A stretch of DNA of 64,000 nucleotides from Gekko japonicus. Lineage: Eukaryota. The position numbers and the translations under genes were made by a program. The number at the start of each line of letters is the position of its first letter. Positions within the stretch are counted from its first letter, which is position 1. The notes beneath the pieces were generated by a model. The model searched no databases and had not been told where the DNA came from. It saw only the letters and a list, made by a program, of their open reading frames with translations. Below are positions 1 through 64,000 of the stretch, piece by piece. The DNA lies in NCBI RefSeq assembly GCF_001447785.1, contig NW_015175997.1, positions 316,878 to 380,877 of the forward strand. The letters are read 5' to 3'.

Positions 1-17
1 TATGGGGATGAAACAGG

Positions 18-236
18 TAGGGTTGCCAGCCTCCAGGTGGGGCCTGGGGATCTCCCGCTTTTACAACTGATCTCCAGCTGACAGAGATCAGCTCCCCTGG
101 AGAAAATGGCTGCTTTGAAGGGTGGACTCTATGGCCTTGTACCATGCTGAGGCCCCTCCCCTCCCCAAACCCCACCCTTTCCTGGATCCACCCCCAAAGT
201 CTCCAGGTATTTTCCAACCCAGACCTGGCAACCCTA
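18..236. mobile_element. Non-autonomous hAT-like MITE (TIR TAGGGTTGCCA...TGGCAACCCTA)
   Basis: Terminal inverted repeats; related copies at 13587-13800 and 56391-56592, the latter with an 8-bp TSD. Confidence 0.85.
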
Positions 237-1794
237 ACAGAAGCTTATGCTGGAATAAACATTTGCTGGCCTTTAGAGCACCACAAGACACCTGGTTATC
301 TAATGAAGGAGCTTCTATAGCTTCCTTGGTCAGTTTGTTCTTTGGCTGAAACTTCTTTGCACCTTACCTATTTGGCTCACTATTTCCTGTGTTGGGCAGT
401 GATTTTCTAGAGCTTCAGGCAGTGGTCTTTCTTAAACCTGATTCCCAAGATCCTTTAAATGGAAGTGCCAGGGAATAAAACTGAGATTCTCAGCATCTGA
501 AGTGTGTGCTCTTAACTGATGTCTGGCCCTGAGCTAATTAGAATATGTTTTCTAGTGTATATCTAGTATCATTATCTCCTAATATCTTTTAAAGCTCATT
601 GCTCTTTATGCTGTCCTCTGTGAGATTCCAAGTAGTTGTTCTCCCTCTGGTTTCTGTTATAACTGAAGCTCATATTCTATGTACACTTATTTGGAAAAGT
701 ATCATTGAACAAAGTTAGACTTACCTTCAAGTTGACTGAAAGCTGTACGTTTTTGGGAAAGCAAATATTTTGCACATTGGGTTTTCAAGGGCAAAGCAAA
801 TTCAGATTAATATCTGATAAAGTAAAGTGTAACAAAACTTCATACTGTTCCAGGACATCGAGGGAGAAGAGAAGAAGGAGGCTCTCCTGCTCAGTTCCTG
901 TGGAATCGCAACCTTGAGGCTAGTCCAGGGCCTCACCGCGCCCACCACGTTCGAGGTAGCCACTTATGATGCCCTCATTGCAGCGCTCACCAGCCATTTT
1001 GCACCTCAGCCCACGAAGATGGCACGCCACATGGACTTCTACATGTGCCAGCAAAAGTCCAACAAGATGGCCGCCAACTTCATGGCGGATCTTTGCCGAC
1101 TGGCCCTCACATGCGAGTTCCCAAGTCTCAACGATGCCCTCCTCGACCGGTTCATGATGGGCATCTGAGAGAAGAAACTATGCCGAAAGCTGATCGGCCA
1201 TGAGGACCTCACACTAGCAAAGGCACTACACAAGGCCAGCACCTTCAAGAAATCTCAGCGAGACCGCCAGACCTCGCTGCACACCAGGCCTCCATCCCCT
1301 CGGCTTCTGAGGCGTCAGATGAAAAAGAGACCCATCAGATTCGCCGCCCCACTCGACCCCACTCGCGACCTTCTGCCGCCGCCGCTCGTCCAGTGAAGAC
1401 CGTCACATCGACACCCTGCGCCAGATGCAGAGAAGCCCACGAGCGTCACTCCTGCTGTTTCTGAGATGCTACCTGCAGGACCTGCAGCAAGACAGGCCAC
1501 ATCGCCCACGTCTGCTGCTCCAAGGGAGCCTGGAGATGCACGGCCACATACCAGGAATCAGCAGATCTGCACACCACCGCCGCCCACCAACATCAGGTAT
1601 TGAATTTGCCCCAGGACGCCCCTGATAAAATTAAAGTGACTGTGCTTATAGAGGAGGTACCTTGCAAGATGGAACTGGACACGGGGTCCTCCATCTCCAT
1701 CATCTCAGAAGAGACTCTCCAGAGGCTCTGTCCACAGGGGGGGTCCCTGCCTTCGACCTGCTGGTTTCACTCTCCAGGACTTTCAAAAGGATGA

Positions 1795-2104
1795 TGTAAT
1801 GTATTGAGCCTAGACCATACTTCGGCTGATGCTGAATCCGGACACAGCTTGAGGATCCATAACAATAGCTGACTAGGATCCTAGAATGGACCAGTAGGGA
1901 GACAGGGATCTTAGAGTAAACCAAAGGAATAACAATGTAGTGTAAATAGCCTATCGTGGGAGTGTGTGTGTGTTTGGGGTGTAATCTTTTGCATACATAA
2001 ATACCTGGCTTCGGTCAGGGATTCTCAGTCTTCTTTCTACTTGCTGAAATCACTAATAAACTGTGAGCTGATCACTATATGCATCTCGAACCCAGGATAT
2101 TACA
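1795..2104 (+). mobile_element. Solo LTR (310 bp) inserted in the Gypsy protease region
   Basis: TGTAAT...ATTACA termini; 5-bp TSD GATGA/GACGA; AATAAA; shares TTGCTGAAATCACTAATAAA..GAGCTGATCACTA with the host 3' LTR. Confidence 0.9.
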
Positions 2105-2110
2105 GACGAG

Positions 2111-4630
2111 GTGGTCATTAAGGGGTGGGGCAAATTCCACGTGAAATACAGACAGTTTGAGGGAATTTTGGACTTCTTGGTGGTTGAGGGATGGCTCACC
2201 AGCTTGCTTGGACTGTCCCGGTTTGTGCCCCTGGGGTTCAGAGTAACGGGGGTGCAGTACATGCAGCCCTCAGACTTCAGTAATGTGTGTGTAGAGTTCC
2301 CTGCTGTCTTCAATGGGACCCTTGGCCAATACACAGGTCCTCCTGTATCGCTCCAATTTACCCCCGATGTGTGGCCCATCCACCTCAAGGCCCAGAGAGT
2401 TCTGCTCGCACTCAAGCCCAAAATTGATGTGCAGCTGGACTGCTTGGTGGTGCAAGGAGTTTTAGAGCCGGTTCCCCATGCCACCTGGGAGACCCCCATC
2501 GTAACCCCAATTAAGCCAAATGGGGACGTCCGCATCTGCGCTGGCTACAAATGTACAATCAACAAGGCGCTGAAGGACCACGCTTACCCAGTGCCTGTAG
2601 TCAGCCATGTCCTAGCGACTTTGGCGGGGGCCAAGGTCTTCAGGAAATTGGACTTGGCCCAAGCATACCAGCAGCTCCCAGTGGACGAGCCAACAGCTGA
2701 GGCACAGACCATCATCACACACTGGGTGCTTTCAGAATCAAGCGGTTGCAGTTTGGAGTGAGCGTGGTCCCGGGAATCTTTCAGAACTTAATGGACTCTC
2801 TTTTGAAAGGCATCCCTGGGGTCCAGCCATTTTCCAATGATGTATTGATCGCCGCCCCCACGGAAGAGGACTTTGCCACCTGCCTACATATCGTGCTGCA
2901 GCAATTCAACTGCTGGGCTGAAGGTGAAGCAAGAGAAATGCCTCCTGGGGGTCCCCCATGTAGAGTTCCTGGGATTCTCCGTGGATGCTGATGACATCCA
3001 TCCAGCCCCTGACAAAGTTCGTGCCATAGCGAACACACCCACTCCCACTTCCAAGGCCAAGCTGTAGGCCTTCTTGGGACTTCTGAACTTTTACCACTCC
3101 TTTCTGCCCCATAAAGCCGCACTTGTGGAGCCACTCCACCGCCTGCTCAACAAGAAGGCCCCGTGGGTGTGGGGCCAGTGGAAGTCCACCACTTTCTAGG
3201 CCGTAAAGGAGCTACTCACCTCACACGATGTCCTCGCCCATTTCGATGAGATGCTGCCAGTCATCTTGGCATGTGACACTTCTTCCTATGGCATTGATGT
3301 AGTCCTGGGCCATCGCCTGCCAGACTGGAGAGAGGTACCAGTGGCCTACTACTCAAGGACCCTGTTGTCAGCCGAGCAGAACTACTCCCAGATCAACAAA
3401 GAGGCCCTTGCGATTGTGGCGGGAGTGAAGAAGTTCCACGATTATCTGTATTCACCATCGCAACTGACCACAAGCCCCTGCTCAGTCTCCTCGCCTCCTA
3501 CCACCAGATGCCACAGATGCTGTCGCTCAGGGTCCTGCACTGGTCCATATTTCTGAGGGGGTACCAATACGTCTTGCAACACTGGCCAGGGAAGTCTATG
3601 GGACACGGGGATGCTCTTAGCTGCCTCCCACTCAGCTCCGTCGACCCGGCCCCCACGCACCAAATCCTGATGATGGAGGACCTGCTGGACCGCCCTCTGC
3701 ATGCAGCAGACATCTCCCACCACACCACCAGGGATCGCATCCTCTCCCGTGTTTTGGACTGGGTGGGGAGTGGATGGCCCACTGGTCGGGTGGCCCCGGA
3801 ATTCACAGTGTTTGTGTCCCACAGGGATGAGCTATCAGCTTACAAGGGGTGCTTCCTATGGGGTAGCCGGGTAGTGATTACCACACCGCTGTGTAAACGG
3901 GTTTTGGTAGCCCTGCACGAGACCCACCTGGGAATTGTGAGGATGAAAGCGCTGGCCAGGAGCTACGTATGATGGCCAGGAATGGCCAGTGAAATCGAGG
4001 CCTGGGTACAGCATTGCCAGGCCTGTCAGGAGACGTGCCCCGAACCTCCGAGGGCTCCCGTTCACCAGTGGGAGTCCATCCACACATCGTGGGCATGGGT
4101 GCATTTGGACTTTGCCAGCCTGTTCCAGGGGCACCTGCTCTTACTCCTGGTGGACTCCTATACCAAGTGGCTGGAAGTCATGCCAGTTGCATCTACTTCA
4201 TCCTGGGCCCTGAGACAGATTTTTAGCACCCATGGTCTACCAGACATGGTTGTGACCGATAACGGCACCACCTTCACCTTGGGAGAGTTCCAGGAGTTCT
4301 TGGACTAGAACCTCATCAGGCATGTGTGGTCCACTCCTTTCTACCCGGCTACCAGTGGACAAGCTGAGAGGATGGTGCAGACTCCCAAGGATGTGCTATA
4401 ACGGCTCACCCACGGGGACTGGGACCGCCAGCTTGCTGTCTTCTTGTTCGGCCATCAAGTGATCCTGAGTGTGTCCACCAGCCACAACCCCACGGAACTC
4501 TTAATGGGCCACCTCTTCACGACACGGCTGAACCATCTGCATCCGGACCGAGCCCCTGAGTTGTGCCAAACTCCAGTGAGCCAGGAGGCCACTCGTGGGT
4601 TCTGTCTGGGTGACCCTGTCTTCACGTAGA
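2111..4630 (+). pseudogene. Gypsy pol remnant (reverse transcriptase, RNase H, integrase), frameshifted
   Basis: ORF pieces 2111-2761, 2746-2991, 2873-3067, 3251-3556, 3508-3972, 3982-4308 and 4444-4629 form a collinear pol. Confidence 0.9.
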
Positions 4631-5072
4631 ACTATTCCAGTAGCCCCGTGTGGATCCTGGCAAGGGTTACGCAAGTCACCGGACACCGGACATCGATGGA
4701 CAGGGGCCAGCTTCTATGCAGGCACATATATCAGCTGTGCCACCACCTGCTGCCTGAGGAGCCTGAATTGTCCTCCACCAAGGAGGAGGATTGAGCCCTG
4801 GAACCATCGCCACCACCACTGCTGATCGAGAGCGACCCTCCCCACAGCAGCATGCAGCCGGATTGCCAGGAAGAGGAAAGGCCTGCACAGGCCACTATAG
4901 ACCTTCCAGACTCTGTTCCTGCCTCGCAGGACTCCAGAGCGATTCCTGCCTCACCAAGCCCAGCTCTGGCATCGTCTCCATCCCCTGGTGTTCTCAGAGG
5001 GAACGACGCAAACCAGTGTACCCTGAAGACTATTTCTGTTAAGGTGCTTTGGAATTTGGGGGGTGGGAGAGA

Positions 5073-5346
5073 TGTTATGTATTGGGACTGAAACATTCCA
5101 GGACTGTTCTACCTGAGACTGGCTGAGTATGGAGACCAAGAACAATAGCCCACCAGAACTCTGGTAGTAACCAATCAAGAAGTAATGTTATGTTGGGAGT
5201 GGGGTGTGTTTGGGTGTGGCAATTGCATACTATTTAAACAGGGCTGTGGCCCGGGAGTTTAGTCTTGTTCTTGCTGAAATCACTAATAAAGTAGAGCTGA
5301 TCACTAGACTTGTGGTCTGTTCATCCATGGAACCCACTATTTAACA
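5073..5346 (+). repeat. 3' LTR of the Gypsy element
   Basis: TGTTA...TAACA termini immediately after the polypurine tract; TATTTAAA and AATAAA inside. Confidence 0.9.
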
Positions 5347-5470
5347 CAACTAAAGCATTCCCTTTAGTAGTAGTCTTCTCAAGGCTGTGAAATAATTAGT
5401 ACCTTAGGGATTATGAGCAGGATACAATAAAAATGTTTACATTTTTGGGCAGCTTGCTTTTAGCGAATAA

Positions 5471-5787
5471 CAGGTGTCAAACTCATTTGTTATGAGGGCT
5501 GGATCTGACAAAAATGAGACCTTGTTGGGCCAGGCCATGTGTGTCATAAAATGTAATGCCAGGTAGTGGAGATATAAACTTTATAAAGGACACAAACATA
5601 AAGTGTTTTTTTTACTTAAAATAAAAACATGCTTAAAACATTAGCACTCTTGCAACATTTTGTTTATTTAACAGTGTCTGAGAACTGACACCTCTTGCTC
5701 TGAATTATTGCATCAAAATGTCTGTGCTGTTGCAATTTTGAGTATGCTGTTCAGGTGTGTATCTGTGAGCTGCAAACCTACGATGAC

Positions 5788-5819
<32 letters not shown>

Positions 5820-6188
5820 AGAAGAGATTGGACTGATACCCTGCCCTTCACTACCCAAAGGAGTCTCAGAGCGGCTTACAAACTCCTTTCCCTTCCCCTC
5901 CCCACAACAGACACCCTGTGAGGTAGTTGGGGCTGAGAGAGCTCTGACAGAAACTGCTCTTTTTCAAGAACAGCTGTGCCAGAACTATGGCTTGCCCAAG
6001 GTCATCCAGCAGGTACAAGTGGAGGAGTGGAGAATCAAACCCAGTTCTCCCAGATTAGAGTCCGTGTACTTAACCACTACACCAAAGTACACCAAAGATG
6101 AAGAAGACGACAGCCAGTTCAACTGTGGGCCTGATAGAAGCCCTGTGGGGGCCTGATCTGCCCCCGGGCCACATGTTTGACACCCCTG
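5471..6188. mobile_element. hAT/Charlie-like non-autonomous DNA transposon, interrupted by a SINE
   Basis: TIR-like ends CAGGTGTCAAAC...GTTTGACACCCCTG. Confidence 0.7.
5815..6086 (-). mobile_element. tRNA-derived SINE (Squam3-type)
   Basis: Reverse complement of the TTTGGTGTAGTGGTTAAG head, CACAGGGTGTCTGTTG core and (TTC)n tail; matches other copies in the window. Confidence 0.85.
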
Positions 6189-6651
6189 CCTTAGGTCTTT
6201 GAGGACAATGGCTGCAGTGCACCCAGAGCAGTTCCATTGGTTTCACTTAGATTGCTTCAGAATAAGTAATCAATGGATGGCACTGGCAGCCATGTATGTC
6301 TTTTAATTCAAAGGATCAATCTTATTAAAACAAAACACAAAGAATTAGAGCTGCAATAATTAATTGATTGGTTGGTCCATTTAACCAGTTGCAGCATCAA
6401 TCACAGTTCAAATGAGCTAGCTGCGATTGCTACACTTGGACTTGATTGCTTTCCTTCTCTCTCATTTGCCATGTCACTGATTTAACAGATACTGCTGATT
6501 GTTCTTTTCTTCCTGCCAAGCTAATACTGTGTCCAATATTATTTTCTTTACATAGGTTCTGTATTGGAAGACCTTTTAATCCCCACAAAATTTATGCAGA
6601 CAGAGAATGTGAAGGGCTGCTATTCATTAAAATATTATTAATGCCCAAACA

Positions 6652-6936
6652 TAGCCAGCTTGGTGTAATGGTTAAGTGCATGGACTCTAATCTGGGAGAA
6701 CCGGGTTTGATTCCCCACTCCTCCACTTGCAGCTGCTGGATGACCTCGGGCAAGCCATAGTTCTGTCAGAGCTCTTCTCTCAAGGACAGTTCTGGAAAGA
6801 GCGCTCTCAGCCCCACCTACCTCACAGGGTATCTGTTGTGGGGGGGGGGGGGAAGGGAAAAGAGTTTGTAAGCTGCTCTGAGACTCCGAGTGAAGAGCGG
6901 GGTATAAATCCAATCTCCTCCTCCTCCTCCTCCTTC
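6652..6936 (+). mobile_element. tRNA-derived SINE (Squam3-type)
   Basis: A-box TGGTGTAATGG, B-box GGTTTGATTCC, tail GGTATAAATCCAATCTCCTCC. Confidence 0.9.
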
Positions 6937-8169
6937 ATGATTTCTGATTGTTTGAAGGAACATAATGAAATTGGAGGGTTTTTTAAAAAATGACTCCCTA
7001 AATTGGCATATATGTACAGAAATAGAAATGGTTGGTGGCTAACTTTTTTCAGTGTGTATGTGCAGGTTTACATGATTGACCCAGTACTGTTAGAATCCTA
7101 ATTTGACTGATTATTGGAGTAGCAAGGTTTGGGATTTGGGAGGAATTTGTTTTGTTTTTGCAAATATATATATATATATAGTTGTTCATTGAAACATTTT
7201 AATCCAACCACAGAAACAGACACTGGTGGCCTGAGAAGTAAAATGCCCCAGGAACAAACCAGGCTGCGTAGCCTCTGAGATGCTACAAGTGAGTACTGTA
7301 GAGATGACTCATCTTGAACCTTTCCAGCAGCATCCAAAAGGGGTGTCAGCTTACCCATCGCCTTCTCCTGTCCCTTCACCAGGCGTTGACGGGTGAACCA
7401 GTAGCCAGTGTGGGCATCACTGACCTGGTCTTAGCTGAGTGGTCTCTACAATGCTGGCAGAGGTACTGGGCTATAGCTCTGCTTGCTCCTGTCTACCAGT
7501 GGCTCCCTAGGAACTTTCGCTGTGAGTTCAATAGCCAGTCCACCCCTGGAAACAGATATAACATGGGTGCTTTGTTAGCAACTGGAACACACACAGTATA
7601 TACAGTATGTCTATTTTATGGATAGCACAGTTCTAGGTTCAGATACTTTGATTAGCTTTACACACATGCCTGCCAACATTTAAAGATAAAAGATTTTGGC
7701 CCCACCCGCTGACCCCACCCCTGATCCTTCTACGACTACCCCACCCAAAATTATCTGTACACAACATACTAAATTAAAGTTTCAATGTTTACATTCATTC
7801 AGAATGCACTTGTAAGCAAAAGGTGTATGAAAAACAGAAAAGGATCCTATTCATTCTTGTACAGCCAAATAAGGCTGATTAAGGCTGTAATCCTAAACAC
7901 ACTTACTAGGGAGTAAGTCCAATTGAACTTAATAAGACTTACTTCTCAGCATATATATTTATGATTGCACCTTAAGTACGTCATAAGGTTCATTGGACAA
8001 AATTCTGTCTTCTGGCAACTTTGAAATGTACAGGGACTTGCTTCTTTTTAATATGTAGTTGCCCTAGACATATGCTCAAGGTCATCTAATGTGAATTAGT
8101 TACTCCTTCATCACCCAATCATACCAGCATTAAATCTTGTTAAAGAGTTTTGAAACAGCAGAGAAGTGT

Positions 8170-8265
8170 GGAAGAAGAAGAAGAGATTGGATTTATACCC
8201 TGCCCTTCACTACCCAAGGGAGTCTCAGAGCAGCTTACAAACTCCTCTCCCTTCCCCTCCCCACA
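8170..8265 (-). mobile_element. Squam3-type SINE 3' fragment, truncated at a hAT element
   Basis: GAAGAAGAGATTGGATTTATACCC..CTCAGAGCAGCTTACA matches the tails of other copies. Confidence 0.75.
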
Positions 8266-8551
8266 TAGGGTTGCCAAGTCTTACCTTTAGCTGGAGCGGG
8301 GGACTCCCGTCACCCAGGAGTGACGTCATTTTGTTTCTGGTATCAGGGGCAACACATCAGGGTTTGGGCAAAATCCTATGGTTTTGAGGCCCAAAAAACC
8401 ATAGAGTTTTGCCCCAAACCTAGAGCGTCACCCCCAACGTTGGAAACACAATGATGTCACTTCCGGGTAATGTCATTGTGGCATGCACGCTTTGCACGTG
8501 CACCAGAAAAATTCAAGGAAGGATCAGGAATCCCCCCACCTGGCAACCCTG
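8266..8551. mobile_element. hAT-like MITE (TAGGGTTGCCA...TGGCAACCCTG)
   Basis: TIRs shared with the 18-236 family, with a different, internally palindromic body. Confidence 0.7.
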
Positions 8552-8944
8552 TACAGGTGTGATAATGGAGCTTTCAGACCTATCAGACTTAATGAGTAGA
8601 TGCTGACACATTTTGTTTTAAACTTCCAATAACTGAGAAAGTGGTAAATTAGGGAGAGCTATAGAAGCCTACAACTATGTGTGCATAAGTATGTATCTGT
8701 ATTATATACAGTTCTAGCCAGCATCTGTGGGTCTTTGAATATAGAACTTGGCACCAATTCTGAATGCAAGCTTTTTCTTTCATGGAAGAATAATCCTTAG
8801 AGGTTTGTCCGTCAAAGAAATGTATAGGCATGCAAACCTCATGAGGTCTTTGCAGGAAGGATCTGTGACTAGACAGGCATCCAGTCTCCCACTTCCAGAT
8901 TTTTCCTATAAAATCCAGGTGACATTTTTATACTTCTATGGTAT

Positions 8945-9028
8945 CTTTCGGACAGCGCTGGCTCTTCGGCTTTGAAACGGAGATGAGCACCGCAACCCTA
9001 GAGTCGGATTTGACTGGCTTTCCAGCAA
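8945..9028 (+). mobile_element. Sauria SINE 3' fragment
   Basis: Reverse complement of the 39850-39950 Sauria SINE segment (GAAACGGAGATGAGCACC..CCCTAGAGTCGG). Confidence 0.75.
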
Positions 9029-9158
9029 GGTTCCCCATGATGTTCTGATGAGTAAACTGGAGGACTGTGGACTGGACTCTAGAATAGTTAGGTGGATAGA
9101 GAACTGGTTGGAGAACCACACTCAGTTGTCAATGGCATTCCATCTGAATGGAGGGAGG
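9025..9158 (+). mobile_element. CR1 LINE reverse transcriptase fragment
   Basis: Translates KVPHDVLMSKLEDCGLDSRIVRWIENWLENHTQ, typical CR1 ORF2. Confidence 0.85.
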
Positions 9159-9229
9159 TTCAAGTTCAAAATCTTTATTGGCATAGATCATAATCATACA
9201 GTCGCCATTCAGTTCATGGATTTGACATG

Positions 9230-10975
9230 GGTTTGGAAAAATTTCAAGGACACCAGCTGTATGAGGGGGAGGCAGATTCCTAAAGGTTTTTTTGCTTGTG
9301 GTAAATGTTCTAACTGTAACTGTGCTGAGGCTAAGAAGTCGTTCCAAAACACTGCCAAAATGAAAACTTTATTTATTAATACGTTTTGCAACTGTCAAAG
9401 CAAAGGAGCGATTTACTGTATCCAATGTCCTTGTGGTAAATTGTATTTGGGTCAAACATCTAGACCTGTAAAAGTCAGAATATGTGAACACCGAAGCTGC
9501 ATTAGATTGCATAAATGTTCTGCACCGTTAGTAAACCATTTTCTGGACTTGGGACATAGGCCGGGGTCATTTCCTGCAGGAGCGCACAGGAGCGGAGCTC
9601 CGGCAGTAAAGAGCCCAGGGGGCGAGCACATGCAACAAGCCCCACTCCCTGCTCCCAGCAGCCCTAGGCCACGAGGAGCAAGAAGCAGCCAGGTAAGTTG
9701 CAGAGCTTCCCCCAGCCCCCCGATCCAAAACAGTCCAGTGGCACCTTCAAGACCAAGTTTTATTCAGGTACAAGCTCTCCCTCTGCAAGGACAGATCTGC
9801 ATGTCCCCCCCCCAATAGCTAGCAATCCAAAACAGTCCAGTGGAGCCTGAGCGGTGGGTGTTGCCTTCTGACACACTTCCGGTGATGTCAGGGGGTGTGG
9901 CACATGCACATAAGTTATGTTAATGAGTTATGCTAATGAGCTCCTGCACCTCTTTTTCTACGAAATGACCCCTGGACATACGAATAAACAGCTAACATTT
10001 TGGATCATCGAGACTGTACAGACTACCAACCCGAACATGTGCAGAGTGCTCCTGAGAAAGGAGCTGTTTTGGATTTACCAACTACAAACATGGGCGCCTT
10101 TTGGATTGAATGAGGAAGTTGACTGGACTTGCTGTTTGTGAACATCTGTAATTGTTTTTTGTCTATTCGGTATGCTGACCTGTTCCCCCCCCCCCATGCT
10201 GCTCCTTATCTCCCTCTCCTTTGTACCCCCTCCCATCTAGTACTTTTCCTGGCTGGCATTGTGCAATGCTAATTGGTGATTGCATCACCCTGGTTTCACT
10301 AATATATATTGCAGCCAGTGCAGCAGCTAATAATAGAATTTTCACCTTGATGAAGGGACACACATTCAGACCTACAAAACTGCTGTTACCAGGTTTGTTA
10401 GCCAATGTAATAATTTTCATTTCAATTTGGGTGAAATTAATTATACAATTTGACTGACCATTTTTTTTTTTACAATTTCATTTCACTTTTTAATTCAGAA
10501 TAAGTTGTGGAGGTGATATGGCTATACATATGGCCCATCACTAATACCAGAGTCCAATTATAAGTATACAAGGTAACTTTATCTTTGATAGAATCATTTT
10601 TTGTTCAATAATAATTTCTTTTATACATTTGGACAGAATAATGAAGTTTCTTCTCCTTTCTTTTCCTCCCCTCTATTTTTCTTTGAACAATTTCAGGAAA
10701 CAACATCCGGTTTAATTATATGTGTACTAAAACTCTGTAACAGGTCTTTGAATGTGTGTCTAGAATATATAGATAATAGTGACCACTAAAGGCCTTCCCT
10801 TAGGGACCAGAACGTGTTTGGTCTTCAGTTGTAAAGTATTTACCCATCATATGTATGTATAGTGGATAAGCTTTTATAGTCTGATCTTAGACAAAGTAAT
10901 TTTTAATCAGGAAAGTTTTAACATGTGTACACCTTAATAAATATTTGTACTTTTATATATATGGTTTAGCTTAGC
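9230..10975 (+). mobile_element. Penelope-like retroelement 3' part (GIY-YIG endonuclease), interrupted by a hAT MITE
   Basis: CGKCSNC...AIYCIQCPCGKLYLGQTSRPVKVRICEHRSCI and, after the insertion, LLRKELFWIYQLQTWAPFGLNEE; boundaries approximate. Confidence 0.85.
9561..9974. mobile_element. hAT MITE (TIR CCGGGGTCATTT...AAATGACCCCTG)
   Basis: 8-bp TSD GACATAGG/GACATACG; the same 3' end occurs at ~52030-52152. Confidence 0.9.
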
Positions 10976-10980
10976 CCTTT

Positions 10981-11627
10981 TTGGTTCGTAGCAGTGTGTG
11001 TGAACAAGATATTGGGGCACGGGTGGACCGTAAGTTACATATGAGCAGCCAGTGTGATGCAGCAACAAAAAAGGCTAATGTGATCTTGGGGTGTATCAAC
11101 AGAGGCATAACATCCCAATTGCAAGATGTTATAGTCCCGCTGTACACTGCATTGGTCAGGCCATACCTGGAGCATGGTGTGCAGTTCTGGAGGCCTCACT
11201 TCAAAAAGGATGTGGACAGAATGGAGCAGGTGCAGAGGAGAGCAATGAGGAAAGGCTGAGGAACTTGGGAATGTTCAGTCTGGAGAAGAGGAGGTTGAGG
11301 GGGACATGATTGCTCTCTTTAAGTCTCTGAAGGGCTGCCACTTAGAGGAGGGCAGGGAGCTGCTCCTGTTGGCAGCAGAGGATAGGACTCACAATAATGG
11401 GTTTAAATTAAGGGCGCGAAGGTACTGGCTGGATATTAAGAAAAACTTTCTTACAGTAAAAGTTGTGCAAAGGTGGAATCAGCTACACTGGCAGTCTTTA
11501 AGCAGCGGCTGGACAAGCACTTGTCAGGGATGCTCTAGGCTGATCCTGCATTGACCAGGGGATTGGACTGGATGGCCTGTATGGCCCCTTCCAACTCTGT
11601 GATTCCATGATTCTATGATTTTATGAT
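10981..11627 (+). mobile_element. CR1 LINE 3' end
   Basis: KKANVILGCINRGI..LYTALVRPYLEHGVQFW; tail GGCCCCTTCCAACTCTGTGATTCCATGATTCTATG. Confidence 0.92.
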
Positions 11628-13182
11628 GCTCTAAATCTCATTCTCTCTTTCTCCATTGCTGTTCTGTTTTATTATATCAACTTGATACACTTAAATGACC
11701 AAAATGTAATAAGATTTTCTTTCATAATGCTTTCAGTTTATGAGCCCAGGATGAAGCACATTTCAGAAAGGTTTACAGACAAGTAAACAGGTACATATCT
11801 AGACCAGACTGCATGTGGCACAATTCTGGTCAGGTCTGGAATGTCACTATACTGTGTCTGCACAAGGACTGTTTCTGACAGGGCTTTTTTGTAGCAGATC
11901 CAGAAGTATTCCTTGGAGGAACTTCTGTTGTAAAGATATCTCATGTTGCCAGCCCTCAAAATACATTATTTGGTCACTGTAAAAATGCATTCTTTCCCAG
12001 CAGTCACTTCCATTGTGTTAGTGAGCAGGATACAATGTCATTGTGTTCCACAGACATCTGTTGGAAGGTGCTCATAACATTACAGGAGATAAGTGATGTG
12101 AGCTTCCAGTTCCTCCATACTTGCTTCATTTTTGACAAGGGAGGAAGTGATTTGTATTTTAAAAAGAAATTTCTGTAAAGGCTGACAATTCCCTGTTGTG
12201 GAATTCAAATATTGTGGGGGTGCATCTTTAACTTGCAAAATAAGCAAGCAAACAAGAAAATCAAAGAGGGTATCTGAAAAACTATACCTCCTACTCTAAA
12301 ATGCTCTGCCATTTTGTGGGTTTGTTTGCATCTTTCTCAGTTTTCATATAGTTCTCAGTAAAGACTTGGATCCCACAAATGACTTCCATGCTCCCTAGAT
12401 GGTCTGTGCCATGGAGTGCACTTCTTCTTCCGCAAAAGGTCTGTTTGCAGAAAATAAATAGTTTTAAATTAGTTTTTGTGTAAAAACTGCCTTGGGAGTA
12501 TTCATCTCTTTCTTGGGAGCAAAGGTGCACTCAAGTGTAAGTCAAGAGGTCCAAGGAGTAAGAATGGCAGGAGGAAGGAGAATACAGGGGGGGGGGGGAA
12601 CAGCCTCCTGAGTGCAGGAAGCTGGCAGGGCCTGAGAAGTTAGAAAGGACTGTGTCTTTCTCTGGAGCAGGGCTGTGACATTCCTGGCCAAGAGAGCAGT
12701 GTTGTACTCTTGGGACCTACCTTCCTCAAAGCCTAACCCTGTGGTAAGCATGGTGGCTAAAGGCTACAATTAAGAAACACTGTGCAGGAACCTAGGCCTG
12801 TGGAAACAGATGGATCAAGGTGGTAAGGGGTAGTCTGAACCCTGGACTGTAACCTGGTATTTGAACCCAGGACTCTATTGCTGGAAGCAATCTGTGCTAT
12901 ACACCAGAAGTGGCACCTTTTAAGATGAACAAAATTTTATTCTGGGTATAAGTTTCCATGTGCAAGCACATGACTTCAGATACAGTGAAACAGAATTTCC
13001 TCAGCCATTACACATAGGGGTAGAGAGGATGAGACTGCTGAGTTACAAGTTATTACAACATTCAGGACAATGGAACCCCCAGGGCTTAACAGAGATATTG
13101 AGCTATTATCTCACTACACATGCTAAGTCACTTAGTTCTTGCTTATACCCAGAATTAAAGCCAGAATTAATCCTACCAGTTT

Positions 13183-13500
13183 TTGCAGTACTTTTGTTTG
13201 TTCAGTGCCCTTTCTGGGGTGTACTGGAGGCATTTTGGACTGGAAAGGTTTAATAAAAGACTGAAACTTCCACATTTTATTTCTGAAATATTGCTCTTGA
13301 GTGTCTGTAACACAATGAGGAGTGGCAGTACTTTTGTTTGTTCCTGGCCTGTTCCAGAGGCATTCTGACCTGGAAGGGGTTAATAAAAGTACAGGTTCTG
13401 TGTTTTCTTTTCTAAAATATTGTTCTCAAGTGTGTGTAATGCATCCCACGGTTTTTTTGTGGTACTATTGTTTGTTTAATGCCCTTTCCGGCTGTTTTAC
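13183..13500. repeat. Diverged ~135-bp tandem repeat (2-3 units)
   Basis: Repeated TTTGTTTGTTC..CTGGAAAGG..TAATAAAAG..TCTGAAATATTG..GTGTCTGTAA blocks. Confidence 0.55.
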
Positions 13501-13586
13501 CATGGGGTTTTACCCTGTCACACTCTCAGAAGAATAGTTGTTTTTCCTGCTGCAGGGAGTTATCTTGGCATAAAATCTGTCCTCTT

Positions 13587-13800
13587 TAGGGTTGCCAGCC
13601 TTAAGGTGGGGCTTGGGGATCTCCCGCTTTTACAACTGATCTCCAGCTGACAGAGATCAGCTCCCCTGGAGAAAATGGCTGCTTTGAAAGGTGGACTCTA
13701 TGGCCTTGTATCATGCTGAGGCCCCGCCCCGAACCCCGCCCTCTCCTGGATCCACCCCCAAAGTCTCCAGGTATTTTCCAACCTAGATCTGGCAACCCTA
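13587..13800. mobile_element. hAT-like MITE, copy of the 18-236 family
   Basis: Near-identical to 18-236 with intact TIRs. Confidence 0.85.
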
Positions 13801-13899
13801 GTTGTCTTTTCTCTGTAGGGTAGGAGATTCTAGAATGGGCCTCACTAAAAATAAGACCCTCTCCCCTGCCTAAGACAGCGACATTATTTCCTTCATGTT

Positions 13900-14335
13900 C
13901 CTTCTCCCTCGGATGTTCGCATTTCGCTACACGCTTCCCTCTGGCGAGCAACATCAAGCTACCATTTCGACAAGCGTCTCCCGCCGCGCCTTCTTTAAGC
14001 GCGTAAAAGAGGGCGCCAACCAAGTCTAGTCAGCCGATCAGAGCTTGCCACCCATCACGTAGGCCCCGCCGGAACTCGACTGGAGGTTTCCGCGTGCGCT
14101 GCTTGTCCCTTTCCTCTATCATTTTTTTCTCTGGCCAGGGGCTAGATTATGAAACTCCAAGGAAGTTTCATAACCCTTCCCGCGCCCTTTTAGTAGGCGA
14201 GTTCCAAGGCAGGACGAGGCGCCTGGTCAGCAGCAAGTGCTTTATCAGGGGGAGGTGCAGCCTAGGCCACAGGAGCGCAGGTGAGGGGCGTCGCTTGCCG
14301 CTTCTCTCCCCCCCCCCCCTAACTTGTAACGGAGG
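13900..14335 (+). promoter_or_regulatory. DDB2: CpG-rich DDB2 promoter and probable non-coding exon 1 (donor after 14280)
   Basis: Local CpG cluster, E2F-like sites (GGCGCCAA, TTCCCGCGC), strong donor GCAG|GTGAGG at 14280/14281; the first coding exon has an acceptor 12 nt before its ATG. Confidence 0.65.
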
Positions 14336-15919
14336 NNNNNNNNNNNNNNNNNNNNNNNNNNNNNNNNNNNNNNNNNNNNNNNNNNNNNNNNNNNNCTCTT
14401 CTTTCCCTGCATCATTTCGAGCTCGAAACAACTCCTCATCGCCCTCTTGCTGAATTGCCTCGCTTCTTATTAGTTAGCTAGAAGAAGTCTTCCTGAAACG
14501 GGGCGTGGGGGTGGGGTGGGGGGACTGAATGGGAGAGTCAAGTTGGGTGGCCTCTGAAATATGCGGGAACTAGTGAGCTCGTGATGGTGACTTTCGTTTC
14601 CCGTATATTAATATGCTGGGTTTAAAAATAAAATGATACTGAGTGGTTCACGTTCAGAAGTGTAAGCGTTTGCCCTCTCAAGGGTTACACACGATGGGAC
14701 GGAAAGAGGAGATAAATATCTCCGCAAGTACTTGGAGCCGCTGTTTTCGGTTTCTGAGAGCATGCTGACAGGCTTGCGTACCTATTGCTCTGTGTTGGTG
14801 GTAATTCCAGGGAGGCATGTAACTTTGTTACAGCAAAGCAAAACAGAAGTCCAGCAGTACTTTAAAGACTAACCACGACCACGTTTACATAAACTTTTTT
14901 GAGTCAGTTGGTGATTTATGTCCAATAGAGTGTACTCTGCCTCCTGACAGTTTATGCTGGAGTAAATTTGTTAGTGTTTAAGGTGCCACTGGATTTCTGT
15001 TTTATTCCAAATTGGTGGGCATGTATGGTTTACCCCTGACTCCTTTGAGCTCCGAATCTATTTTGGTCTCTCAATACCTTTGTGAAGTAAATGAGGTTGA
15101 GAGGTTGACTTGCCCAAGGCCACCCAACTTAACTTCATGGTTGAACCAGGGCTTAAACCTGCACCTAAACTTGAAATTTTAGCATCCCAGCAATACCAGA
15201 AACCCTATCAGTATTTGTCCATAGATTCATGGATATTTGTGATAAAAATTATGTGGTAGTAGAATTTTCCTGTTAAATGATGCTATGTATTCTTAATAAA
15301 AAGGATACACATATTTTTGGTGTGAGCAAAACAAAGGCATTATTCACTACCTAAAATTACATTCGCTGTATGTCCATTTCCAATGAGAAAGGGAATGCAG
15401 GTAGAAATTTGTTGATTTGTATGCCTGACAGTAAGAATGAATGAAGTAGCAGTCTTTCCCACCAGAAATGGAAAACATGCTTGTAGGAGTGATCTCAGAT
15501 TAAAGAACCTATGGATACTGAAGTTATAATTGGTAATAACTGCCTGAAATGTATGTGTAGATGAGTCCTTGTTTGTCCATTCATTGTATGGCACAGGACA
15601 AAGAGAAGCCTGGGGTTGCACAGGGTGGCAGATAGTAACAACACACTGAGTACAGTCTAATGTTCATGGCTTGCATGTGACTGGCAGCAGTGGTCTCATT
15701 TTGGATAGTTTGTGATGTGTGTAATGCATGGAAGATCTCCAGAGGGCTAAGAGTTCTAAGAAACATCTTTATTTCAAAGAATTGTACATCTTTTACAAAG
15801 GAAATGGGTTGATGATGCAAACTAAAACCGTGGAGCTTTCAGTGTGCACCTATGTTTGGGGATTAGAACTCTCAAGATCCTAATACTCATATAATGGTCT
15901 TTTCCAGGGACTGGACAGA

Positions 15920-16094
15920 ATGCCCTCAGAGAAGCAGTCAAAGAACAAGAAATGGTTGAAAACATTTGAGAATCCTTCAGAAAAGGAGGCAAAATCAACT
16001 GGGAAAAGGAAACGAGATCAGGTGGAACTGGAAAATGAGTTGCGAACAAAGAAATTGCTTGTCAGAAAAATCAACAAGTTTCCAGAGAAAACGG
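15920..16094 (+). CDS. DDB2: DDB2 coding exon 1 (MPSEKQ...PEKT)
   Basis: Acceptor TTTCCAG ending 15907, ATG 15920, donor GTAATA, phase 1; basic N-terminus (GKRKR) resembling avian DDB2. Confidence 0.85.
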
Positions 16095-19000
16095 GTAATA
16101 TCATCAAAGCCTTGAAATTTTATCATACACCTGACTATGTAATACAGGTTTAATTGAATTATCTTTGTCCTGTCACTTTTCTTACTTCTTGCAAACACCC
16201 TTCCATTTTCTAGGAAATCCTGAGTACTGTGCTTGGGCCATTTCATATGGAAAATTGTTCCTGCACATTAGTTATCTCTGTGTAGAAAAATGTGTGAAGC
16301 GTCTTTAACCGGATATTTGTGATCGTGTTCCTTTTAACTAACAATTTAATACTTCCCTGGCTCATGGCAAAAATTAGACAGGTTTAAAAAGATGGTTTAA
16401 TAACTTTAAAAAAGAAAGAGAAATTATCCTTCAGGCTAAGTCAGAGAACAACTCTCGATATTCTTGTCTCCTAACATTAGAAATGGTATGAGTAATGCAA
16501 GTGGGGCAAGAACTGAAAAACACCTGCATATATGCTAATATCTTGGGCCCGAGCTACACAAACTAGCAGCAGACCTTTAGATCTGCATCTTTAGATGTAG
16601 GTCTTCTACATTCCCACCTAAAGTGCAGGTGGAAGGTATGATTGAATGAACCCATGTGATGTATTTGGAAAGTGTTGGACCCTCCCATTATTACCTGTAC
16701 ATGCTTTTCTCTTAATTAGTATCCAGTTATTTGAAATAAGATGGAGGTACATATATGTGTACGGGACAAACAGCCCTCCCCCTGTGGCTGTTTCAGCTTG
16801 CAAGAATAGTATTGGAAGGAAAGCTGAAGGCCCTACTCTCCCTGTGCCACACTCTTAGTTCCCTGATGTTATGTATATCTGCAAGTCAAAGTGGGGAGCC
16901 TCCCAACATGACTCGTGTCACACGTATTGTCTAGTTTGGCCTTAAGCTGAGAGTGGAGGGGTGTTTGCACTATGCCCCTTTGGCACTTTCTGTACTATAT
17001 TCTCTTTTATGTGTGAGTGGGGCAGACTAAAAAAAAAAAGTGTCTGCTGTCATGTCTCTGTTTTGTATCTTGCAGAACTAACCCCAGCCTCTAAAATCAG
17101 TTGGAGTTTTGCTGTTGACTTGAACGAAGACCATATCTTTAATGTTCTGTTGATGGGTCTCTCTATGCAGGAGCACATCCAGCCTGTGCTGAAAGCATTG
17201 CACTGGCTGCCAGTAGCATACTGGATTCGCTTCAAGGTGCTGGTTTTGACCTTTAAAGCACTTTATGGTCAGGGTCTGGCATACCCAAGGGACCGCCTTT
17301 CCCCATACATTCCCCAGAGAGCACTGCGTTCAGGGGCCCAAAACCAGCTAGCCCTCCCAGGCCCCAAAGACATCAGGCTGGCGATAACCAGGGCCAGGGC
17401 CTTCTCAGTGGCAGCTTCGTACTGGTGGAATGTGCTCCCAGAAGAGATCAGGGCCCAGGTGGGACCTTTTACAGTTCCACAGGTCCTGCAAGATGGCGCT
17501 CTTCCATTAGACCTTCGATTAGGAGCCGCCTCAAACACCAAAGAGTCACCCTGTGCCCTGGCTTTACCACCTTCAGCCTGTCTCGTCGCACTAATTAGTC
17601 GACCAAACTGAGCTGATGGGAGAATACCATCATGACTGTCACTTAAGTAGTATTGTTTAATCTAGAAATCTCTGCTCTCGCACTTTGTGTATTGTTCCAG
17701 CACTTTAGGAAAACTGATAACTGACTTGTTTATGGCTGTTTTTATTAATGATTTTAATTGTATTTATATATGCATTTGTATGTAAGCTGTCCTGAGCCTG
17801 CCTTGGCGGAGAGGGCAAGGTATACATTGAATTAATAAATGATAATAAATAAAATATTTTTTTTTTGGCCTTAGGGCAGGGATCTCCACCCTTTTCGAGC
17901 TTGTGGGCACATTTGGAATTCTGACGTGGGATGGTGGGTGCAACCACAAAATGATTGCTGCAGGAGGTGGAGCCAGCCATGAAATGATGGCCACAGTTTG
18001 ACTTTAGTCACACAGTGTAGTTCCTTGTGGTGTGGTGGTAGCAGCTGCTGCCAAAGTAACATTTTTAAAAAAAAATCTGCACGGCCAATCAAATCTCCAG
18101 TATTCAGTCAGAAGTGGGCCCCACCCACTTCCAAAAAACATTTGGTGGATGCCGGAAAAGGTGTCCGTGAGTGCCATGGCACCCACAGGTACCACATTGG
18201 GGATGGGGGGACCCCTGCCTTAGGGAGTACTTTTTGATGGTGTAATTTTTTTGCTTCCTTCTGTATCTTATTCATGACTTGCCTTGCAAGTAGAGTGTTG
18301 GTTTCACTTCATCTTTCTCTTTGTCAATCTGACATCATGAGTTTGGAGGAAATTATATTTCATTGCTTTGTATATGATTAGACTGTGTTGTGGACACGAT
18401 TGAACAGATCCTGTGTTGTATGGATATTCCTGGTGACCCGTCAGAAAAAAAGAAAAGAAAAAGGCAAGCACCGTAGAACTGGTGGTGTTCAAAAAAAGAA
18501 AAAGTTGGGTTGTTCAGCAGAATTCTCCCTAAACACAAATGTTTTTAGGCTTTTCTGTGAAGAGTCAGCAGGTCTGTTGTTGAAAACAAAGTACAGCAAG
18601 CTACTGTCAGTGCCTGGCAAGCCATAGAATAAATCTGGAATATTCTCGTTTAAACAGAGATTCAGGGAGAATTTCAGGGATTAATGCTGTCATGCTTTTG
18701 AAGATTTTAGGTGGAAGTTTTAGTTTCCTAATTAGGGCCAAGATTTGACCTCTGTATTGCCACTTTGACTTGCGTACTGATCTGAAAGTTGAGCTTTCCC
18801 ACTACATTATTTTGAATGGTTTCTGGGTTCTTGGCAGAGCAGTGCTAAAATGTGTGCCCATTTAGATTGTCAGGCTTGAAATACAGAGTTTTTTGAGGGG
18901 TGGCTATGGAAAGTAGACTGTGAAACTACACTTATTGTGAAATTACACTTCCAGACCTGCGTGGAGCCCTTGTCGTCTTGTGTGCTGTTGCTTTCTGGTT

Positions 19001-22000
19001 AATGAAAATACCAGTGTCACAGTAATATGTAGTAAATCAGATTTGGCAATATGAAAGTAAATGAAACCAATTTAGAGTGTGTGCAGAGTGTTCTGAATCA
19101 GTTATTTCAGTGATTACCAGGCAGTCAGTTCATTGATTGCCTTCATTTATTCTACAGGGATCAACAGTTTTGTTTCCCTTAGATTGAATTCCTAAAAGCA
19201 AAACAAAACCCAAGTGTGTGTGCACATGTGTGTGTGCTTTCAATGTAGATGTGAATGTAGAAACACAACGTAGTTTCTTGGTAACAGCAGAGAAGTCATT
19301 TTTTTTACCAGTGTCTGCCTCCAGCTTTAACAGATCAATTTTAAGAATTACCAATAAATCTGAATGTTGAATTAACACTTGTACTACCATTGAAGTCTTA
19401 AGTAATGTATGATAGCAGTTTTGGTCCACAGAAAGGTTTCAGAAAGTCTTGTATTACATTGCATTAAGATCTACTAAAAAGCACAAAACAATGAGCAAAC
19501 TTTCAAGTGCTTTATCAATCTGGGTGTTCAGTTTAACAAAAATCCAAAAAGAGGGAGGGAAAGGATGAGAGATCATTTGTAGGGCATGGTGGAAAGGCCT
19601 CAGACTTGAAGCATACAGAAATGCAATACAAGATGTGTGGCTGTCAAGTGGAATATCATTATGTATCATCATCACTTACATTAAGTGGCATAGTAACTGG
19701 GAAAAAATTATCCCATATCTTGTTACTTAAACGACAAATATGTCCCTGTAAATAATATCTCTTTGAGTTTCTTTCTCAGAAATTAATTTCTGAAAGATAG
19801 TTTCAGATTATGACTTGAAGTTTTATTTCAGAGATCTGAAGGCTGGCATGCATTGAAAGCAGCTTCTCTGTTTTCCATATTAATTTGTTCTTTTGGTACA
19901 TGTATTTCCACACATAGACTAGTTTTCGTGTAGGATGCTTCCATGCAGGGATTTTTTCCCCCCTTGGTGGAACACAACATGCCCTCTCCTTATGCCGCAG
20001 AAAATGGAAGAATCTAAAACAAGTGTGTGAATCTGAGAGTTGTGCACTTTATAAGAATTTATAAGAATTATAAGAATGTATAATTTGTAATTTATAAGAA
20101 TTATATTTCCTAATACTGTAGACTGTCTACGTAGTTATCATTTTGGGGGAGAGAAAACAGTATATTAAAAACTTTCCTTAACAAGGATTTCATTGTTCAC
20201 AGAGAAATGTTTTAGAAGAGTTTTTCTCCAATTTTCTCAATTTCTGATTTTTCCATCAGAAAAATTGAAAAATGGCCAGGGGTTGCATTTTTCTCCAGCA
20301 TCGTTTACTTGGTGTTCTGTCTTTAGAACATGTGAAAAGGTAAAGGTTTCCCTTGCTCGAAAGCCAGTTGAATCTGACTCTCGGGGTGGTGCTCACCTCT
20401 GTTTCCAAGCTGAAGAGCCAGTGCTGTCCAAAGACTTCTCCATGGTCATGTGGCCATGACTAAACGGCCAAGGCGCACAAAATGCTGTTACCTTCCCACC
20501 GAAGCAGTACCTATTTATCTACTTGCAATTTCTTGCTTTCGAACCACTAGGTTGGCAGGAGCTGGGGCCAGAGATGGGAGCTCACAGGAGGGTACATAAG
20601 TTCACTCTGTTATTTCAATGGAGCACGTTCCAGTTTTCTTCTCTCCACTGTTTTGTTTATTTACTTAATTATATGTATAAATCGCCTAATCCCCACAACT
20701 GTGGGGCTCTAGGTGATGTACAGATTAAAAGCAATAAAAACCATAAAACCATAATCAGACAATATAATGCATTAATTAATTAGAATCGGATGGCAATTTT
20801 TGTGGTTCCCTCCTATTTTCTGGCCTGTGGGTGCTTCGTGGATTGGGGGGGGAGGGAATAAACTCCACAAGGGATAGGAATCCAGGAGGGGTGCCAGCCA
20901 TGATGCAAGCCGTTGCTGTCCTCAACCAAACGCCTGGTGGAACGTCTCTGCCTTACAGGCCCTGCGGAATTGCATAAGGTCCCACAGGGCCCTGATGTCA
21001 TTTGGCAGAGAGTTCCACCAGGTTGGGGCCAGGGCTGAGAAGGCTCTGGCCCTGGTTGAGGACAGCTGGATGACTATAGGGCCAGGGACCACCAGCAAAT
21101 TGTTCTGTGAAGAGCATAGTGCTCTCCTGAGGGTATACCGGAGGAGCCGGTCCCACAAATACGTTGGTCCCAGACTGCTCAAGACCTTAAAGGTCAAAAA
21201 CACCTTTTAACTTGCTGGCCAAACGTCAGGTACTACAGTGCCAAGTCCATGGCCATACAGCCGGAAAATCTACAACAACTAACCTTTTAACTTGACTCGG
21301 TGCTCCACCATGCTTGCTGAATTCACATTACAGGTATTGAAAAAGGCCTATGTTCTTGTTGCTTCCACTGAAGCAGAGCAGATGTGGTCTAAGTGAACAC
21401 ATAAGCAAATGTTAAATGTCTTTTTTATTGTCTGGCAGGTCAAACTTTCCATGCCTCCATAATCAGAAATACTGGAGTGCCTTTTCATCAGCGAGAGATG
21501 CAGAAGAGCATTGTCCATTATGTCTACCAGAATGTGCTGGGTTCCTCTGTTGGGGTACAGCTCAAGAAGGTAAGGGATTCTTCTTGCCACCTAAGCTCCC
21601 CACAGCCTCCTTTTCATTCAGAATGTTTTCGTTTTGGGACATTCTACACGGAACAAGCAGAGAGTACAGATTCTCTACTATTGTCAACTTTTCTGAGAGT
21701 TTGGGATTATATCAGTTCATTTATCCTGGCCCCATAAGGCCAAACTACGCAGTATAATCACGTGTCAAAATTTTCTTTTTTATTGTGAATAGTCTCTGGA
21801 TGTATGAGTTTCAGTGATGGAGTGGCTGTTTTAGCCCTCCCCTGCCCAGCCATTTATCTTCCTACAGCTGTGTTCTCCCTGTTGAGGAAAAGGTATGAGA
21901 ACTTCTGTCTTCTCTCCATCTCCTTCTTGGGGAGGAGAAAGCAGATTGCCACAACAACTTTGAATGGGCAAATCATTCAGAAGAGGGTTTAATGCTCCAC

Positions 22001-25000
22001 TTATTTTGCTGTTGCTTTACTGAAATTTGCAACATACTCAGTTGCTTTGGATGAAAGAAGAACAAAACATTAGAGAAGCATACATATTTCATGTGTCTGA
22101 GTGTAGTTTGAGTCACAGTCTCCTCTATCAGCCGTGCAGAAAGGTGGAAGACTGTTACAGGCAGAACACTTTTTAATTGCATGGTCTGCATTCCCCTTTT
22201 CTCATTGTCTCTGCAGCAGTGTCTCCAGATGCATTTTATACGTTCCCTCAAGCAATACCGCTTGTTCAGAACTGCAAGTCCCTTTGATAGGAGAGTTACA
22301 TGTTTGGAGTGGCATCCAGCGCATCCCAGCACAGTTGCTGTGGGCTCCAAAGGTGGAGATATCATCCTGTGGGACTATGAAGTGCTCAATAAAACCTGCC
22401 TCATAAAAGGGGTAAGTTATTATGAAGGTGGACTGCAGTGTCAGCATGTGGTATATGTTAACAGAATAGGGTGTGTTGAAGGTGATCTACTTTCTATACA
22501 AAGGGGAGGATTAGGAAGAAGGATGGAGGGAAATCTGTAAGACACGGGGAAATCTTTTATTTATTTTTTGAGTTTGCTCTTTGCCCCCTTTCAGATGAGA
22601 AAGCACTTTACTGAGTGGAATGAAGTCCCTGCTCCTAGTGATATAGTCAATTGTTCTTTTGACCTGCACAGACTTAAAAGAAAAACACCACCTTGACAAA
22701 TTACAGTTGGGTGCCTCTGTGGACTAAATAACTGTGTGTTGCTGCCCGATTTGCTAGAGCTTGAACACTTAAAATAGTGATGAAGACTAGTAGTCTGGAG
22801 ATTCATAGTCCCTCTTGAAAATACCTTTTGCTGCAATTATTATTTGGATTGATATTTCTCTGTGACTGTACTTGCTTCAAGCTTCAGTATTTTTCATTTT
22901 TTGTTGCTCAGACTTTTGTCCTGTCATCTTACCCTGACAGAGGCAAAACAAAATACATGTCTAATCTGTATACAAGTTCATAAAAAATACCATAAAACAA
23001 TTCAAGTTCCCTCAGCCATGATGCAGTTTTGATGACTCACCCAGAGACCAGCTATTATGAAAAGGTTGTATAGATGACTCCCCAGTCCCAGATAATGGTA
23101 TACTCAGTACTTAACAGTATTTAACATTACTCTACATGTAGCTTGGCAGGATTACTTTTAACCATGACAGTAACTTTGTGTAGCAGTTGCTTGGAAGTAC
23201 CAAAACCCTTTCCATTTGTAAGGATTTTTGATTAGCCTGGTTGCTGTTATGTAGAAATAAATGCAGCCTGTTGTAGAAGTTGAGCTCTGTGTTGGTGCTG
23301 GTATAAGCAGAGGGAACTTTCCTCCTTCACTGAGTGGATTTCTGTTTTATTCATCCCCTTCGTTGTAGATGGGAGCTGGAGGGTCCATCACAGGAATGAA
23401 GTTTAACCCTTTTAATCCTAGTGAGCTGTACACATCATCAGTTGCTGGAACTACTGTCCTCCAGGATTTTAATGGGAATACAATCCGGGTCTTCACCAGT
23501 ACCGACGACTGGGAGTAAGATGCAATCCGCTTATATCCATCTCTGCCTTGTTCTGTTATTTAGAAGGCAACACAGACATAAGAAGTATATAGGGGTTTTC
23601 TGTTGTTGCCCTGTTAGAGATATTCATTCAGAACGGTGTCAGAAGCAAATAGACATGCTTGGCCAACTGTTTTACATGTTTTACACATCTTTTTAGACAT
23701 GGGTATTAATATTTATGTAATGGGAAATATGTAACATGTGAATTGGTTCTCTGTTGTATGACTGCCTTGTGTTGATTCAGTACAGACATGTTAGGCGTTG
23801 ATTGTTAGAATGGAATGAAATTACTGCTGTGCCATGTTCCACTAAATACTTTTCCCTAAAAAGCACCTGTCTTGCTCTCAAGGTAAATTGGAAAAAAGCA
23901 GATATCATGCTCTAGAGCAGCTGCAGGAAAACTGTGAAATGAATACCACCTTAGAAAGATGCTGGACAGGGTAAATGTACACTTCAGCATGGAATGCTGC
24001 TTGTTTTGTCCTTGTTCTCTGAGGCCGGGAAGGCAGATCCAGGTGTGGCTGTCACATTCACATCCTGTATTCTGAACTAGAGGAAGTTTAGTACAACTGG
24101 AAGGAACTTCGTAATGTTTGGGACATTGCCCAGGTTGACCCTAAAAGCACAGAATATTTGCATGTTGTATGGATATCTGGGAATACTTAGTTCTATTGTT
24201 GAGAGACAGGTTTTGTGTCATGGTTTGAAACCTGCAGTTCTGTAAGTAGTCCTTAAAATTATTGTAGTCCTACAGCATTCTTGTGTGTTCCAAAATTATT
24301 GTACTAGAAACTGGTAGTTCTTCGATTCTTCTCATACACACATACCCCCCACCAAGAGAGAGACTAGCAAACCCCAGTGCAAATGGTTCCATGGAGTGGG
24401 GTGTGGGAAGCAGTTAGAACATTTACCAGTTTACATTATCCAGAGAGCCAGTTTGGTGTAGTGGTTAAGTGTGTGGACTCTAATCTGGGAGAACGGGTTT
24501 GATTCCCCACTCCTCCACTTGCACCTGCTGATGTGACCTTGGGTCAGTCACAAGCTCTGGCACAGCTGTCCTTGAAAAAGAGCAGTTTGTGTCAGAGTTC
24601 TCTCAGCCCCACCCACCTCACAGGGTATCTGTTGTGGGGAGGGGAAGGGAAAGGAGTTTGTAAGCCGCTCTGAGACTCCAAGTGAAGGGCGGGGTATAAA
24701 TCCAATCTCCTCCTCCTCCTCCTCTTCCTCCTCCTCTTCTCCTCGTCCTCCCCCCCTTTTCATTGTATTATCCAGTGGTGTTTTTTGTTTTAAAAAGGGG
24801 GTATTTTATAACTTCCCAGCATTTGTTCAAAGTAGTTCTGAAGGAATTTAAATACAAAGAGAAGTTAGCTAACTAATTACTACAGAACCTGTAGTAGATC
24901 AAATACAGGGCTAATTAGCCCAGTAGCAAGTGCATAAGTGTGGATGCATCTGGAGTCTCCATGAACTCAGCATATCTCTGCCAGGATGTACCAAGTGCTT

Positions 25001-28000
25001 TTTCTTCAGTAACCTGAATGTATCTCCTCTGTTCTTGTGCATTCCAGAAAAGTCCTGGATATGTTCTTGTAGGTATGAAGGTAATGGCACTCTTGTTCTG
25101 TGGTATCTTGAGGGCCAAGCAATGCATGTGGTCTTTGCACCTTAGTCTGGCCATGAATATCATGATGCTTGGTGAGGAGTTAGAAGGGCAGCTTCATAAC
25201 TGAACCTTTTGATAACTTGATGATGCCTTCAAATCTAACCTATCAAGAAGTCATTCAGGCAGTTTGAATCACTGCTGTCTGCAAACAAAGTAGTTCAGTA
25301 TATTGTTGGCATAATCATTTGAGTGCCATTTTACTTGAAAGCATACAGGGGAGGAGAATGGGAAAATGATAAACTCCTCTGGTCGTCTGTCTACTCATAC
25401 ACCACACCATGGATGATCTATAGAGCAGATATTGGTGATGGCAAAAACATTTCAAGAAGAAGCATAAATAGTGTTGCTGTATTGGTATATGTGGCATGGG
25501 AAGAAGAGTAAATAAAATCGCTTCTGGAGTTCTGTCTAACTAAAACAAATACATTTAAATATATTGTCTTGAACTGATTCATTCTTTATGTTGCTGACCA
25601 ATTTATTGGCTGCATGTGTTCTGGTTGAACACTAGTGCTTCAAGAGGGAAGTGCATGGCCATATGGGCTGGACTATGTGCCGTTATTGGCCATATGGAAT
25701 GGCTGTTCACTGCATGTTTAGATTTGTGCCTCCTTCTCAAACAGTGTGGTGATGCACTGAGATAAACAAGCAGCAGGCAACAAACTTGTATGCCACACAG
25801 CCCTCAGACTTCAAAGGAATTTGACTGCTATATTTAATCTCTGATCCCCTTTTGGAGGGTGGGATTTAATTTCTAATAGTCATTTTAAACCCTTGTTACA
25901 CATGCTGTCAATGATTCGAGAATAGGATTTGTCTTTCCAGGTTGTCTGTATGCATGGATAATGGGGCCTTTTGACTTGCTGGACTTGTTTATTGAACTTT
26001 ATTTGTGTTTGTTGAATTTATTACCTGTTCACAGCACATCGTCTGAAACTGATTCCACATCAGAGTATCATCTGAGTTCCACATAATCCTGTTAATTTAC
26101 TGTGATTCTGTTACACATTTAGATCTTGGAAATGAGGATGTTGTTCTTGCAGTCCTATGGTTTGTCCTGTTCTTGCAGTCCTGTTTGTTGTTTTATGGGA
26201 CAAAAATTCTGAGCTTGTGCCTCTCTCGGTTTCTCTCTCTTTTGTTTTAAAGTTTCTGGTACTGCAGTGTAGATGTATCTGCAAATTGCCGGGCTGTGGT
26301 GACAGGTGATAATATGGGCAACGTCGTCCTACTCAGTACAGAGGGTGAAAAGGTTAGTATGCCTTTGGTAACACATACTTAAATGGTTTTGGTATTTTTC
26401 ACATTTCATGGGGGTGCTGCACTGACCTGCTTTTATGTATGTTGTTAGATTACTTCACTGTGGTGGGTTCAATTAATAGGTTACTGCTTTGGTGAGGGAA
26501 TCACCTCTGTAGCCACCCCCTAGATGGAGGGTCCCATACACATCTTCATCCTGCTAGGCAGCAATCACGCAGGAAAGGAACTGTGTCATTTAACCCACCT
26601 ATGTGGTTCCTCATCTAGATGTTTCTAGTGCATGGTGGGACTGGAACACAGGCAGCTGCCTCTGTGGTAACATGAGATGCTGTTTTCTAGTACAGATGCT
26701 ATTTTCTACTACAGAGGCTAGGAAGGAAGCCTAGAAGTACAGCCTTTTTAGGATAATTTTTGTACTTTAAACTTACTAGTACTGGATTTATTAGCAACTT
26801 CTCCATGGTTCATAGAGTCAGGCATGCACTACTGTCCATGTGCCTATACTCCTAAGGGGGGGGGGGAGAGACACAACCCCAGGAAAGGCATGCTGTATAT
26901 ATAAATTCCATATACTAGAGTTTTGTCTTGGACTGACTCTCTTGCTCTGTCGCTGTCATTCAGTTTGCTTTCTGTTATATGTACTGTAGATATGGAACCT
27001 GAAACTGCACAAAAGGAAAGTAACTCATGTGGAGTTTAATCCTAGCTGTGATTGGCTTTTGGCTACAGCCTCTGTAGATCAAACTGTCAAAATCTGGGAT
27101 CTGAGGAACATAAAAGACAAGTCATGTTACCTTCATGCACTTCCTCATGACAAAGCTGTCAATGCAGGTAAGACAGCAAAGTGGAGCCACGTTTTGCCAT
27201 TCCAACCTATCCATTCTTGGTTGGGTGTGTGTGATCCTAGCATCTCTTAGTCTAGCAGTACCTTAAGGACTAAGTGAAGAAGTGAGCAGTGACTCAGAAA
27301 AGCTCATGCCCTGCCACAAAAATTGTTAGTCGTTAAGGTGCTACTGGCTCTTTTCTACTGCTACAGACAGACTAACGTGGCTACCCATCTTGTTTTATCT
27401 CTTAGTCTGTGTCTATTCTTTTCCACCACTTTCATTAGATATCCTTATTTAAAATGTATACTTTCCTTTAACCAGGGCTCAAGGCAGCTCTCTGTCAGAG
27501 ATAAAAACATTAAAATAATTATCTCAAAAATGCTGAATAAAAAAATTAGCAAATTGAGGAAAGAATATCAATCAGAAATCAACCCCAGAAGAGAGGACAA
27601 TTTTGCAGGGCCCATAAAACTGTCAGCAGTTAATGTGCCTTCTGTACATCCTCTGGTAGCCTGCTTTGTAAGACTGGAAAGGTGAGGTCTGTGCTCTTGC
27701 AGGAGATGTCTGCAGCTGTCAAAAGGAGGGCACAGCCAGAAAGCCTGTTAGTCTGACCTGAGTTGGCAGCTGGGTTCATATAAGGGGAGAGGTTATTCCT
27801 CAGATTGGTGGGCTGTAGGTTCTGAAGGTAAGAACTAAGACTGCGAATTGAGCCAAGAAGCAATTTGGGAGCTTTTTAAGATGGTGTGCATGTAAGTGTA
27901 TGTGTATAAGTGTGTGTTTATGACACTCAGCACCAGACAAAAAGTGCACGTTGTACCAGTTGAATTTCTGAACAGTTTGCCCCACATAGAGTGCATTACA

Positions 28001-31000
28001 GAAATCCATTCTGGAAGGTAAAGATGTAATGATTAGCATGGGTAAGTCCTCTTAAGTTTAGAAAGGAGGGCCATTTATGAATTCAGTATAGATGAAAGAA
28101 AGCAGTCCTGGGTACAACTCCAACCTGCTTGACAGTACTCCCGTATTCTTCACCTAGTTAGACAGGGTCAACCTGACCCTGTCCAAACCAATAATTCAGT
28201 TACTTCCACAACATCAGCCTTTTTGGCTAGCATCACTTCTTCCTTGTTGAGATTTAATTTTTTAGCCCCCCTCCCAGCCACTACATCCAAGCACTAATTC
28301 AGGACTTCCACCCCCACCCCCACACACAGGGTGCTGTGCGCCCTGAAATCATGTCTCTGGGGAATAGTATGGGGACAATGTGAGAGTGAGTGAATGGGGA
28401 AATCAGTAAAAATTTGCCAGTGGAATATACAGTTAGGATCCAGACCTTTATGTCCTGTTCAACAGAAAAGATCAGAGCTATTGGAGTGCAATTCCTGAAA
28501 CCTCAGCATTAAGCTTTAAATGATTCAACATGGGTAATAGTTAACTATAACAAAAAGCTGAAGAAATACCTAAGCAAATGATGTATTTCTATCAGTCTGC
28601 AAATTCAGATCATTCACAACCGTGACTAAAGTTGTCTCTGCCCTAAAGCCAGATTAAAAATGGGTGAAGGAAAGATGTCATTCATTTTGAAGATGCCATT
28701 CATGTTGAAGTTGCTGTGTCACCAGATGCTCAGTCACCTTTGCAAAAAAACAAAAGCAAACCCCAAACCAAGAAGGGGGTGGTTGGAGTCCAAATGGTTG
28801 TTAGCCAACCGTTAGTTATCCAAAGAGGGTTTTTCAGCAGTGACATAACCAGAACGTTGAGTTCCTGAGAGAAGCTGTCCTCTAGCAAGGAGGTATTAAT
28901 TTTGCTGAAGGTGTGCTTAGTTCCCTCTGGCAGGACTTAAGCTGTAAAATCCATTTGCAGGTAGTGGCCTCCCTAACTTTAATCACTTTGTTTGCATCAG
29001 TCAAGAAGAGCAATCCAAAATTATTCAAGGAACCACTGCGAATGGGTGCTTCTGATACTGCTGTTATAGGAATTGTATTTGTCCTAGTGGCTCTTAGACT
29101 GGAAATTAAAGAGTTGACCAGCAAAGAATCTTGTAAAACTATCACTGATGTTTCTTCTTCCAAAGGATTGAATCTGAATGCTTAAAGACCATGAATAACA
29201 CTGAAAAGCTCTACTGAACCAGATTATGCTGATTTGGTGGTAGTGGAGAAACAGGATAGATGCTTAAAGACCATGAATAACATTGAAAAGCTCTACTGAA
29301 CCTGATTTGGTGGTAGTGGAGAAACAGGATACTTTGCCACCTCACAGGTGCTACCTGAAAATGGACTGGCCTGTTTGCTTACAGGTTTTTCAGCAATGTC
29401 ATTTCAGGTGTCTGAACACTTTCATATCTTCAGGCTCCCTGAAATAAGAGTTAGATGGGACAAAGTGGGGAGAGGGTGATGGGAAGTGATCCTCTGAATT
29501 GCCCCATCAGCCCCTGATGTTGGGCTCCCGTGAAGGAGTCATCTGAACCACTACTGTGACTTCCTAGATCCCTAGAGCATTCTTGAAACCTGTTCTGTCC
29601 ACAAGTCTTTGAATATGGACAACCCTGATGGGACCACTACTCACATGCAGTTGGAAAGGTTAAAACTAACCATGCCTTGAACAGATAATGTTCTGACCAC
29701 TTGTAGTCCTGACCTATTAACTGCTTGGTTGGAGTGGGTGGTGGTGGTCACACTGCACTCGGTTGCGCCGAAGAACGAATCCAGTGGATTGGATTTTATG
29801 AAGCATTTTTCAGATTGAAGGGTTTCCATTTGCAGAGTACAACTTTCTTGCTTGTTGCCTCCTGCTGTAGACCAAAATGTATATGTAGCTGACACATGTT
29901 GTGATAAAATAGTCTGCTTATGTATTCCAGCCAGGATTTGATCAAACAAGCCAGATCTACATTCTCCTCCTCATACGAGTCACAAAGGAAAGAGCTCTTA
30001 TTACTTGCAGGCTTGGTGTTGCTGAAAAAACTTGTACTCAGAGATGCTGTGGAATAGGTTGAAAGTTAAACAAGGAGCAAGTACTATCATGTCCTTGTCT
30101 TCTCAAGCAGACAGTCCTTCCATGCTTACAAATCACAACTATATAGAAATAGATCAGCCGGTCATGAAAGTGCTGTGTGTTGCAAATGATACTGAGAAGT
30201 GTCCTGTGGTAGTAGGTTCAGTGAAAGCCCTAGCCAGGACTGTTTAAGTAATATGAATAACTACATATGCTGTATACAAGACTTACCAGGTTTTTTCCTG
30301 TCTATGTTGTATCCACAATTTATTGTTTCAGAACTTACCAATACAAAAAGATTTTACATTCTCTGTAGTTCCTGGAGTGATATCTGCTGACTTAAAAAAG
30401 AATTGAGACACTTCATGTTTGCAGGTGGCAAAGTAACCAGAAGTATAGATTTGAGTTAAGATCAGTTAAGATTTGAAGTATAGATTTGAGTTAAGATCAG
30501 TGAAGCTCAAAGAAACTAATTATTAGATACATCTAATCTCATTGAAATCTGCGGTATTTATAGGTTTATATATACATATCTGTTGATTTCTAGTATGAAT
30601 TTAGCATGGTTGGTTGTTGCATGCTGTTTCTAGTTATGTCCATGACTTGTGCTTTTTATGACAAATTTATCCATTACTCTTGCCTCCTCAAGCAATTACA
30701 GTGTTTTGTTAATACTTTATTTTATTTAATAACAATTTCATAATGCTTTTATTTGTTTATGGAATTCATATTCTGCTTCTCCAGAGTCCAGCTTCATGAC
30801 TAAGATTAGCGAAAATTCAAAAATCAATTCATTTTCTTACGAATGCCGTTTGTAACCTGAAAATGCAGTTTGTGACCACAGCAGTATGATTTTACATTGT
30901 TTCTGTTCTACTCCTCTTCAGCTTATTTCAGCCCAACAGATGGTTCTAAGCTACTGACTACTGACCAGCACAGTGAAATCCGGGTTTATTCCTCTTTTGA

Positions 31001-34000
31001 TTGGTCCAAACCACAGCATCTGATTCCACATCCTCATCGGCAATTTCAGCATCTCACACCTATTAAGGTGAAGAAATAAGCATGTTAACTAGGAGTCATT
31101 CACTACTTCATGATGTTAGAAGGTGAAGATAAGCATTCTGCAGCTCCTGTATAGAAATGTATTGAGAATCTGATTGGCAGGCAGGAAAAACGTGCACGTA
31201 CAGGTCTTAATGGTAAATTGTTCTAGGTTGTGTTGTTTTCTTCTGTTATCACTTATGGATCTAAAATTGAGCCATATTCACTCTCTGGCTGGCATTTAGG
31301 GAGTCTGTGTGGCAACAAGACTAACGTGAATGCAAAAGTAGACAAAAACTAGAGGTAGGATTGGATAGAAGGAAACCTGAGTAAATGCATCTTGTTTCTA
31401 CAAGTAAGTCTAGGGTGTGAAAACTGGCCTTACTAATAGGTTTATAGGCAAGTGTAGGCTGTTAAGAACCTGTGGGAATTATGTTCCTATTCAATTGTGT
31501 TGCTGTTCTATGGTGTCTTGAAAGCCATTAATGACTTTAGCAACTTGATTTCATGAGTGGAGTAGAAGCTGAACCTGTAGGCTTGTAGACCCACATAGTG
31601 CCAATTCTTGATAAAACGCATCCTGTTTTTCTCTTAATTCTCTCTAATTCATTCATACCAACTTCAGCATTAATGTTGCTTAACTTTGTATTGGATTTAG
31701 GCAACATGGCATCCTCGTTATAACCTCATTGTAGCTGGTCGTTATCCAGATCCTAAGTTCCCAGGATACACAGTAGATGAGCTGCGAACTGTCGATATAT
31801 TTGATGGAGACAGTGGGGAAATGGTGTGCCAGCTGTATGATCCAAATGCATCTGGCATTATTTCGGTGAGTGTGGAGGACTGGTTTCAAATTACGTGAAC
31901 CTAGTATTTCGTCTGAGGGTCTGGGAATAGGGGACAGGAAAAGGACAATAACTTTCAAGCATGGTAGCAATAATGATTTTCTGTATGATTAAAAGTGTGT
32001 CCACTTCTGTTCTCCTTGAGGAGAGACTGCCATACTAGGATTTTATAGGATGCTAATCTAGAATTGTTGAGGGGTCAGTAAATGCATTATATGGAGCTCT
32101 TCAGTTTCCTCTTCCTGATTTGACCTCTAATGCTGATTGGATCAGATCCCACAGGGCCCTGATGGTGTTCGGCAGAGTTCCACCAGGTTGGGGCCAGGAC
32201 TGAAAAGGCCCTGGTTCAGGACAGCTGGACGTCTTTGGTTCCCTATGCCTCATTCCCTTCCTCCTGAGATGTGTCTGCAACTTTATAAACTTCAGAGGTG
32301 GTGATAGCGCTGTGCACCTCTAAAATTGTGTTGCCTCATTAAACAAAGTTCATGTTCTTTTGTTTGTATGTAAGCTACAGGGGGAAAAACTGTTGAGAGA
32401 ATCCTGCTTTCAGTGCTTAATTTTGAACCTCACTCATGGAAACTATCTTTTTAACAAAACCAAAGCCTGGATATATATATATATATTTGTACCATATCTG
32501 ACTACCCTGGTGCAGTTCATAGGAGAATGTTCCATCTTTTTTTGGGGGGTGCCAGTTGTATGATGTGTTGGAAAGTTTTGGGGGTTTTGGAAAGTATTTA
32601 CATCTTGCTGCAACAGCTTCGGGCTCTCAGGCCAGATTTCTTTAAAGTTTGTGGTTGCCAATCACTAAGTACTCAGGCAGATTCTCCTGCATAAACTTTA
32701 CTGTGGTCACCAGATTTTACTCATAATGAAAAGAGGCATATGCTGAATATGGGAGTGTAAAGGGCCTCCCTATTTGAAGCTGTGCTGATTTGTGCAGAAC
32801 TCTTCCTCATTGAATGCTGGCCTTTTCATTGTTGGGTTTATCCAGAATGTTCTAGTTCCTGATTTTGATTGATCGTGTTAAATGAACAGTGGACAAGGCT
32901 ACAATTCATGCTTGTGTTTTATATTTGCAGCTCAGTAAGTTTAACCCTATGGGAGACACACTTGCCTCTGGAATGGGTAAGTGATCGGTTTGATCTTGCA
33001 CTTGACGACAGCGTGGTTAAGAACCGGTTGAAACTTGTAGCTCCTTGTCATATTGGCTCCCTTGTTCAGCTTTCTGAATGGTCTTCATTACGTTCAGTTC
33101 CTGTGTGTACTGACTGTCCTCCCATATGCTGAGGTAGGAGAGATTCTGGCTCCACTGTGGAGCTGGTGATCATGGACAGCTGTATCCTTACAGGAGGGGT
33201 GAGAGAGAGGTTATGTTCGTGAAAAGTCTTCTAACTCTTTAAAAAAAGAAAGGCAAGATCTGTTGACCTTAAACATGATAACCTTTTGCCCTGACCTGGT
33301 TAGCCCAGGCAAGCCCAATCTGGTCAGATCTCGGAAGCTAAGCAGGGTTGACCCTGGCAAATATACCAGGGCCAAAGAATATCACGGTGAGGAGGCAGAG
33401 GCAGGCTATCAAGCCACTTCTCTGAACATCCTCCATGCCCCAGTAGGAGTCGCCAGAGGTCCCCGTGACTTCCAGGCAAGGCACACATACATATACATGC
33501 ACAGACACAAAAATGCAAAAATACACACACACCCCCAAATAAAAAACCACGATAACCTTTTCTCTCCTCTTTGTTTGGTGGGGAAAAAGTTAAGTATTCT
33601 TCAACTTGTGGTAGGTAGGAACAATATGTCTCTTAATAGAAGGTACTGCTGCCATCTGCTGGCCTCTTAATGCAGAAGAGGGAGGTATAAGATTTAACAG
33701 TCTTTACAGACTTCCAAGTGGAATCAGCACCTGGACTAATAAGTGCTTTAGCAATATCAGTATTGTACCAGTTGTGACACTGTTCATTATGTTGCTGATC
33801 ATACCATAATTGACAAGTTCTTACTAGCTCCTATATAGTTCTCCCTGTTTTGTATCCTAGAAGGCCTTCCCTTTCATATAGGGAAACTGGCAACACAGAA
33901 GTCTAATCAAGCACAGTGGTATAAACTTTTATTAGAAGTACAGCTTTCTATGTCCAGTATTTGGAAAGATGACTTTCTCACACATTCCAAAAATAGAGTA

Positions 34001-34420
34001 TTCCTTTGAATACTGTTCCTGTAATGGGACTTTGTGGAACTGGCATCTAAAGTGAACCATTTCATTAATGCCTTAGAAGTATTTAGGTATGGCAGACCAT
34101 CTCAAAATGTACTTTTTTACTGTATGCATACTGCGCCCAAAACAGAATTCTTAGTGACTGTTTTCTTGCCAGGTTTTAATATTCTGATCTGGAGCCGGGA
34201 GGAAATGGTAACCAGAAAACAAGAGTGTCTCATGCAAGCTATGACAGAGCAGGGAATTGGAGGCAGGAGTTTATCTCGGCAAAGAGGACAGAGGCAATCA
34301 AGCACTGGAACAAGTAGACTCAGAACTAAACTACTCAGTCTGGATTTTGAGGGAAGCAAAACAAAGAGCAAGGAATGCACATTACAGAAGAAACGGAAAG
34401 GAAAGGATTCAGAGGACTGA
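15920..34420 (+). CDS. DDB2: DNA damage-binding protein 2 (WD40; XPE), 10 coding exons, 508 aa: 15920-16094, 21439-21569, 22220-22411, 23369-23514, 26253-26352, 26990-27167, 30922-31067, 31701-31865, 32931-32976, 34173-34420
   Basis: Spliced 1527-nt ORF with GT-AG junctions and consistent phases; motifs [59 protein letters not shown]. Confidence 0.97.
17168..17850 (+). mobile_element. L2 LINE 3' fragment
   Basis: [39 protein letters not shown]; TAAA-type tail. Confidence 0.88.
17877..18217. mobile_element. hAT/Charlie-like MITE
   Basis: CAGGGATCTCC...GGGGACCCCTG ends; perfect 8-bp TSD CCTTAGGG. Confidence 0.85.
20336..20590 (-). mobile_element. Sauria SINE (5'-truncated)
   Basis: AAAGGTAAAGG (ACCTTT tail in reverse); high identity to 39850-40105. 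Confidence 0.85.
20650..21310 (-). mobile_element. L2 LINE 3' fragment
   Basis: [43 protein letters not shown]. Confidence 0.88.
21215..21281 (+). mobile_element. Short Penelope-like terminal fragment inserted into L2
   Basis: 13-bp TSD ACCTTTTAACTTG (21202, 21282); body GGCCATACAGCCGGAAAATCTACAACAAC. Confidence 0.65.
21439..21569 (+). CDS. DDB2: DDB2 coding exon 2
   Basis: [14 protein letters not shown]; CAG acceptor, GTAAGG donor. Confidence 0.92.
22220..22411 (+). CDS. DDB2: DDB2 coding exon 3
   Basis: [25 protein letters not shown]...CLIKG; 192 nt; CAGCAG acceptor. Confidence 0.95.
22595..22742 (+). pseudogene. Probable decayed alternative copy of DDB2 exon 4 (pseudo-exon)
   Basis: Polypyrimidine tract plus CAG acceptor; shares GGAATGAAGT and TCCTAGTGA with functional exon 4; frameshifted; no clear donor. 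Confidence 0.5.
23369..23514 (+). CDS. DDB2: DDB2 coding exon 4
   Basis: [24 protein letters not shown]...; 146 nt. Confidence 0.95.
24443..24766 (+). mobile_element. tRNA-derived SINE (Squam3-type)
   Basis: Full head to (TCC)n tail; flanking ATTATCCA duplication. Confidence 0.9.
26253..26352 (+). CDS. DDB2: DDB2 coding exon 5
   Basis: [27 protein letters not shown]; 100 nt. Confidence 0.95.
26990..27167 (+). CDS. DDB2: DDB2 coding exon 6
   Basis: [17 protein letters not shown]...LPHDKAVNA; 178 nt. Confidence 0.95.
27420..28330 (-). mobile_element. Old L2 LINE fragment
   Basis: Minus-strand [22 protein letters not shown], resembling the L2 ORF2 C-terminus. Confidence 0.6.
28560..29180 (-). 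mobile_element. Highly decayed L2 ORF2 (pre-RT) fragment
   Basis: Minus-strand ATTC.. and LLK.PSLD..NHPFL-like remnants. Confidence 0.45.
29178..29331. repeat. 82-bp tandem duplication (second copy with a small deletion)
   Basis: ATGCTTAAAGACCATGAATAAC...GGAGAAACAGGATA at 29178 and 29260. Confidence 0.9.
30922..31067 (+). CDS. DDB2: DDB2 coding exon 7
   Basis: [15 protein letters not shown]...[11 protein letters not shown] (FQH lesion-probing hairpin). Confidence 0.95.
31701..31865 (+). CDS. DDB2: DDB2 coding exon 8
   Basis: [18 protein letters not shown]...[11 protein letters not shown]; 165 nt. Confidence 0.95.
32145..32240 (-). mobile_element. L2 LINE fragment
   Basis: Near-identical to 20980-21070. 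Confidence 0.75.
32931..32976 (+). CDS. DDB2: DDB2 coding exon 9
   Basis: [15 protein letters not shown]; 46 nt. Confidence 0.93.
33290..33490 (+). mobile_element. 5S rRNA-derived SINE
   Basis: GATCTCGGAAGCTAAGCAGGGT (5S internal control region) fused to a non-5S tail. Confidence 0.75.
34173..34420 (+). CDS. DDB2: DDB2 coding exon 10 (last)
   Basis: [11 protein letters not shown]...KGKDSED*; basic C-terminal tail. Confidence 0.93.
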
Positions 34421-35038
34421 CTAGGCAAGCATCTATAGTGCTGATTAGAGCAAAGTCCATGCTGGACAACAGTGGCTTCAGAGGGAATGAGCCCGTTAGT
34501 CCATCTTCCCTGGTTCTGATGGATGTTCCTGTGTTGGAAAAGCAAGAAGTCTGGTTTTGTTTTTTTTAACCAGCAGCAAGGAATGGGAGCATAGTCATGT
34601 GCTTTTTGGTGCTGCTGCTTCTGTGCATAGCTGCTGAGTTTTAGTCATCTGGGATACAGTATAATGCAATGAGCTAGGCTATGCTGACAGTGCAGTTTGT
34701 ATTTCAGAACTGGCTGTCTTCTGTTCAGTATATTGAGCAACCTGGGTGTTTTTCCCTCCTATGCTGGGCTCAAAATGCAAGATTTTTTTTCTTCTTCAAA
34801 GAGGAACATGGGGATTCTTTCCCAGCACTCTTCCCCAAGCAGGCATAGCTTGAGTCTGTTGTTAACATAAAGGCATTTGCTTGCTGTGTTAGCTCTTGTT
34901 ACAAAACTGCCTGGGGTGTGGGTGTACAAATGCAGAGCCAACTTGACGTGACTGGCAGAAGCCAAGGTGCAGCTGCTGCTAGTGGGAATTTCATATTTGT
35001 TCCCTTATTCACTTTATGCTCACGATATCAAGATGTTA

Positions 35039-35044
35039 AATAAA
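35039..35044 (+). terminator. DDB2: Candidate DDB2 polyadenylation signal
   Basis: AATAAA ~620 nt after the stop, followed by a GT-rich stretch. Confidence 0.6.
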
Positions 35045-37264
35045 GTTTTGTATAGAACAAAGTGTGTTATACCAGCGAGACTGATTTTTCAGACTTGAGC
35101 TGACCTTACTTACAGACTTGAGAGAGCTGTGAATTTTATCCCCCCCCCCCAATCTAAGATCTATGACTTCGACTCAGTGGTACAACTTGTAGGAACTTGT
35201 TCTGCTTTCAGGAGCCAGGTTTCAAAGCTTGGCTTTTCTTTCCAAGAGCTAAGTGGAAATGGCATTGGGTCAACTGGGCAGGGATGGAAAGAGGATGTCC
35301 TTCCTGAAGGGGACCCAGGGTAGCTTACAACGGAAGCCCACTAAATACATAAGCCAATTAGCAATAAAACAAAAAACGGACATCTTGGTCTGGTCCTGGA
35401 CTCGTTTGCTGGCTTGTCCAAAGGCATGGGCTATGAGCTCTGGATTACGGGCCAAAAGGCTTACACCACTGGCCATGCCTAAGCTTCGCAGGTACCTGTA
35501 CAAGAAGGTACAAATTCTGTACAAATCCTTAGCAACAGGGTGCAGCTGGTAAAGAGGTTCCATTCCTGTTCTCTCCTCCAATGTAAGAGTATACCAGTTT
35601 AAAAACATTTTAAAGTTTGATTTTTGAAAAAACAACAACCAGTCCTCTCATCAAGATCCCCATTAGCCTCAACTTTGCAAAAAGACGATTGACCAATAGA
35701 TTGTGTATCCTATCTTGTGGTGCAGAAGAAAGAGCATGAGTCCAGTTCTACTTTTTTGTAACAAAAAAGAAAGAGAAAGAGACCAAAGTGATTTACAGAA
35801 ACATCATTCAGAGATACAAATCATAGACACCAATTTCTTCCATGTACCAAAGTACACACCTTTAATAATCAACCCCCTTGATTTGCTACAGAGCTTCTAA
35901 AAAATTAGGATATTAGTAACTCATCTCTTTCTTACAGCTATCCTCTTAGGCCACCTTTGGCTCTGTGCCTATATTCTGTTCTGCAGGAGCTATGTGATGC
36001 TGTTGGGTGAACAAGGGGAAAAGACACAGATTAGAATAACTATAAGCTGATTGTACGTACTTTCTGGCAGAAATGTAGTGTGTGGTCAGTAATCTTTTGT
36101 GGAGCAGTTAAGGGAAATAAATGTCTGTAGTCAGAGTCTCATCAGTAAAGAATGACTGTACAGAAAGCGGGGCCTGTAGAGAAGATAGTAGCATCAGGAA
36201 AGACTATGATTAGGGAGGTGGATAATGCAGTGAGGAGACAGGGGTTCATCTGTTGTGCATTATACTCATGGTGATGAAGCCTCACCAGGAACAGTGGATA
36301 CCTGGAAAGTGGGCTACCTCCAGCTGCTTAAGTGGTGGGGAAGGCTGTTCCAAGAATCCTTACTCCTCTCTCACCAGCTAGTCTATTTCAGCAGAGCTTC
36401 CTTCTTCCCTTTGTCACTGAAGGTGAACAGAAGAGACAATTGAAAAAGCAGCTCCTGCCCTTCCTTAGACGTTCACCTGCCAAGGCTGGAAGGAAGAAGC
36501 AAGTTGCTAAAATGAACTTGTTTTTGGAGGGAAAAGAGATATGATGCATTCTGGGTTCAGTCCTAGGTTTGGAACAGATTCCTAGATTGTGCTTTGCTCC
36601 ACATGTAGCCCTGGATGGTATTATCTGGGAGGAGGGAAAAAGAACTCTGGGAAAAAAAAGATTTGGCCTTCTGTGGAAGTTTCCAGGAGTCTTGTGAGTA
36701 CTTGGGGAACGTAGATATACCATAGTTCAGTAGTGGAAGATTTCAGTGGGGTATCATGTAGAGTCTGGTATAGCAAAAAGGAGTTTCATAGCACATTAAA
36801 GAGACTGACACAGTCAGTTGTGAAATGGATTCTCAGAGCAAATGGATCTCACTGACTGAGGATTTAATTAGTTGCTGACAGAGTGAGCTCTAGCTATGAA
36901 ATATTATGCTTTAATAACTTTGCTAGCCACCCTTTTGAGTTTCAGTGGTGAAGGAGCTCTGTGCATGTGTAGGGGTACTTTACCCCACATTATATGACTT
37001 GGACCAGCTAACAGAAGACTGAGCTAGCACAGATGAAGCAGGGCACAATTTCTCCCAATTTAAGCTACCTTTATTTTTTGCACACTAGAAATGTGTATGG
37101 TACGGTATCTATGTTTGGAGTGATCTAGACCTATCCATTTTGTGATATTTATATTGCAGGTGTAAAGCAAAGTAGATGTAACACTTCTCCTACCTGGAGA
37201 TGCCTGGTATTGGGGGGTGGAAGCATGTATATCATGGCATAAGAGGTTATTTCATTAAAGGTAG

Positions 37265-37380
37265 CTCAGATCTTGGAAGCTAAGCAGGGTCTGCTCTGGC
37301 TAGTATTTGGATGGGCGACCTCCAAGGAATACCAGGGGCGTGATGCAGAGGCAGGCAATGGCCAACCACTTCTGAAATGT
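37265..37380 (+). mobile_element. 5S rRNA-derived SINE fragment
   Basis: AGATCTTGGAAGCTAAGCAGGGTC..CTAGTATTTGGATGGGCGACC..GGAATACCAGG plus the tail shared with the 33290 copy. Confidence 0.75.
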
Positions 37381-38378
37381 CTTTTGTCTTAAAATGAGTC
37401 TAGCTCACCACCTAGTGGTGCATAATGCTAAAAAAGCTAGAAGTTTTGGCTGCCAGACAATCTTAGGATCTCCTGACTATACCATACACACTGCCATACA
37501 ATAATTATTATTTCATTAAAGCTATTAATGGGCACAGCAGCTACCCAATCTGTATACTTGGTGCAAAGTAAATTCTTATGTTGCATGTGGTATAAAATGT
37601 GGAGGTTTTCCTCCTATGTGACATTATGTAGGATAAAATATACTTGGCAGTGCTTCTCTGTGTTCGACTTCAGAGGCTGTTATTGTGTTTCTTTCAGAAC
37701 ATGAAAAGAAACTCACAGAGCCTAGGGGTAGAATTACCTTTGTGGTGTTGACATTAATAGAGCCTGAGGCAGCTGAATCTTAGGTATTGACCAGCATGGG
37801 ACACTAATTTGTTTGATCTAAAACATCTGAGGATTATCCTATGGTATTTGCTTTTAATGGTATCAGTGAGGACTGAGAGTATGCAGTCTGAGACAAATCA
37901 TTCTGCTACTAGATTTTAGCTTTATGGTAAACCTCTAGTTAACCTGTCAGGGGGGTTAGGGTTGTCAGAGAGGAGCTCTATAAGCACCCTGAGGGGTGAC
38001 AGATTTATCACTGCAGTTCTGGTTTAATTAGACACAGCCCTGTGTGTGAATGTTCTTCTGTAACCACAATAACTAAAAGCTTGTTTTTAAAGATCCAGAG
38101 TTCTTTTTGGTGTGTGCTGCTCCGGGATATTTGCACGATGCCAAGTATGTGAGAGAATGGCTCTGAAGAGCCTCCAGCTAGGCCTCAACTGCAGTAAGTA
38201 TTTTGGTCCCACGGCATAAGCTTCATTTCGCCGAGATCTCCACTGCTTTTTAAAAATGATAATCCGGCTCAAAGGCAGTGTCAGCAGAGAGAGGAAGTAT
38301 GCTGTATTCCAGTCTTACTCAATATCTGTAGCTGATTAGGACATTCTTTGCAAATGAAAAGTGTGTCTGAGAAACCTA

Positions 38379-38384
38379 TTTATT
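38379..38384 (-). terminator. ACP2: Candidate ACP2 polyadenylation signal
   Basis: TTTATT (AATAAA on the minus strand) ~620 nt past the stop; other candidates lie further downstream. Confidence 0.4.
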
Positions 38385-39003
38385 TTCTGTAGGCTGTAGG
38401 GAGAGGGGAACTTTTTGGTTCAGGCCCAACCGTCTCCCTGTACAGGGATCAAATTCCTCAGAGCAAAGTGCTCAAACAAATTACTTCATTTTACAAGGGT
38501 GGCAGCTTTCTGATTCTCAGCTACTGACTGGGCTGGAGAAGCCAGTTATTGCTGGTTTAGCTTCAGGCCCCTTTCCCACAGTTCGGAAGAGAGGTGCACA
38601 TGGCAACTAGTAGAGTGAACAAAGTTTTCTGAAGAGCAGCAGATTCCAGCTGACAGCTATGCTCAGTCAAAATGACCTTTTCTGCCCAGTGCTGAAGACT
38701 GCAGGCAACGTATTGGCTTCACAGAAAGTAAGTTTGTATCCTTGATGAAACTAGTTGCATATTAGCAAACAGCAACCTCAAATCACGCTGGTATTCCACA
38801 CCCAGTACTTAAATGCATTATCCAAATGACAGGTAGACTGGTTTTGATAGTCACAGAAGCTCTGACATCAAGTCTGGGCCTTTGGGCTTGGAGGCAACTA
38901 GCAAGACAAAGGAATGAAATGTTCAGTCACCGAAGGAAGCCCATCTTGTTCCTGGGGGCTGCAGTGTTCCTTCCTGCTGCCTCAGGAGGGGCTGGCACAG
39001 TTG

Positions 39004-39140
39004 TCAAGGTTGTTCCTCTCCTTCATTGGAAACGTGCCGGTAGCCAGGTGGTTTTGCCTTCATACGGAAGAGTACTGTCAGGAGCAGGACAGTAAGCAAG
39101 AAGAGGATGGATCCGCAGACAACCAAACCCACAATAAGTT
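39004..39140 (-). CDS. ACP2: ACP2 exon 11 (TM helix and cytoplasmic tail)
   Basis: [44 protein letters not shown]. Confidence 0.95.
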
Positions 39141-42100
39141 CTGCAAAGAGTGAAATGGATAAGCACTTTGAATAAGACAGCCAAAACACACACAAGTTCC
39201 TTCCTGGTTGTTTGGTCAGAGCACCTCCACTCACCTGTGTCTTTCATAGTGCTTGCTGTCTGACACTCCTGTTCCCAGTCCTGTGCAATAACCGGGTCTG
39301 TGAGTTGCAGGAATTTCAGCAATGGGCAATGCTGTTCACAGCCGGGTAACTGGAGTGGATAAGGCTGATGCCCACTTTCATTCCGAAAGTACATTTCCAC
39401 TGTAAAATTGCTAGGAATAAAAGAATTTGAGGTGAGTTGGCGCTGGTGATAATTACTCAGCTGCGTTCCGTTATGTTCCATTTTCAAAACAAGCCCTGAA
39501 CCATCACCCAGTCCCTTTCCACCCTTGTAAGTGCCTTAGTACAAGTTAACATATTGTTTCATACCACATTTGTGTATCTCTGTCCTTGAGAACAGAAATT
39601 ATCTTCCCAAGGGTAAAGCTTATGTTTACATGCTTGTCACACTAGAGGGTGTCAACTGTAGACTACAGAATACTGTTGAGATTTCTGATCTCAACTAAGT
39701 GCTGGAGAGAAAAAGCACACTATTTTAATCTCAGGATTTGTAGACTTTTTGCTTCATTCCATTTCCCATGAATACATGGAGGAAAGATAATGTTCAGCAA
39801 TACTTTCAAGTGAGTACTACAGAAGGTAAATCCTTTTGATTTACCTTTAAGTAAAGGTTCCCTTGCTCGAAAGCCAGTCGAATCCGACTCTAGGGTTGTG
39901 GTGCTCATCTCCGTTTCAAAGCCGAAGAGCCAGCGCTGTCCGAAGACGTTTCCGTGGTCATGTGGCCGGCATGACTAAACACCAAGGCGCACGGAACGCT
40001 GTTACCTTCCCACCAAAGTGGTACCTATTTATCTACTTGCAATTTCTTGCTTTCGAACTGCTAGGTTGGCAGGAGCTGGAACTAGAGATGGGAGCTCACT
40101 CCATCATGCGGCAAAGTAAAGTAAATTACCTTTACTGAGGCCCTTACCCATCATCCTCTTGGTACAGCTCAAACATAAGACATGAAGCATAAGGTGCTTG
40201 CCTCCCATTGTAAACATCCAGAGCCATCTGCAGGGCCCCAAGAGTGGTGTCATGCTAGGAAAAAGAAAGCGTGAGGCCCCTATTTCACAAGTAGAAAAGG
40301 AAAATAAGTGGGGAGGAGCATAGGGAACAAATAAGGACACTGACAAAAAGATAACATGAAGTAACAATGGTAGTGTTTGAGAGTGCATCACAAAACTTCT
40401 GCAGAATCATGCATGTACTTGCACAAAACCCCTGAAGAAGCACAGTCTATTTCGGATTTTAAACCTAAAAGGGTAGAAGTGCTGACTGGTCTTTCTTCTT
40501 CCACAGTACAGGAGAAACTGCTAGATGACATGGCTAGATTTTGTTTACCAAGGACGGGGGAGAAGAAAAGCACAAATTCAAGGTGAAAACTTACACATGA
40601 GTACACAAGCATTTTAAGGTGTTGGTGTGCAGAGGTGTTTGCAGCGAGAGTAAGGTTTTTCCTTATTTGAGAGAGGAGGACCCCTGAGGGGGGAAAAAAC
40701 AGACTATTATGATTTTATTTCTTGGTAGACCAGTGTATATAGTCTCTTACCCAAGATGCTGTCCTTGTCCCATCACTTACCACCCTGCAGACGAGCTTTC
40801 TCCAACCGTCTGTAGATCCCAAAAAGGAACTGAAAGCTGAAATCTTTCAGCTGTTGCAGCCGAGTCATCACACTCGGAGTCACCCATGATGGAAGCGGCA
40901 ATTGGTGTGTTTTCTGAGAAATATACAAGGGAAAGCTCGCTTAAATACAGTCTGGGCAAAGACTGACGCATTAACAGTCTGCTTTCAAATCTTTGGTATG
41001 CTAAGGAGGAAGAACAAACTTCGATAGTGAGTAAATCTAATGATGGCACCCATCAACCCTCATTCCAGGTTCTGCAAGCCCCAATTTTGCTATCAGAATA
41101 TGTCAATTGCAGTGCAGCCCTACACAGTTACACCTGTCTAAGCCAGATGACTTCAACAGATTTAGAAGGGTATAGACTGACAACTGCATTGTTTCTGATG
41201 ACCTCTTACAATGATGTTGCCCTCTCGACTGTACCTCTAAATCATAGTGATGAAAACAGCAACTCTAGGACTTGTACCTGTTTCCTAATTTGGCAGGGGA
41301 ACCTTCCTGGCACACCTAGGTGTTTAGATAAGTTGTAATTTATTGTGACAATAATGACTGTACCTGTTCAGTGGAAAGAAATTAAAACATCACAACAAAC
41401 TCTTAAATCTGCTCTCTGTCATAACTGTTTTCAAAGCAATTTTTCCATTAGGCTACAATCAAGGCCATTTTGGGGAGCCTACACTCCTTTAGATGGTTCA
41501 ATTAGTCTTCAGGAGTTTTGGAAAACTAAACATCTTGTTAGTTTATTTACAGTTCTAGATCTGCTGCCTCAGCAGCAACAACAAGAAAATTTAGTCTCGA
41601 GATTTCTTCCTGTGGTCAGCTGGTAGGAAATCAAGAGGAGCTCCCTTAGTTTGACACTTCTCTTTCCTACAAGGCATATGGAGGGGAACCCTCTAAAACT
41701 GTTGCTGTAATTATTCAAATAAATAATTCATTGTTATTAAATATAGTGACTAACAGTTGGTGGATACAAATAATGGACAGAAAAGCCCTTATGTGATCGC
41801 AAACTAAGAGTAGCTTCTAGCTTCCATTTTTTGTGTCCTAGGAAATGCTCATCTGTATGATAGGTGGATTCTGGCTTGAGAGAGTAGATTTTATACTGCA
41901 AGAACCGGTGTGTATGCACATGCATTCCCACACACTGCATCTCAAACTAGGTTAAAAATTGTCAAGGGAGATGGCAGGTTTTGTCTTTACCACAACAGTG
42001 TCCTCAAGTATAGCGCTTAGGAACGGGAAATGTTCGGATACACTGGAGAATGGAAATGGGTGCACTACGCAAGACACCACTGGAGAGAGGCTAAATCTGG

Positions 42101-45100
42101 TTAATCCCGCTGTGAACCCTGGTATCAAGCCTGCTTTTATTTGCATAACCTCACCCTAGATTCCTTTTCTTGGTCATGTATGACAAAATTCTGGGAACTA
42201 GTGGAAGAGATTCTGAGCATGCTTTCAGTGGAGACCATCCTTAGTGTATAAAATAGTGCCCCTTTCTTTTTTTTTGTAACTTTCTTTTTATTAAATAACA
42301 GCATTTTTACAACCAAACAACCAAACAACTTTTCAAATACAAGCATATAAATATAAACAAAGTTATAAATTCAGTTTTAACATTAACAATCAACCTAAAC
42401 CTTGAAGCAAGCATATAACAGTCTACTAATCCTTCTATAACTTCAACAACTGTTCTGTATTTAATAAAATGCAAAATCTTCATACCTTGGTGGTTTCTTA
42501 ATAACTTCATTTGGTTCTGATTCTATATAACTAAAAAAGGTAAACCATTTTTCCATAAAATTCAAATTTTTTGTAGGGTTATCTGCCAGCTCAAGTTGTA
42601 TCGCTATTTTATCTTGGACTATCACATCCCACACTTTGTTGAACCAATGTTTTAATGTTGGAATTACTGGTTTATTCCACTGTTGGGCTAACACAGTTTT
42701 GGCAGCCAATATAAGCTGTGCTGCAATTTCTTTGTTCAATTTAGTCATTGTGGAGTTTTAATAGTGCCCCTTTCTACTACTGCTGGAAAGTGCTTGAGGT
42801 TAGACAAGTAATATTCTAATGGGGGAGGGAACTCTTTATTCTACAGCAAAAATGCAACTTCAGCTAGCACTTAAGTTTTTCAGTTTAGAAAGCAAATGAC
42901 TAGTAAAGGAGAAAGACAACTCACTTCACAGAATAGTGTATCATACACACTCCAAACAGACTCAAGGGAAATGTCCTTGATTCCTGTCTCTCGCGCCACC
43001 ATCTTCAGGAATTCCTGTGGGGTCATGCAACGACAGAGTTCATTTTTCTATCTCTCTATGGCCCAAAAACTGTATACAACTATAGTCATCTCAGCTACCA
43101 GCCCTCACAATTCATAACTTACCATATTCTGAACTGTTTTATTTACATACTCTGGTGTATGCCGAGTTTCATTTTGCAGCAGTTCGTAACGGGGGCAGGG
43201 GGTTAATGGAAACTTCAGGAGCTGGATAGAGGCAAAATGTATGTTAGCTCAATGGACCATTTGAACACAGATCCCAACTCATGAGCAAGACTTACCAAGT
43301 GGAATGGACTTGCTGATGGGTTCCTTTGCCCTAAGCAAACTGACTGCTACTTTTAAGTGAGATCTCCACCAGGCAGGTGAAACAAATAAGGCTCTATGAA
43401 CTACCTCTCATACCCAAACAGATGAGGCAGGGAGAACAGCAGAATAGCAGAATTCAGGACAGATGAAAGCGGCATTAAAGAGGGAGGTTTTCTGATGCAA
43501 GCAACACATTAGAGCTACCAGCAGTTACTCTATGAGTGACTCACCCGCTCCACAGAACCAGGTACTGTATGGACAGGGATGGGCTGCCAAGAAACATTGG
43601 GACTGAACACCTGTTGACCTTCTGGGGGGTACAGTCCTGCCAGATTGGCCTCAGCACTCATCAGGGTCCGATCAAAATCTGTGCTGCGGATGAAGATCTG
43701 TTCAGTGTAGAATCAAACACAGAGTGCACATTTCATTAGAGTCACTAATGTTCACAATTTTGTTCTGATAAATTAATAGGCCTTTCTGAATGGGCTGACA
43801 GGTACCCTGAACAAAACATGGAGTGACAGACCAGCTCCCAATAAACTGCATGAATAAGAGTTGAAGCAAAATGTAGTTTGGGGCTGTATTGCTAGGGAAA
43901 GTTGTTCCAGAGTGCTACAGAAAGGGGACGGGGATTGGGAAGAGAACCTAACACTGGGGCAGTACTGTAGCTACATCAAACTATGATGATGGAGAAGAAG
44001 AGATTGAATTTATACCCCATCCTTCACTCGGAGTCTCAGAGTGGCTTCCAAACTCCTTTCCCTTCCCCTCCCCACAACAAACACCCTGTGACGTAGGTGG
44101 GGCTGAGAGAGCTCTGACAGAAACTGCTCTTTCAGGAGCAGCTCTGATAGAACTATGGCTTGACCAAAGTCATCCAGCAGCTGCAAGTGGAGGAGTGGGG
44201 AATCAAACCCGGTTCTCACAGATTAGAGTCCGCACACTTAACCACTACACCAAACTGGCTCTAGTTTTAGCCATGAGTTATGACAAATGTCTGTCACTCT
44301 CTTCAAGAGTATAGGCAAACAACAACTATTTACATTTACAGTCTTGGAGTGAGTTTTAATGCAGCAAGCCAGGAAAACACAAAATATTCCAGGAAAATGA
44401 ACTCATGCTTTCCCCAAAGATATCCCAGATTCATTACAGGAAGCCAGGTGTGCAGTCTCGATAGTTTATACTGGTCCTGCAATGATCTGGCACTTGTATG
44501 GACTGGAAGTACCCTGCATACATGAACTATGGAGATCAGATATACTGACTGATGCATTTGAACCCTTCAGTAAGTCCTATGCTGTTAAGCACCAGCCTTC
44601 ACAATGTGGTTTCTTAAACATCCCTGCTGCCAGAAAGCTCAGTAGCAAGTAACTCGTTTTGATAAGATCAAAATTGTCTAAAAAACTGAAGAAAGCAACT
44701 TCCTAGATCTTCAATTTTAAAAAAATCATGGAAATAGCCTGAATTCTAACCAGAGAGTTTTAAGCCTTCTTTAAGTCAGTGTCTGGAACTTATGAAGGAA
44801 GGGACATGCAAACCTACAAGGCACAAAATATTTGAGAATATTAATCTTTTATTATGCAAACAGTGTTGCTCTCTCGACTGATTTCAATTAATTTGGTGCA
44901 TGGGGAGCTCCCAGCACACCAGCTTTTCAACTTCCTTTTTTTAAAAAGAAGGCACACTAGGATATCTGCAGATAAGAAACAGGAGTAGGCAGTGAGCCCA
45001 AGACTGACAGAGGCTGGTGGCTGGCTGAGATAGGGTTACTCTCCAGATTAGAGTGGGAAGAGCTGAAGTGGGTGTTTTCAGATGGGCCAGAAGCAATTAG

Positions 45101-48100
45101 AAACATCTAATGCTTGCCCACATAGCTATCCTTTCTTGAACCCCAAAAGGCATCCAGAACAGTGTTCCCTCTAAGCTGAGTTAGTGTGAGCTCGCTCACA
45201 GTTTTTTAGCCTCCGGCTCACCCATTTTTGTCTTAGCTCAGGAAGGATGGCTCCAGAGCAGACTAACATATGCAGTAGCCAAATCGCTCGCTCACAATTT
45301 TAATGCCAGGAGCTCAGAAAGTAGAATTTTTGCTCACAAGACTCCACAGCTTAGAGGGAACATTGATCCAGAGAGGATGGGAGTGAAATCTACATTAAGG
45401 AGGTGGAAGGGACTGACATCTTGCAGTAGCTTGGAAAGAACCAAAAGGCTGTACAGCCCAGCCCTTCTATCTAGGAGCCATTGTTTCACTTTCCACAACC
45501 ACATGTATCCTGTCCATAACATACACCCCTGTGCAGAAATTTCACCTGACATTACAAGCACATATTACCAGGCAGAAACAAAAAAAATCTGCAAGCTTTC
45601 CCTTACCCATTTCCACAGTTGTGGCCAATGTTCCCTCTAAGCTGAGTTAGTGTGAGCTAGCTCACACTAACTCAGCTTAGAGGGAACACTGGTTGTGGCT
45701 ATTGCCCAGTAAGGCAGCAACTTTAAAGCAGAGGACCAAATTTGCCAGCTGAGAATTTCCCCCTCTTCTTAGCAATATATAAAAAGTATACATGGCATCT
45801 AAGCTGGTGGGGTGTTACTCCAGGAAGCATAAATACAGACAAAAGAAGCAGCGTGCCCAGACCAGATTCTGTCTGCACTTGATAACGCATCAAAGTGTCA
45901 GGGATGAACTGTAGCTTGGATGGCTTTCATGCCGTTTCTAACGTTCAGGAATTTGTTTCATTGCTCCTTTAAGAACTGCTGCAAAGTTCTCTGACTGAAC
46001 TCTGTTTCCTACAAGATCCAAGGCTCATTTACAGGGTCTGCAAACATGCAGTAAAAGGGTCAGTCTCTCTGTCCACTCTGCTTCTTGAAGCTATGTCTTC
46101 TGACGTGCAAACTCCCACCAGACATGTCAAAAGATACCTGGCTGACCCATAAAGAAAATGCAAGGCTGGTTTTTGCTGTCACATCGTGTGAAACAGCCCT
46201 TGGATCAGAAACTGGCAGAGAAAGAAAACTAAAAAGCAGGACTGTTCTTACAAAGGCAGGATGGGCTCTACTCTGGGCAGAAGAGGTATCATACTTCCTA
46301 AAGAACTTTATCTGCCATTGAGGCTATCGTGGCTGCAGAACTCGTTTTAAAAAGCCACAAGAAGCTGCTGACGAGAGTGGTCATCCCCCCTAGAAAGGAG
46401 GGAAGAGGTAGGGCCATTGTTTGCTTTCACCACATTCTTTCCCTTAAAGTATATACTAGTTTAATTTTCTTCTTCTGCTGCTGACTGATTTTGTTGTTAA
46501 GTTACAGAAAAACATGCTGAGGGCTAAAAAAAATCCAGTTGGTTTGGTTTTTGATCACAAGGGCCCACGATCTCTGTTATATAGCTGAAATGTGACACAG
46601 TGGCTGAGAAGCACAAGGTGCTATTACCGTTATCTTTTGCTGAATCCTGATAACTGATTGTGACTTCCAGTGTCTACTTTCATCACAAGGCGACGTAAAA
46701 AACCACAACTCATCTGAGTGCCTCTAATTATAGTTCTACCTTGAGAAGAACAGAGACAAGCCCAAGCATGTGTTCCCTCTTTGCAGAGAAAATGACACGA
46801 TCCAGTAAACATCACAGTTTGCAGATCTCTGATTAATAATTACCCATTGAAAAGAGAGGAGGAGAGAGGAAGGAAGCTGTACTGATAGGATTAGTAAACG
46901 GGGATTGTGTACTGACCTCCTGTCTATTGTAGTAAACAGGGATTGTGTACTGACCTCCTGTCGATTGTACGAGGCATTCAGGAATCCATCATAGCGCCTT
47001 CGCAGGGCTTGGCCCAGCTCCCAGTGTTGCCGCATCCCTTCCTATGCACATCAACAGCAACAAATTAACAACAAAGCAGAGTCTATTGCAATCTTGCCAA
47101 AACAGCACAGAGTGGAAAGCAAGGCCAACAGTTTCAGCGTGAATACTGTTGACTCAGGAAACGCGAACAAAAATCCTTCCTGAAACAGATGAAGCTGTCC
47201 TCCCCGAACAGCCTACTATCTACTTCTTTCTGAGATAGTAGGAAGCAAAGAAAGGCAGCAGCAAAAAAGACCTAAAAAGCACAGTGGGTGGGAAAAAAGA
47301 TGTGAATTTCAAACTGGCACCCAAAAGAGAATGTATTACCAAAATACATTTTGCCCTGCATCCTGAGTTGTCCTGTTTGAGAACAGAATGTTTCTTTCTG
47401 GGATACCCACCTGAGACAGCTGTCCAAACCCCTGTGGCCAAACATTTTCCTGATAGGGATCTCGGGGGTATGCCTTCACGGGAGAACGATCACCATGACG
47501 ATATAACTGGGGGGAAAAATACTGCAAAGTCACAAAGACGCCAGGGTTTTTTCTACATTCATGCTGCTGCTTCTGAACTGCTTTGTCCCAGAGATCACTG
47601 GCTTTACTTTACTTTGCTAGCCTGGAGACAAGGAGAGAACAAAAATCTGGCAGCAGGTGTCATGCACAATAAAGTACACTTGATGATGCCTGTAAGCAAG
47701 ACTGATCATTATTACTTCTGTGGTCATTCCTGGCTCATATCATACTAACAGTAAGTATATTTTTTAAAAATATAGCAAGAGATATAATTTTTGATATTTT
47801 CTTAACACAAAAGCTGTGGCTGTCCTTAGCATTGATTTTAAAGCACTTGCTTCCTGATACCTGCAGAAAACAAACAACCAAACCAGGATTTTTGTCAACT
47901 GTAAGCACTACAAGGCAAATGCAAAAGGTAGCTATTTTCCACCGAGACAGAAATTCCTTCTTTTTCATTTCATGATATTTCATGATTGGTTGCATTTTTT
48001 TTCTTTATTAATCTTTGGGGCTGCCAGTGTCATGTGAATCCCCCCCCCAGCCCATCATGGCCCAGCTCTATACCGCACCCCGTAATATCTTGCCCCCGCC

Positions 48101-48239
48101 CCAATTGTTGTTTCCTCACCAAGGTAACAAAGCGGAGATTCCGACCCTGGGCAAGTGGCGAGGCTAGTCCAATGATGAGAAGCAGCAGCAATGGAAAAGG
48201 AACAACTATACATCTCCGGCGCTTCCTTCTATCCTCCAT
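39004..48239 (-). CDS. ACP2: Lysosomal acid phosphatase, 11 coding exons, 428 aa: 48239-48120, 47506-47411, 47041-46955, 43697-43545, 43221-43123, 43014-42925, 40913-40781, 40683-40595, 40254-40148, 39410-39235, 39140-39004
   Basis: Spliced 1287-nt ORF; signal peptide, RHGDRSP nucleophile, HD acid motif, TM helix and GYRHV lysosomal sorting motif; all junctions GT-AG. Confidence 0.97.
39235..39410 (-). CDS. ACP2: ACP2 exon 10
   Basis: [12 protein letters not shown]...PGCEQHCPL...DWEQEC. Confidence 0.95.
39848..40105 (-). mobile_element. Sauria SINE (5'-truncated) in ACP2 intron 9
   Basis: GTAAAGG tail; GGTCATGTGGCCGGCATGACT..GTACCTATTTATCTACTTGCA core. Confidence 0.88.
40148..40254 (-). CDS. 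ACP2: ACP2 exon 9
   Basis: [35 protein letters not shown]. Confidence 0.95.
40595..40683 (-). CDS. ACP2: ACP2 exon 8
   Basis: [29 protein letters not shown]. Confidence 0.93.
40781..40913 (-). CDS. ACP2: ACP2 exon 7
   Basis: [13 protein letters not shown]...EKARLQG. Confidence 0.95.
42268..42759 (-). mobile_element. 5'-truncated L1 LINE (ORF2 C-terminus, 3' UTR, polyA)
   Basis: [35 protein letters not shown]; 16-bp TSD AATAGTGCCCCTTTCT at 42252 and 42760. Confidence 0.9.
42925..43014 (-). CDS. ACP2: ACP2 exon 6
   Basis: [30 protein letters not shown]. Confidence 0.95.
43123..43221 (-). CDS. ACP2: ACP2 exon 5
   Basis: [20 protein letters not shown]. Confidence 0.95.
43545..43697 (-). CDS. 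ACP2: ACP2 exon 4
   Basis: [25 protein letters not shown]...[10 protein letters not shown]. Confidence 0.95.
43990..44262 (-). mobile_element. tRNA-derived SINE (Squam3-type)
   Basis: Full-length reverse copy ending CACTACACCAAACTGGCTC. Confidence 0.9.
45160..45365. mobile_element. hAT MITE, 206 bp (TIR CAGTGTTCCCTCTAAGCTG)
   Basis: TIRs; TSD ATCCAGAA/ATCCAGAG; another copy at 55123-55328. Confidence 0.92.
45626..45691. mobile_element. 66-bp foldback derivative of the same hAT MITE
   Basis: Near-perfect palindrome; perfect 8-bp TSD GTTGTGGC. Confidence 0.92.
46892..46969. repeat. 38-bp tandem duplication spanning the ACP2 exon 3 donor
   Basis: TAGTAAAC(G/A)GGGATTGTGTACTGACCTCCTGTC(T/G)ATTG twice, with two mismatches. 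Confidence 0.95.
46955..47041 (-). CDS. ACP2: ACP2 exon 3
   Basis: [29 protein letters not shown]. Confidence 0.95.
47411..47506 (-). CDS. ACP2: ACP2 exon 2
   Basis: [32 protein letters not shown]. Confidence 0.96.
48120..48239 (-). CDS. ACP2: ACP2 exon 1 (signal peptide)
   Basis: GCCATGG Kozak context; [40 protein letters not shown]|GTGAGG. Confidence 0.9.
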
Positions 48240-48750
48240 GGCTTTCTTCCAATTATAGCGATGTTCCCCATTCCACATCCGTGCCTTGGTAATAGAGAGC
48301 ATGCTCAAGTCACCCGAGCATGCTCAGTATGGTAAGTGAAGCTGCTGAGTGGGTTTTTTTTGCCCTTCGTTCTTGAGAGATTCCTTGTGTGCTGAGGATG
48401 ACAGATAGAGGGAGCAATTGTACACAGGTCTACACGGAAATAAATCCCATTTTATTTGATTGGCGAACTGCCAGGAAAGTGTTCTTCGGCTTGCCGCCAA
48501 GTACGTGAATGGATCTTGAAGCTGAGGTTAGTTCTTCACGGTCCAGTAAGAAGTGTCATCAACTCTGCACAGACTGACTCTGTTTTGCTATTAAACGGGA
48601 GGCGAAGCGATTTTCCAGTTAACGTCCAAAATGTGACTACTGCCGGGGAAGGAGGGGCAACGACGATTGAGTCGGACAGAGTAAATGTCGCTTAGGCTGA
48701 AACGTGGAAGGTGAAAGATCAGGAAGACTATGTTGCAAGAAGGGTCGAGC
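48240..48750 (-). promoter_or_regulatory. ACP2: ACP2 5' UTR/promoter (moderately CpG-rich)
   Basis: CpG enrichment directly upstream of the ATG; CCAAT (ATTGG ~48460); paired GAGCATGCTC. Confidence 0.55.
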
Positions 48751-48764
48751 TTTGTCCTTTATAT

Positions 48765-48768
<4 letters not shown>

Positions 48769-48820
<52 letters not shown>

Positions 48821-48844
48821 AGATTGCCATGACCCCCAGGTGCA

Positions 48845-48895
<51 letters not shown>
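48769..48895. repeat. (CT)n and (CA)n microsatellites
   Basis: Directly visible dinucleotide runs. Confidence 0.95.
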
Positions 48896-48897
<2 letters not shown>

Positions 48898-49264
48898 CTG
48901 TCCAGCCTTTGCTTCAGGAAACGAAGTTATGGTGTTCAGTTCGGCCACTTACACGGGGGATTTACACTTGCAGACTCATAACGGAATTCACATCTAACTG
49001 GTCTCACCCCCTCCCCCATTATATTCCCCTTAAGAAGAATTCCTGGTTTGATTATTCTCCACCTATCCGTGGAAGTGAGCAGTGACTCACAAAAGATCAT
49101 ATTGAAATAAATACTGTTAGTCTTTGAGATGGTACTGGACTTTTGTTATAACAGACTAACACTACTCCTTTTCAGTTGGCTATGGAAACTGGGACCGGGG
49201 ACTTGAATAAGATATTATGTCCAAGGACTGTGAAGGCAGGCAAAATTGAGAGGGAATAAGATAC

Positions 49265-50306
49265 TGGTGGTCTTGGACTTGTAGTTGTAGGGGCAAATTC
49301 CACCTCTTGCAGAGAGGTTATTCATTCTGGCCTCTCCAGCTCTCGGGAGGGGCTCTTTAAAAGGTTATGGCCGCAGCTGTTCTCGGCAGCAGCAGCAACG
49401 CCCGCGCACGGGAGGAGGGGCGGGGCGAAACGGTCTCCTGCCTCCCTGAGCCCCAGAGTGCCGGGGTGGTGGCCTTGGACTCGTAGGGGCAAATTCCACC
49501 TCTCGCATGAGAGGTCATTCTGGCTCCCCCAGCTCTCCTTTAGGGCTCTTTAAAAAGTTATGGCCGCCGTTGTTCTTGGCGGCAGCAGCAACGCCGGGGG
49601 GGGGAGGGGAGGGGTGAAACATTCCCTTGCCTCCCTGAGTACTCGTAGGGGCAAATTCCACCTCTCGCGTGAGAGGTCATTCTGGCTATCCCAGCTCTCC
49701 TTTGGGGCTCTTTAAAAAGTTATGGCCACTGCCGTTCTCGGCGGCAGCAGCAACGACCGGGGTGTGTGTGAAACGTTCCCTTGCCTCCCTGAGCCCGGGG
49801 TGGTGGTCTTGGACTTGTAGGGGCACATTCCACCTCTCGCGTCTGATGTCTGAGCAGCGGACATCACACGCAAGAGGTCATTCTGGTTCCCCCAGCTCTC
49901 GATAGGAGCTCTTTAAAAAGTTATGGCTGCCACCGCTGTTCTCAATGGCAGCTGCAACACCCACCCGTGGGGGGGAGGGGAAGGGACCCGGTGGGGGGGG
50001 GGGGGAGGGGCGGGTCGAGACGTTCCCTTGCCTCCCTGAGCCCTGGGGTGGTGGCCTTGGACTTGTAGGGGCAAATTCCACCTCTTGCATTCCCTTGCCT
50101 CCCTGAGTCCAGGGGTGGTGGCCTTGGATTCGTAGGGGCAAATTCCACCTCTCGCGTGTGATGTCTGAGCCGCAACACCGCTTGGACATCACATGACTTG
50201 GACATCACATGCGATAGGTCATTCTGGCTCCCCCAGCTCTCGGGAGGGGTTCTTAAAAAAGTTATGTCCGCCACCGCTGTTCTGGTGGCGGCTGCGACGC
50301 CTGTGC
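49265..50306. repeat. GC-rich complex tandem repeat (~160-250 bp units) running into an assembly gap
   Basis: GGGCAAATTCCACCTCT core at 49291, 49487, 49649, 49821, 50069 and 50136. Confidence 0.9.
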
Positions 50307-50972
50307 NNNNNNNNNNNNNNNNNNNNNNNNNNNNNNNNNNNNNNNNNNNNNNNNNNNNNNNNNNNNNNNNNNNNNNNNNNNNNNNNNNNNNNNNNNNNNN
50401 NNNNNNNNNNNNNNNNNNNNNNNNNNNNNNNNNNNNNNNNNNNNNNNNNNNNNNNNNNNNNNNNNNNNNNNNNNNNNNNNNNNNNNNNNNNNNNNNNNNN
50501 NNNNNNNNNNNNNNNNNNNNNNNNNNNNNNNNNNNNNNNNNNNNNNNNNNNNNNNNNNNNNNNNNNNNNNNNNNNNNNNNNNNNNNNNNNNNNNNNNNNN
50601 NNNNNNNNNNNNNNNNNNNNNNNNNNNNNNNNNNNNNNNNNNNNNNNNNNNNNNNNNNNNNNNNNNNNNNNNNNNNNNNNNNNNNNNNNNNNNNNNNNNN
50701 NNNNNNNNNNNNNNNNNNNNNNNNNNNNNNNNNNNNNNNNNNNNNNNNNNNNNNNNNNNNNNNNNNNNNNNNNNNNNNNNNNNNNNNNNNNNNNNNNNNN
50801 NNNNNNNNNNNNNNNNNNNNNNNNNNNNNNNNNNNNNNNNNNNNNNNNNNNNNNNNNNNNNNNNNNNNNNNNNNNNNNNNNNNNNNNNNNNNNNNNNNNN
50901 NNNNNNNNNNNNNNNNNNNNNNNNNNNNNNNNNNNNNNNNNNNNNNNNNNNNNNNNNNNNNNNNNNNNNNNN
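50307..50972. other. Assembly gap (others at 14336-14395, 51169-51241, 58973-59068)
   Basis: Runs of N. Confidence 1.
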
Positions 50973-51379
50973 GATCTGTAATGTTCCAGAGGTGTTGTGT
51001 AATATTCAGTTTCTCAAACGAGTGTATGCTTGTCTATTGGTCCACTTAGGAGTCTTGATCCTGGTTGTGTGGTGGGCTAGTTGTGGCAAATGGTAGGGAA
51101 GCTCAGTATTTCTGTATACAGTTGTAGGGGCTTTATTGCAATGTGGTATGGCCTGATATTATGTTCTTNNNNNNNNNNNNNNNNNNNNNNNNNNNNNNNN
51201 NNNNNNNNNNNNNNNNNNNNNNNNNNNNNNNNNNNNNNNNNGGGGCAATGGAAGCTGAGTGATAGGGTCTCTCCAAGTGATTGCCAGAAGTGAGATGTGT
51301 CCTGGTCTTGTGTCTTACAGATAATCTTACAAATAGTCCTTTGCATTTATATCATGCTTTCAACTTTAAAAGGATCATA

Positions 51380-51640
51380 ATGCTGATTGTGTGAATTTAG
51401 GCAAATCACGAGAAGTAGAGCAGGAAGGGTTGCATCAGTGCTTAGTTCTTGTGGCCCTTTTTTACAGGCCCAGGGAAATGCTGATCACCACTTTGGGGCC
51501 AGGAAGCAATTTTTCTCCAGGCCAGTTACAGGGGTCACTGGGGTGTGTGGGGGGTATTGGTGAATTTCCTGCATTGTGCAGGGAGTTGGACTAGATGACC
51601 CTGGAGGTCCCTTCCCACTCTATGAGTCTATGATTCTATA
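51380..51640 (+). mobile_element. CR1 LINE 3' UTR
   Basis: GTTGGACTAGATGACCCTGGAGGTCCCTTCC..TATGATTCTAT tail. Confidence 0.8.
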
Positions 51641-52107
51641 ATTCACCCAGGCTGGCTGTGGGCACCCCAGCACCTCTGTCAGGCAGAAGCGTCTGAGATC
51701 CTCCCCCTCCCCTTTTCCTTCACCCGACTTGGAGGCAAAGGGAAGGGAGAGGGCCGAAAGAATGGATCCCAGGTGCTTCTGCCTGTCAGAGGGGCTGGTG
51801 CACACTTCCAGTGATGTCAGGGGGAGTGGCATATGCTAATAAGTTAGTTGGACTAGATGACCCTGGAGGTCCCTTCCCACTCTATGAGTCTATGATTCTA
51901 TAATTCACCCAGGCTGGCTGTGGGCACCCCAGCACCTCTGTCAGGCAGAAGCGTCTGAGATCCTCCCCCTCCCCTTTTCCTTCACCCGACTTGGAGGCAA
52001 AGGGAAGGGAGAGGGGGGAAAGAATGGATCCCAGGTGCTTCTGCCTGTCAGAGGGGCTGGTGCACACTTCCTGTGATGTCAGGGGGTGTGGCATATGCTA
52101 ATAAGTT
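51584..52107. repeat. 262-bp tandem duplication
   Basis: Units start at 51584 and 51846; ~4 mismatches; AGTT at the junction. Confidence 0.92.
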
Positions 52108-52152
52108 ATGTTAATGAGCTCCTGCAGCTCTTTTTCTACGAAATGACCCCTG
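52030..52152. mobile_element. 3' end of a hAT MITE (family of 9561-9974)
   Basis: ACTTCC..GTGATGTCAGGGGGTGTGGC..TTTCTACGAAATGACCCCTG. Confidence 0.75.
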
Positions 52153-53301
52153 GATATAACTAAACGTGATATTGCTAAATTCAAGCAGCCTGAACCTCTG
52201 TGTGTTTACCCAAAGCAAGTCCAATTGAATTCCTGGGTTTACTTTACTTTAACTGTACATAGAATTGCAGCCTAAAATAAAAGAAGGGAGGCTATTTTAT
52301 TCAAAGTCAGGAAAAATTGTTATAAGGATTTTGGGGCAAGGGGTTTCATCCAAACGTGTTTTCTAAAAGGAGAGAATTGATGTTTTCTTCCTGATAATTT
52401 AAGCTTTAAATATCAAATATAAATTAAGTAGCAGAAGCAAAGGAATGGAGACACTGGGTTTTAATTCTGTGGGCAAAAAGTGATACAAAGCCCTGAAAGG
52501 GATTTATACTTCCCAAGATGCATCCTCATGACTGCATTGATTCTCTAAGTAGTCAAGTTTTTGTGCCTCCCAACCCTTTTGTCAAATTTGTGTTAGTGTT
52601 ATTAAAAAGGCCTTAATATTTTCAAAGCTCATGTTTTCAGCTCCTTTTACAATAGTGCCTGCAATACAATACAATAGTTTACAATAGTGAACCATAGCAA
52701 AAGTAGAGCTTACCTCCTGCAGGAAATTCTTACATTTCAAAAAACAAAAAATGCAATCTCTCTGAACTCTTTGCTTGATGGGGGGGGGGCGGGGGGCGGG
52801 GGAGCAAACAACAGAATGCTGAGACAAGAAAAGCGCATGTCTGTATTCCTGCCTCCTTATGCTGAGGCCTGTGCAACTGGAGAAAGCAGAGCTCTGATTG
52901 GGTAAGAAGGGCTGTCTATTTGGCTGTCCTATTCCCACTTCCTTGCATCTCTTAGCTGCTCAGTTAGAAAACACTGGTTATTTATATGCCTGATATTTTC
53001 TCACTTGCTTTCCTGGACAGAAAGGACAAAGAACACTGACAATTGATGAGGCCTGAAAAATGTTTGGTGGGGCATTGATCCTGTTTGCCCCATGTGGCTA
53101 GAGGCCTGGGTGGGAGCTTTCGCAAGTTCCCATTGCCAGATAATTGATGAGGATTTTGAACCTTGATCTCCCAAGTCCAAGTCCAACATCCACATCTTTT
53201 ACAATAGTGCCTGCAATACAATACAATAGTTTGCAATAGTGATCTATGGCAATAAAATTGGAGCTTACCTCCTGAAGGAAGTTCCTACATTTCGAAAAAT
53301 A

Positions 53302-54785
53302 AGAGCCAGTTTGGTGTAGTGGTTAATTATTATTGTTATTATTACATTCCATTTATTTATTTATATTTATTTATTTATACGTTCAATTTATAGACCACTC
53401 TGACCTGAAGGTCTCAGAGTGGTTTACAGGCAGGTCGCAAGTGCAAATTTACTCCTAATCTACGGCCACATAATACAGGGGGTGGGGCTACCTACCGGCA
53501 CCCAGGTGGCGGGCTAGTTGTTCTTCCGGCTTCCGGCTTTCTTTTTTCCTTCAGGTGGCCCATTTTGGGGTCAGCGTCCCACTTTTCCGGTGTTCAGGAG
53601 CAGGTCCTCCAGCTTGTGGTCTCCTGGTGCGCGGCCCCGTGTCAGTCTCGGCCCGGCTTATGTCCACATTTGGCTCCGCTGCGCCTGCGCCTCCACGTCA
53701 CCGTGTCTTCTTTATAAAGTCCGGATAAGTCCTCTACGCCACATCCATTTCCTTAATCAAGTCTTCTTGTTTGTAATCCATTAGTGGGCCAAGGCAACCG
53801 CCAAGAGTTCCTTTAGATCCTCATTCTTATCCTCAGGTATTCCATGGAAACGTAGAACTTACATGGATCTTTCCAGCTGGAGCTGGATTAGTTGCGTTTT
53901 ATCCGAGGATCTCTCCTTCTCTGCTTCATCCACTCTTTTATTAATACTCTCAGTCTGTTTTTCCATCTTTTTGAACGTTTCTCCAGCTTGTGGTCTCCTA
54001 GCGCGTGGCCCCGTGTCAGTCTCGGCCCGGCCTATGTCCGCATTCGGCTCCGTCGCACCTGCGCCTCCACATCACCGTGCTCCTCCGTGACTCCACCTCC
54101 ACCTCCGCTTGGTCTCGCCGCACGATGTTGCTCTCCATTGGCCACCAGGGATCGTCTCGCCACCGCTCCACCGCCATTGCTGCCATCGTCGCCGCTGCCG
54201 CCGCTGATGTCTCCACCACACCACACACCTCACGGAGGAGGGTGCCCCCTACCCTCTAAGGCAGGTACCCATTTATCTACTTGCTCCATTTTACTTTTGC
54301 TTTTGAACCGCTGGGTGGGTGGAATCTAGGACTAGGGCCGGGAGCTGACCCCGGCCACGGTGGGTCTTGAACAGCCATAGTGGCTGTTCGTTGTTGTTAC
54401 TGCAGGCGTTTAGCTGTGGAGCTCTAGGTGATGTACAAAATTCTAAAAGCATAAAAACATAAAACCATACACAACAACATACAGTAATTAAAAAAACAAG
54501 CGCCGAAAATTTTGTGGCGGACTCTAATCTGGGAGAGCCAGGTTTGATTCCCCACTCCTCCACATGCAGCTGCTGGTGTGACCTTGGGTCAGTCATAAGT
54601 TCTCTCAGAGCTGTTCTCTCAGGAGCAGATCTCAAAAGAGCTCTCTCAGCCCCACCTACATCACAGGGTGTCTGTTGTGGGGAGGGGAAGGGAAAGGAGA
54701 TGGTAAGCTGCTCTGGGACTCTGAGGGAAAGGCGGGGTATAAATCCAATCTCCTCCTCCTCTTCTTCTCCTTCATCATCTTCTTT
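53302..54785 (+). mobile_element. Squam3-type SINE split by a ~1.19-kb composite insert (53327-54513)
   Basis: Head AGAGCCAGTTTGGTGTAGTGGTTAA at 53302-53326 resumes as GTGGCGGACTCTAATCTGG at 54514. Confidence 0.8.
53706..53980 (-). mobile_element. L1 ORF1 fragment (coiled coil and start of RRM)
   Basis: Minus strand KMEKQTESINKRVDEAEK..VLRFHGIPEDKNEDLKELLA..EMDVA.RTY..RRH. Confidence 0.7.
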
Positions 54786-55122
54786 GTCTTCTAAAATGCA
54801 GTCTCTGAACTTTGTTATTTGCTAGGTAAGACAAACCACCTTGAGGCTGCTTGCGGGGAGGGCGGTATAAAAGCCTAATACATAAATAAATAATCACTAC
54901 TGTGTGTTGACTCCAGTCCTTACGATAGAAATTAGAGTGTATTTCTTTTTACTCCACAGGGTTTCAAGTAATGAGGAGGAGTAGCTTCTTCCCTGTACTA
55001 GTCTAAACCCTTAGTAGATCAGAGCAGCTTTTCCCTCCCGGGTCACTGCAGGGTAGGAGTGGGACAGAGCTGCTGCTGCTGCTTCTCGGTTATCAGATGT
55101 GGCTGCAGATTCTGTAGGTGAC

Positions 55123-55328
55123 CAGTGTTCCCTCTAAGCTGAGTTAGTGTGAGTTGGCTCACAGTTTTTTAGCCTCCAGCTCGCACATTTTTGTCTTAGC
55201 CCAGGAAAGATGGCTCCAGAGCAAACTGATTTCTGCAGTAGCCAAATCGCTCGCTCACAACTTTAATGCTGGCAGCTCACCAAGTGGAATTTTTGCCCAC
55301 AAGACTCCACAGCTTAGAGGGAACATTG
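55123..55328. mobile_element. hAT MITE, 206 bp
   Basis: TIRs and perfect 8-bp TSD TAGGTGAC. Confidence 0.93.
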
Positions 55329-56390
55329 TAGGTGACCCTGATTAGCTGCCACCATTAATGAAGAAATCATTCAGTATGTCTGACAAAACAGAGTTTTTAT
55401 TTAGTTAGAAAATGTATATGCAACCTCTCCAAAGACCTGCTTGAGGCAGCTTACAATTAAAACAACAAAACAAGACGAAGCCATTAAAAAGAAGGTAGGA
55501 GATTAAACAGTCCTCAGACCAAAGGCAGACCATAAAAACAGCTTAAAAAATTGAAAACCCTTTAGTTAAAAGCCTGGGTAAAAAGGCAAATGATTTATGT
55601 GATCTGAAGAGAAACCAGAGGGACTGAAAATAAGATCTCAGCTGGCAGTCTGGAAAATAGGGTAGAGGCAGACCTTCAAGTATTTTGGCATTCCCTACAG
55701 ACTTTCTGTTTTGTGGGGAGAGGGATTATGTTGGGCCTTATTTTGTTGGTTTTTAAATTGTGATATTTTTAATTTTATTATTCACCTTAAGCCACAAGGA
55801 AAGGTGAGGTATAAATATTTAAATAAATAAATAAATACATGAGCAGATGATTACTGCACTGTGAGATGCATGATGCAGACAGTTCTATGACAAAGTATGT
55901 CCCTGGGGAGAACATCTAATGCAAATTAAGGCAGTTTGCAAATCTGGCTCTTGTTAACCCATGGTAAAATAATGAGAGGGCCATACTTGTTCTGCAAAGC
56001 AAGATTGGTTCTTTCCCCCTAATACATTTGAACAGAGCTGTTTCAAAATGTATTTTAAAATTAATACAGCCTACTCATATTCACTTTTATTAGATTTTTT
56101 TGTCTGAATGTGGCAGAGAGGGCAACAATATTTTAAGTACTAATTTTGAAAATTCATGATTAAATGTAAACAGGTTCTGATGAGTGCTGTCTTTGTGAAT
56201 GTAACCAAGGCAACAATAAACAAGCCCAAACAAGTTGAGAGTTGCTTATTTCATGTCTGCAGGCCTCTGTGGAGATTTCTGCTTTGGGGGCCTTGGCTGG
56301 ATAGAAAGACTCTTTGGCATCTCCCAAACTAATTCTGTATTCCAAGAAGTTATTTAGGGCCTCATTTACAGAATGCAAGGGGGTATCCCC

Positions 56391-56592
56391 TAGGGATGCC
56401 AGCCTCCAGGTGGGACCTGGGGATCCCCTGGAATTACAGCTGATCTCCAGACTACAGAGAGCAGTTAACCTTGAGAAAATGGATGCTTTGGAGGCTGGAC
56501 TCTATGGCATTGTACCCCACTGAGGTCCCTGCCCTCCCCGGGCTCCATCCGCAGATCTCTATGAGTTTCCCAACTTGGATCTGGCAACCCCA
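56391..56592. mobile_element. hAT-like MITE (18-236 family)
   Basis: Perfect 8-bp TSD GTATCCCC. Confidence 0.88.
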
Positions 56593-58280
56593 GTATCCCC
56601 TTGTGTTTCTGATGAAATCCTCTCCTTCCGAAGTACCTCTATTTCTGGCCAATGTGCTTGATCTACGTACAATTGTTATAAAATGAAATGCGTTTATGTA
56701 CTAGACGTGCATGCCAAATGCACAAATCCCTTTGCTCAAAAAAGGAGAAGACTGGGAGGATTGCAGGACTGTCTCTGTTACGAGACACAAGAAGGGAATT
56801 AAAGAGGCTGCACGGGGAAGAAAAAAAACCCTAATCTCCCTCAGTTTCTCCTCCCGTATCTGGCTCTGGTTTCCCACTGTATCCCTTCATTGTTCCAGCT
56901 CACCTGCCCTTCCTGTTCACCTACACACCACTGCCCCAGCACAAGGGCAGAGGAAGGAAGGCAGGCAGGCAGAGGGAGATGAGCCAGAACACACACGAGT
57001 TATTCTTCTGGGCATCCAGTGATCCTTTGGTCATTTCAGTTAGTAGCATTACTTCTACAAGGATTTATAATCCATTTAGCAGTTAAAATTGGTATGTATG
57101 TTATTTGGTAGTACTTGTATTGCTTCCCATACATCTCATGGGAGTTCTTTAAAAAGCCTTGAACAGTAGGCTGTTACCTCTGTGCTCAGGCTGCAGATGG
57201 GAGCGGAGGCGAAGAGAAGTGGCTTCTCTATTTATCTATTATTTATTTAATCATATGGCAAAGGCGCTTAATAAATTAATGATCAAGACTAGATTTAAAC
57301 AAAGAGCTTGATCTCTTGCGTCTTCATAATAATATTGTAAAGATGGTCACTCCTGCTCCCATTTTGAAATGGGAAACTTATAAACAGAGGGACCAAAAGT
57401 GACTCACAAATCCCACACCATGGGATCTTGATAAAGCTGGAATTTAAACACAACTTGAGATTTCTGGCGTAATCAAGACATTTGCTCTGTATCTTCAGCC
57501 ATTTGTAACCTGCTTAATGATACAGAAAGGTGTCAAGTCCCTACACCTGATTTATTATACTTGTCCTCTCCTCTCTCTGCTCAACTCGTCCCTTTCTGTA
57601 ATTTTCTATAAACCTCTTGTATCTAAAGAAGTGAGCTCTTTGTCATGAAAACTCCTATTGAAATAAATGTTAGTGTTGAAGGTGCCACTGGACTTCTGTT
57701 TTATTTTAGGAGTTGTTCTTTGGATCAATGAAATCAAAGGGCCTTTACCTGTAAACAAGCATGTTTAGATAGTTTGTCGATCAGCCTGAGATAGCCAGCT
57801 CACCACTGACCCTTGCAGGCTAGGAGGGTGCCTGCTGGACGGATTGACTTTTATTAATAGAGAATGTTTAGGTTTTTTTATACATGTTTTTATACAGGTT
57901 ATGGACAAGGAAAGGAAACAGAAGTCCGGGAAAATGCAGGTGCATGCAAATACATCAAATGGGGTGGAAAACTGGGTTGAGGCACACAAATGGACATTTA
58001 GGGGGTTTAGAGTCCCGAAGAGGACAGTCCATGACTCAGACAGCAGGACAAGCCACGCTCTCTTTTTGCTGGTGGTGCCTGGCCAGTCTTCATCATCCTC
58101 TGCTTGCAGCTTCCAGGCATTGGTCCTGGACTTTTCAGGTGTCTTTTCTGGGTGCAGGGAGTCCTACCTGGGTGTCGCATCAGTGCTGCTGACTTGAGGG
58201 TGGCCGCTGCAGTGATACTCAAGATCCAAAGTAACCAAAGAGTCTTGTGACACCATGACAACTAACACATTTATTAAAGA

Positions 58281-58426
58281 TTGAGTCAAGTTGCATCTTT
58301 GAGACCAACAAAGTTTTATTCAAAGCGTAACCTTTTTGTGTGCAAGTCTGAAGAAGTGTGTTTTGCACACAAAAGCTTACACTTTGAATAAAACTTTGTT
58401 GGTCTCAAAGATGCCACTTGACTCAA
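58281..58426. repeat. Penelope-terminus-derived long inverted repeat
   Basis: ~63-bp arms around a CTGAAGAAGTGTG loop. Confidence 0.8.
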
Positions 58427-58679
58427 ACTTTGTTCTGCAGCTTCTGGCCAACACAGCTACCCACCTGAATCTACATTTATATGAAAGCATATGCTTTGAG
58501 CAGCCACAGCCCGATTAGATCCAAACCATTTCTGAACATGTTGGGCCAATCGTGCAGATAGCCTACTATAGAACTGGAAGGGGTCCCACAGCGACATTAA
58601 AGAATCATAACCATAGTCCAGTTCCATCATCATCATCAGCAGTATTATTTCAATCCACTCAGCTGTCCCCTGATCTGGT

Positions 58680-59350
58680 CAAGCAACGCCTTCCTCTCCC
58701 TCGTTTGGGTCGTCACGTGCGCTAGGGTGTGGAAATCGAGTTGTGTGTCTGTGTGGACGGGGGTAACACATTAGGGGGTGGAGTTGGGGAAAGTTCAGGC
58801 ATGTGACTCTGAGGCTGCTGCTCGCATTACATCACTGCAACTTAAGCCAAGCGGCTCCCCCCAGGTCCAGAAGTAAACGCCGCGGGGTTGAAGCTGACAG
58901 TCCCGGTGTGTACGCCAAGTCTGTCTGTCTGTCTGTCTGTCTACCCCCCCCCCCCCCGCTGGTTCTCGTCCTNNNNNNNNNNNNNNNNNNNNNNNNNNNN
59001 NNNNNNNNNNNNNNNNNNNNNNNNNNNNNNNNNNNNNNNNNNNNNNNNNNNNNNNNNNNNNNNNNNNNTGCGGACATTCCTGGAGTTGCTGTTGCTGACG
59101 GGTAACCTCTTTCTCACACGATCTCCCTGGGCAACCTAGGCATTTGGTAGCGTTTACTCGGGAGTCTGCAGCTCACCTTCGTAGGGTCTCCCGTATGTTC
59201 TCTGCGGTACCTTTCTCATTAATTCCTTCTCATGAACACTTGAGGTGCCGGAATAAAAACCACCTGCTGGTGCTGAGGCAACATACACGTGTATTTGTGC
59301 GTATGAATAATAAGGGCTGTCCGGTCAGAAAGCAGTCTATTCAGGACCTT
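58680..59350 (+). promoter_or_regulatory. CpG-rich promoter-like region, possibly a first non-coding exon (NR1H3 expected by synteny)
   Basis: CpG cluster, GTCACGTG E-box at 58712, GC-rich gap, candidate donor G|GTAACC at 59101/59102. No coding exon lies in the window, so the identity is inferred. Confidence 0.45.
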
Positions 59351-59819
59351 TTCTGATTTCGTCCTGTTTGAAAGCGCAGGTTAAAGAGCTGTTGAACTCT
59401 GGCTTTGATTCGTCAGAAAGGGGACATCTTCCAGATTGCTTACTTTTGCTCAGCAGCTGTGACCAGCTGTATCTACTGAAGGGCAGGTAAAGAGCGGCTG
59501 AATGTGATTTTTGTATGTTTTCAAGGCATCGTTGTGATTGTGAGCACAAAGTGTTTTAAAAAGTATTTTGGATTTTTTTTAAATTAGCAATGCATCCTTG
59601 AATTTGTGCCTCAAGCTGCCTTCCTATCCACGATTACTTGTGAGTAAACCCTGTAACAGCACAGTGGGCTGGGCGTAAATGTGGCTGCAATCCTAGGTGC
59701 AGTTATTTGGAAATAAGTCTGATTGAATTCTGGAACACTTGTTTCTGAATACATTCACCCTGGGCAAGGCTATAAAGCCACATCCTGCCTGTGTAGTCTT
59801 TTGTGGGGGGTGGGGGTGG

Positions 59820-59912
59820 AGAGTGCTGTCAAGTCGCAGCTGACTTATGGTGACCCTGAATGGTTTTCAAGGCAAGAGTTGTTCAGAGGTGGTTTGGCAT
59901 TGCCTGCCTCCA
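59820..59912 (-). mobile_element. SINE/RTE-type tail fragment
   Basis: AAGTCGCAGCTGACTTATGGTGACCC..GGTGGTTTGGCATTGCCTGCCTC, the reverse of the tail in the 5S-derived SINEs. Confidence 0.6.
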
Positions 59913-61126
59913 TGGAGGGGTGGATAAGGAGAAAATGAAAAGTGGGTATTGCAGAAAAAACTTTCATCAACTGCATAATCTTGTCATGTGTCCAGAAAGA
60001 TGATAATTGTAAGAGGACTGGGACAGGGGGTCAGATATGATCATATTAGTATATAGTAGTGTGACAATGTGCAATTAAAACACTGTGACAGATCTGCCAT
60101 CATGGAACCAAAAGAATGCACACCTGCTTTACTTGTCATCTTTTCACCTGCGCCACCTCTGCAATATGAGGAGAGAGGGAACAAGTGATGATAGTCTTTT
60201 GCCCACAGCCTGTTCAAGCCTGGAACCAGGTCTGCAGAGTTATTTGGTGTGCAACACCAACTCTACTTTAGCCTGGGAAATGGGGGTTCAAATGCCTTCA
60301 AGCATGAACTCCCTTGATGGCTTTGGTCCAGTCACTACCTTTCTGTTGTTTGTAAAGAAAGAGATAATAGTGTACATTTACTCATTCAGAATGAGTAATG
60401 AATGCAGAAATGAATATGGAATGGAAGATATTGGTAAATATTGGTAGAATGATGTTCAGGAGTAGTTCACATGCAGACACTAGCTATAAATTTGGTCTTT
60501 GTCTTCTAATGTGCTGCTGGTATCCAGCATTTCGGGCTAGTGTGTCAGAAGTCAAATCCACACCCTACAATACATATGCCTCTGGAGGGTCAAGATAATC
60601 CTGTCTCCAGGGAGCAGGCAGTAGTGTTTAGAGGAGATGCTCGCAGCATGCTTGATTTCATTTATTTATTTAAATCTTCATATATCAGCTTTCTGCTTGG
60701 AAACTACAGGCCTCCAAGGTGGCTGATAATAAAAAAATGATGCAATAAACAAAATAAAACCATCAGGCAGCAAAAATAGATTAAAATTTTAACATAAGGG
60801 GTTTTTAACCATTTCAAAAGGATTCACATCAAAAAGAGTCTATGGTGCATACAGTTCTTTGTCTCCCCTCCCCCAGTTTCCCTAAAAAAGATCTTATGTT
60901 GTCTGTGGAGAGAAAAGAAGTTGTATTCAAGCTTTCACCATGAAACCACCATAAATAACGGGTACTAGCGAAGAGTGATGGTTTCATGTACTTCTGTAAA
61001 TTTCCCAGAATCATCAGGATGGTCGTGCTAGAATGAATGTTGGAGTAGATGGATCTTTGATCTGATCGTCATATCTTTGGCCTGATCTGATTTTCTTTAT
61101 GTATTCATTCCTTTCCCCCCTTCTAT

Positions 61127-61380
61127 TAGGGTTACCATATTTTGAAAAGCAAAAAAGAGGACATATTTCCCGACTAACTATTTCAAACAAATGATCACTA
61201 TGACTAACCTAATTTTAAATACCCCTACTATTTAAGCTCTGATAATTGTTACTAACCTTCCGACCCCAAAAGAAAACATTTTAATCAGTTTTTTAAAAAA
61301 GAGTCCAAAAGAGGATGGATGGACACATGCACATGCACAAAAGGACAAGTCGTCTGAAAGGAGGACATCTGGTAACCCTA
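61127..61380. mobile_element. hAT-like MITE (TAGGGTTACCA...TGGTAACCCTA)
   Basis: TIRs; imperfect TSD CCTTCTAT/CCATTTAT. Confidence 0.75.
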
Positions 61381-61399
61381 CCATTTATATCACCACTGA

Positions 61400-61883
61400 T
61401 CAATACATTCCCTGTATGCATGGTATTATGGCTTGCTGGTGTCACTTGGAGCCAAGGCAACTGTTCCTTGGTCGTCAGTCATGACTTGTTCTCAGGGCCA
61501 AGGCGACAATTCCTTGCCCAGTCAGTGATTTGCTCTTATGGTTCTGTGGGGCTGCCTACCCACTGCATCCCATCCTCGTTGCCATTATTATGAACTGAAA
61601 TTGAGGCAGCTCTTAAGCAAGTGATTTCATTTTATTCAGCTCATAACAACACTAGACAAATATACATAGAAAAATGCTGACATATATGATTTGAACGGGC
61701 AAAACCACACCTAAACAAACATATAACAACCAATCGGAATACGGAGCTTGGAACCAATGAGAGTGATTCCCGCCAAAGTCAAAGGCTTCTCTGATTGGCC
61801 TATTTGCCAATCCATGTAATGCTATGATTTATGGAACTGTGCTTACGCTAACGCAATGCTTTATTGACTTAAGACATAAGACA
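61400..61883 (-). mobile_element. Probable Gypsy 5' LTR (~61586-61883) with primer-binding site and a short internal stub
   Basis: Minus strand TGTCTTA start, CCAAT boxes, AATAAA, then TGGCAACGAGGA (PBS-like) at 61584-61573. Confidence 0.55.
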
Positions 61884-62116
61884 TGGTCACCCATGGACCC
61901 CAGTAGTGACTATTACCCCTTGGCTCAAGTGCTTAGATGAGGTGATCCGAGCCTTTTAATAGCATTTTAGTAATAACTGCCTTACCATGACCTTGCTTGA
62001 AGATGTGGTATCAGACTGCCTGTACGTTAACTGCTTTTAGATTGTTTCTATAGCCAGACTCTTGAGATTTTGAGTTCTTTGGAGATATTTTATGTAATGA
62101 AAAGTATTCAGTTCTT

Positions 62117-62405
62117 GAGAGCCAGTTTTGTGTAGTGGTTAAGTGCATGGACTCTAATCTGGGAGGACTGGGTTTGATTCCCCAGTCCTCAACTTGCACC
62201 TGCTGGATGACCTTGGGCAAGCCATAGGTCTGGCACAGCTGTTCTTGAAAAACAGCAGTTTCTGTCAGAGCTCTCTCAGCCCCACCTACCTCACAGGGTG
62301 TCTGTTGTGGGGAGGGGAAGGGAAAGGAGTTTGTAAGCTGCTCTGAGACTCCTTTGGGTAGTGAAGGGCTGGGTATAAATCCAGCCTCTACTCTTCTTCT
62401 TCTTC
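62117..62405 (+). mobile_element. tRNA-derived SINE (Squam3-type)
   Basis: Full-length copy with a (TTC)n tail. Confidence 0.9.
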
Positions 62406-62437
62406 GGGAATAAGAGGTGGCTTCTGGAGGTTTATTT

Positions 62438-62650
62438 GAGAGTCAGTGTGGTATAGTGGCTTCGAGTGTCAGACTAGGATCTGGGAGACCCAGGATCAAA
62501 TTCTCACACTGCAATGGAAGCTCACTGGATGACTTTGGGCCAGTCACATACTAATGTACCTCACAGGGTTATTGTGAGGCTAGAATGGAAGAGAGGAGAA
62601 TGATGTAAGCCCCTTTGGGTCCCTGCTGGGGAGAAAAGTGGGGTATAAAG
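62438..62650 (+). mobile_element. Older, shorter Squam3/MIR-like SINE
   Basis: GAGTCAGTGTGGTATAGTGG head; ACCTCACAGGGTTATTGTGAGG core. Confidence 0.75.
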
Positions 62651-64000
62651 TAAGTGAATTTTAAAAAATCATTTTGCACACTGAAGCTTTCTCTGCATTG
62701 CAAATTTTACTGTAGCACAGAGGAACCTCGCCTTATTAAGATGTTTTTGACAATTATCTAATTAGCCAGATTTACAGATCATATCCTTCTGCCTTTTATG
62801 ATTCTCCAGGCCACCCTCATACATGACCAAAGTGATAATATGTATTGTAATGTTCCAAGTCCTGCTCATTAACAAAAGACACAGAAAATTCAAATGGAAA
62901 AAGAAAGAGAACCTTTCACACAGAATGTTGCAAACTTAATTTTTTGTCAGCAGAAACAAAAATTATGGCCTGTACCTGGCTTTGATTGCCAACCAGTGGT
63001 ATATATGAGGCCCTGTGACCGCAGATTGAAGCTGTGGCAAGAAAACGAGTTGTTCTAAGCTGTGTTGTGAGTTTTCTGGCTGAAGTCTGAAGCCAGTTAA
63101 AGGCTTGGCTAATACAAGATCCCAGTCAGGGCCGGGCTTTGGGAAGAACACAGGGACATTCTGAATGTTTGAAGTTATCTGGGAGACATTCAAGGCTGTC
63201 ATTTCCCATCTGGTGGGTGTGCCCTGAGTGCAGCCATGTCACTGGTTGGCCTGGAGCCAAGGGGACTCTGCCTGTCTTGCAGGACTATTATCCAGCAGGG
63301 CATTTTGTAATGATGTCAATTGCAAGAAGGGAGCCTTGGCAGGGCAAAGTCTGCAGAAAGTTCAGTCTGATGTTTAGACCCATGCTGCAGAAGGAATTCT
63401 ATCTACACATGTTTTCTGCTGTGTGGATGTCCGTGTGCATTCTTGTATGTTCCCCACCCTCTTTTTTTTTCTGGTATGGCCCTCTTTAATATTCAACTCC
63501 ATTTTAACTCATTAGCTTAAAACCCCCTAATGATCTCAATTCTCTTGTGAATCGCAGCAGCCACAATATTCTTTTTGCTTGCGCAGCTCTTCAGTATATA
63601 GTCAAATTGACTGATTCTGGTAGCTGTAGTTAGGTGTAAGCTAGACAGATTCACTGAGCATCATGGGTCTGGAAGAAACCCATCTAGCTTGGCCCCCTGC
63701 TGTAGATCAGGACTGACTGATGCTCACAATCCACATTACTATGTTTTACAAACAGTGGAGATGATATCCTATGCCAGAGGTTGCTCTTTGTAATGTGACA
63801 TGTGCAGCACATTGACTGTTGTAACATATTTGGGGTTTTTTTCTGATATGCCCTGCAGACATGACAATATCTGATGTCTTTGGCTTCTGACTACCTTTGC
63901 AATCGCTCTGTTCAGCAATTAGCCTTGAAAATGAGAACACGGGGAAGAACATCTGTTACACGTAGCAAGTATATAAAGTGATCAGCAGGATATCTAAGGT

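What the first reader, a model, noticed from the sequence alone, without database searches (positions are those of the whole stretch)
22580..22745. Fossil of a duplicated, probably mutually exclusive DDB2 exon 4
Seen: in intron 3 a strong acceptor (TTGCCCCCTTTCAG|ATG) precedes sequence sharing GGAATGAAGT and TCCTAGTGA with real exon 4 (23369). Allowing for frameshifts it reads HF-LSGMK-x-PSDIV-x-LF...LTCTDLKEK...CGLNNCV. From memory, bird and fish DDB2 proteins have a second exon-4 type (chicken-like ..SLGDIKFSPYEAVKLY..LSLQDLEG..DCGHENHNVC), and this relic resembles that type more than the retained one. Inference: ancestral DDB2 could swap one WD40 blade by mutually exclusive splicing, and this lineage pseudogenised one option, as mammals apparently did. 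Loss in a gecko could be linked to relaxed UV-repair needs, but that is speculative.
Basis: partly seen in the sequence, partly recalled or inferred. Interest (0 to 1): 0.75.

Follow-up and report, generated by a model that had tools for sequence, protein, structure and literature searches.

The report
Dead alternative lesion-pocket exon in DDB2
In fish, lizards, turtles and birds the UV-damage sensor gene DDB2 has two likely either/or versions of the exon that builds most of its lesion-binding pocket, and this gecko carries a broken copy of the second version (2.5 kb from where it was first flagged), a loss that likely recurred in snakes, crocodylians, caecilians and mammals.

Summary
Bony-vertebrate DDB2 has two homologous exon-4 types, 4A and 4B: 7 same-species isoform pairs differ only there, and 8 of 8 models holding both put 4A first. 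The gecko's dead 4B lies downstream of 4A, at 25048-25171. Its splice sites are intact, but it has 40-nt and 3-nt deletions and a stop; it groups with sauropsid 4B (99/99) and shows no spliced reads. The flagged 22580-22745 scores at chance against 4A and 4B protein profiles. Its first ~40 nt match a short insert in a tortoise gene model, likely a separate 31-nt poison microexon whose donor is deleted here. Exon 4 supplies three of the four pocket residues of the zebrafish structure. 4B puts Gly for Ile213 and a CxHxxHxxC loop for Trp236. All 8 solved DDB2 sequences are 4A, although curated chicken and zebrafish records are 4B. No 4B occurs among 58 gecko, snake, crocodylian, mammal and caecilian proteins fetched. 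The pairs are in RefSeq/UniProt, but nine literature searches found no description, and the scan had no earlier DDB2 finding.

The parts
22220..22411 (+). DDB2 exon 3 (phase-0 end)
   Evidence: tblastn; RNA joint 22411>23369, 26 reads in X22
22572..22594 (+). Strong acceptor tract of the flagged element
   Evidence: 15 of 17 pyrimidines, CAG
22595..22637 (+). Short element conserved with a tortoise. Likely a 31-nt frameshifting (poison) microexon, 22595-22625, whose donor is missing in this gecko (inferred). Not the 4B relic.
   Evidence: The 15-aa insert between exon 3 and 4A in Gopherus model P0379 matches best here: first 8 residues rank 1 of 127,948 positions; frameshift-aware, 1 of 1000 intron shuffles. 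No reads in X22.
22638..22745 (+). Rest of the flagged interval: intron, with no protein-level exon-4 homology
23369..23514 (+). Exon 4A, functional (146 nt, phase 0 to 2); encodes the equivalents of zebrafish Pro191, Ile213 and Trp236
   Evidence: joints 22411>23369 and 23514>26253; mapped to 3ei1_B 115-162; residues named in PMC4264169
24440..24751 (.). High-copy interspersed repeat (SINE-like; label recalled) with a (CTC)n tail, between 4A and 4B
   Evidence: read depth over 1000 in X21 and X23; TRF
25048..25171 (+). Pseudoexon 4B, 124 nt against an inferred 167. Acceptor CCAG and donor TG|GTGAG are intact. 40-nt deletion at 25080/81, 3-nt deletion, TAG at 25143, first Cys of CxHxxHxxC lost.
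   Evidence: the X1 contig spans 24758-25504 with 0 gaps
26253..26352 (+). DDB2 exon 5 (phase-2 start; carries the Trp239 equivalent)

Best explanation
DDB2 of bony vertebrates carries two tandem homologous versions of exon 4 (4A, then 4B) that are likely spliced one at a time and are predicted to give the damage sensor two different lesion pockets; in this gecko 4B is a broken pseudoexon at 25048-25171, and only 4A is seen spliced. Shown: two exon types, their order, isoform pairs identical elsewhere, the gecko lesions, and 4A-only joints. Inferred steps: (1) exon 4 duplicated before ray-finned and lobe-finned fishes split; (2) both copies run phase 0 to 2, so including both or neither shifts the frame and would feed nonsense-mediated decay, which enforces either/or; (3) 4B keeps the WD40 blade but changes its top-face loops (Ile213 to Gly; Trp236 replaced by a 7-residue-longer CxHxxHxxC loop that may bind zinc), tuning which lesions are bound or how binding is regulated; (4) 4B became dispensable early in geckos and decayed, and any residual inclusion is now unproductive. 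The flagged acceptor at 22595 is a separate conserved element, likely an old poison microexon that has lost its donor here.
For: Two types across 120 homologues. 7 same-species pairs are identical before and after exon 4: Hemicordylus, Salvator, Anolis, Colossoma, Misgurnus, Phoxinus, Protopterus (an eighth pair tried, Microcaecilia, was A/A). 8 of 8 models with both types have A first. The fossil has 25 of 42 readable residues identical to Hemicordylus 4B, against 44 of 48 for 4A. In the tree it falls inside sauropsid 4B (99/99) on a 0.81 branch; A+fossil is rejected, p-AU 0.018. Four listed variant sites in the fossil change residues in the ancestral frame, while the two listed in exons 4A and 5 are synonymous. 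X22 has 26 and 27 reads on the 4A joints and zero depth over 24742-26181. In the gecko, skipping exon 4, using the fossil, or using both all hit a stop. Pocket residues come from PMC4264169, mapped. 4B has Gly at position 25 in 44 of 46 unique sequences, and 4A has Trp48 in 72 of 72. The motif is present in 90 of 101 unique 4B-like exons and in 1 of 80 distant segments, itself 4B-type. The AlphaFold model of 4B isoform P0146 has pLDDT 79-94 over the exon and target-normalised TM 0.94 to 3ei1 and 4a08.
Against: Mutual exclusivity rests on annotated isoforms; I saw no reads from a species with an intact 4B. The 167-nt length of 4B is inferred from protein length. The pocket is shallow and makes no base hydrogen bonds, and the human match to 4A stops at residue 46 of 48 with Met at the Ile213 position, so the swap may change binding little. 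Zinc binding is untested; bichirs have 4B without the loop. RNA is thin: X23 had no reads on these exons, and X21 had only 2 junction reads and 3.3-fold depth on the fossil bin, similar to its exon depth, with no joint listed. 11 joints and 135 variant rows were not shown. The tree has 56 columns and its bootstrap had not settled. The 22595 reading rests on one gene model.
Confidence: 0.85

Rival explanations
1. One reading: 22580-22745 is the fossil of the second (bird/fish-type) exon 4.
For: Strong acceptor in phase 0; two short words shared with exon 4A.
Against: 4B profile score at chance (56 of 300). Wrong side of 4A (8 of 8 models). A clear 4B fossil exists at 25048. The peptide needs four frame switches.
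Confidence: 0.03
2. 22595-22710 is a much older, decayed third copy of exon 4 (4A-like), whose 5' end was kept or reused as a short exon in amniotes.
For: The acceptor-anchored alignment to 4A is the best of 163 sites, z 4.2, 6 of 5000 nulls; colinear 10+9-mers occur in 0 of 126 tiles and 6 of 5000 shuffles.
Against: No protein signal (140 of 300). Local DNA tests are not significant. Control exons reach z 3.4-3.6 by chance, and the site was picked after the resemblance was seen. The tortoise peptide implies other bases across the shared 10-mer.
Confidence: 0.2
3. 22595-22637 is a conserved intronic splicing element or an in-frame 45-nt microexon, as in the tortoise model, not a 31-nt poison exon.
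For: The tortoise model P0379 has it in frame as 15 residues.
Against: It appears in 1 of 445 proteins fetched. The tortoise residues G-K-S read like a read-through donor (inference). In the gecko the 43-nt version would also frameshift.
Confidence: 0.35
4. 4A and 4B are functionally equivalent, and the losses of 4B are neutral and unrelated to light.
For: The pocket tolerates change. Diurnal Varanus, Tiliqua, Sceloporus and Phrynosoma also show only 4A (habits recalled). Cave fishes Sinocyclocheilus, Triplophysa rosa and Lucifuga keep 4B. Hornbill 4B looks decayed.
Against: Both types are kept from fish to birds with a near-invariant 4B-only motif. The 4B-less groups include the four that bioRxiv 10.1101/127654 names for light-gene loss: snakes, mammals, crocodylians and geckos.
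Confidence: 0.3

Closest known systems
Annotated DDB2 isoform pairs: Anolis XP_003214666.2 / XP_008103210.1, Hemicordylus XP_053112391.1 / XP_053112354.1, lungfish XP_043938636.1 / XP_043938634.1; zebrafish NP_001076530.1 and UniProt Q2YDS1-2; chicken NP_001034390.2 / Q5ZJL7
   Same: They contain the 4A/4B swap described here.
   Different: They are database entries with no comment on homology, pocket residues or loss. The gecko record XP_015281890.1 (488 of 488 residues identical to the window exons compared) has only 4A.
Tandem duplicated exon substitutions (homologous mutually exclusive exons), as catalogued in PMC9741552, PMC8373072, PMC7954323, PMC4494069
   Same: Adjacent homologous exons of equal phase, of ancient origin, altering ligand-binding residues.
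   Different: DDB2 has 0 occurrences in these texts (listing) and in the supplements searched (one file not searched). The mammals fetched lack the second exon, which would hide it from human-centred catalogues.
Solved DDB1-DDB2 structures (3EI1, 4A08, 3EI4, 4E54, 6R8Y, 9J8W)
   Same: Same propeller; the 4B model superposes with TM 0.94.
   Different: All 8 distinct DDB2 chains are 4A type; the 4B pocket has no structure.
Light-associated gene loss in geckos, snakes, crocodylians and mammals (bioRxiv 10.1101/127654); DDB2 inactivation in the blind cichlid (PMC7502198)
   Same: Overlapping set of lineages; a UV-repair gene is affected.
   Different: Here one alternative exon is lost, not the gene; the link to light is only a pattern in protein records.

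Membership tests
Tandem duplicated mutually exclusive exons (4A/4B) | Two homologous exons adjacent in one gene | tested here: met
   18 of the first 46 residues identical within Hemicordylus; the 4B profile's top window hit is 4A; order A then B in 8 of 8 models
Tandem duplicated mutually exclusive exons (4A/4B) | Same splice phases, interchangeable in frame | tested here: met
   4A is 146 nt, phase 0 to 2; the fossil acceptor and donor fall at the first and last codons of 4B
Tandem duplicated mutually exclusive exons (4A/4B) | Isoforms with one or the other exon, identical elsewhere | tested here: met
   7 same-species pairs
Tandem duplicated mutually exclusive exons (4A/4B) | Transcripts never stably hold both exons | tested here: inconclusive
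   8 gene models hold both, joined by linkers or truncated; double inclusion would shift the frame (146+167 nt, inferred); no reads seen from a species with intact 4B
Tandem duplicated mutually exclusive exons (4A/4B) | Both isoforms translated | not testable with these tools
   no proteomics; the model shows the 4B isoform can fold
Pseudoexon (25048-25171) | Homology to and syntenic position of a functional exon | tested here: met
Pseudoexon (25048-25171) | Disabling lesions that are not assembly errors | tested here: met
   40-nt and 3-nt deletions and a TAG; X1 contig with 0 gaps and 11 other letters across 24758-25504
Pseudoexon (25048-25171) | Not included in mRNA | tested here: inconclusive
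   zero depth in X22 against 26-27 reads on 4A joints; low unspliced depth in X21; one informative run
Relic of exon 4B (22580-22745) | Frameshift-aware homology to 4B | tested here: not met
   20.0, 56 of 300 shuffles
Relic of exon 4B (22580-22745) | Position downstream of 4A | tested here: not met
   lies upstream of 4A
Decayed copy of exon 4A (22595-22710) | Significant DNA or protein homology to 4A | tested here: inconclusive
   protein and local DNA tests at chance; anchored DNA test 6 of 5000
Poison microexon (22595-22625) | Conserved acceptor and exon body | tested here: met
   one tortoise model only
Poison microexon (22595-22625) | Functional donor and inclusion in this species | tested here: not met
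   no GT after 22625; zero depth in X22
Poison microexon (22595-22625) | Inclusion triggers nonsense-mediated decay in species that keep it | not testable with these tools
   a 31-nt inclusion gives a stop in 4A in the gecko sequence; no turtle DNA or RNA available

The most novel reading that the evidence does not exclude
Most non-mammalian vertebrates switch DDB2 between two lesion readers by splicing. The known 4A pocket is one. The other is an uncharacterised 4B pocket with a zinc-binding CxHxxHxxC loop, with different lesion specificity or redox/light control, and it is the curated form in chicken and zebrafish. 4B was lost independently in geckos, snakes, crocodylians, caecilians and mammals as they passed through low-light bottlenecks, so human DDB2 is half of an ancestral two-form sensor.
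Probability: 0.3. Interest if true: 0.85.

Novelty: new member of a known kind. Interest (0 to 1): 0.66.

Why it matters
DDB2 is the first sensor of UV lesions in chromatin and the XP-E gene. Every solved structure is of the 4A form, while the curated chicken and zebrafish proteins are 4B, whose pocket residues differ. Results from these models may therefore concern a different protein surface than assumed. The pair gives a natural pocket swap that can be tested with two purified proteins. The gecko fossil is direct DNA evidence that the exon was lost, and offers a dated marker for repeated exon-level regression in low-light lineages.

Tried and rejected
Own-genome search: no genome is held, so copy number of the 22595 element and other species' introns could not be examined. 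The look-up of sequencing runs listed no holder on record as RNA; three same-label raw RNA runs and one contig set (4 of 23 runs) were laid; X23 had no reads on these exons. A shared 14-mer (22606 vs 23325) suggested a duplicate with a deleted acceptor; flanking alignments were not significant (42 of 400), so this was rejected. Steric exclusion of 4A/4B by a short intron: the gap is 1533 nt in the gecko, so it was not supported and not pursued. A Pfam scan of 50 of 206 window ORFs for neighbouring genes gave 0 families. Both 4B-region protein searches (15 and 78 hits) returned no named gecko, snake, crocodylian, mammal, caecilian, frog or cartilaginous fish; these list cluster representatives only and need shared 5-mers. 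Scrima 2008 (PMC2676164) is not held. Nine paper searches found no description of the pair. The three earlier-findings look-ups found nothing on DDB2. No complex prediction was run.

Full report
Setting. The window holds a DDB2 gene on the + strand, with ten coding exons from about 15920 to 34420. The exon parts compared are 488 of 488 residues identical to the Gekko japonicus record XP_015281890.1. Exon 3 ends at 22411, exon 4 is 23369-23514 and exon 5 starts at 26253; RNA joints confirm these three boundaries.

Observation. The acceptor at 22595 and the two words shared with exon 4 are present. I built profiles from 55 type-A and 33 type-B exon sequences and scanned both strands, allowing frameshifts. 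The flagged interval scored at chance for both types (56 of 300 and 140 of 300 shuffles). Local DNA alignment to 4A was also at chance (494 of 2000; 73 of 537 tiles). One test favours some relation to 4A. Aligned from the acceptor, the site is the best of 163 acceptor-like sites (z 4.2; 6 of 5000 nulls), and its colinear word pair occurs in 0 of 126 tiles. Control exons reached z 3.4-3.6 at unrelated sites, and the site was chosen for its resemblance, so I leave a decayed third copy at about 0.2.

Two exon-4 types. Among 120 homologues (the best 120 of 233) the segment after exon 3 falls into type A (49 residues) and type B (56 residues, ending in CxHxxHxxC). Seven same-species pairs, from teleosts, lungfish and lizards, are identical on both sides of this segment. 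Eight gene models hold both types, always A first, so 4B lies between 4A and exon 5. Amphioxus, acorn worm, ribbon worm, abalone and horseshoe crab proteins (named) have the short A-length loop. Only 1 of 80 distant segments has the motif, and it is itself 4B-type. The duplication therefore predates the split of ray-finned and lobe-finned fishes (inference). No named shark, lamprey or frog protein was among the hits, so its upper date is open.

The real fossil. tblastn with B-type proteins hits 25080-25166. The B profile scores 52.1 there, 0 of 300 shuffles, second only to 4A itself. The segment 25048-25171 starts after CCAG at the first codon of 4B and ends at TG|GTGAG at the split last codon. 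It is 124 nt against an inferred 167. It has a 40-nt deletion, a 3-nt deletion, a TAG at 25143 and loss of the first motif cysteine; 25 of 42 readable residues match Hemicordylus 4B, against 44 of 48 for 4A. In a 39-row tree it falls within sauropsid 4B (99/99) on a branch of 0.81, against 0.04-0.19 for the end branches of intact lizard copies. Grouping it with 4A is rejected (p-AU 0.018; 56 columns, bootstrap not fully settled). A contig of run X1 spans it with 0 gaps, so the deletions are not assembly errors. Four listed variant sites in it change residues, while the two listed in exons 4A and 5 are silent (135 variant rows not shown). Run X22 has 26 reads joining exon 3 to 4A, 27 joining 4A to exon 5, and zero depth over both the flagged interval and the fossil. 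X21 has 2 junction reads and low scattered intronic depth, 3.3-fold on the fossil bin, with no joint listed. X23 has no reads on these exons (11 joints not shown).

The flagged element. One of 445 proteins fetched, a Gopherus tortoise model (P0379), has a 15-residue insert between exon 3 and 4A. Its first 8 residues match best at exactly 22595, in phase, out of 127,948 positions (37 against 25). Its last four residues are encoded at 22623 in the next frame. About 40 nt behind the acceptor are therefore conserved between gecko and tortoise. The tortoise residues G-K-S at positions 11-13 are what a consensus donor gives when read through. This suggests a 31-nt exon whose inclusion shifts the frame, with the donor core deleted in the gecko. 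That is inference from one peptide, without tortoise DNA (about 0.45).

Mechanism. Passages of PMC4264169 name Pro191, Ile213, Trp236 and Trp239 as the shallow pocket for the flipped 6-4 photoproduct in zebrafish DDB2. By the alignment to 3ei1_B the first three are positions 3, 25 and 48 of exon 4A. 4B has Gly at position 25 (44 of 46 unique sequences) and replaces the Trp (72 of 72 in 4A; no named placental mammals in that count) with the longer Cys/His loop, which is present in 90 of 101 unique 4B-like exons. AlphaFold folds the lizard 4B isoform as a DDB2 propeller, with four strands in the exon, pLDDT 79-94 there, and TM 0.94 to the zebrafish structures. All 8 distinct solved DDB2 chains are type A, whereas chicken NP_001034390.2 and Q5ZJL7 and zebrafish NP_001076530.1 are type B. 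I infer that splicing swaps one blade and its DNA-facing loops (0.85 overall), that this changes lesion preference or regulation (about 0.6), and that the motif binds zinc (about 0.5; from the general behaviour of such motifs, recalled). Against a large effect: the pocket makes no base hydrogen bonds, and the human sequence already departs at two of these positions. Equal phases mean that double inclusion or skipping shifts the frame, which would let decay enforce either/or (for the gecko; inferred elsewhere).

Distribution of loss. Type B was found in 0 of 9 gecko, 0 of 19 snake, 0 of 10 crocodylian, 0 of 13 mammal and 0 of 7 caecilian proteins. It was found in 6 of 12 proteins of other lizards, 1 of 1 tuatara, 2 of 14 turtle, 4 of 5 salamander and 2 of 3 lungfish proteins, and in many birds and fishes (only 15 of 29 members of one snake cluster were listed; five ENA fragments without exon 3 were dropped). 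Passages of bioRxiv 10.1101/127654 name snakes, mammals, crocodylians and geckos as lineages with light-gene loss. The motif is also damaged in kiwi and some owl models. Against a light link: Varanus, two skinks, Rhineura and phrynosomatids show no 4B (0 of 10 proteins; several are diurnal, recalled), cave fishes keep it, and hornbill and tinamou copies look decayed. Absence from protein records is not genomic loss; only the gecko loss is shown in DNA.

Literature. Nine searches found no description of the pair. Seen as passages: PMC4264169, PMC7502198, 10.1101/127654, PMC11162794, PMC8391564, PMC9741552. Seen as supplement searches plus listing: PMC7954323 (6 files) and PMC4494069 (2 files; file 1 not searched, and it could list ddb2). 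PMC8373072 was seen in the listing only. Scrima 2008 is not held, and subscription journals are mostly missing.

Verdict. This is a new member of a known kind (homologous mutually exclusive exons with lineage-specific loss), present in databases but apparently undescribed, and it falls on the functional surface of a central repair sensor. Interest 0.66.

Noticed in passing
window 22595-22637; P0379: Short element conserved between gecko and tortoise behind a strong acceptor in DDB2 intron 3; possibly a 31-nt poison microexon whose donor is deleted in the gecko.
   Followed up: partly
P0031, P0034 (hornbills), P0040 (tody), P0363 (tinamou), P0364/P0367 (kiwi), P0355/P0356 (owls), P0083 (Sinocyclocheilus anshuiensis): Exon 4B looks damaged or has lost motif residues in several bird models and one cavefish model, suggesting further independent decay; some may be model errors.
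   Followed up: no
P0063, P0329 (Polypterus, Erpetoichthys): Bichirs show only a 4B-type exon without the CxHxxH loop in 6 of 7 cluster members (the seventh gave no readable segment); no 4A form was seen.
   Followed up: no
P0240, P0252 (unnamed representatives): The exon-4 segment has a 4B-like front and a 4A-like end; these could be pre-duplication forms, but they could not be named.
   Followed up: no
P0023, P0039 (Logan): Short DDB2 products from skipping exon 4 or from an internal donor in 4B, both frameshifted into exon 5; consistent with unproductive splicing at this site.
   Followed up: no
window 25060, 25120, 25138, 25161: The fossil is polymorphic in this species; one allele has the ancestral Asp codon at 25060 and another loses the second motif His.
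   Followed up: partly
window 24440-24751: High-copy, heavily transcribed SINE-like repeat with a (CTC)n tail inserted between 4A and the dead 4B.
   Followed up: no
3ei1_B / 4a08_B versus P0335 and other cyprinid 4A: The crystallised zebrafish protein has Arg at position 214 where most related cyprinid 4A sequences have Trp, next to the pocket residue Ile213.
   Followed up: no
P0058, P0065 (Strix): Two owl DDB2 models are flagged LOW QUALITY PROTEIN, which can mark frameshifts.
   Followed up: no
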